A stretch of DNA of 60,072 nt, counting the filler, from Sluysia triapertura (lineage: Eukaryota), in the NCBI GenBank assembly GCA_046118255.1. It is 5 parts of 5 records of this genome, joined end to end, with 100 filler letters (N's around TTAATTAATTAA, not from the genome) between each part and the next. Parts side by side here need not be neighbours in the genome. Positions count along the whole stretch, not along the records: positions 36,480 to 47,337 come from JBJNIA010192539.1; 4 more parts are not named here. One strand, 5' to 3'. Positions 1 through 60,072 of this stretch are shown piece by piece. The notes under the pieces are model-generated. The model did not search any database. It was not told the origin of the DNA and worked only from the letters and a program-made list of their open reading frames with translations. How positions within the stretch are numbered: the stretch's first letter is position 1; every line of letters starts with the position of its first letter. Both the position numbers and the translations under genes were made by a program.

Positions 1-3000
1 TTGAGTTTATCAAATACAGTTAGATTTTAAATATATTTTAATGCTTGAGTGAATATGAAGAAATTTTAAGTAAATTTTAGTGCAAATATATTAATGCGAA
101 ACCTTAATAAAAATAATCATGGAAATGTATCAAAAAAATTGTTCGTTTTGAGAAGTTAATTAACAAAATAGATAGATCCAACAATTGTGCGTCCTTTTTT
201 CTTTAGTGGATAAATCTTGATTAAAATTTTCTTAGATCCTTTAATCGCATGCCGAGCAAATTTGAATTTCGTTGATTTATTGAATAATGGTGTAACGCCT
301 GTCCCTCGTTGTAAAGTGTTGATCTTATTTATATATTTTTAACTTGTTTGAAATTTTACCGATATCCTTTCGTTGAATACGTAATTTATTAATAAATAAT
401 TTAAATTTCCATTTTTGAATATATGATTAATATTGTAAATAAATTCCTTTATTGAACAAATGATTAATTAACTGAATCAATAAATAATAGATTTGAAAAC
501 TTTGATTTTACATTAAGCTAAATGATTAATCACTTGAAACGAAAATGATTAATTAAACTTCAAAATTAAATAATTTAAGTTTATTAAAATTCATTTATAA
601 TTAATGCTTTTTTAATTTACAATATTCACATTCATTCTATCCTTACTTTTCTTTATACTATTTTCAAATTGGCCAGTGTATTATAATAAACACTTTTATT
701 TTTATTGTTAATTTGAAGTTCACTTAATTTCCAATATTTTAAATAAAATTTATAAGAAATTTTAATAAAATTCATTGCGAACAAATTGGAATTTGATCAT
801 CTCGAATTATATATATTATAAATCACAAGCTGAAGAGCCTCTAACTATTGCAGAATAAGAATTAAAATTGAAACGATATGCTTTAAGTCGAATATTTTGA
901 TAGCAAAAACGATTTTGGTCACAGGAACGCCCACTGTATGTTATAAGTCGCTCACTGGAACCAGAATGCGCTAAAATTTTATTATGTCATAGGTTAAGAA
1001 TTAAAAAAACCACAACATTAGACATACACAAATTAGCAGAAAATATAAGTGTAATAATGTCAAGTTAAAATTAAGTGCTAAAAGATTATCAAACATTAAA
1101 TGTTAAATTAAAATTATTATTATCATTATAATTATAATTATAATAATAATTATTATTTATGCATTCAATAAATCAATGTTTAATTTTCAAAACATCACAA
1201 ACTGTATCAAATTCACATTTCCACTAAATTCATATGGCCATTACTAAATGAAACACGAATTGAGCTAAACCATTAGCATGAAAGTAATATGTACTAGTTT
1301 CGTTTAGAGTACTACTTTGTAAACATTAGATTTATTTTTCATATGCAACCATTTTTTAAAAATGGGAAATATTTGCCATTAAAAGTTTTATAAAAAGTGA
1401 CCCTCAAGTCATATAGTTAAAAAATAATGAAATAAATAATAATAACAAAACAAACAGTAACGTTAATAATATAATAATAATAGTAATAATAATAATAATT
1501 TTAATGAAAATACAAAAAATAAATTATTTTAATTTATTTTAAATTTAATTATATAAAGAATGAAATAGAAATATTTCGACAAAACAAATTAATGTAATAA
1601 TAAAGTAATACAATCATTAATAATATCATTTTTAATTTAGATTTAATTTATGGAAATAATTTAATTAATCTTAATAAAACTAAATTTTAATATTTGATTT
1701 TAAGGTTTGAAAGAGCTTATAAATTGTTATGTAAATATCGAATAAGTTTTAATTTCTTGATATGTATTAAAAGATGGAAATTGAAGTTAATTTCGAGGAG
1801 TCATTAAAGTTTAATTAAATTAAATTTAAATTCAAAAATAAAATGTGAAATTTACAATAATATGTGTTAATGAAATATTTAATAAAATTTACTACAAATA
1901 ACTATGAAGTATTTATTATTCTATTGATAATAGATTCTTCGATTTATGGTTAATTTCTACATAAATATAAAACAAAGGAATTGCATTATGATGTTAATAT
2001 GACCAAATTCATCTATTCATTAATTGATAAGTTTCATCTCGTATTCTTTATATTTTGATTATATATTGTATTTTTTCACATTTCCTAATTTTAATGCATT
2101 TGAAAAATATTTCTTTCATAACTTTTAAACTGTTCTTTTGAAGCTACTTAGATTTATCACTTTATTTTATTAAGATTTATTTTAAATAATAAATTTTACC
2201 TTACAGTAATAAAAATAATAAATAACAATAATCATTACCGCCTACAAACTTCTCAAATATTTTAATTATAATTCAAAGTTTCACACATAATAAATAATGT
2301 ATATTAATTAATTAAAATATCTAAACAGCCAATCGTAATCTTAGATTATAATATTTTATTCGAAAAATAAACAAAAATAATCAATTATTTATAAATATTA
2401 ATTGATTACCAAATTAAATTATACAATTATATGAATGTTAATAATTACAATTTTTGATTTATTTAATGTTAGTAACTAAATGAGAGATTTAAATGATACT
2501 TTATTTGACAAACCAATCATTTTCGAGTAGCCAGCAAATAAAAGTACTTCATTAATGCTGCATTACTTTTCGAATTATTTATATAGTGAAATTTTCTACT
2601 TAATGTAGTTTTTAATTTTTAAAAGAAATTTAATTTTTCCCGCAGTATTTATAAGCGAAACCAAAAACAGTTTATGAAGTCATATCTCGATTTAATACCA
2701 ACTTTATACATTTTCACCAATCAATATTTTTATTATTGCCAAAAATAAAATTAAATAATGTAATATAATTAAAATATGACATACTGTAAATGTAGAAAAT
2801 AATTCATTCAAGATTAATGATTAAATTATTTATTTTTACACTAAATATGCATTTGGTATTTAGAATGGCTGTCTAGTTTATATAACTATAACTATATAAA
2901 TAAAATATAAATTAACAATGATAATTCTTATTATTTACAATTATAGTTTTTAAATTTAGTAATTGTATAATATTAATATATTAAATTTTGTTTTTTAGTA

Positions 3001-3619
3001 AAATAACTTAAGTATAGCAGGCCAATATTTCTTAAAAACCTTGTTTATTGTTATATTTCTTTTAATGCCATAAAATAAGAAAGACGAAAGATGTCAATAA
3101 ATCGAGTTATGACTGTATTTTATAATTATATTTGAGTTACTTTATATCAATGAAATCTTTAAGATCTTACAATTCTAAATGACATTAATCTGAATCTGAA
3201 CAACAGATATAAATTAACTTTGTCAATTTGTGACTGTTTTTTCTTAAAGTTATTCTTGACCCATTCGCAAAATATTAAAGAAAAGTTTTGCCTGTAGTAG
3301 ATATCTAATAACCGAAGACAGCTCAGTTTTAAATTAAGTATTAAAATAATTGGAAAATTTATGAATTATTTCATTAAGTTTTCATTCATAAAAAAGCATT
3401 CTTTACTGACTATAGAGATTTCAATATTTAAATTTGCATTTTTGTTTTTGTAAGTTTTGTTTTTACAATTTATGAATCAATTTCAATTTCCACGAAAATA
3501 AAATTATAAATTAGTTTGATTGATTTAATGGTCGTAGTAATTATTCTTAAGACTAATTCCAGTACAAAGAATAAAATAATTTTGTTTGAAGAGAAGTTAA
3601 ATCACAAAATAAAGGATAA

Positions 3620-4568
3620 AAGTGGTGCCTCTACTTCTGGAAGTCGCTTTGTAACGTGACAATTTCGTAATTAAAGCCCCTTTTTCCTTGTAAATGCCCT
3701 AATCGGTTCCAAGCCTCCAAAATTCAAACATAATTGTTTTATAAATTATAAAATGCAATAAATAGATGCTTGAATTAGATTATTGCACAATAAGCATAAA
3801 AATGAGAGTTATACATTATGTAAATAATGAAAAAAGAATCATGAATTAAAGTTTTATTCTATCACAATTTTAACAATTAAACTCTTGTTTTAAGTGATAT
3901 TGTCATTACTTTTCGCTTTCTTCGACTCAAGTTCACTATCAGTAGGGTTACTGCCTGACGTGATCCAAAGACGTTTGGTTTCGAAAATATGCAAGGCAAA
4001 CATCATAATAGTGAGCGATTGCCCGACTTGTGAACAGTTTTTCTGAGTGATTCATGGAATTTTCCTAAAATATCTTTATTTTGATTGACGGAATAATGGT
4101 ACTTGCCTTTTCGCAAATTATGGTCTCCATCTATCCATACAAGGTCATCGCAAACCTTCTCTTCGAAATGACAAAGTGACCTTTGGAATGGGTCACAGCT
4201 TTTTGGGCTTCTTTTTGTTTTAATATCTTACCTATTGTAGATGGATAAAGGCCATATTCTTTAGTAGATCAACCAAACGCATTCCTTTTTCGTACTTTTC
4301 TATTATCTCTTGCTTTTTTTGTATGGACAAAACATCTCTCCTTTTTCCACCACTTTCTTGGGATCCGTAGTTATTAAAAGTGTAACAAAATTTGACAAAT
4401 TTAGATCTTTATTAAAATCTGAAAACTCAAATATTTAAACAAAATCAAGTAATAAGTATTTTGAAGTTTTCACCTTTCCTTTCGTGAAATGTCTTTTGTA
4501 ACCCGAGGTAATATTTTTCCGAGGAGGCGTTTCGTGTGTAGATCCTTTCATAAGTAGAGGTACCACTT
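3620..4568 (-). mobile_element. Internally deleted Tigger/pogo DNA transposon
   Basis: Imperfect TIRs: AAGTGGTGCCTCTACTT at ~3620 and AAGTGGTACCTCTACTT (reverse complement) ending ~4568. The minus strand encodes a frameshifted CENP-B-type HTH (KRRDVLSIQKKQEIIEKYEKGMRLVDL..STIGKILKQKE..ETIICEKA) joined to a TIGD1-like tail (HSEKLFTSRAIAHYYDVCLAYFRNQTSLD). The DDE core is missing. Confidence 0.85.
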
Positions 4569-5640
4569 ATTACTTTTATTACTTTTATTTTCCCAAATTA
4601 TTAAATTAGAAGTCAATAACTAAATAAATTCAAAATCTCGATATATTCGTTATATTATCACAAAACTACAAGTAGAATACATATAAATTATGACAATACA
4701 AATTATTCTTTATAACAATGACAGTTCAACTTATTCTTTATAAAAAGGTAAATTATTCTTTAAAGACAAATTACAACCAGGAGTGACATAACTTATTTAA
4801 ACTTTAGCACCCGTATCAATGCAAAATATAAACAATAAGAAATGTATTACTAATCATTGCTTAAAAATATGAATTATTTTAGTCAATTGCTAAAGAAATG
4901 ACTTTGGTTTCACCGTTATCCACTGATGGATCAAAGCAGCTTCCCTACAGTTAAAAAGTTTTCTTAAATTGATTTATCTTGACTCTGTATTATTCTCGCG
5001 TTTACTTCTGTTTTAATTGCAGAAATGTAACTGCTTATATAGCAATTTCATGGCAATTAATGAAATTAGAAAAGCAAAAATCGAACAAGATGGAAATCAA
5101 AGCTGTCGATTTTCTTTCAGTTGGCAATAAGCCGACTAATTTCGACGATTAAATGTCGACAGCAATTTTCGTCTTTGTTCAACAATCACCTTATCCTCTC
5201 AATATTACTTAATCAAAATTTAAAATATTGTCACATTGATATTATAATTATAACGCAATTTGTCAACTTAATTTATCAATAGAATTAATGAAATAATAAA
5301 TTCATTTCTCACAGGAGTATTCCGCACATTAGCATCTTCACAAGCATTAATTTGATATATATTTTATTAGTACTTAGACGTAGGAAATATTTAACTTTAA
5401 TTTTAAATTACAAAAATCAATTAAAATGACGAATTTTTACGTTATTCACGTTGACGCGCTTCGCAATACTTCATCATTAAAATCAACAATAAAACCCAAC
5501 TTATGCACCAAAGTCAGCATCATTATATCATGAACAAACATTTCCATGGAGTCATCAAATTCAACAAATCTTAATTAAATCAATTAAGAAATGTACTTTA
5601 ATATTTTAACAAATAAAAGCTATTAAAGGGTTATTTCTTC

Positions 5641-5838
5641 GTATTTCTCATTATTTTATTTCGATTTAAATATTTTATATGCTTCTCCTACCATTTCAGT
5701 TCATCATCTCGCCTCTTCTTAATTCTTTAATAATATTTAACTTATTCTGTTATCCCTAGTCATTACTCTTACATCTACCCTCTTCCTTCACCAGTCCCAA
5801 CATATCTCCGTTCGCCAAGAAGTCCTGTCCTCAAGGAC
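5641..5838 (-). mobile_element. Gypsy-like LTR fragment with upstream PPT-region junction
   Basis: Minus strand reads CTTGAGGACAGGACTTCTTGGCGAACGGAGATA then TGTTGGG (TG at 5802). Homology to the 10016-10163 copy stops exactly at this TG/CA. AATAAA lies inside on the minus strand. Confidence 0.6.
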
Positions 5839-6673
5839 TATAAGCAATTACCTATATATACATAGACAAACAAGGAAAAGAAATTAAAGATGAATAATTT
5901 ATCATCGCATTTTGTTACAATGTTTGATAACAATAAAAGAAACACTGGGGCTTCATATAAGTTAGATATTGGCGCATCATTGCAGTACGACTCTACACAC
6001 GTCCTGGAACCTATATTTCATAAAAAAGAAGAAAAATACATAAACATAAAGTTTACAGAGAATTTAATATGGTCAATTGAATTATATTTAAAATTTTATT
6101 AATTTGTGAAGTTTATGCGTACGTAAAAACGTAAAATTACAAACTTTTAATTAACAAATGTACTTGTTTTTTCCACTAATGACTCCATTTGTGTAGTGAT
6201 CATAATTGTTTCCCGATTATTATGTTCAATGATTTTAATCGATTTTCTAGAAGTTGGCGTGTCTTTTGTCTTTTACTTACAAATGGACAAAGACACCTCA
6301 TAAATTTGACATGCGTTCTCTTTTGCAATTAAATTTCATCAATTTTAAATTTCATATGTGGGATTAATTTAGCTCAAAATTTATCAAATTACTTCCCTTC
6401 AATTTAATAGGTTAATAGGTTTTATGTATATATTATAAAGCTGCCGTTTTTTATTTAGCAGCTTCAAATGAAGGTAAATTACTTTGTGGTGAAGATATAG
6501 CTTACCTTTACACATAATTTATTTGTCTTTCTTTTTTCTTTAATTTTTATTATGCTTAGTGTCTTGTCTTACAGATTCTTATAATCTTCTATTACGCATA
6601 AATTTTCACATTCACTTACACATACACATACAGATTCATTTACGTGACAATAATTATACGTATATTTTTTTAG

Positions 6674-7125
6674 ATTACTGAACAGAAACTCATGGAGTTG
6701 ATCAACACCAAAGAAGAGGAGAAACAAGCAAGAAATTTAAAAGAACGAAAAGAAAAATGTAGGTGTGCAGAGGCTGCGGACTTCATTTTAAAGAACCTAC
6801 CTCACATTCCTAGTGAAAAGAAGGTGAGAAGATGTTAGAAGAGAGTAATTATTACTCTACGCAAGCAATTCAATACTGAATTGTGTCTTTTTGGCGGAAA
6901 CAAGATTACAGTTTTCGTAAGATGAAAGGAAGGACAAGAACAATGAACATTAAAAACACAATCACTTCTACATTAGCAAAAATGGCGCAAGGTGAGGAAC
7001 GTACAAAGAATAAAATAGAAATCGACTACAAAGGCCATCAACTCAGTGGCTTGGTGAAAGAATACCATTTTGCTGCGAATAATGCTTATTACGAGGCTCG
7101 GGGAATTATTTCCAGAAAAGTTTAA
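6674..7125 (+). pseudogene. Disabled terminal exon of an unknown gene (possibly a transposon accessory protein)
   Basis: Polypyrimidine-AG acceptor, then ITEQKLMELINTKEEEK... with one stop and one frameshift into ORF 6883-7125; less AT-rich than flanks; family not recognised. Confidence 0.4.
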
Positions 7126-8129
7126 ATATTCCATATATGATACTATTTATATATATTATTTGGTGTTTTAGTTTTTTATATTTATAATAGACTTTTATGT
7201 TGTAATATTTTTTTAATTTGTAAGAAATGTCTTAAACTTTAAAGAATTTTTTAAAAAATACTTGCTCAATTTTACAGGTTTAAATTTTTCAAATTTTAAA
7301 TTTAAAAAATTTATCTCAAAAGTTTGCTCAAAAAATTTTTTAATTTTAATTGAATTCCTTTTTGGTGTTTTTGTTACTACACCTTAATTTAGTTATTTTA
7401 TTTTATTGTTAAAATGCTTAAATTTAATGAGTTTAGCCTAAAATAACACTTTTATTTTATACTTTAACAATAAAAATATTTTCTCACTTTTAAAGATTTT
7501 ACTTTTTTGATGTATATTTTCAATTATTCTAATTTTTCAAACTTTTCACAATTACATCTAAAGGTACTCGATATATATCTTAATAAATTAGCACAATTAA
7601 TAATTAATTTTTGACAAAAGGGGACGATAAAATTCAAATATTTTAATATATTTTTGCCAAAAAAAGGAACAGAATAAAAATCAAATTATATACATAAACA
7701 CATTTTCTTATTTTGTATTTAAAAATTAACCTGGTATATATATTTTAAAAACACAATATACTAAGGTTTCCTTAAAATGGACCCAAAATTAAAAATAAAA
7801 ATCAATATATCCGATTAGTAATCAACATTACAAACTTTTTCAACATTATACAACGCCAAAAAAGTTAAAAAATAAAAATGAAACTCAAATTTATTCTATC
7901 AATTATAAGATAAAATGCATAAAAATTAATTATAGTATTAAATAGACAGATATACAGATAAACAGTAAAAATGTATTGTGTTTAGACTACCAGAAAGTTA
8001 AAATAAAATTTAGTTGATAGAATCATAATCATAATAATCACAAACATCAACAACCATCTCTCCAACATAAAATCGAAAATTTGTGATTATAATTGATGTC
8101 TGTGATAAAGTGACAGATAGTTACAATAT

Positions 8130-9652
8130 AGATGGTAATAGTGGAGGTGGCTTACGTGATGCGTTTATTTTATCTGAACACTATCATTTCCTCCAACAGA
8201 ATCTAAGGTAATCTTAACATCATCCTTTATTACTTGACCTTCATCGATTTATTTTTCATGAATTGTTGTCTCAATTTTGCCATCATCAATTGTAATATGC
8301 TTTTTAGTGCTACTTTCAAAAGTTTTCAAAGTGACACAACTATTCTTTAATAAAATTCATAATATTATCACCTTGATAAATAGATATTGTTCCAGAACCT
8401 TGAATAATTGCAGTTTCATTGCCTACATTATCTCTATTCTCTTCATTTAATTCTAAATCTGAAACATGAAACTTGTTTATTTACCTTTTTCATCACTTTG
8501 TCTGTGACCATTTTGAATATTAGATGTTTCAGGCGTAGCAACTTTTAAATCGGGACTTCCTTCAGTGACTTCCACAGATTGCTTTGACTGTTGAGATTGG
8601 TTTAATAATAGTGTCTTTATAATTGGTTTAAAATAGTTAATGAATATAATGGTTCTAAAGTGTGCTTACCATATACTAGTGGCATCAGTGACATAAAATG
8701 AACGGTTACCAACCATATACCAGATGATAAAATGAACATCACCATTGCTAACTTGACATAAAATTTTACTATCACTAGGGTTAATATTAAAATAATTTAA
8801 ATAATGTTTTTTGAGATTATATAAGGACAATCATAACAATATACTTATCAGTTTTTGCTGGGTTTAGACAAACCAATCGTAGCAGTAGAAGCAGTTCCAT
8901 CGACATTCTTCCGAGAATATTGACACTGTGATTCTTCCTGGCAGTAGCTAGTATCGCTCCTTTTGCCATTAGAACCGGATTTTTTATCATTATTTACTGC
9001 ATTAGCATGCTTTGATGTTGGTTTTAATTTCTTTAGTTTTCTAAAGGATTGATGCATAGATTTTCTAATTTGTTGACCTACAATCATAGAAAGTTGTGTA
9101 TCGCAATTCCAAGGTTTTATTTCTGATTCGTCCTTTTCGTTGATTTTTTCTTCATTCGATGTTTCTGTTTTTATGTTTTCCAAATACCGTTTCTTTAAAT
9201 AACCGCAAGATAAAATCGGATCAGAAATGCAGAATTCTTTAACTATATGCCATTTGTGTACTAGCACAAATTTACAGCTTGAATCTGTTTGTTTCATTAA
9301 AAATGTATAGTAATAAGAATTATAAATGTAATTGGATTTCAAGGAGAGTATCACTTAATTTTGTCATTATCTGTAACATCAACATATTTATCTTCGTGAA
9401 ATTCATAATGACAGATGCTTCTAAATTCATCTACAAAATCAATTTGTCTTCATTTGTTAACCAACTGTAAATCGATGTGTGACATTTTTCATATTTTCTG
9501 ACATCTTTAATTGTATGATCAGGTGATGTAGAATAGATCGCTATATAAAAAAATAACAAATATTATTATCAATATACATTTCCAGCTTTGTGAAATGGAT
9601 CATTAGCATGCAAATAGTAGCCTCTAAACAGAAAACTGTTGTACATGAATAC
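8130..9652 (-). pseudogene. Multi-exon orphan pseudogene with short introns (includes ORF 8848-9354)
   Basis: Coding-like blocks bounded by AG/GT signals on the minus strand (e.g. short intron at ~8458-8485), interrupted by stops and frameshifts; K/S/E-rich; family not recognised. Confidence 0.45.
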
Positions 9653-10015
9653 CTATGATAAGTTACAATTTTATTAATATTGTATATTACTTCTAAATCA
9701 TAAGCTTAATTTGTTCAAATGTTATTTAATTTATTTCAATCGACAAGCATTTGGACTCGTTCTGGAATATAATTAGATTTACCAGGTTTATTAAATAAAA
9801 TTTACAATTTTAAAGTTAAAATTTAAATCAAATTTAATTAAATAGACAGAATTCTGTCTTACATTTCATTCATTCAAATAAATTCCGCTAAGCGGAAGTT
9901 CATTAAATTGGTACAATTAAATTGGTAACTATTAAATTGGTATAATGATATTAATAATAATAATATAAAATTATAATAAGTCTAAATAATAATATGGATA
10001 GACAAAGTTCTTTGT

Positions 10016-10163
10016 GTATCTCATTTTATTTCGATTTAAATATTTTATATTCTATCCTACAATTGCAGTTTATCATAACGCCTCATCTTTAATAATGTTC
10101 AACTTATTCTGTTATCCTTAGTTTGACCTTTACATCCATCCTCATCCTTCACCAATCCCAACA
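10016..10163 (-). mobile_element. Second diverged copy of the same LTR fragment
   Basis: Aligns to 5641-5802 (TTTTATTTCGATTTAAATATTTTATAT...AACTTATTCTGTTATCC...CCTTCACCARTCCCAACA) and ends at CA. Confidence 0.65.
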
Positions 10164-11002
10164 AGACCTTGCATTGGAAATGCGATTGTAATTATATATT
10201 ACACCTTGTATTCATTTTATTTTATTAATAAAGTTTTCGTAGTTATTTTTGTTTAATTTGAGATACTAACCATTTTTAGTAACTTCCACTATTAAAAAAT
10301 AACATTTTTACGCAAGAGAGATTTATGCGATTAAAATATTTACTTAGATAAAGTATTTTTATACAGTTTAAATTTATTTCACGTAATTTTGACCCTGTTA
10401 ACTGTACCGTCACATTCGTAACAAAAGAAGAATTTGTTCTTTTAAGTGCATAGGAATTTCTTTTACAAACAAAATCTTGAAGCAATGTCATCTCCGTATT
10501 TAAGCCGTTGACTTCAAGCGAACCCGTAAATTATATTTATACTTTCTATAGTATAAGATATAAAAATTCAATAAATAAGTCGAATTTAAAATCGATGATT
10601 CGCAAAACCGTTCTGTATGGGCCAACCAAATTTTATCTCATTGTGTCATTTTATGTTCTGGTACATCTGGCTGACAGAACATACTTTTTTAATCTTAAAC
10701 AAAATAAAAAATGTTTATTGTTACCTGTTTTAGTATCCTCTTGGTTTTTATTTGATAAACAATTTGAAATTAGTCCGTATTCTTGTAAATAAATTTAGTT
10801 TTTATAGATTGATAAATAAATTAGTTTTTAGTCTTTATTTTAATTATATATTAATTCATTATAACTCAATGTAAATAAGATTCTTTATAAATATTCTTTA
10901 TAAGATTCTTTATAATCATTCATAACCCTATTCTCAATTTTAATAATAACTTAACACAAAACCAAAATCTTCTCTCTACAATTATATTATTTGATCATTC
11001 TT

Positions 11003-11004
<2 letters not shown>

Positions 11005-11074
<70 letters not shown>
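11005..11074. repeat. (ATT)n microsatellite at contig end
   Basis: Pure TAT run up to the linker. Confidence 0.95.
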
Positions 11075-11174
11075 NNNNNNNNNNNNNNNNNNNNNNNNNN
11101 NNNNNNNNNNNNNNNNNNTTAATTAATTAANNNNNNNNNNNNNNNNNNNNNNNNNNNNNNNNNNNNNNNNNNNN
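11075..11174. other. Artificial contig linker (N44-TTAATTAATTAA-N44)
   Basis: 100-nt spacer with a six-frame stop 12-mer at 11119-11130; same design as three other spacers. Confidence 0.97.
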
Positions 11175-11564
11175 TGTTTGTTGTTGGATTATTGTGAATG
11201 TCGAGTACATGTTTTTGGTGGATTAGTTAATGTAAATTGGTAATGTTGGGTTTAATTGTGATTTGGATGTTGTGGGATTGTGTATGTAGATTGATTTAAA
11301 CAAGTATGTAAAAGATGAATATATAATTGTTAAAGTATGATAAAAGGGAAGAAACGATATTAATGTTTTTATAAAATTTTAGTGGTTGTAAAGGTTGTCA
11401 CTATATTATTTTGATCTAAAAATGTTAGCAAAATGATTTTATTAGACGTCTGAGATTTTATAAAGATGAGTGTTGTAAATGATGTATTACAGTCTAATTT
11501 TTGTTTGTGTCGTTGAGTGTTATGATGATGTGATGTGTAGGTAGGTGTAAGCTGGGCCACCACA
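11175..11564 (-). mobile_element. LTR-like terminal fragment (TGTGGTGG family)
   Basis: Minus strand starts TGTGGTGGCCCAGCTT at 11564; strongly C/A-skewed; 11175-11300 is homologous to 39380-39500. Confidence 0.55.
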
Positions 11565-11565
11565 G

Positions 11566-12082
11566 GATGATCATATCGAACAAAGTCGTGTGTATTTTTC
11601 GGAAGTTAAGTTGAATGAACAACCACACGCAGAACTAGAGTTATCTATTGTTGTCATGATAACAACTCTTCGCAGACGTCTCATATTTGAATATTACCGG
11701 CATAATATGTCAAAAGTGTACACTGTATGTCAATCGCAAAGCCGTGAATACTCTGTTAGTTACTACCTTATTCTTTCTGTTAATTCTCCTTTATTGCTTT
11801 ATGTTTATTCAAGAAATCTGTACAATTTAATTGATAATATTTTTAAATCGAAAAGATGTGATTTATGATAGGGATATAAATCCTTATCTTATAATTGTTG
11901 ATAGGAATAGGCTGATTGTTAAAGCAATTGATTTCAGTCTTACGTGTGATAGTATGACTGCATTTCACTTATCTATGAAGAAAGTTACGTATCAAATGTT
12001 TCAATTTTATGAAGCAATTTTAATGTTTGCTTTTTGCAAGACACTGAATTTAAATTTTGCATTTTTCCTGGCTTCTATTTAA
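11566..12082 (+). pseudogene. Diverged intronless Ser/Thr kinase remnant, PIM-like
   Basis: HIEQSRVYFSEVKLNEQPHAELEL resembles PIM1 [23 protein letters not shown]. After a frameshift, YDRDINPYLIIVDRNRLIVKAIDFS resembles the HRDIKxEN...KLIDFG catalytic segment. The 5' end is cut off at the 11564 terminus. Confidence 0.55.
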
Positions 12083-12799
12083 CAAAATTGTATCAATGGC
12101 ATCGAAGTCATTTCATGTTTTTCAACAATTATTTGATAATTAACACTCAGAATGATAATACAACATTAGAAAACTATTTTTAAGGTGTGGAGGGCTTTTT
12201 GAGCTTTACTTTTAATAAGTTATTATTACTTTTATTTTAAAGTTTGTATTAAAAAATTTAAAAATTTAACTAAATTAAAACAATTTAACTTTAATTTCGA
12301 AACATTTAACCAACCAGAATTAATGCCTGTAAAAATTAACAATTTTTAAACATTAACAGAGTTTAATACTTTTATTAACAAAGAATAAAACATTTGAAAT
12401 ATATATATAGCAGCAAAGTAACGATGTATGTCTAGATTTTATTTCCTTCTTTTGCAACAAATTGTACTAATGCTGAATTTCCGGTTTCATACATTCTAAT
12501 AATATAAGCTTCAGCATCAATGTTTATTTTGCGTGATACATACAATATTGAATATTTAGTTTCATGAAAAAGATATTAACTATAACAATGAACAATTCAC
12601 CTGTATTAGATGTTGATTGTAATTCAACATACTTTGTATAAACTGATGTGAGCAAACATACTTCCCAATATTTATAAATAAATCCACTAAAAAACAATTT
12701 GACGAATTATTAGTTGGAAAACATGGATTCAAATTTATATTCATGGTAGTGTACGTAACAGGTTTGTACGATGCTAAATCAACTAGTTCAGAATTACCA

Positions 12800-12849
<50 letters not shown>
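12800..12849. repeat. (TAT)n microsatellite
   Basis: Pure triplet run; source of the poly-Tyr ORF. Confidence 0.95.
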
Positions 12850-12850
<1 letters not shown>

Positions 12851-12929
12851 ATTGCAAACTATTCTTATTACACATTATTAGTAATCATTATGATAAATAT
12901 GAAATATCGCATAACATTTCTAACTGAAA

Positions 12930-13894
12930 TAATTATAATAATTATAGTAACTCGGTAAACAAATGTATTGAGTGGATGTTCTAGTATGTACATCAGACAT
13001 AATGAATCAATGTTACAGTCAATAAGCATTTGAAATACTTGGCCTCGATCTAAATTGACAAGATGGTTAATAAGTTCCAATATAGCTAATCTAGAACTTT
13101 TCCCGCTACTTTTGCATTTTCTATATCTTCTCTTAGGGTATCTGCTTCTCTGCATTGTCTAATAGAGTTCAATATATGAATTAAGGCTTGAAAACATTTT
13201 AAAGAGACCGGCTCGTTATCAATGCCCAGTGAAGCTTTGGATAAAACTTTTCCAATTAGATCTCCTGACGAAAGCCACTTTAAATATTCGCTCAGTATAA
13301 GACTATTTTGAGGAAATGCTTTAATATATTTGAGCAGAAATTCAATAACCGAATAATTAGATATGTATTCAATTAATCTGTTGAGTATGCATGACGTATT
13401 AATTAAAAAAATGAGCATCTTTTTACCACACTGATGAGAAAGCATTTTGGCCACTTTTAGCACAAGGCTGCATGTTACTAAATTTATAACATATGGACTT
13501 GGTTTGATCAGAATCATCAAAACTATTGCTACTTTTTACAAGTGAAGTGGATGATCTGAGTAAAGGATTAAACAATATTTTCAAATATTTGTGATCTTCA
13601 GCTTGACATAGTGCTTCATAAACATTACTGACAAATGAAGAAAGAATTTCTGGTATTGTATGTTGAGGCCCAAAGTATATTAATCCATTAACTTGTGGTT
13701 TGAGCGTTTCAGTTAAAATATAAAGAATTGCTGTCAAATTTTCATCTTTAAGTAAAAATTCTAATAATGATTCAATCAGTGAATGAACTTCTGAAATTAA
13801 TGAAGTATATGAAAGAACTTCTTCTAATGTTACATTTTCTTTATCGAGTAAAACACTCAAATCAGAGGATTCATAAGTTTGTTTTTCAAAACAT
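12930..13894 (-). pseudogene. Intronless, diverged SAPS-domain (PP6 regulatory subunit, PPP6R-like) pseudogene
   Basis: ATG at 13894: MF*KTNL[fs]ESSDLSVLLDKENVTLEEVL resembles PPP6R [27 protein letters not shown]. It continues through ORFs 13423-13860 and 13086-13520 (YLKWLSSGDLIGKVL vs VLNWLNEEKIIQRLV) and 12868-13155 (SRLAILELINHLV...HPLNTFVY vs TRLNVIRLISSLL...YTWNNFLH). Several frameshifts and an internal deletion. Confidence 0.8.
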
Positions 13895-14519
13895 TATAAT
13901 TAAAGTAATTTTTAATACATTACCAAATGAACTATATTCATATATTGATTTATTTGATTATAGTCTTCTACTTAAACTGATTGAACTAATTTCTTTCTCT
14001 TTAACATTTACACTAGATGCATCATCTGTTATTTTATCGTGCAATTTCGATTGACTTTTATATTCATATCTACACTGCTAGTGGTCATATAAATTAGATT
14101 ACGTAATACCTCATTCTTCGATTCCGATATCAGCTCATTTTTAACACCATTATGAGGAAGAATAGGTTTTAAACTTCTTTGTAGATGGTAACTGAATAAA
14201 TTATTTGACCGTAATCCATTAGAAACATAATCTTTCAAATCTTGTTTCTCACTATTTAATAAAGTAATATTCTCCATAGAAGGTACAGGTGTGTATCTTG
14301 AGTAACCGCAGTATTCGAACAATTGACTTTCTATGAGACAGTTCAATTGAAATGTCGGAGTTATTAAAAGAACAAATTTTATAACAGATACCAAATGCAT
14401 ACTTTGTAGATTGAGACATACACAAGTATATGAATACACATATATAAACTGGAAAAAACAAAAGAATAAGAAGAAAGATTTATAATAAGGATAAAAAAAA
14501 TAATGATAACAACAACATA

Positions 14520-14770
14520 ATTATTATATGTTTTAAAATAATAGTATTGTTGATGTTAATATGAAAGTTATTATAAAAGTTATTATATGATAATCATATT
14601 ATAGAACAATAATTACAATAATTATTATATTTTAATACGAGTGGGATTATAATAACAATAGCTGTGGTTCATCATGTACAATGGTTATGTTTGTTTTTTA
14701 ATGAGTTTAGTAGTTTATTTAATGATTTTATGTGATGAAGTATGGATATATCCCATGTGATTTCCCTACA
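14520..14770 (-). mobile_element. LTR-like terminal fragment (TGTAGGGAA family)
   Basis: Minus strand starts TGTAGGGAAATCAC at 14770 and aligns over ~250 nt to 36106-36370 (shared AAACTACTAAACTCATT, ATAATAACTTTTATAATAA). Confidence 0.65.
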
Positions 14771-15129
14771 TAAGTAGCTCACTGTCTCCTAAAGATGATA
14801 TTTTTAAAATTTATCGATTTTTTTGGTAACAAAGAGTTTAAATTAAAAACTTATCACGCTTTACCGACAACGATGCAATATCAAGAATAGGTGAAAGTTA
14901 TTGTATGTTAGCACAGATATTGTTTTTTTGCAATGTACTGAATTTAAATTACGTTACGTAAAAAATTCGAAAATATCAACGGTAGAAAGTACTACGATAC
15001 AACGCAAAATTATGACGCCTCTGAAGAAGTCAGACAGTTCAATATGAATATGTTTTTACATTATGTTTAATACATGCGAAACTGTTTTATTTTAATTATT
15101 TTCTTAATATTGTCAATATTTTACCAATA

Positions 15130-15430
15130 ATGTAATGTAGTATATTTTACATTGATATCATAATATACTAATTTCGATTGGATTTTTAACCATATCTGTA
15201 CAACCAGAATGGCAGGCCCAATGAATCAAAATTAATCCTTTACGTCATGTCAAATTTATTTCATTTAATTTATCGAAACACTTCTTTTCTGTTTCTAATG
15301 AACTAATTGTCTCACTTTTATCAGTTGAAAACCTATAAAAATCGACTCCATGGTCATTAATTTCAGAATTCAAAACTTCCGAATGATGTATATCGTTCAC
15401 AGATTCTTCGTTTTGAATACTTACTTTCAA
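15130..15430 (-). pseudogene. Ankyrin-repeat protein remnant
   Basis: ORF 15245-15430 read through its stop gives EINLT*RKGLILIHWACHSGCTDMVK; after a frameshift, YDINVKYTTLHY. Two degenerate ANK repeats. Confidence 0.6.
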
Positions 15431-15726
15431 AATTCAGTAAGCATTGTTTTCAAATAACCATTAGATAACTTATCCTAGACAAGTAACTTAACTTCCATAG
15501 ACAATAAGAGATCACTGTCATTTAAAATCAACAGATTATAAACACAAATTGAATTAAAATAATTAACATTGAGTCTCGATAAACTTTAAGCTTGCCATCC
15601 ATCTAATGATATCAGTGGTGATAATAATAATGACGACAATCGTGAATTATAGTATTAAGTAAAAGATGATGTAAAATATGTACAATAAATAAATGGTGTC
15701 GTGAATTACTTAGTTGTGAAGGTGTA

Positions 15727-16328
15727 AAATACAAGATGTACGAAGATGTATTTGATGACCTAAACAATGAGATTACAATTACGAATTTTGTTACATACGT
15801 TATGAATTATAAATCTATTATGCAGTGAACCACCACATCGACAAATTTCGAAGGAATATATAATGAATAAAATATTTATGAATATAATTCAACCAATTGT
15901 TAATTAATATTATTTTGACATTTCTATTATTTCATATCGGATAATTCATAATACTAAGTTAAATAAATTACAAATTGTTTCATTCATGTTTTATTTAATT
16001 AGAGTTTATTTCAATTCAGATGTTTCTCTCTAGGTCGATGTAAATCGATTTACTTCAGTAATAATTTGAAATTGTGTATTCTCAACCGCTATGTTGGATC
16101 TCGATTACCGAAAACTTTATTTCAACGCACTACAGATTGGATATGGTACAAAGTGATATTTTAACTCATCTGACTTTATTAATCACTTTTTCTTAGAAGT
16201 TTTACTTAAATTGACCTTGATATTATATATTTAAAACCAGTTATAATATTTATTGTTGTAATTAAATTTTAGATGTTCAAATTATGATTTAATTTTTGTG
16301 AAATAAATTTAATTAAAATAAATTAAAT
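15727..16328. repeat. ~600-bp dispersed duplication, copy 1
   Basis: Same-orientation homology with 22070-22648, including the identical core TAGGTCGATGTAAATCGATTTACTTCAGTAATAATTTGAAATTGTGTATTCTCAACCG. Confidence 0.9.
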
Positions 16329-17257
16329 GAATGAGTTCATTAAGTATTCGACTTACTTTACAACTGATTAAGTTGTGAAGTTTAATGTTTTTTTGTGGTG
16401 AGTACCTTACAATCTTAGTTTTAGTCACTTAAGGGCTAAGTGGTAAGTAGCAATTAAGAAGAATTTAAGCGGAGGTATCTACAAATATTAAAATAAAAGA
16501 AGGTATATTTTTGATAATGAAAATCATCTTTCTTATAAGTTAGAAATTAAAGAATTCTTTTTTGTGCAAAATTTTTAAATAAATTATAAATATTTTCTTT
16601 TCTCTTTTATAAAATCAGCAATTATATGTTAAGTAGTATTTTACTACCGTATTGAAAAAACGGTATCCTTAATAAATTTTTACAATTTAGCAAAATTTTT
16701 ACGTCTATTTTTCAATCGAGTAAAATCGGTGAGCCTTACAATAAATAAAAATACAATAAATTATAAATACTTTAAAGAAGTTTGATATTATTATTTTGTA
16801 ATCGTTATAATTAAAATTTGAATAATATAATTTACAACGCCTATTAAATATGGTTGTTCAATTTTAATGAAAATTTTATGTAGGATTTTACTGTCTCATT
16901 AAAAAAGAATTACTTAAAGAAATCAAACTAACGAATAATTAATGTAAAATCAGAACTGGTTCCATCAATGTAAACAAAAATCTAAATGTAAACGGTAATC
17001 CAGCAAACAAGATTTTTCAGAAAGAGAAATTTTAAAATATTATAATAATGTTAAAATAATGTTGTTTTTGCGTGAATTGTGATTCTGTTTATATCAAAAT
17101 CTGGTGACCTTGAATGTAGAAAAATTGATAGTTTTAAATAAGGAAAGAATAATTTTTTTCAACTTTGATTTGGATTAATTTTAGTTTTAATTAATTTTTT
17201 AGTTTTAATTTATTACAATAATTTATCACAATAATAATTATAATAATAACAATAATA

Positions 17258-17306
<49 letters not shown>

Positions 17307-18379
17307 TTAAAATCAATAAATTATATATAATGTTACTTATGTAGAATTATTTTTAGAATTAATAACATAATAACTGCATAAATATATACATTGTACATGT
17401 ACATGTTGGCATATACGTGTTGACATAACTTTCTCATACGGAAAAATTAGTCTCTAATTTTAAAATAAATCGTACTATTATTCAAAATCAAAATCATCAT
17501 ACAATAAAGTAATTATTGGAAGATCATCACTGCACGTAAAAAATTCATTATCAGTCAGAATTTTTCCAATAACTATAAATTCGTCACTACAGAGTTCATC
17601 GTTACTTTCTGCATCGAAGTCCACATTTGGGGATGTATCTTCTGTTTCTTGGTTCTATGTTTCTTTATTTGCGTGGATGCTATCGGCTGTCTTTTTGTAG
17701 TTTCTGCTAGCACTGTTGTTCTCTTTCTTTCAGTCGGTTCCGCTGGTAATTTCGTAGATTTATTTTTATTTATTGAGTTTTTGATATGTTATTTTTATGT
17801 CGCCTTTGAGGTGGTGAAAAAGAAATAGGTTTAGCAAAATGGAAAGAATCTGTGCAGGATGAGGTAGAAGGAAGTGAAGAATAAGAAAAAAGAGGAAAAG
17901 AAAAAGAAGAAGGAGGAGGTACATTTGAAGAATTAATTAATTTTGAGTCGTCATTTTGTGGCAATAAAGATTCAAAATGAGAAATCAAATCTTTGGCGTG
18001 TTGTATAAACGAATCAGGAAATGGAAAGGGTACCCTAATTTTAAAACGTTCCGTGCTTTTAATATGAGGTTAAAAGATTCTTGGAAGACTAAATTTGTGA
18101 ATGTAAGATTGACAATTATGATGTCAGATAAGATTGCCACCAGTACTTTGTCCTAAAGAGCTGTTAACCAGTACTGGCGGATATCCGCTATATCTTTAGA
18201 ATTAATAAGGTCAATTTCTGCAGTTAATATAGAAACTGAGAAACTTGAAAAATAATCCATAGACACATATTTCTTTGTGTCTCTTTACTCATTAAATACT
18301 TTCTTAATATTTAGCATATATATTAGACTATATATTTTTTCTGATAAAATTTCAACATTTTCAAGGACACTATGAAACT

Positions 18380-18655
18380 CCTCATTAGGTGCCTTTTTTG
18401 CAAAGGTGATCTTGTCATTCAATACTTGAAATGACGACTCATCAGTAAAACATAGTTGATGACTCCGATCATCCTCATTTAAATTTTGGTGTTGCTTAGC
18501 TTTGACTGATCATCTATGGTGTCATCCCACTCGCAAACCATTGTCTGCAAGTCTCCTTCTGATTGTTCTGATACGAAAGTGAATTTCACAATCTAGCTGC
18601 TTCTGCAATGTCATACGATTAACAGTAGAAAGTCTCACCACATGTCTGTCATTTA
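18380..18655 (-). mobile_element. Tc1-family transposase remnant
   Basis: DRHVVRLSTVNR...RTIRRRLADNGLR...KQHQNLNEDDRSHQLCFTDESSFQV: Tc3-type HTH plus the first catalytic Asp motif (FSDES-like); no TIRs found. Confidence 0.75.
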
Positions 18656-21600
18656 TCGCGATTTAGAACATAGCTATATTATATATCACTTTTTGTATAT
18701 TCTACATAATATTTCGTATCTTACACATTCAATAATGTACAAATATTAAGAAAACCAAATAAAAACATAATTTTTCTGTTTTAGTCTAATAATTTGACCA
18801 TTGAACACATTAAAATCATATAGCAGTGCTTACAATTCGTTCTTAGTCTCTAACTACACGCGAAAACCGTTTCTCAGTATACAGCTTCATCAGAACTTAT
18901 TTCCTATATAGTTCCATAAAATATTATTATTAACTTTTTCTGCGCCTTTAATTATACTAATTATTGTAATATTTAATAATACAATTATAATAATATTTAA
19001 TTATGCGATTACAGTAATAATATTAACTTTTTCTGACTTCGTTACATTCTTCGACGATTTATTTTCGACTCCTGAATGAATTTGATTTATTTGTTTGGTA
19101 TTTTTAATTTGATCATCTTTATTTCATTATTGTTGCATTATTTTTCATTTCGATAATTAATATTATCATCAAGATTATTAAATGACGGTTATACAATCAT
19201 TTCTTCTAAAGATTATCCTTGTCGAAGATGGATAAGTCGAAACTGTAAGAATTGGATTGATAAAAATTACTGAATCATTATGTAATGTCGATTGAAAAGA
19301 TTTGTGAGTTCGAATGACAAATACTTTGTGTTGTGCAGTATATAAGATCAGTGAAGTAACACTTCACTGTTTCCATAGTATTATAAAGGTCATACTTGGT
19401 AAAATATTAATTTACTTTAATTAAAATTAATGTCAAAGAGCGGTTGGAAAATAGATTAATGTAGACTGTGTTAAATAAATAAGATTTCAATGCAAATTAT
19501 TTATACGGACTTGGAGTCGAGGTAGTACTGGCAAACTCGTATAGGTATTTCGTAATGTGGCTTCTTAATGTAATGTAAGACTTTTTTCGATCCTACTATG
19601 AATTTGGGTATTAAATTTACTTTAGATTTATCAGAATTAAAGTCTAAAATTCTGTCTTAATCTTTGTGGCCCATAAAAGTCATTGTCACATATATTGAAT
19701 TAAGATTGAAAACATGATGAACATGCTTATGGTCTGGAATTAACATAATTATGCAATCATCAAAAACGCTTTCAAATTCGACATTAAAAGTTGCATAAAA
19801 TCGCAAATCAATTGCTCTAGAAGGGTAATCAAACTTTATTATAATCAAAACTGAATATATATAAAAGATATAAATATTTAATATTATTTAACTCAACTAA
19901 TGTTCCTTCTCTCTAGAATTATATTCTGAATACTTAAACATATGTATTATTTCCCTTAGAAATAACTCTTTAATATATCACTTTGTGCAAGATCATAAAA
20001 TTAACCAACTAATCTTAATTTTAATCTGGTAAGAAAATATCCAATTGAAAGCATTTAATAAGCTTTCCTAATTTAATTAAATAACTTTTCAAATTCGTAA
20101 AATCAACTCAATTATAAGACACCTAAATTCAATTATAAAAACCCTCAATATTAATTCACTTACATAATCATTTAAACTCTTAACTTTTAATATTAATTTA
20201 ATTACAAATATTTTATTATTAATTCAATTAGTAATAACTTTAATTCTACAAATTAATAAACTCAAAATAATAATAATTTTTATTAAAAAATAATTATATA
20301 AACTAAACCTTTTACATCAATATTATATAACAAAACCTATGAGATTAATAATACATTAAAAATTAAAAGAATTTTCATGTACAAATATTAAAATTTCTTT
20401 TAATATACAAGCATATTTTACTAGAATATTGTTCAAGAATATGTTACTAGTTGTAGTGTCCAACTCCCGCATCAACGACTAACACATGCAATCACAAATA
20501 TCCATTACATATTACATCTTCGCCACATCTTACAAACATAACAACACCTAAAATGTAACACACTTTAAACATAGTACTTCAACATACCCCAACTTAAATA
20601 GAAAGTAATATAATCACATTACGGTAAATTACCACTTAACACCACTTCAATCCGCCAATATCGCCCTACTCAACTACTCCAACATCTTGTCATTCGCTTT
20701 TTATTACTATTATTGTTATTGTATCACAATCAAATCGATGAAAGGGCGCAACGTGTCAAAGTATACGTTTCGAGAAAGAGAAATTCTAAATATTACGGAT
20801 GTTTGATTATTAAATAAGAATAAATGCATTAATGTTTATTATTCAAATGGTTGATTTATATACATTGAACAAATTGATATATTAGGCTTTAAATCTAATA
20901 CAATTATGTATTTTAGTAAGAGTTTAAGATTTAGGTTTCTTTTAATTCTTCTTCATAAAAAGGATGAAAAACTTATACAAATGAAACTTACTACTAATCG
21001 TGGAAAGAGCAAATTATGGAATTCTTGTGTTTAGAAATTGATAATTGTTCAACTGATGTGTGAAAATATCTTTAACTGATCTGAATCGTTACTAGTTTCG
21101 TCCTTGTCAAAACCTAAAACTAGTCTTCAAAAACGAATTATGCAAAGAATGAGAGTGCAATTAAAAAATTGTGTGTAATGTATGATTTATAACTAATTTT
21201 ATCGTTTTATAAATAATATTAAAAATAACATTTAGAAGTAATAGGAAAGAGTATATTATTTGAGTAAAATATTCAAAAATAATTAATTAAGTTATAATGA
21301 TGTTTATTATTTTTATTTTTAAAACTTGATATCCATGTTTGTAATAGTATTCTAATTTGATTATAATGCATGTTTAAAGATAGTAAAGTATTTGAAAGAA
21401 TTACAATAACTACTGAAATAAAATAAGTCTTATAATTCAAATCAAAGATAAAATGGAGATCAGTGACACGCTTGTTTTGTCTCTGTTCGAGATAAATAAT
21501 CTATATTTCTTTTGAATATAATTGTGGTGATTTAATATGAAAGTCTTCTGATGTTTTAACAAACACGCATTTACATATTCATTTAATTTTGCAAAAACAT

Positions 21601-22069
21601 GTCACAAACCATTTTCAAATCTTTACTCAATTTTCGGAACAATTTCGAACCTCGTATATCTTCAAAAGCATGTCGAGGTTAAGTCAGAAAATTCATGAAA
21701 TTATAAATTCAAAACAAAAATAATTAAATAAATTTAAGAATTAAAAATTAATTAATATTAATAAATTTTTTAATAAGTTCTGCAAAGAATTTAAATTTTG
21801 TATTTTATATTTTTGTTTGTTCTAAAATTAAAAATTTAAATTTTTTTAAACTTCCTCTTTAAGTTTTATAAAACAGTGTCTGAATTTGGTGGAAAAATTC
21901 ATAATATAAATCTGTTGCAAAGCAATGATCAACATGATCTTTATTATAAGTCAAATAATGTTATATCTCAATGATCAATAATTTAAAATTACTATTTGGT
22001 CAATCAAAATATATTAAAAATGATGTGTAGGTAGATTTTAGCAATGAATTTCATTTCCTCGTAATACTG

Positions 22070-22648
22070 AAATACACGATGTGCGACGAACTATTTGATG
22101 ATCTAAACTTATGTGATTAGAGTTAAGAATTTTATTAGATATGTTTTGAATTATAGATTTATTATGCAGTGTTTCTTCAGTAAGATTTGATGATATGAAA
22201 TGAACCATCAACAAAATGCAAAGGAATATATAATGAATAAAATATTCATAAATATAATTCAACTATTTATTAATTAATATGATATTTTGATACTTCTATT
22301 ATTCATTTCAAATAATAATTAGAGTTTATTTTAATTCAGATGTTTCGCTCTAGGTCGATGTAAATCGATTTACTTCAGTAATAATTTGAAATTGTGTATT
22401 CTCAACCGTTTTGTTGGATCGCGATTATCGCAAACTTTATTTCAACGTGCTACAGATTGGATGTGGTACAAAGTGATATTTTAACTCAGCTGGCTTTATT
22501 AATAACATTTTCTTAGAAGTGTTACTTAACTTAACCTTCATATTATATATTTAAAACCAGTTGTAATATTTATTGTTGTAATTAAATTTTAGATGTTCAA
22601 ATTATGATTTAATTTTGTGATATAAACTTATTTTAAAATAAATTAGAC
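22070..22648. repeat. ~600-bp dispersed duplication, copy 2
   Basis: Homologous to 15727-16328; overlaps ORF 22038-22262. Confidence 0.9.
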
Positions 22649-24035
22649 GAAAAATCAAATAACTTAGAATTAAATCGAAAACACTTGTGATAAATAATGA
22701 AAATTCAGATTTAAAAATGGAACTTTATAACTTACGACTTATAAAACTTATGCAATAAACTTAACTTAATGATTATCAGTAATCTTCAAAATCAGAATAT
22801 TCAAATCAAAATTTAGGAGATTTAATTTTTGTGAAATAAACTTATTTTAAGATAAATTTAGTATTCGACTTACAAATGATTGATAGATCGTTTGGTATGT
22901 AAATTTTATACGATTTAATTAGGTAAAAATAAAATACTTAAGAAAGTTCGTAATTTTAAATTAAGAAAGTACGTGATTGTTAAATTCTAAGACGTTTCTG
23001 CACAATATGAAAAAAAATCAAGATTTGCTATCGAATTACTTGAATAATTGATCGTAAATAAAATTTTTGCAGTTAAAATAGTAACTGAGGAACTCGCCCT
23101 ATGTACAATTCTTGAAAAATAATTCATTCTATATATAATACATTCTATATGAATAAAATTTCTGTATGTTTTGGATCTCACTAATTTTATCTATTATTTT
23201 ACCTTCACCATAATTTTTGGAGAAAGTAGTTATTTTCCAACATTTTACATTATTTTCCGCGACAAATGTCGGTTGTAAATGGCATATATTTATACACATT
23301 TGATTAATAGCACAAAATTGGCTATTGTGAAAGAAGGTAATTCTGTTTCTAATATATAAACGAAAGCTGAATCCTCTGTTAAACAGTTTAGTAGCTATAA
23401 ATACCCTCTTTGTAGACAGTTTCATGTCATTCTAAAAAGTTCCATCATGTTTTTATGTTTTCACAATGTGACATTAAATTTATCGATTGAGTCAGAAAAT
23501 ATGAGTATTACAAATACAGAGAAATTTTATCTGCAACAGAAATCAAGTTACCGAATACTTATCGAAATTACGAATCATGGCAATACCATAAAGAAATATG
23601 GAGTAGAGAAGAAATGAAGAAGAAGAGTATGTTCTTCCACTTTATAAACAATTTTTACATGGTTCAAAATAAAACAATCTGCAGAATTTAGAATACACTG
23701 TTAATTCATAATTTAATCATATATTAAACTTAGTACACGTTTGTGTAAATCGAATATAGACAAACAAATTCAATAACGTTATAAATATCGAATAGGTTTG
23801 ATTAATTTAATATTCCATGAATTTAATAATCAATTATTTGATTTTTATAGTCTGAAACACTAATAATTATTTCTTTTATTTATAAAATCGATTTATAAAA
23901 CATTTTAAGATTTTGATAAGGTTAGACTTGGTAATGTTAATTTTAACTGACACCAATTTAGTTGAGTATTGAACCTTTTAATTTTAATTTTAAAATTAAT
24001 ATAATTTTTATTTGCATCATTAAATCTAAGTTCGT

Positions 24036-24408
24036 TCAAGCGTTCGTTACAAATATGATGTTTAAAATTTTATGTCGTCTTATGGTTAAAAATTTAGGAA
24101 GATCAATTAAAAAGAAATTAACAATTATAATTTTATTATTTTTGCTGTTATAATTTAGCTTCGTCCAAGATTGATCATCTAAAATAAAATGGCAGTTTAA
24201 GTTAGAGATAAGATAAACAAAAATAATAATTACATTGTCGCTGCCATTATTATCAACATCATAAGAGCACTGTAAAATTTGCAAAGCCGATGGTGTCACC
24301 TTTTGATCCTGAAATAGTGCACAATCCACACAGTCAAGCTCACTTGGTTCATCTTCATTATCATTCTTGATTGAACAAATCTCCAACAAGACAAAAACAG
24401 CTACTTCT
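24036..24408 (-). pseudogene. Truncated paralogue of orphan ORF 37002-37652
   Basis: VLLEICS..LDCVDCALFQDQ..ALQILQ..NVIIIFVYLISNLNCHFILDDQSWTKL aligns with ALLEIYL..INCTDCLWFKDQ..NLQVLQ..NVIISFIHFVYNLYLHFILDDNSWGRL; N-terminus replaced by an insertion starting at 24409. Confidence 0.75.
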
Positions 24409-24507
24409 TGTAGTGGTCAACTTTTATAAGTTAAGATTAAAATAAATCTTACTAAAAATAACCTTACTGACAGCCATACTCTTTAACTATAAACACTACA
24501 CAATTTA
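24409..24507 (+). mobile_element. LTR-like terminus inserted into the orphan ORF
   Basis: TGTAGTGGTCAACTTTT at 24409, close to where protein homology to 37002-37652 breaks. Confidence 0.55.
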
Positions 24508-24607
24508 NNNNNNNNNNNNNNNNNNNNNNNNNNNNNNNNNNNNNNNNNNNNTTAATTAATTAANNNNNNNNNNNNNNNNNNNNNNNNNNNNNNNNNNNNN
24601 NNNNNNN
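24508..24607. other. Artificial contig linker
   Basis: N44-TTAATTAATTAA-N44. Confidence 0.97.
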
Positions 24608-24954
24608 TATGAATATTAATTATTAATAAACATTTATTGAAGTTTATTTTACAAATTTTTAAATTCAATTCAGATGTATTAAAATTGGAACTAAAGTAAT
24701 ATAAAAGACATTGATTGATTTAAATTTCATCAAACAAAATATCTGAAGGTGTCTGAAACTTTAAACAAGATAATATAAACATCATCATAGACTAAGAAGA
24801 TATAATAATAAAAATCAAAATGTCGTACTTGAAATAATATATGGTATATATTCACATCTGATGTAGGGATTCAATTTACGAAATGTTTTCGTAGTTAATA
24901 TATAGTGCCTAACCCAAATAATCGTATTATCATTTGCTACAATATCGTTCTTAA

Positions 24955-25170
24955 TATCATATTACTAAGTTTAACAACTTCCTCAATGTTAGAAATTGTG
25001 ATCATTGGAATAATTGGAGTTTCAATCATCATTTTCAAAAATAAGTTGAACATCTCCTCATTGAACTCAAATCATACAAATGAATAGAAAATTCCATAGT
25101 TGTTTTCATAAAATAGAATTTAATTTCTCCGTAAGCATCAAAAACATATAAAGTTTCGTCACTAAGATTA
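24955..25170 (-). pseudogene. Possible BTB/POZ domain remnant
   Basis: NLSDETLYVFDAYGEIKFYFMK..SIHLYD[fs]EFNEEMFNLFLKMMIETPIIPMITISNIEEVVKLSNM follows the BTB pattern SDVTLxV..F..; IxLxDxxxExFxxLLxFxY..ITxxNVEELLxLA. Confidence 0.4.
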
Positions 25171-26619
25171 AATAATTAGTCATATAAATTAATGTAACTA
25201 ATCCTGAGATTAAAGTATTACAATGTTAGACATTTTTCATTATTGTTGTAGATGTTTCTAATATTTGTCTATAATAAACATCATCAATTGAGTATTTTAA
25301 TAGGTTCAATTTGTGGTGGTTCTTGATTAAAGCTTGGCATTGTTGATCGTAATGTGACATTTTGGTCATTAGAATGATGATCAATGTGTAAAGTATATTT
25401 GAATAAATTTGAATTCAAAGCTTTAAAATTAATGCCTCATAAAAATAAAATTTGAGGTAAAAAAATTGTTGTGTCCAAAATAAATATTGATTTGTGTCTA
25501 ATTTTGTCAAATTTTAATGACCAATAAAAGCAACTTTCTTGTTACCACATAATTTTTTAATATGAAATTTTTATCAAGGCACACTGTCAGATAATGACAG
25601 TGAATAAAACAGCAGATAATTAAAAAATGTCTAAATTTACAGTTAGAAAAATTAATTGTAAAAGCAATAATTATAATGATGAGAATAATAATAATGTTTG
25701 ATTAAAAATATTACTAATAATAATAATAAAATAAAATTAACATAAAGATAAAAATAATTCATTTTCCGAATTTTTGTGTAATTAATTAATCTGCACTATC
25801 ATTTGCCTCATTTAACGTAGCTTTGTTCGAAAAGAAGTTCTCATCATCTCGTTCTCATAACATTTGATTTGGATTGTTAATAGAACTATTTTGACTGGGT
25901 ATATTTGATGTGATATCACCATATTGTTTTATTCGCGTTATATATGGAAATGTTTCTGTTAGAACATCTGAATCTTTAGAATTTGTTTGTTTTTACAAAA
26001 TTGATGATAATGTTGATGCTGAAGTTGATATTGAAGATAATAAAGAATTAATCGATGGATTATTAGATGACGACAATTCTGAATTTAAGTGTAATCTACT
26101 ATTCACATTGGTATCACAAGAATAAGAATTAATTGCTATGTAAAATCCATCCCCACCATCCTGGAACATTCTTTCGATCATTATCAACTCTAGAAATATC
26201 TTCTTCTTTTTCTTGCTTTATCTCTCCCTTCAGTTGCAAGTTCAAATTCATTATTATAATGAGTATATAGATGGAAAATTGATTGTAGACTCAGTTCCGA
26301 TACTTCATAATTGGCACATTCAACGAATAAACTGTTTCTAGTTTTGAATCGACGATTTTAATGGTAGTGACATTAGGGCCTTGTGTTTGTACTATCTGAG
26401 TGTTGGTAATACGAATTTACCGCGCAGTAGTAATTGCAGAATCTAAATATATAGCATACATTATGTCTTGTACTAACTAGGAAAGAATTTTGTTGAACAA
26501 CATTATAATGGCAATCTGATGTGTTGATAAACACAAATATTCAAACAAGTAGGAACATGGCTAATGAGTGAGTAATATGCGGACTATTGTTAGAAAGATA
26601 AAGATGAAGGATAAAAATA

Positions 26620-26831
26620 AAATTAAAAAAAAATTATGAATGAATATAGTGAGAAAGTATTGACAAAGTTAAAGGTGTTAACAGAAATTCCATTTAGTTT
26701 ATTATTATTTTGAAATTTAAAATACAAATTTAATGATTTTTGATGTAATGAGTGCTTTGGGTGTTGTAAAATGGTGATTTTTAGTGTAGTGTGATGTATA
26801 CAAAACTTTTATGAAGAAGTTGGCCACTACA
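26620..26831 (-). mobile_element. LTR-like terminal fragment (TGTAGTGG family)
   Basis: Minus strand starts TGTAGTGGCCAACTT at 26831; internal similarity to 35680-35760 (CATCAAAA..TCATT, ATTTCAAAATAAT, AAATGGAATTTCT). Confidence 0.55.
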
Positions 26832-29800
26832 TCATTTATAATTTATTTGTTTTAATTATTTTCTATTTCTTGGTACTATGTTTTTTGTCCAGTTAGACAT
26901 AACACGTGTACTTACTTTAATTTGCTATACTTCTGATGTGTCCGTTAGTTAAGTTTTTGAAAGTATTCGTATAAAATACGAAAAATATTAAAAAAACAAA
27001 TTCAAAAAATATATTATACATAGAATGTTGAAAATATAAGAAATAAAAGATTCGGATAAAAAGGCCCAATCAAAATATGCTTGTTAGACAAAACAATTTT
27101 TTAAAATAGATCTTAAATTAAAAGACCAATGAACAATCATTTTAACACAGTATAACTTTTATTACTGAAAATTATAATTTTTGACTTTTCATTGATATTC
27201 GAATTTTTATACTCAAACCATTTCATCAATTTAATTATAAGCTTTCTCTTTCTTTTAATAATATTTTCTAAATTAATTTTTCTGACTATTTTTTTGTTAT
27301 TGAATTTGTAAATTTGACTTATTATAGAAAGTAAATTTTTATTCATTATATTTAAATTTCTATTGTATTCTTGATGTACTATACATTTTTATTCATTATA
27401 TTCAAATATCCATTGTAATTGTATTTTTGACATATTATATGAAGTATATATTTTTACATATTATTATAATAAAATTTCTATTGTTTTATATTAATCTAAT
27501 AAAATTTTCATTATTTATTTATTTTTTTAATTTAAAATGATTATTTATTATGTTTTATTCTACGGTACACTGTACAAAATTATTTTGTTCATCTTAAATA
27601 TTATGAATAGTTAACTATAGGATTTTCTTGTGAATTAATAGGCAGATATTTCGTCTATACTTAAGTGAATATTTTCTTGCTTAATAGCTCAACTTTATCT
27701 TAGGTTTTTCGTTTATCCAGCCAAATTTTCGAGTTAAGTTCTAGTTTCTTACGCTGCTTAATAAATATGAAAATTAAACTAATACGAATGTTTGTCATAA
27801 AACACTAACAATTGTAAAAATGACAATACATATATACATAATCATAGTAAAATGATTTATTCTAATAAAGCTTAGACCTTCCTGTTCTAAATTTAAAATT
27901 AAGATTTTATTACTAGCGTAAAATAAAATTGAGTTTGAAGGCACTTTTAGAAGTAAAATCATATCACCTACAAGATAATAATGATCAAACAACAATAGGT
28001 TAAATGTAGTTAGTAATATTTGTAGTTCCTCTTGATAGTGAAAAACTGTTTTCTTTAATCTCAAATTAAGGATTTATGAAGTCGCAATTTTTGTTTCATG
28101 ACGATTATGTAATATATTGTAAAAAATGTGTCATAAAATTCATCCTTTTATATTGAGCTATGCTCCACTTAAAACAGCTGGTTATTTAAAAATTTATTTA
28201 AAAATTTATTTTCAACAGCTGCATAGCTGATTATTTTGAAACAATTTATATTGAAACTTTTAAGTTATTATAGCTGATTTATTAATTTTTTATTTATTAA
28301 AATTAGTTATTAAAAGATCAGTTCAATTTATGACTAATCCGCACAACTGCTCATAACTAAATTAAATATTAATAAAAAAATTAACGTAATAATAAAAATT
28401 AACATATTAATAAAAAATTTAACATATTAATAACGTGGAGACCATAAGTAATTGAAAGTATTCTTTAATTTTAATTAATCTAGCAGATGATTCGTCAATC
28501 CCAATATTTTTCCAAATATGTTCAAAAAGTATATTATTCAAAAAATTAGTTTAATAATAATAATAAAATTAATATTAATGTTAATATTATAATTAGTTAA
28601 GACGTGGCGCCCACACGTAAAATATTTTTATTATATTTTAGTAACAAATTGTTTGTTTTAATAATTTAAAGGCGTTATACAAGGGTATATTATCTCAAGA
28701 CTTTGAAATAATAACTTAAAGAAGATTGATCCAAAAAGATAATGATTTAAGTAAAAACAGAAAGTGATTTGATTTAAACAAAATAAATTAGGATATAATT
28801 TAGTTTGGTAAAATTAATTAATATTTATAATTTATCACTTCATTAATGCATCAACATTTTTAAAATTTAGATTAAATTTTTTTTATTTAATGCATAATAC
28901 ATTTCATTTATTAATCTTGCTATTAATTTTTTCAATTTATTTAATTTTTATTTTTGCATTTATCAATTTATTAATCCATTAACCTTACAAATTCATACAA
29001 TCGTATTATTGTTATACACTTCGAATATATTAATGGTTTATTTACTGTTTATTATTGTTCGGTAAAAACTCATAAAGTAGTTAGTTGTAGTGCAAGTTTG
29101 ATTAGTACAATTTTGATAAACATTATTAAAGATTAAAATAGAAGTTAGATTTATATCATTGAGTGTACATTATTGCAGAGTAAAAGGTCGATTAAATTAT
29201 TTAAGTACGTAATTGAAAAATCAAAGGTGTAAATTAATTTAAGTTTAGTAAACTTAAAAATAATACATTAAGAATTTCTTATCAAAGACAATTAAATAAT
29301 TGATTTTAACTGAGACATTCTTAAATTAATTTGCGTCTGCAGTTAAAACTATATAGGGTTGTCTTTTGTTAGGGTACATGCTAACCTTACGTTATTTTGC
29401 GAAGAGTTAGATATAATATGTATTCATATAATATATTTCAAATAGTTTCCGTAATCTGTATTGTTTATATGTAAAAAAACTGCTTTATGTATTAGTTTTT
29501 ACTGAATTTTATAATATAGCAAATAAATTCTTCAATCTCATTTTTCTGCAATTGATGTTTCCCTTGTATAGTCCCTTTCTTGCTGTATTATTGATTAATC
29601 CATATTATAATGCTTTTGTATTAGTATGTATTTCTTAGTATCCTTTTTTCGTTTTTTTAAATAATCATAGGGTCTTTTTGTTCTGTTAACTTTTACGTAC
29701 TAATTAAATTTAGTGAGTTCCAATTAATGTTGATTGCGTTATTTTTCTATTTTATTTTGTTTGTTTTATGATATTAATTTGTTATTTTAAAATTACTGAT

Positions 29801-30369
29801 GTTTTTAATATTATATCTTTGTAAATTTCCTATGAAATTAAATAATTACCGTAAAATTATTTTTATGGTAAAATTAATTTTTTAATATTCTGTTTATTAA
29901 ATTTCACGTATTTTATTTTCGGTTTTCACATAAAATAACTCTAAAATAACGTAAACCCTATAAAGTTAAAATTGCATGCGGTCTATACAACGACATATAA
30001 TTCTTTTAGTACTTTTAATCATTGCAAATTTAACATATAATTTAAATTCACCATTACTGTTATTGATGTCAAACGAAACAAAACTTGTAAACAAATGTTT
30101 ATTTATATAAAAATAACGTGTAACAAAAAAAGTAACATAAAAATGTATAAATATGGAATAATTGATTAAATAACTTATCAAATCTTAATACAATTCTATA
30201 CTTTCGAATACACTATCTTATATTGCTCTTAATGAATTAATTTATGGCGATTTTAATCCTGTTTTAAATAAGAATCTTAAAAATAACGTTGAATCAATAT
30301 AAACATTCCAAATTATTAAATGTAATTATTAAATGTAATTAAGTGTTTTATTATTAAATGTAATTATAG

Positions 30370-30531
30370 GTTAATGGTAATTTAACCCTTGGAGAAAATA
30401 TAGCTGATAATGGTGGTGTTAAATTGGCGTTTCAAGTTTATAAAAAATTACAAACTTTGTATGGAGAAGAACCACCGTTGCCGGGTATCAACTATAATCA
30501 TGATCAGTTATTTTTCATATCATTTGCAAGA
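30370..30531 (+). CDS. Single internal exon of an M13 metallopeptidase (neprilysin/ECE family)
   Basis: AG/GT-bounded 162-nt phase-0 exon: [54 protein letters not shown]; contains the GENIAD zinc-ligand motif and LPG..QLFF. Confidence 0.92.
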
Positions 30532-33201
30532 GTATGTATTTTTCAATTATTGTTTTAATTCATTTGAAATATTAAAATAATTTTAAAGAAACAGAATTAT
30601 TAATCAAATAATTGATTGGATATTTGAAATTCCTCAGAGAAAAGTTATAATTCATAATTTTCAGTAAATTAATCAGAATTATTAAATATAATGCTAGTCA
30701 AAAACGTAATAGTATTGCCAAAAATTGCCAAAAAAGCAACAATTTAAAGATCAATTGATTGTAGCAATAGTTTTTTATACCTTAATCTATATAATAAAAT
30801 ATGAATATTGTAGTCAGTAGCCAAGAAAAGTTTTTTCATTAAAAAAGATTTAATGTAGCCCCTAATTTTAAAGAATTAAGTTGGTTACTGATAAAAGATG
30901 ATAATTTATAAATGTATCATCGTGAAAATAATGTTGCAAAATATCTGGTGTTTCAAAAATGTGCAACAAAATGTCGGAAAATATTAAAATCAATGATTCA
31001 GAATGATGTTTTCTAAGAACTTTATTTAAACATTTAATATTTAATATATTTATATAAAATAAATAAAATATAAATAAATCATAAAATAACAAAATAAAGT
31101 TAAGAAAATAGCCTGATGTAATTAATAGCGATATAATTACTGACAATGATGTTAAGCGATACATTTTCAATAATTATTAAGTATGAATTCATAAAACACA
31201 GAAAAAAACCTTTTCAGGTTGTACACCTTTCTAGGACCTACAAAACGCCAGTGCTGTGGTTTTCTAACACTTAATCTACGGCAAAATAATTTTGAGCAGG
31301 GTCCGGTTACTGTAAATGTCTTACAACGTATCTTTGGCGCTTCTGTAACTAATAAGTTAAAAGATCATCTAAAAAGTAATATCTGCTAGATTTTCTCTTT
31401 TTTTATTACATAAAGTAGACGTATCCACAGAAAGTAGCTACGAAAGAAATTACCTTAATATTGCTAACAAAAGTCACTTAACAACAGGATATTTTGCAAT
31501 TTTTCGACTAGAGTAACTAATCTGAACGATCCTAATAACAAATTTGATCCTAAGTATCCTATAGATTAATTTATACGCAAATTTAAATAGGTTTATTATC
31601 GTATTCGTGACAATTTTAAGTCTAAAGATCCCTTAAAATTACATAATACAAACAATTTATTTTATTTTATATTCTAACAATTAACGAACGAACAGTAGAA
31701 TAAATTTATTAACGAGTTACAATTTTTATGGTAAACAATTATAATAATAATAATAAATTAAACAAGAGAAAAACAATTTTTTCTGATTGTTAATATAAAA
31801 TTTTGGTCTAGAGTTTAACCCAGGTTTAATACTTGGGTGCAAAGTTAAATAATTTTACGTGTGATTTTGAAGCTAAATTTATTAAAGCCTAACTAAACAA
31901 GTATTATCTTAATAAATGCTGATAAAAATCCGAGGAAATATTGTTCTTCGAATCAATTCGATTGGTAGTATCTGATTCTCCAAATCACTTCTGAAAATCC
32001 AAATAAATTCGTCTGACGAAAAGTGATAAATGTTACGTTAGCCGCTTTATAACCAAATTTCGAAAGTCCAAATATCACGACAGTAACTTTAAAACGTTTA
32101 TAAAAATTTCTCCGCTGATTAATGTTGTTTACCGAATCTTGTATTTATATATGTATATTTATTGATGGTAGATAATAAATATTTTTATTCTTCTTAGTGC
32201 CATAAAAATGTTTTTATTTATCGGAATTCAGTAGTTTGCTCATAAAATTTTATAGAATTATTTTTTAATGCTATTTTTATTATTTTTCTCACAGTTATTA
32301 AAATCAAATAATTTTTGTATAATGATTTATAATTTTATTTACAATTTAAATTTACAAATTAGAATTTAAATAATATTACAAATTAGAATTTTAGAATAAA
32401 ATAAGACAATAAAATCTTTACAATCAATTATTTTTGATACAATTTTTATATTTTTAATACAATTTTTCTAATATCAATATACAAAATTTCGTAGTATGAT
32501 TTTAATATTTACAGGTTAATAAGGTCTTAAATGATCTAAAGATTTACAAGTTCGAAGGTACCTTAATACTTCTAAAGGTTTTTCAAGTCCATCTCAAGCT
32601 TCCTTAAGGTCGCAAACCCTTATATAGGTCTTTGGAACCTTAAGGAATCCTTTAGCTGTTAAGATCATTATAAATGTTTTCTTTTTCATGATTCTTATTT
32701 CAACGCTGCTTATAATGTTCAATCCATCACTTGGTATCAGTTATTTCTTCATTTTATAGTTCTATATGTTTCTCAGGCATTTTCTGATACCCAGTTTGGC
32801 AATCCCAAATTAAACGTTCAATAATTATGAAATAATTAAATTCCCTTTGTTCAACATAAACTCGGTTAAACTATACCTTCATCGAAAGGTCTTTCGAAAA
32901 CCAAAACGTATACAATTTCAAGTTTGACATAATATTCCTTATTCATACATTATTCACGAAAAAGTATGTATTCGTAATTAATCTATTTTTTGACTTAATC
33001 TAACTTTATGCTGAAAAGTTATATTAAGGGTTTTTAAATTTTTTAGTACTGTAGATATTAAAAAGTAAACATTTGTAATAAATATAAACATTTGTAATTT
33101 GTAAATAAAATTGAAATAATTAATTAATCGGATATTTTCGTAAAATAATTAATTAGTACAAATATTATCTACCAATAAATTAGATAAAATATTTACTGCA
33201 A

Positions 33202-33342
33202 ATTTAGATAATAAAACTATTTTACTAATAATTTAGGTAAATAATTTAGATAATAAAACTTTTTAAACTATTTTACTAAAAATTTAAATAACGAAACTTT
33301 TTAAACTATTTTACTAAAAATTTAAATAACGAAACTTTTTAA
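33202..33342. repeat. 38-bp minisatellite
   Basis: AAACTTTTTAAACTATTTTACTAAAAATTTAAATAACG with period 38, plus a degenerate upstream copy. Confidence 0.85.
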
Positions 33343-34104
33343 TCTAGATAATTATTTTAAATCTTTGCCTACATTTATAAAAATAATTATTTGTATTTTT
33401 TTAATTTAATTATCTTTTAATTATCTTTTAACGTAGTAAAAAACTCTACACATATAAATAGCTCACGGTTTTAGTTTAGAAGACAATCAGAAAATTTTAA
33501 ATTTTAAAAATCTTTTGTGGAAGAGTTTAATACTCGCGATATATACTTCGTTGGAATTGAATCTTTTTCGAGAATAATTATTTATTAATCCACTTGGTGT
33601 TCGAAGACTTTATCTGGAATTGTCGTAAGGATTTCAAATTGAGTCAACATTATAAATTGGAAACAACCGTGTGAATTTAAATCGGATCGTCAATAGAAGA
33701 ATTGGAACTAACAGAATTATTTATTAACCGTAAGCTATTTATGTTAGGGTTTATACAGGGATTCTCTGTATTAAAATCAACGTAAAATTAAACTTATTAT
33801 CCACACCCAAGTATTCACCTGGATTAAAATCATTTTAAAATTATATTTTAATTTGTTTAGGAGCAATCCTAAATCTAGTAAATTAAATTATTATTATATT
33901 ATTGGATATTTTTTTGTTGATAATAATCTTGCTTGTAAAATTATTTATTAGTTTGATTCAATAAAAATTCATAGAATATGTTAAGTATTACATATTTTTG
34001 TTTTGATTATTAAATTAATTTAACTGTCAAAAAGTTAAAGGATAAAAAACATTTGTTAAAATTTGATAAATTGACTCAAAATGGTACAATTAAAGTTATA
34101 CACA

Positions 34105-34148
34105 TAAGATAGTAAGATAGTAAGATAGTAAGATTATAAGATAGTAAG
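34105..34148. repeat. (TAAGATAG)n 8-mer tandem repeat
   Basis: About 5.5 units. Confidence 0.85.
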
Positions 34149-35448
34149 GAATCTTTCGCAGTTTTGACATATTATAATCCTATAACCAAGTCTTCCGTGA
34201 GATATAAAACTTAGATTATAGGCGGACCCGTTTTGACGTATTTTTTCACAATTGTTTTTTGATAAAATCTGAACAGATCTAAATAAATCTGTTGGATAAA
34301 ATTTATATTTATTATAACTGTGAATGTTGAAACTACGTAAATAAGTTTAAGTGAATAGCAAAGTTGTAGGTGCAAATTAAATATTTAGTTATGTTTCTTT
34401 TGAATTGAAACTTGAATTTGAGATAGTATTAATGAATCCAATGATTGGATATGTATTCTTATTGATTTACTTTACACAGATAATTTGTTATAAAAATTTT
34501 TGTACTTATTTTAGGAAAAATTTTCAATCAATAATTATCAAATACTCATAAAATCAATATCAAAAATTTATTTAATTGTTAGTCAATAATATAAAAACTT
34601 TAAATATTACACTAAATCAACATCACAAAATGTTAATAAAATTTAATGATTTGTCCTTAAAATTGTAAATAATCAATTAAGATAGATCAATTACTATAAT
34701 AAAGATTTGAATATTAATAATATTATTTGCAAAAATAATGTTTATTTGGAAAATTTATAAAAACAAAATTATATGAGTAATTAAATGTTACAGAATTTTT
34801 AATTAAAGATTAAGTGTGCTTTTATCGTTAATTGTACATTATCACTTAATAATCAACAAAACTAATGAATTTTAAAAAATTAATAATATTGTGTTCCAAA
34901 AGATTCTTTTCTTTAATGATGAATGATCCCCAACAGCTTGTATATCTGATAAAACTTTTAATCACGTAAAATATAATAAATAATTCAAAATATCAAATTA
35001 TTTGAAATCGCGTAACCAATTTATAATTAATAAACGTAAAATTTTTTGACTCAAATTGTAAATTAAATGTCTATTTTAATGTTGTTCAAATATTCAATAA
35101 ACTGTTTTCCTCACTTGTGATTTTACTACTTATGATTAAAATTGAGTGGTGATTTAGAGTGAACGCTATTTATACTAAACACTATGTTAAATGATTAATG
35201 TATAATGTACTAATATAATGTTGCGTCTTTAAAGTTACTAGCTATTACGACTCAATAATAACTTGGTTAGCTTAAAGGAACCTTAATAATTTTAAATAGT
35301 CAGTATATCAAATATCTTTTTACAGTAATCCTTTCTTATAATATTAATAATTATTATCCCAAATTTAAGTTCTTGTAAATCAAATCAAAACTAAGTCAGT
35401 AATATACTATTAAATAAAAATCGAAATAGAATTTATTGTTATTTCACC

Positions 35449-35830
35449 TGTGGTGGTCAACCTTTTATCTGAAATTCTTATCCTATTATATATACTTAAT
35501 GGCACTTTTCTAAACATTTCACATTTCATCTTTTAGATTCATCAAAATTCTTTAATATTTTAATACATTTCAAATTTACAATTTTATAACATTAAAAATA
35601 ATACGTACATTGAAAATTTTTAAGCACACGTTTCAAATTTAATTTAAAACACTTCAAGTCCACAATTGTTTAACATTCAATCATCAAAATCATTGAAAAA
35701 CACCTAATTCATATTTCAAAATAATTTTAAACATTATAATTAAAATGGAATTTCTTCAATATCTTTAGTCATCTTCTTTAGACATCATTTTATTAATTTC
35801 CTTTAACATCATTAACTACGTCGTTATTTT
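35449..35830 (+). mobile_element. LTR-like terminal fragment (TGTGGTGG family)
   Basis: TGTGGTGGTCAACCTTTT at 35449; C/A-skewed downstream; similar to the 26831 copy. Confidence 0.5.
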
Positions 35831-36105
35831 TTTAGTTTAGATTACATAAATCCTTTTTAAAAAAAGATTCAAGAATTTGAATAAATATTGAAAAAGAAAA
35901 AGAAATCTTTTAAAGAAAGAAAAGAATTTAAAAGAACTTATGTATTTTATGTAATTTTAGTTTTAAGATTGTAAAAGAAAAGAAATAAGTAAAGAAAGAA
36001 TTAAAAGATTTGAAAGAAATTTTTATTTTCAATTTTTATGTTATTTTATTATTATTATCATTATTTTATTTTATTTATTATTATTATTACTATTATTATT
36101 GTTGT

Positions 36106-36379
36106 TGTAGGGAATTCATCACACAAAATCCATCACATTTCCTCACATAAAAACACTTCACATGTACGCAGACCATTGAACAAACTACTAAACTCATTCA
36201 AAAAACAAACATGACCATCACACCTAATTATCTTGAACTACAGCTATTATTATTACAATTCAAATCGTATTAAACAATATACATATAATAATTATAGTCA
36301 TCATTGTTATATAATATAAATATCAAATAATAACTTTTATAATAATTTTCATAATAGATTTTAACACAAACAATTCAGT
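36106..36379 (+). mobile_element. LTR-like terminal fragment (TGTAGGGAA family)
   Basis: TGTAGGGAATTC at 36106; homologous to the reverse complement of 14520-14770; runs into the contig end. Confidence 0.65.
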
Positions 36380-36479
36380 NNNNNNNNNNNNNNNNNNNNN
36401 NNNNNNNNNNNNNNNNNNNNNNNTTAATTAATTAANNNNNNNNNNNNNNNNNNNNNNNNNNNNNNNNNNNNNNNNNNNN
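36380..36479. other. Artificial contig linker
   Basis: N44-TTAATTAATTAA-N44. Confidence 0.97.
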
Positions 36480-37001
36480 TTTTAAAAATAAAAATAAAAT
36501 TAAGAATAAAATTAAAATTAAAAAATGTAGATTGATGCGGCCCTCCACACTTTAATAATAATAATAATAATAATAATAATGTAATTTTAATATAGTAATA
36601 ATAAAATAATAATTTTAAAAAATATAAGAATAATTATGGCAAATTACATTAACTATTAATTTATAAAATAATTAATTTATGAATTAAATTTTACATTTAA
36701 AATTTTACACATTCAAAAAAGTACATAAATTTTTACATAATATTTATAATATATATTTACATAACACAATTATGCATCTACATTTAACATTACGTTATCA
36801 AACTAAATTTTAATTAAATTAATTAACAAATGTAATTTAAAATTTTAACTTATACAGGATTATTTCTTAGTAACTTCGCATCCTTTTTTGCATTTTGATT
36901 CAAATATTTTATACACTTATTTTGTTATCACAATTTATCATAATACTTTATATTGATTCCTCGATGATGTTTATTTAATATTTAAACCCTTTTTTTCCTC
37001 C

Positions 37002-37652
37002 TTACTTTAGTTGGATTGGGTTTTGTAGTATTAAGTTTAAATGATAGCAATTTGGTATGATTATGAATATTTTACTTTTGAAATCAAAATTTATATAATT
37101 CTTATTTATATAATTAAATATAAATTCGTTGTGAAAATTATGTTTTAAAATTTTATTTAGATTTATTATCAGCGATTTAATAGCTATAACAATTTCTTTA
37201 TTTTTAATTATAACAAAAGTTTTGAATTTATTTGTTATAGTTATATCGTCGCGTATGTTAATCAGCCTTCCCCAAGAATTATCATCTAAAATAAAATGAA
37301 GGTATAAATTATAGACAAAGTGAATAAAAGAAATAATTACGTTATTAGGATACTGCAAAACTTGCAAATTACACGCCAATATAATTTGATCTTTAAACCA
37401 TAAACAGTCTGTGCAATTAATTTTATTAGAATTTACTTTGATGTTATTTTGGGATAGATAAATTTCTAATAGCGCGACATCTGTAGTGCCACGCTTAGGT
37501 AATCTTGATATAAGTTTTATATCAGTATTATACAATTCATAAGTCGTGATGTAATCTTCGCATCTACAAATACTCATACAAACGTTTGTAAAACCATCAC
37601 TAATAACATTATCATAATCAGTAATTTTATTCAACTTATCCTTTATTGACAT
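37002..37652 (-). CDS. Intronless 216-aa hypothetical protein of a repeated orphan family
   Basis: Longest ORF in the window, ATG start, CxDC motif; has a diverged paralogue at 24036-24408. Confidence 0.6.
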   Translation of the reverse strand: MSIKDKLNKITDYDNVISDGFTNVCMSICRCEDYITTYELYNTDIKLISRLPKRGTTDVALLEIYLSQNNIKVNSNKINCTDCLWFKDQIILACNLQVLQYPNNVIISFIHFVYNLYLHFILDDNSWGRLINIRDDITITNKFKTFVIIKNKEIVIAIKSLIINLNKILKHNFHNEFIFNYINKNYINFDFKSKIFIIIPNCYHLNLILQNPIQLK

Positions 37653-37885
37653 TTTATAGATGTTTATTTTATAATTTAAAACATTTGGTAAATCTAATAA
37701 CTTGAGAAAATAACTCTGAAAATTCGATCAATTAATGTAAATATAAAATCAAAAATCATGTTATCATTGATAAAATGGATGAGAGATAACTCATCACATG
37801 GTGAGCAGAGTCACTGCGAACATTTATTTCTTTTTTCGTATTTAACATAAAATAAGGTAACTCACATAATTTTATTGTTGGATCA

Positions 37886-38552
37886 TTATGAAAAGATGTA
37901 AAATAGCTGAATAAAACTGTAACATTTATCGTGTGCTACAAATTTTAAATTATCTTTACTATAGGCAGTCATCAACATGTTAAATGAAATGGCGATACTC
38001 TCATTAATACAACCGTAGCCTTTCAGAAAATAAATTAAGAGAATCATAGATTCATTCACATTATTCATTTGGCTCAATGTAGTATTACTTTTTATATCTT
38101 TAAACATGCTCTACAAGTAAATGAGAATCAAAAAATGTAATATATCTAGTTAAAACGTTCGCTATTAGCAGCTGAACTTGTTCTTTAGAAAATAATAAAC
38201 GCTTACTATATGTATACATTGGATCCAATGACTGAAAACTATAAATTTGAAACAAACTTTTTATCTATTCTAAGACTGGAACTATATATCCTGAATTGTG
38301 TACGCGAATTGAATAATATCATTCTATGACATATTTGAATTTTGCATATAAATTACTAATTATTAAACTAAATAATTTGCTGCTGTTCTCAGTTGATGCT
38401 AGAGAAAACTTCATTAAGATATCAGATATTTGACAAACAGAATCATATTGTTCTCGAAACAACTTTTTAATTTCATTTTCAAGATGACGCAAAGATACAT
38501 TTATTTTGATTTCAGCATTAAGTTTAAAATTGCACTGTGAGTCTCCATCCAT
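37886..38552 (-). pseudogene. Intronless CACUL1-like (cullin N-terminal repeat) pseudogene
   Basis: Read through two stops and one frameshift: LENEIKKLF..ENSSKLFSLII..FQSLDPMYTY..FDSHLLVEHV..FLKGYGCI, collinear with CACUL1 LDGAIDQLL..QHSEQMYSDLI..LQSIVPLFIY..FTEHVAEKHI..IVKGLYTL. Confidence 0.6.
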
Positions 38553-39259
38553 TTTGTTTGTACTTTAAAATTTTTATGACTTTTATTATTATGAAATCGT
38601 TTCTAACAATTTTTTGTGTAAACGTTTATCTGATTAGTCGTCTAATCAGAAAGCGAAAAAATCAATAATCAGTATGATACTGATTAGACGACTAATACAA
38701 GTATAATCAAGAGATGAGCTACCAACAATTTATTTTGATGTGACCATTATCATTGATGACAGCACAACATGTATAGTAAGTCATAGTGTCACCATTGATA
38801 GTGGCAAATACTTAGCAGATTGATGAAAATTAACGTTTTAAAAATAAATGATAACAATATAATAATAACAATAATAATAACAACCATAGCAATATTACTA
38901 TTATTATTATTGTTATTAATACATAAATTCTTCTTAAACCTTACACGATCTGTCTTAATTCTCTTTATATTTCTGGACATATTTTGAATTTAGAATAAAA
39001 GTAATTAAATTGAGTGTAATATCAATAATAATAAGAGAAATGATGTTATAATTATTATTGTTATTAAACTGCATAAACTGTTAAATTCTTTAAAACTGAA
39101 CACAATCTTGCTTTAAATGCTTTAAATTTCTAAACATATTTGAACTAAAAATCTTTAAGTAAAGGTTGGCTTAAGTAAATGTGAAAGAGATAAATTATAG
39201 TATAATTCTTAGTATATTCGAAAGGTTATTGTACAATGTTGATAATATGATTTGTTCTG

Positions 39260-39603
39260 TTGGTACTTTTAAGTTGTATTGTCTTTTGTGTTGTTAGGGA
39301 TTATATGATAACAAATGATGAATTTAAAATGTTGTAATTGATTCGAAGGTGTCGGGTGGATAATTTCGGATGTGGTTGAAGTTTGATTGTTATGAATGTC
39401 GAGTAACACGTTTTTGATGGATCTGTTGATGTAAATTGATGGTATTGGATGCAAATGTGGTTTGTATTTTGTGAGATTGTGGATATGACTAGATTCTGGC
39501 AGATGAACTGTTTTGTGAGTTTATAGAAGGTAAATATGTGAATATTAAAGTGTTAAAGAATTATTTTTTTTAAATTTAATAATAGTAAAAGTTGATCACC
39601 ACA
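39260..39603 (-). mobile_element. LTR-like terminal fragment (TGTGGTG family)
   Basis: Minus strand starts TGTGGTGATCAACTTTT at 39603; 39380-39500 is homologous to 11175-11300 (shared peptide IHN..IYIN.S.KN..LDIHNN). Confidence 0.55.
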
Positions 39604-52773: not shown

Positions 52774-53490
52774 AGGTGTAGCAAAAGTAACCAAACCGCA
52801 GACTTAAATAAAAATTAGATATCAAAAACAACAAATGTAATTTCTTCTTTTACGTCATTTTATGTTATCTTCACTACTATTCATTTCCTTCTGCGAATAG
52901 TAGTCTTTGGAATGACTTTTGTTGCGTGATCTTATTGATTTTGTTCTGACCTGCTCTCTGGACCCTCATTCTTAAAAATGCAGCGAAGGACTGAATGGGC
53001 ATGTTGAAACGGAAATCAATGTTCCTGGAGTCACAGTCTGGGCTGGAATCGGCAGCACTGGCCTGGTTGGCCCATTCTTCTTTGAAGGAACTGTTAATGG
53101 TGGACGTTACCTTGATATGATGAAGACTAAAGTGTTTCATATTGTTAATGAGTTTCCCATTTTTAACAAGATGGAGCACCAAAGACGTTTGATTGGATAC
53201 CAAGAACCAATCGAATCTGACATCGCCTGATTTTTTTCTACGGGGAGTTCTAAAGAACGCAGTTTATACTAAAAAGCCTAGGACAATTGATCAACTAAAA
53301 CAAAGTATTGAGCACGAATGGAACCAAATTGCAGAGGAAACTTGGCAGAAAGTATGTTGCAGTGTTATCAAAAGATGTCATGCTTGTATTGAAGTTCAAG
53401 GTGGGCATTTTGAACAAACCTATTAAATTTGTCGTTTTTTGATATCTGATTTTTATTTAAGTTTGCGATTCGATTACTTTTGGGACACCG
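52774..53490 (+). mobile_element. Internally deleted Tc1/mariner-superfamily element with ~65-bp TIRs
   Basis: 52774-52838 is the near-inverse of 53426-53490 (CAAAAGTAA..ACTTAAATAAAAAT.AGATATCAAAAA). Peptides: VTVWAGIG..VGPFFFEGTVNG..YLDM..QDGAP and SNLTSPDFFLRGVLKNAVY..GGHFEQ. Confidence 0.92.
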
Positions 53491-53802
53491 AATCATAAGA
53501 TAGAAAAGACAGAGAAAAAGAAGCCGTCATTGTAAGTTGATTAATAACAAAAAGACCAATAATAACCCTCAGATTATAAGCATTAAAAGTTAATTAAAAA
53601 ATCTCTAATAAAATAAATTAAACATTTTTATTGCACTTTGGTTTTAATAATTTAAAAGTACATTTGCAACACTCTTATAATTATTTTTATTATTAGATTT
53701 TAGATTTTAATTAATATTAACTAACAAATCAGAGAAAAATATGTGGCAAGTTATTATTGGTTACTTTCTGTTAAGTTGATATTCTCTATTCAGATACTAA
53801 AA

Positions 53803-54574
53803 TTAGTTACATTTCTTAATACCTGTAATAATTTGTTATATATCTACAAATATTCGAAATGATTTGAAAATAAATACTGAAAACTTGACAGGACATTCTT
53901 GAGATAATGAAAACAATTACTTACTGGTACTAGAACTTGAATTTCTTCTGGTTCTACTGGAATCTTCATTTGAGGACATTCTACTGGCGTTAGTATTAAC
54001 ATTGTTGCTACAATTGCTATTACTAGCGTGTTTCTTTTTTTTCTCTGACTTATCAGACGAATAATTCGATTTACCAGCATCATACAGTCTTGTCAATTCT
54101 AAATCAATGTGATCGGGAATCACAATCTGATCTGTACATGTATTGTTTGTAATTGTTGTTGCCATAGTAGTTGGCGATGTCGACGTAGGTACAGCTGATA
54201 ATTGACTGGTTTGTGTGGTATGTGAATACATAACACGAATTCTATCGCGTAATTCTTTTAATGCTGAAAAGAATGGTATTTTATCAGCTGCTCGAGGTAA
54301 TTGAGCACATCGAGCACTCGAACTTGGCATTACAAATATAACCTGAAATTGTTTATTGAAAAAATTAAAAATTCAGTAGATATTGTTTACATAATAAACA
54401 AACACACACTCAAACCCAATATAAAGAAAGAAAAATTAAATGAAAATTCTTATCGATAAAAAGTTATATAAAATAATAAAAATTGATTCGAACTAACTGA
54501 ATTAGTTCCTTCTAATCGATTTGGTTGTTTGCCCATTCCAAAATGTTTATGACGTATAAATATTTCATAAGTGC
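53803..54574 (-). CDS. TDG: G/T mismatch-specific thymine-DNA glycosylase, 3' exons: complement(join(53803..53822,53925..54342,54498..54574))
   Basis: [26 protein letters not shown]|[33 protein letters not shown] matches the TDG/Thd1 signature [17 protein letters not shown]; canonical splice sites with consistent phase; the last small exon is tentative; upstream catalytic exons not found. Confidence 0.92.
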
Positions 54575-55269
54575 CTAAAATTCAAAATAATAATAATGAA
54601 ATAATAATAATAATAATATTTTGAAATATTAAATATTTGAAATTAAAATGAAAATAATTTCAAAAAATTTATATTTGGAATAAAAAACTGTAAATTTTGT
54701 TTTTAATCTTTCGGGATTTCGAATTCACGAATTTACTAATTTATTCTCACATCCATTTTAATCAATTTGATATTAGAAAAAAAACTAGAAAACTAAAGTA
54801 TATAACAATTTCTCGATGACGACGAAAATAATCACACATCATAGTAGATACTCAAAATTCAAAAATTAATTTTCCAACCTTTTTTCTCTGTCAGATGCAA
54901 TTCACAAATTTAAATAATATATATACACACGTGCGAACACCAAATTTGTCTTCTCCAAATTATTATTATTATGAAATATTAATGAGAAAATTATTCCAAA
55001 GCTCAAACAATTCTATTTCTTTTTTCCTTCTGTTGCCAGTGAAAAAAATTTTTCACTGATGTTGAAAATATTTTTCTATCCACCTCTTTTTTAATAAAGG
55101 CGACTACTTCAATCAAATAAACACAAATGACATCGAAAAAAGATAATAAAATTTTTTTACTGATTATACTACTACCACTACTACTACAACTACTTAATAA
55201 TTTTCGGCAAGATCGTATCTTTTGGCCCATCCCTGTTTGGAATATAAAATCGAAACCAAATTCATTGTC

Positions 55270-55441
55270 AATGATTGGTTGCTAAAAATAGTCATTTGAG
55301 AATAAATTGGATTATCGAAATGAGTCAGTGAGAGTGTGCTATGTCCGAATTGCGAGTCGATGTGTTAAATGGATAGAAATAGTAAGTAAACACATACACA
55401 CACACGCACAAATAGTATGAGCAAGCAAAATCAAGATGGCG
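55270..55441. promoter_or_regulatory. Promoter-like segment
   Basis: Two ATTGG (inverted CCAAT), TGAGTCA at 55321, a CA repeat and YY1-like CAAGATGGCG at 55432-55441; locally higher GC. Confidence 0.35.
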
Positions 55442-58432
55442 ATGTCCATCTTCAAATTTTGAATGCAGAAAAGCAAATATTTAATTTTCTAAAGCGAATA
55501 ATTTATTGGACATAGAGAAAATAGAAAAATGACGATTTTTTTGTTTTTCTTTTTGTTCTTTTGATTGAATTTTTTTTAGATATTTCCGGAAAATTAACAA
55601 TGTTTTTAATTAAAATTTATCACTTTCTAAATATAGATATCATCAAGTTACTAAAAATATAAAACAATATTGGTAAAATTTGAAATTCTTAAAAATCAAT
55701 ATTTTAAATGAAACTAATGATGCATTATGTAATGCTTTGGAAATGCGCTTTCAGTTAATTACCTTTACAATTATCAATACTTAATATTTAATGCTACAAC
55801 ATTTACATTTTCTCCATTAATTCCAGTTAAATTGTCGAATGATACATACAATAATCAATTATCGGTTTTTTCTAATGAATATTTCATCGTTATTCAAGCT
55901 GAAATTTTGTTTTTATTAAAACTTTACGTCTAAGACTCGAATTTTAACTAAAATGAAGATTGTTCATCATTTTTGTTTATAATGTCAAATTTGAATGAAT
56001 TAATAAATATATTAAATTAATATTTTAATAAGCCTTTGAGTCAATTATGTAAAAAATGTGTGGTACAAATATAAATACGGAAAATCAGAATTCAAAAATT
56101 AAATAACTATGGAGAAAATATTAATTAAATTATCTAAGCAACGTAAAGACAGTATCAAACATATAACAATCAAAAAAATTAACAATAATCACAAGCAAAA
56201 ACAAAAACTTTCACGGCACCTATCGCTTCACAGTTATGCGTTTCGATGCTTTGATCACTGAGCTATCAGCCTCGTCTAACAATTTTATTTTATTATAGTC
56301 AGTTATATCAGTGTTCTTCAAAGTTATGAGAAGTCTAATTTTAAATAAGTTTTAATACATTTATTTTATTGTTATTAGTATTAGACGACAAAATAGTAAA
56401 TTTTTTCTTAATGTAGTATGTTCTAATATGTTATTATTAAATATATTTTAATTTTTTGGTGTTAAAAAAATTTAATTATTTTTATTTTAGTCCGTAGGGT
56501 TAGCGAAAAAACTGAATTATACTATCATTAACCTCAACAATTTTTCATATTAATAAATTATTTCGCTATACACACATGTACACACACGAATAAGTTCTTC
56601 TACTCAATTCATAAACAAAATAAATATTATAGATAACATTTTAAGTACGTGTAATATTTATACTAAACCTTAAAGGCTAATTCGAATTATAAAGTGGAAC
56701 GTTAGAACTTAAGGGCTAACTTAATTTACGTCTTAATATTTGTATACTAATATAATAGTTAATATAATTTCGTCCAAATAAGAAAATCATAACAAGCCGT
56801 CTTCTTATTAGGCGAACTGATCTCCAGACATTTTTCAAATGTAAATAATCCTTTCAAATAATGAATTAGAAAAGTTATCTTTAAATTATCAACCAGAAAT
56901 AATCATGAATAAATCAAATAATTCATTACAAATAACATTGTTTGCTTTTTGTGGATCAATTATTTCTCTAGTTTCATCTGGCATTAAGTGGGCAATAATT
57001 TTTAAATTTAATTAGTTTTTAAATAATTTTAATTTCGATAATTTTAGTGTTTTGAATTACATTAAACAAACTCTAAATTTTAGTATCTCGAAATATAATT
57101 TAAATACTAAATTTAGTCCCATTTGATAGAAAAAATATGTAGAGACAAAAAATATTATAAAAATATTATAGATTAAGCATTATTTTCTTATTTTAATATC
57201 TTGTAACTTGTACTTAACTCTTTAACTTTAAGGGGTATAAGGCAAAAAAAACAAAAAATTATTTATTTGGTTTTAGAATAATATTTTAGCAAGAATAAAA
57301 TTTAAAAACACATTCTTCTTGTATTTATAACAAAATACATTATTCTTGAAGTTGTCTCTCTGTCTATTTTTGGTATCAAATGAAATTTTTCTCTTACCAA
57401 ATTTAAAATGTTTCATTTTAACCTCGTAGTAGAAATTGTACAGTAAAATAACTTCCATAAAATGAAATATTTTCTCTAACTTGATTATTATTTTTGGTAA
57501 GCAATAGAAATTCGACTTATGTAGATGTGTATATTTCTATAACTCATATTACTATTAGACCAAATAATAATAAATTATGCGAGTTTCTATGTCCTGCGTG
57601 TCTAAATGAAATCAGATATTCATAATATAGATAAACGACACCCGTTCCCGGAGCACTTCATCAGATCGCTTATTAACAGCAGCTGTAGTTAATAAAGAGT
57701 TAATGTACCAATCACAATTGATAAATTTTTTCAATAAATCATAAATAAAAATAAAATTTGTATAGCAATTAAAACAAATAATAATAAAAATGACAAAAGT
57801 TACCGCCAAATTTTGAAAAGAGATAAAAATGAAAATAAATATTGTCAGAAATAGAAAAGAATACAAAATACGAGAAACTGTTTCTGAGTTTTATTAAATA
57901 AATATTGGATTTTGTGAGTTTGAAAATAATTATTCAACAAGATTTGTCAATTATTCAAATGATAATTGATGTGGGCTCACTTGTGTGATGTTGTAATTCG
58001 GAGTACATTTTTAAATTATAAATTATTTATATTATGAATTATAAAATTTACTTTGATTTTATAATACATACGATGAATAATTAAATAAAAATGATGATCA
58101 AATTAAAAATAGAATTATTTGAATAAGATAAAGAAAGTCTGCAAATGTAGAGGAAGATAATTGAATTAGATGATGATGATTCAGAGGAGGAGGAGGAAGA
58201 AAAGATGATAATGGTGATTTTAGTAAAGAATATTGATATTATTATTTCAAAATTGCTCAAATCTAATTTCTCGTCTATAATGTATTTTTTGCATGCTTTA
58301 TTTTCTTTTACTAATATTCTCGATTTGTTTTTCAAGAAAATTTTATATTATTATTGTTGTTTTTATTTATTTTATTCATCTGTTTACTCTGTTTATTATT
58401 TGCTTTATTATTTTCTATCTTTATTTTTGCAG

Positions 58433-59320
58433 GTGTTATTCGAACCACTGATCGATTAAATTCCAAAGATCACAAGAATTATGCATTACGTGTATCTGCC
58501 ATCGACTGTCACCTTCCTGAACCTCTGCATTCCACTGTCAGTGTCAATATCTACGTCAAGCATGCTTGTAAATACGGATGGAACGGTTAGTTTTGATAAT
58601 AAAATACAAAATATTAGTTACTTTCAAATATAAATAGCTTATTTATTATAGTTTAATTTTATATTACTTTCTAATATGAATTAAGGTTTTTATGAGCAAA
58701 TCAATTACCAACCAGGTGATGGTTTGAAATTTATTGGTCAACAAACTACAACCAATCAAAAAGGAATTTATTTTGATTTTTGTAACAAAAAAAAGCAAAC
58801 TTCAAATAGATTTCATAATGAATATCAGACAATCAATGAATGCGGTGATAAACAACGAGCCAATGAAATATCAATGCGGATTTCATTGGATAATTCTGGT
58901 GAAAGAAAATGTGAATTTGATCGAGCTAGTGTAATTTATCGTCGTGAACAATGTAGTAAGAAATAAATCATTTTTATTTCTAAGTAGTAAATAATTTACT
59001 AAAAATTATAAAACTGAGATGATTATCTTATTTAGTGTGGAATTCGAATACCATTGATATTTTACCATCAGCTGATGAATTTATTCGAGATGGTTCAGGA
59101 GAAGCAGACGCCGACACGGGAATATTCACATTTGATGGCGTCACTAGCCACTGGGAAGTACCGACAGATGTTATCTCTCCTGATCATTTCCTTGGTAACA
59201 ATTATTCAATTATGTGGTGGATGAAACATACAGGAGAGTTTTATTCACTACTTCAAGGAGAATCTAACAATAACCATAGAAGTGTGAAAGAGCAAATTCT
59301 TTGCAACTCAGATGGAGATG
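58433..59320 (+). CDS. CLSTN: Calsyntenin, internal exons: join(58433..58585,58686..58955,59036..59320)
   Basis: Phase-1 GT/AG junctions. End of cadherin repeat (YALRVSAIDC..VNIYVKHACKYGWNG), linker INYQPGDG, LamG start (IFTFDG..SIMWWMKH..KEQILCNSD). Confidence 0.88.
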
Positions 59321-59351
59321 GTTAATATATAATGATAATAATATTCACATA

Positions 59352-59635
59352 CCGTAAAATCCCATACATAAGCCGCACCTTATAAATTTTTTAAAACGAT
59401 CTTTTCTGTAGATAAGCTGCGGCTTATCCATGGAAGAAAATATTTGAATATTTTTAAGCATCATTTTAACTTTATAAGGGTCTTTATTTAACAACTATGT
59501 TAAACTTCATTTTTCACAAATTACATTTGTTTCTTCCTGTTATTTTAAATCTCGTATATAAGTCACAGTAAAGATTTTTTAAAAAACAACTTTTTGCCTT
59601 AGATAAGCCACGACGTGTTCACGTGATGTTATGGT
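59352..59635. mobile_element. Tc2/pogo-like MITE
   Basis: TA-CCGTAAAATCCCATACATAAGCCGCACC start, internal GATAAGCTGCGGCTTATC palindrome, degenerate inverse end near 59635. Confidence 0.5.
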
Positions 59636-59914
59636 GATTGTATAAATACAAAGCGAAAAAAATTATTTATTACTATACGATTGTTCATAACAGAGTGAAT
59701 TGTTAAATAAATTATTATTAATAACTTGTTCGCTTATTAGAAATTTTATCTTTAGATATATTTTAATGTACTTTCATTTTGTGTTCACCTTCATATTGCT
59801 AGGTTCGCCTACAGTGTACGATTTATGTATTTGTACGACGTTCTCGTAGGACCTGTCAAATTTAATCGTTCTTAACTGAGGGCATAAACTATGACTCAAG
59901 GATTAAATACATAG

Positions 59915-59917
<3 letters not shown>

Positions 59918-59965
<48 letters not shown>
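59918..59965. repeat. (AAT)n microsatellite
   Basis: Pure triplet run. Confidence 0.95.
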
Positions 59966-59966
<1 letters not shown>

Positions 59967-60072
59967 TATAGGATACCCTCCTATTTTTGCTTTACATACA
60001 AACACAATTTATATTATAACAAATTAACAATACTATTTAATAAATAAAACACGAATAAACACTATTACTTAT

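Follow-up and report, generated by a model that had tools for sequence, protein, structure and literature searches.

Proteins of the SAPS family (PF04499), represented by Sap4, Sap155, Sap185, and Sap190 in yeast and by PPP6R1-3 in human, are regulatory subunits of the phosphatases PP6 and Sit4. The SAPS domain adopts a helical-repeat fold, and residues 1-355 of human PP6R3 do not bind PP6c, whereas residues 1-513 do (PMC2765987). A stretch resembling the beginning of such a gene is present in the window, that is, the whole 60,072-nt stretch of Sluysia triapertura DNA analysed here (assembly GCA_046118255.1), within a piece from record JBJNIA010046125.1 (positions 11175-24507), which is AT-rich with GC contents of 21-30%. 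The coordinates 12930-13894 given by a first-pass annotation of this DNA proved correct, with the feature lying on the minus strand. Like the members of the SAPS family, the remnant contains a part (segment 2 in Table 1) that matches the start of the SAPS model as well as SAPS clusters of the ESM Atlas, and it is all-helical in a low-confidence structure prediction, as is the SAPS helical-repeat domain. It differs from them in matching only positions 10-94 of the 451 positions of the model, with a score below the gathering score, in being frameshifted, in ending after ~330 codons, in occurring in multiple copies, and in that a single-sequence search starting from the remnant reaches no SAPS protein.

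With processed pseudogenes, the remnant shares an intron-free coding sequence of ~1 kb which is disabled and evolves neutrally, as well as an A-rich (TAA)n array located ~100 nt downstream on the same strand. It has, however, lost its 3' part, in contrast to copies made by LINEs, in which truncation usually affects the 5' end, and it differs further in having several copies and no plain poly(A). Captures by Pack-MULEs and Helitrons resemble it in that a fragment of a host gene is found in several diverged copies flanked by far commoner repeats, and in that some contigs join the DNA on either side of the remnant as if ~2.6 kb had been inserted, but the remnant shows no terminal repeats, no GC-rich 3' hairpin, and no mobile-element domain. 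To our knowledge, repeats do not usually contain sequence derived from SAPS genes. It appears fairly probable that the locus is a dead, 3'-truncated copy without introns which comprises the first ~330 codons of a SAPS-family gene, coding for a PP6/Sit4 regulatory subunit, and that it belongs to a small family of repeats; it is a pseudogene of the ordinary type whose copy number is unusual, located in AT-rich, repeat-rich DNA. An intact coding sequence, already far from the canonical PP6R proteins, would have been copied without its introns and without its 3' two thirds, and this copy would then have been multiplied at the DNA level; neutral drift may have added only a few percent of divergence since, and the copy would have no function of its own.

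The SAPS-like reading extends from position 13894 to ~12952 and consists of 331 stop-free codons, summed over three frame segments, whereas stop-free stretches average 11 codons over the six frames of the piece 11175-24507. Its GC contents at the first, second, and third codon positions are 0.41, 0.31, and 0.215, respectively, and the difference between the first and third positions (0.193) exceeds the maximum of 0.17 among the 1242 windows and frames of this piece that served as controls. The coding signal is thus far above chance, and the open frames together with the GC periodicity show that the stretch was a coding sequence until recently. Another stop-free stretch of 163 codons lies upstream (14032-14520); it is devoid of coding periodicity, and no relatives of it were found by word search or in Pfam.

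Table 1. Features of the SAPS-like remnant and its immediate surroundings, in positions of the window.
Feature	Position	Strand	Basis or remarks
Possible original start, ATG TTT TGA AAA ('MF*K')	13883..13894	-	read directly from sequence; one base off the frame of the following reading
Segment 1, 131 stop-free codons, N-terminal to the Pfam SAPS domain	13501..13893	-	open frame
Frame-change window, one base, second frameshift	13488..13535	-	overlap of two open frames
Segment 2, 134 stop-free codons; residues 23-107 (nt 13424-13170) match SAPS model 10-94	13089..13490	-	Pfam and ESM Atlas
Third frameshift window	13089..13158	-	overlap of open frames
Segment 3, 66 stop-free codons, helical-repeat-like continuation, back in the frame of segment 1	12952..13149	-	open frame
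(TAT)16.7 microsatellite; gene strand reads (ATA)n/(TAA)n	12800..12849	.	~100 nt past the coding end
Moderate-copy stretch	12740..14080	.	summed contig depth ~90-400, one bin 1700

The first-pass annotation had described an MFWK start in which TGG was changed to TGA. The corresponding codons are indeed present, but they are out of frame with the SAPS-like reading by one base, so that the change from TGG to TGA would have to be accompanied by another lesion; it is simpler to assume one additional T in the T-run, which gives M-F-E-K. At the other end, the coding reading stops within an isoleucine run, and no SAPS continuation was found in any frame of 12950-11175, either among the stop-free stretches or in a Pfam scan. 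The copy therefore corresponds to roughly the first third of a SAPS protein, and the 3' part is missing. In between, the reading is continuous and leaves no space for introns across ~990 nt, which agrees with its previous description as intronless. A complete SAPS domain of ~450 profile positions is not contained in a remnant which ends after ~331 codons, and because residues 1-355 of PP6R3 do not bind PP6c, a polypeptide this short, even if it were translated, would probably not serve as a subunit of PP6.

Although weak, the SAPS similarity proposed in the first-pass annotation was supported by two tools applied to segment 2. The Pfam model of the SAPS domain matches it with E=1e-4, although the score of 21.5-21.8 bits stays below the gathering score of 25.6, and the match was obtained with fragments of 134-144 amino acids containing no read-through. 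In a feature search against the ESM Atlas, SAPS (PF04499) accounted for 12 of the 30 best named clusters, and SAPS clusters ranked first, the best of them (0.94) sharing 196 of 256 features; other phosphatase-regulator helical repeats followed behind. This search may be regarded as a recognition of segment 2 that is independent of the Pfam profile, and as moderate evidence for its assignment to SAPS. No SAPS match was obtained in Pfam for segments 1 and 3, nor any usable ESM Atlas match for segment 1, and segment 3 shows a weak Pfam match to the ARM-like Rcd1 (E=0.003); the collinear SAPS blocks noted previously are thus matched by tools in segment 2, but not in the two others. Segment 1 nevertheless carries what we take to be a block resembling the PP6R N-terminus (MFWK... 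LL.+E.VTL.E), and the match of segment 2 begins at model position 10, ~150 codons past an ATG, which is presumably where a SAPS domain should start. AlphaFold models of the single segments were unusable, with pLDDT values of 40-43. As judged from these sequence comparisons, a SAPS origin of the remnant is very probable.

The reading contains at least two, and probably three, frameshifts, and three single-base shifts represent the minimal set of lesions. Introns as a source of the frame changes were evaluated by listing all GT-AG pairs that restore the frame without creating a stop codon. None of them keeps a start codon at the first break, several exist at the second, in a number that chance predicts for this sequence, and the sole pair at the third (13195 to 13086) deletes part of the SAPS-matched stretch. 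Introns are thus ruled out for two of the three breaks and cannot account for all frame changes, so that either the copy is disabled or the assembly contains errors. Short homopolymers of A, T, or G are found at or close to all three breaks, which represent either true lesions of a single base or errors of the assembly; the read tables, which list the best-supported indels only, do not distinguish between the two. The earlier description of the copy as dead agrees with these frameshifts, since GT-AG introns do not repair all of them.

The distance of the remnant from known proteins is large. Among 1.84 billion cluster representatives, phmmer found no true relative of segment 2, but four matches to unrelated repeat-rich proteins, namely a repetitive protein without clear family, an nSTAND NTPase, a TIR protein, and a PEGA protein. 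Segments 1 and 2 gave no match in word searches, whose length limits excluded full-length SAPS proteins, sequence searches of the PDB returned nothing relevant, two metagenome scans gave no relatives, an exact-product look-up gave no record, and Rfam gave no match. Because no close annotated or predicted protein was found, the identity to canonical SAPS proteins must be low, in line with the low identity to PPP6R noted in the first-pass annotation. About 5% of all possible substitutions in the reading would create a stop codon, and no nonsense codon is present within the three segments; with at most one stop in 993 nt, the neutral change accumulated in its own lineage since the loss of constraint probably amounts to less than ~8%. 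The frames are too open for the protein distance to have arisen neutrally. As the source coding sequence would itself be far from all known SAPS proteins, the PP6R of the host lineage is probably very divergent too.

Copies of the stretch were identified in public DNA runs. Run X1 (organism A) contains 36% of the words of the stretch and run X2 (organism B) 5%. When contig pieces of X1 were placed on the 4 kb from 11400 to 15400 at a likeness of at least 85%, 3098 pieces were obtained, of which 225 are at least 99% identical to the window, 648 fall at 95-99%, 1411 at 90-95%, and 814 below 90%. Within the SAPS part, for which the summed depth is given in Table 1, two perfectly matching contigs have depths of ~9-19, and each listed variant site is covered by 1-7 distinct X1 contigs that are all unlike the window. 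The SAPS stretch represents a family of repeats whose size, when the contig depths are summed and a depth is assumed for a single copy, comes to roughly 5-25 copy equivalents, with identities of 85-99%. Related copies are present in a second organism, as run X2 carries related pieces at 87-89%. The first-pass annotation had pointed to multi-copy relatives as something to look for, and several diverged X1 contigs (85-99%) do align to the stretch. With transposon-borne gene fragments, the locus has in common this multiplicity, seen as several contigs per site in X1 and as pieces in X2. One X1 contig with a depth of 103 carries a single C in place of the 34 nt at 13555-13588, a net change of -33 nt that keeps the frame.

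Among the listed differences between the copies inside the reading, 10 of 11 are non-synonymous, versus 74% expected without selection, in a small sample chosen by support. By our own arithmetic, the probability of observing at least 10 non-synonymous differences out of 11 would be ~3e-4 at an omega of 0.2. This proportion points to a neutral decay after copying, in which the copies drift without selection acting on them.

Several other explanations of the locus have to be weighed against this background. It is improbable that the stretch represents an unrelated helical-repeat ORF, for example of an unknown mobile element, which resembles SAPS by chance or composition. Such a reading would agree with the Pfam score below the gathering score and with a control in which the 139 stop-free stretches of at least 33 codons in the piece were all scanned; SAPS was hit there once (1.4e-4), but DUF4078 equally well (E=1e-4) and PMSR at 7.5e-4, so that the Pfam E-value alone is not conclusive and E-values are somewhat generous in this composition. 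It would also agree with the failure of phmmer (segment 2 against the big library) and of the PDB search to recover any SAPS protein, with the low ESM Atlas "recognition" value of 1828 for segment 2, and with the repeated nature of the stretch. Against it, two different methods, Pfam and the ESM Atlas, name the same family, and both the distance of the match from the ATG and the N-terminal block are what we would presume for a PP6R. Still less probable is a live gene coding for a short SAPS-N-terminal protein of ~360 residues, with the three breaks explained as homopolymer assembly errors. The segments are indeed free of nonsense codons, the breaks all lie near A, T, or G runs, and three single-base shifts would suffice, but an error rate of three per 1 kb would be high, the differences among the copies are neutral, the reading stops within isoleucine codons without any SAPS continuation, the stretch was found in no RNA run, and its surroundings are decayed repeats.

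More weight is due to an independent intronless SAPS-like gene, or a small family of such genes, that diverged from the host PP6R under long selection and of which this member died recently, although we consider it unlikely as well. This had been the view of the first-pass annotation, and the part of it that stands is that the frames are too open for a neutral origin of the distance. In its favour, segment 2 has no real relative among the 1.84 billion representatives or in word searches, yet its frame is nearly clean and strongly coding-like, and one length variant among the copies preserves the frame. However, a young copy of a divergent host PP6R gives the same facts, and divergent PP6R are usual in fast-evolving lineages of 25% GC; the data do not distinguish a divergence that took place in an independent gene from one that had taken place in the host PP6R of such a lineage before a recent copying. 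The predominance of non-synonymous differences (10 of 11, P ~3e-4 at an omega of about 0.2) also argues against long selection, and the ~330 codons do not extend over the whole SAPS part that human PP6R3 requires to bind PP6c (PMC2765987). Very improbable, finally, is a lineage-specific family of intronless, N-terminal-only SAPS-like genes spread either by a mobile element that escaped recognition or through recurrent retroposition, in which some members are intact and expressed and the window contains a freshly broken one; if such a family existed, its members might serve, for example, as PP6 modulators or as a source of small RNA against the host PP6R.

If regarded as a truncated pseudogene, the fragment matters little as it stands in its repeat-rich surroundings, and it should not be annotated as a PP6 regulatory subunit. 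A SAPS repeat family could mark a duplication or capture mechanism operating in this genome, and a divergent host PP6R bears on the annotation of this AT-rich genome. Should intact and expressed members exist, a fragment of a phosphatase regulator would have been amplified as a gene family.

As to the way in which the pseudogene was copied, a retrocopy of a prematurely ended transcript followed by DNA duplication agrees with the A-rich array and with the intron-free reading. Reservations on a retrocopy origin come from the truncated 3' end, the missing poly(A), and the weak candidate for a target duplication; the sole candidate is the 7-nt sequence TGGTAAT, found at 13925-13919 and just past the (TAA)16 array, which could be due to chance. 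A second (TAT)n array of ~16 units is located at 17256-17302 on the same strand as that at 12800-12849, and the borders of the two are partly similar (59 nt at 93%, mostly the array itself). Because such a second array is present, the one next to the remnant may be an ordinary microsatellite.

The features found around the remnant do not support a transposon cargo, an idea touched upon in the first-pass annotation. Terminal inverted or direct repeats above chance were not found around it (alignment scores of 28 and 25, versus a shuffle mean of 28), nor was a GC-rich 3' hairpin of the Helitron type, and Pfam gave no transposase, reverse transcriptase, or other mobile-element domain beside it. 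No Helitron, TIR, or LTR borders were accordingly recognised for the remnant. Three X1 contigs join 12158-12181 directly to 14785-14859 and thereby skip ~2.6-2.7 kb including the SAPS part. These joins suggest that the remnant and its neighbours form an insertion in another repeat, of which no termini were recognised.

Both flanks consist of commoner sequences. The repeat depth is 500-2800 at 11400-12340, while the summed X1 depth reaches 5,700-16,000 at 14214-14481 and 59,000-115,000 at 14482-14749, compared with ~10-19 for unique contigs. The two latter intervals contain an AT-rich short repeat with many partial matches and loose ends, and this abundant repeat next to the remnant could be a SINE, a MITE, a satellite, or low-complexity sequence. 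Farther away, 15727-16331 and 22070-22651 are direct repeats of ~600 nt which are 78% alike and 6.3 kb apart; they are either old LTRs or two copies of one repeat, and no recognisable retroelement domain was detected between them by a Pfam scan of the stop-free stretches. The scan of the 139 stretches also returned weak matches to PAN_1 (two stretches, 0.004), Med22, and Arm_3, and a search for a few short MsrA motifs gave none. On the minus strand at 18288-18662, two stop-free stretches resemble degraded Tc1/mariner transposase sequence, for which Pfam gave only a match to HTH_Tnp_Tc3_2 at 18525-18662 (E=0.031).

Follow-up and report, generated by a model that had tools for sequence, protein, structure and literature searches.

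The locus at positions 37002 to 37652 of the analyzed Sluysia triapertura DNA (the window, 60,072 nucleotides) raises the question of whether an open reading frame without recognizable relatives is a working gene, a piece of a mobile element, or a remnant. The frame, here called ORF A, reads on the minus strand from an ATG at 37652 to a TAA at 37002, encodes 216 amino acids, and forms the stop-free 3' part of a family gene. It sits within a stop-free frame of 241 codons, the longest in the window, whereas across 80 simulated windows such frames reached at most 160 codons. The initial annotation described ORF A as intact; the ORF is real and free of stops, but its intactness is doubtful, and more probably it makes up the 3' half of a 517-codon frame that is broken. 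Its start context, AAAATG, is shared by 7.8% of the ATGs in the window, and its residues include 37 Ile, 28 Asn, and 19 Lys. GC content at the first codon position (GC1) is 0.28, compared with 0.39 to 0.48 in Nramp, two long SAPS-like pieces, and a calsyntenin-like exon. Moreover, a host codon model gave ORF A a negative score, and its 3' half did badly. The strongest 19-residue hydropathy was 1.55 in ORF A and 1.82 in the second copy described below, and with a value of 1.55, ORF A therefore has no clear membrane segment.

ORF A is not the only copy. The window joins five contigs, with spacers at 11075, 24508, 36380, and 47338, and these positions place a second copy (copy B) on a different contig, where it occupies 23905 to 24416 on the minus strand. 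The claim that related copies lie on two contigs is borne out by tBLASTn (32 of 87 residues identical, 37%; E = 4e-12) and by nhmmer, which aligned 457 nt (37014 to 37470 of A with 23920 to 24387 of B; E = 9.6e-18); blastn alone also recovers the pair. Copy B had been described as a truncated ORF at 24036 to 24408. An ORF is indeed present, but 24408 falls off the codon boundary, and the stop-free frame is 126 codons at 24036 to 24416. Nor is truncation the whole description, as the frame contains no Met, is shifted near 24070, and then continues in another frame that matches the end of ORF A, up to a stop at 23905 to 23907 that is one codon off the ORF A stop. Thus, the true C terminus of the family is where ORF A ends. 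The two copies share a core (37263 to 37472, minus strand), and the five motifs reported for it, LLEI, CxDCxxFxDQ, LQ[IV]LQ, NVII, and HFILDDxSW, all proved to be invariant columns of the alignment. Three successive indels (24, 6, and 18 nt) keep the frame. The homology does not extend past the stop codon, and the two copies lie in unrelated flanks, with no likeness between the 3' flanks (464 of 500 shuffles score as well) and none upstream of LLEI in the 120 nt before the end of copy B's contig (282 of 500). Judged from these alignments, the likeness is far beyond chance, and ORF A and copy B are true paralogues.

The earlier proposal that this is a real coding family is upheld by the length of the ORF against simulation, by the frame-keeping indels, and by a signal of purifying selection in the core. 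In the 70 codons of the core, which were selected for their conservation such that the P values carry that bias, identity at codon positions 1, 2, and 3 was 0.56, 0.71, and 0.54, 31 of 70 residues were identical (neutral P, 0.017 to 0.033), and changes confined to the third base were synonymous in seven cases and nonsynonymous in none (neutral P, 0.007 to 0.03). Over all 141 aligned codons, identities at the three positions were 0.65, 0.63, and 0.62, and the neutral P value for residue identity ranged from 0.02 to 0.19 with the mutation model. Conservation had been said to be clearer in protein than in DNA, and so it is in the core only; the 141 codons are flat, and blastn finds the pair. A dN/dS comparison of the two copies, which the annotation had suggested, gave a method-dependent answer over the 141 codons: 0.38 (NG86), 0.97 (LWL85), 0.71 (YN00), and 0.83 (maximum likelihood). 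The 3' 42 codons look neutral, and the purifying signal is limited to the core at 37263 to 37472, with none detectable in the 3' third. We conclude that the coding origin of the family is secure and that present-day constraint is only a possibility.

What lies upstream of ORF A bears on whether the ORF is complete. A broken, coding-like extension in the frame of ORF A occupies 37653 to 38552 on the minus strand and begins with an ATG at 38552, the context of which (CAAAATG) is found at 1.2% of the ATGs in the window. Two in-frame stops (38321 and 38267) interrupt it, and its frame also breaks near 38111, 37936, 37812, and 37729; from the ATG at 38552 to the stop at 37002 there are exactly 517 codons with six breaks. 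The 825 nt from 37728 to 38552 can be crossed with five breaks, whereas simulated sequence needs a mean of 12 over the same length and 0 of 500 simulations needed as few as five. Segments of equal length with five or fewer breaks were rare (13 of 536, at 8.4 to 8.8, 12.6 to 13.8, and 17.2 to 17.8 kb), and all 13 were other broken coding stretches. Moreover, the first two segments of the extension have the coding-type order GC1 > GC2 > GC3, with values of 0.34, 0.25, and 0.22 and of 0.38, 0.26, and 0.19, respectively. All six breaks fall within the first 275 of the 517 codons (P = 0.023 if breaks are uniform), and the break-free 3' end hints modestly at preservation of ORF A. ORF A is probably the 3' half of a longer, broken gene, the alternative being two adjacent genes; the basis for the continuity is shared frame and adjacency, as copy B's contig ends before that part.

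Searches for relatives of the family came back blank. As the initial annotation held, no known domain is assignable, and no match was obtained in any search of proteins, profiles, genomes, or viruses. Pfam gave nothing better than E = 0.01 for ORF A, copy B, and the upstream pieces; PHROGs gave a single weak match (E = 0.0028), which falls in the 3' part, where the sequence is of low complexity; NCBIfam gave a best E of 0.012 against a cutoff of 80 bits; and Rfam gave 0 matches. Among 5.8 billion clustered proteins, none of 719 candidates of near length and, with the alignment of both copies as the query, none of 5,095 longer candidates was a relative, nor was any protein among 1.84 billion representatives. 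Exact look-up returned 0 of 4, the ESM Atlas held no usable match to ORF A or copy B, and the best match among PDB sequences had an E value of 0.1. No relative was found among viral contigs, metagenome contigs, prokaryote genomes, phage records, or plasmids. The collections searched are thin for poorly sampled animals, and deeply diverged viruses would escape them; the blank result therefore reflects the isolation of the family rather than a new fold. Structure prediction, which had been proposed as a check, failed to help: two AlphaFold2 runs gave folds of low confidence (pLDDT, 31.8 and 28.7) and no usable model, and a Foldseek search with these models, which returned nothing at E < 0.001, carries no weight. 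A CxxC and one His are kept in both copies, from which one might guess, doubtfully, that the core serves as a zinc or thiol site. By-eye likenesses to Walker-B/helicase and thioredoxin motifs were rejected as too short or wrongly spaced.

One known protein could be proposed as a relative. The family might be an extremely diverged and shortened cullin, a ubiquitin ligase scaffold, without the C-terminal neddylation domain. A cullin would supply a parent gene and is compatible with the origin by retroposition discussed below, and several cullin motifs can be placed by eye, in order, along the broken frame. Moreover, a frameshift-aware global alignment to a profile of 39 cullin sequences reached a score attained by 3 of 120 profile shuffles, and pieces of the ORF A locus gave z scores of 1.1 to 2.0 against the cullin profile; a control with shuffled DNA blocks (0 of 120) was left out of this evidence because it adds frameshifts and hence is biased. 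HMMER with two cullin profiles, however, found no match, although held-out divergent cullins were recovered at E < 1e-57, hhalign gave cullin a probability of 0.1%, and Pfam reported no match. Decoys did as well, as an unrelated SAPS-like stretch equaled locus A in the cullin alignment (-79.6 versus -78.7), and on retesting, locus A had a z score of 1.37 (6 of 60), whereas an unrelated transposase remnant had one of 1.82. Copy B had z scores between -0.6 and 0.9. Finally, both copies end, at matching places, before any winged-helix domain with the neddylated lysine, and the DNA behind ORF A is a dispersed repeat. Compared with the cullin domains (PF00888, PF26557, and PF10557), the family shares a loose order of motifs and a weak alignment signal (z of 1 to 2) but fails profile and decoy tests, is about 200 residues shorter, and lacks the neddylation domain. 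We consider a cullin origin very improbable and dropped that identity after the profile tests and decoy controls. The cullins taken as references included long ORFs without introns, carried by contigs from the viral collection (L001, 2433 to 4475, minus strand; L003, 702 to 2795, plus strand; L007; L008; and L010), and most of the contigs carrying them are labeled giant-virus assemblies.

The initial annotation suggested that the ORF could be a marker gene for a putative element. The surroundings do not support that suggestion: the flanks of the two copies differ, and no transposase, reverse transcriptase, terminal repeat, or adjacent ORF could be tied to the gene. A Pfam scan of 148 frames, including most frames of at least 40 codons on both contigs (copy B's contig ends upstream of B), found no mobility enzyme, be it transposase, reverse transcriptase, or Rep-helicase, and neither copy has a neighboring ORF. 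Termini or flanks common to both were absent, as the 3' flank and the upstream stretch matched no better than shuffles. An inverted repeat with perfect 17-bp arms and a 30-nt loop does lie 80 nt upstream of the ATG at 38552 (38633 to 38696), its arm being itself within a 20-nt hairpin (38630 to 38696; folding z, -3.6). It is the only perfect, short-loop, nonmicrosatellite inverted repeat of at least 15 bp in the window, and none of 30 simulated windows contained such a repeat. The repeat at 38630 to 38696 could be a tiny transposon or the end of an element, with a putative tie to the gene; no such hairpin was found near copy B, and no exact match to it was found among the viral contigs. Just behind the stop of ORF A, at 36780 to 36960, is a dispersed AT-rich repeat with two further copies in the first contig (5537 to 5802, of which 5537 to 5727 matches the other, and 10008 to 10163) and none behind copy B. 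A G/T-skewed repeat is present both upstream of locus A (39373 to 39560) and at the very start of copy B's contig (11175 to 11345); its copies are about 70 to 77% identical, and the latter lies 13 kb from copy B.

The window as a whole, with a GC content of about 24%, holds both intact and decayed genes. Pfam identified spliced, intact host exons of Nramp (48200 to 51990, plus strand), an ordinary host exon of an M13 peptidase (30370 to 30555, plus strand), and a cadherin domain in a cadherin/calsyntenin-like host gene (58429 to 59322, plus strand), the exon of which at 59035 to 59322 we take to be calsyntenin-like. Transposase remnants are located at 48440 to 48860 (plus strand), 18339 to 18650 (minus strand), 52925 to 53420 (plus strand), 46690 to 47236 (minus strand), and 3880 to 4370 (minus strand); among them is a Mos1-type remnant with a helix-turn-helix matched by Pfam (E = 1e-13), and the others are presumably Tc1- or Tigger-like. 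The Nramp and M13 peptidase exons, the cadherin domain, and the Mos1-type remnant indicate an animal genome, and the calsyntenin-like exon might hint at a spiralian, such as a flatworm. Copy B's contig carries, at 12871 to 13893 on the minus strand, an intron-free, frameshifted copy of a SAPS (SIT4 phosphatase-associated)-like gene distributed over three frames, its middle piece matching Pfam at E = 1.4e-4, under the curated cutoff. This copy looks like a processed pseudogene. It is broken and intron-free, whereas the Nramp exons are intact and spliced; thus, broken, intron-free gene copies exist in this genome. MsrA-like (11372 to 11605; E = 7.5e-4) and DUF4078-like (15248 to 15433; E = 1e-4) fragments, both minus-strand matches below cutoff among the 148 frames scanned, share contig and strand with the SAPS-like copy and copy B, and the series is possibly a string of decayed host gene pieces or in part chance. 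Three other stretches, at 8174 to 9354, 17478 to 18069, and 25789 to 26407, all on the minus strand, look coding but broken and have no convincing match in Pfam. Decayed gene copies seem to abound in this genome. Two repeat pairs were also observed, one direct (15727 to 16331 and 22070 to 22651; 78%) and one inverted (14557 to 14724 and 36174 to 36356; 79%).

How the two copies arose is best explained, tentatively, by retroposition: ORF A and copy B may well be dispersed, decaying copies, probably retroposed, of a lineage-restricted gene. Paralogy, coding origin, breaks at both loci, matching C-terminal ends, and unrelated flanks are demonstrated. The parent would have been a protein gene of about 517 codons, copied without introns and either restricted to this animal lineage or diverged beyond recognition. 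The mRNA of this fast-evolving host gene would have been reverse transcribed to leave both copies as processed pseudogenes, which would first have diverged under protein constraint; later, copy B and the 5' part of locus A would have decayed, ORF A being the part so far spared. The mixed dN/dS values of 0.38 to 0.97 fit constraint followed by decay. The parent protein may have been soluble and intracellular, to judge from the lack of a clear membrane segment in ORF A. Disabling changes are present at both loci, a frameshift in copy B and six breaks in the 5' part of locus A, and probably no full-length protein is made from either. Like processed pseudogenes, the copies are dispersed, interrupted by stops and frameshifts, and set in unrelated flanks, with a possible 5' truncation of B, and they seem to lack introns, as the 241-codon frame has none and the upstream stretch is nearly open; the SAPS-like copy is a second broken, intron-free host gene copy on B's contig. 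Unlike processed pseudogenes, the family showed no parent gene in the window and has no clear poly(A) tail or convincing target site duplication, only direct repeats of 9 to 11 nt, all A/T, being found at the locus, and its codon use differs from that of host exons. Old processed pseudogenes lose both poly(A) tail and target site duplication. Against retrocopies, the break-free ORF A (P = 0.023) hints that it is kept, a separate gene could account for the upstream stretch, and the low GC1 and below-zero host codon score are such as a foreign gene might show.

A foreign source is the substance of another explanation, in which an unrecognized virus or large mobile element contributed the ORF as one of its structural or accessory genes, inserted more than once, and is now decaying. 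The family is intron-free, multicopy, broken, and very AT rich, its codon use is unlike that of host exons, it has no cellular relative, and the inverted repeat 80 nt upstream of the gene recurred in 0 of 30 simulated windows. Parallels are offered by the accessory ORFs of giant transposons and by broken endogenous viral elements: one report describes large animal transposons that bear accessory ORFs of unknown function (PMC6431247), and according to another, endogenous viral elements commonly show frameshifts and nonsense changes (PMC9241645). The resemblance to such elements, with Burro and Ogre as examples of giant transposons (PMC6431247), extends to AT richness, lack of introns, breakage, multiple copies, and unknown function, but not to viral or transposon homology, a linked enzyme, a common terminal repeat, or neighboring ORFs. 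The viral contigs and phage records gave no match, PHROGs gave only the one weak match, and the hairpin is neither near copy B nor exactly matched in the viral contigs. We regard a viral or element origin as unlikely.

We think it quite unlikely that ORF A is instead a working gene, either one of 216 residues that stands alone, the broken gene next to it being unrelated, or a spliced gene of which ORF A is the last exon and the breaks are introns, with copy B as a dead paralogue. The 241 break-free codons next to six breaks just upstream, the AAAATG start context, the purifying selection in the core, and the presence of a few donor-like sites upstream would fit a living gene, but the would-be introns are nearly open and coding-like (2 stops in 73 codons; GC1, 0.38; GC3, 0.19), and selection escapes detection in the 3' third. 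Two sequencing runs were listed as sharing 0.26 and 0.07 of their words with the sequence, neither of them RNA, which speaks neither for nor against expression. That the family is a noncoding, AT-rich repeat in which a frame happens to be open is almost certainly wrong. Codon position identities are flat overall and the 3' half fares poorly on the host codon model, as such a repeat might predict, but 241 open codons exceed the simulated maximum of 160, both copies are open in matching frames with frame-keeping indels, and homology stops at the stop codon. Finally, and very unlikely as a combination, the ORF could be a fossil gene of a virus or large mobile element of a kind absent from all databases that entered this animal lineage repeatedly, and the host could have kept the 216-residue 3' half at locus A as a working gene with a new CxxC/His metal-binding fold.

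We conclude that the orphan coding family is real but probably decaying; no function can be assigned to it, and its link to an element is unsupported. As no relative was detectable among about 5.8 billion clustered proteins or 1.84 billion representatives, the family is unexplored sequence. A source in a virus or mobile element would make it the sign of an undescribed group, and ORF A, should selection be keeping it, would be a new gene arisen from one half of a gene in decay. Ultimately, decaying copies of a lineage-restricted gene are the likelier meaning of the family, and such copies are common in repeat-rich animal genomes and in poorly sampled lineages.
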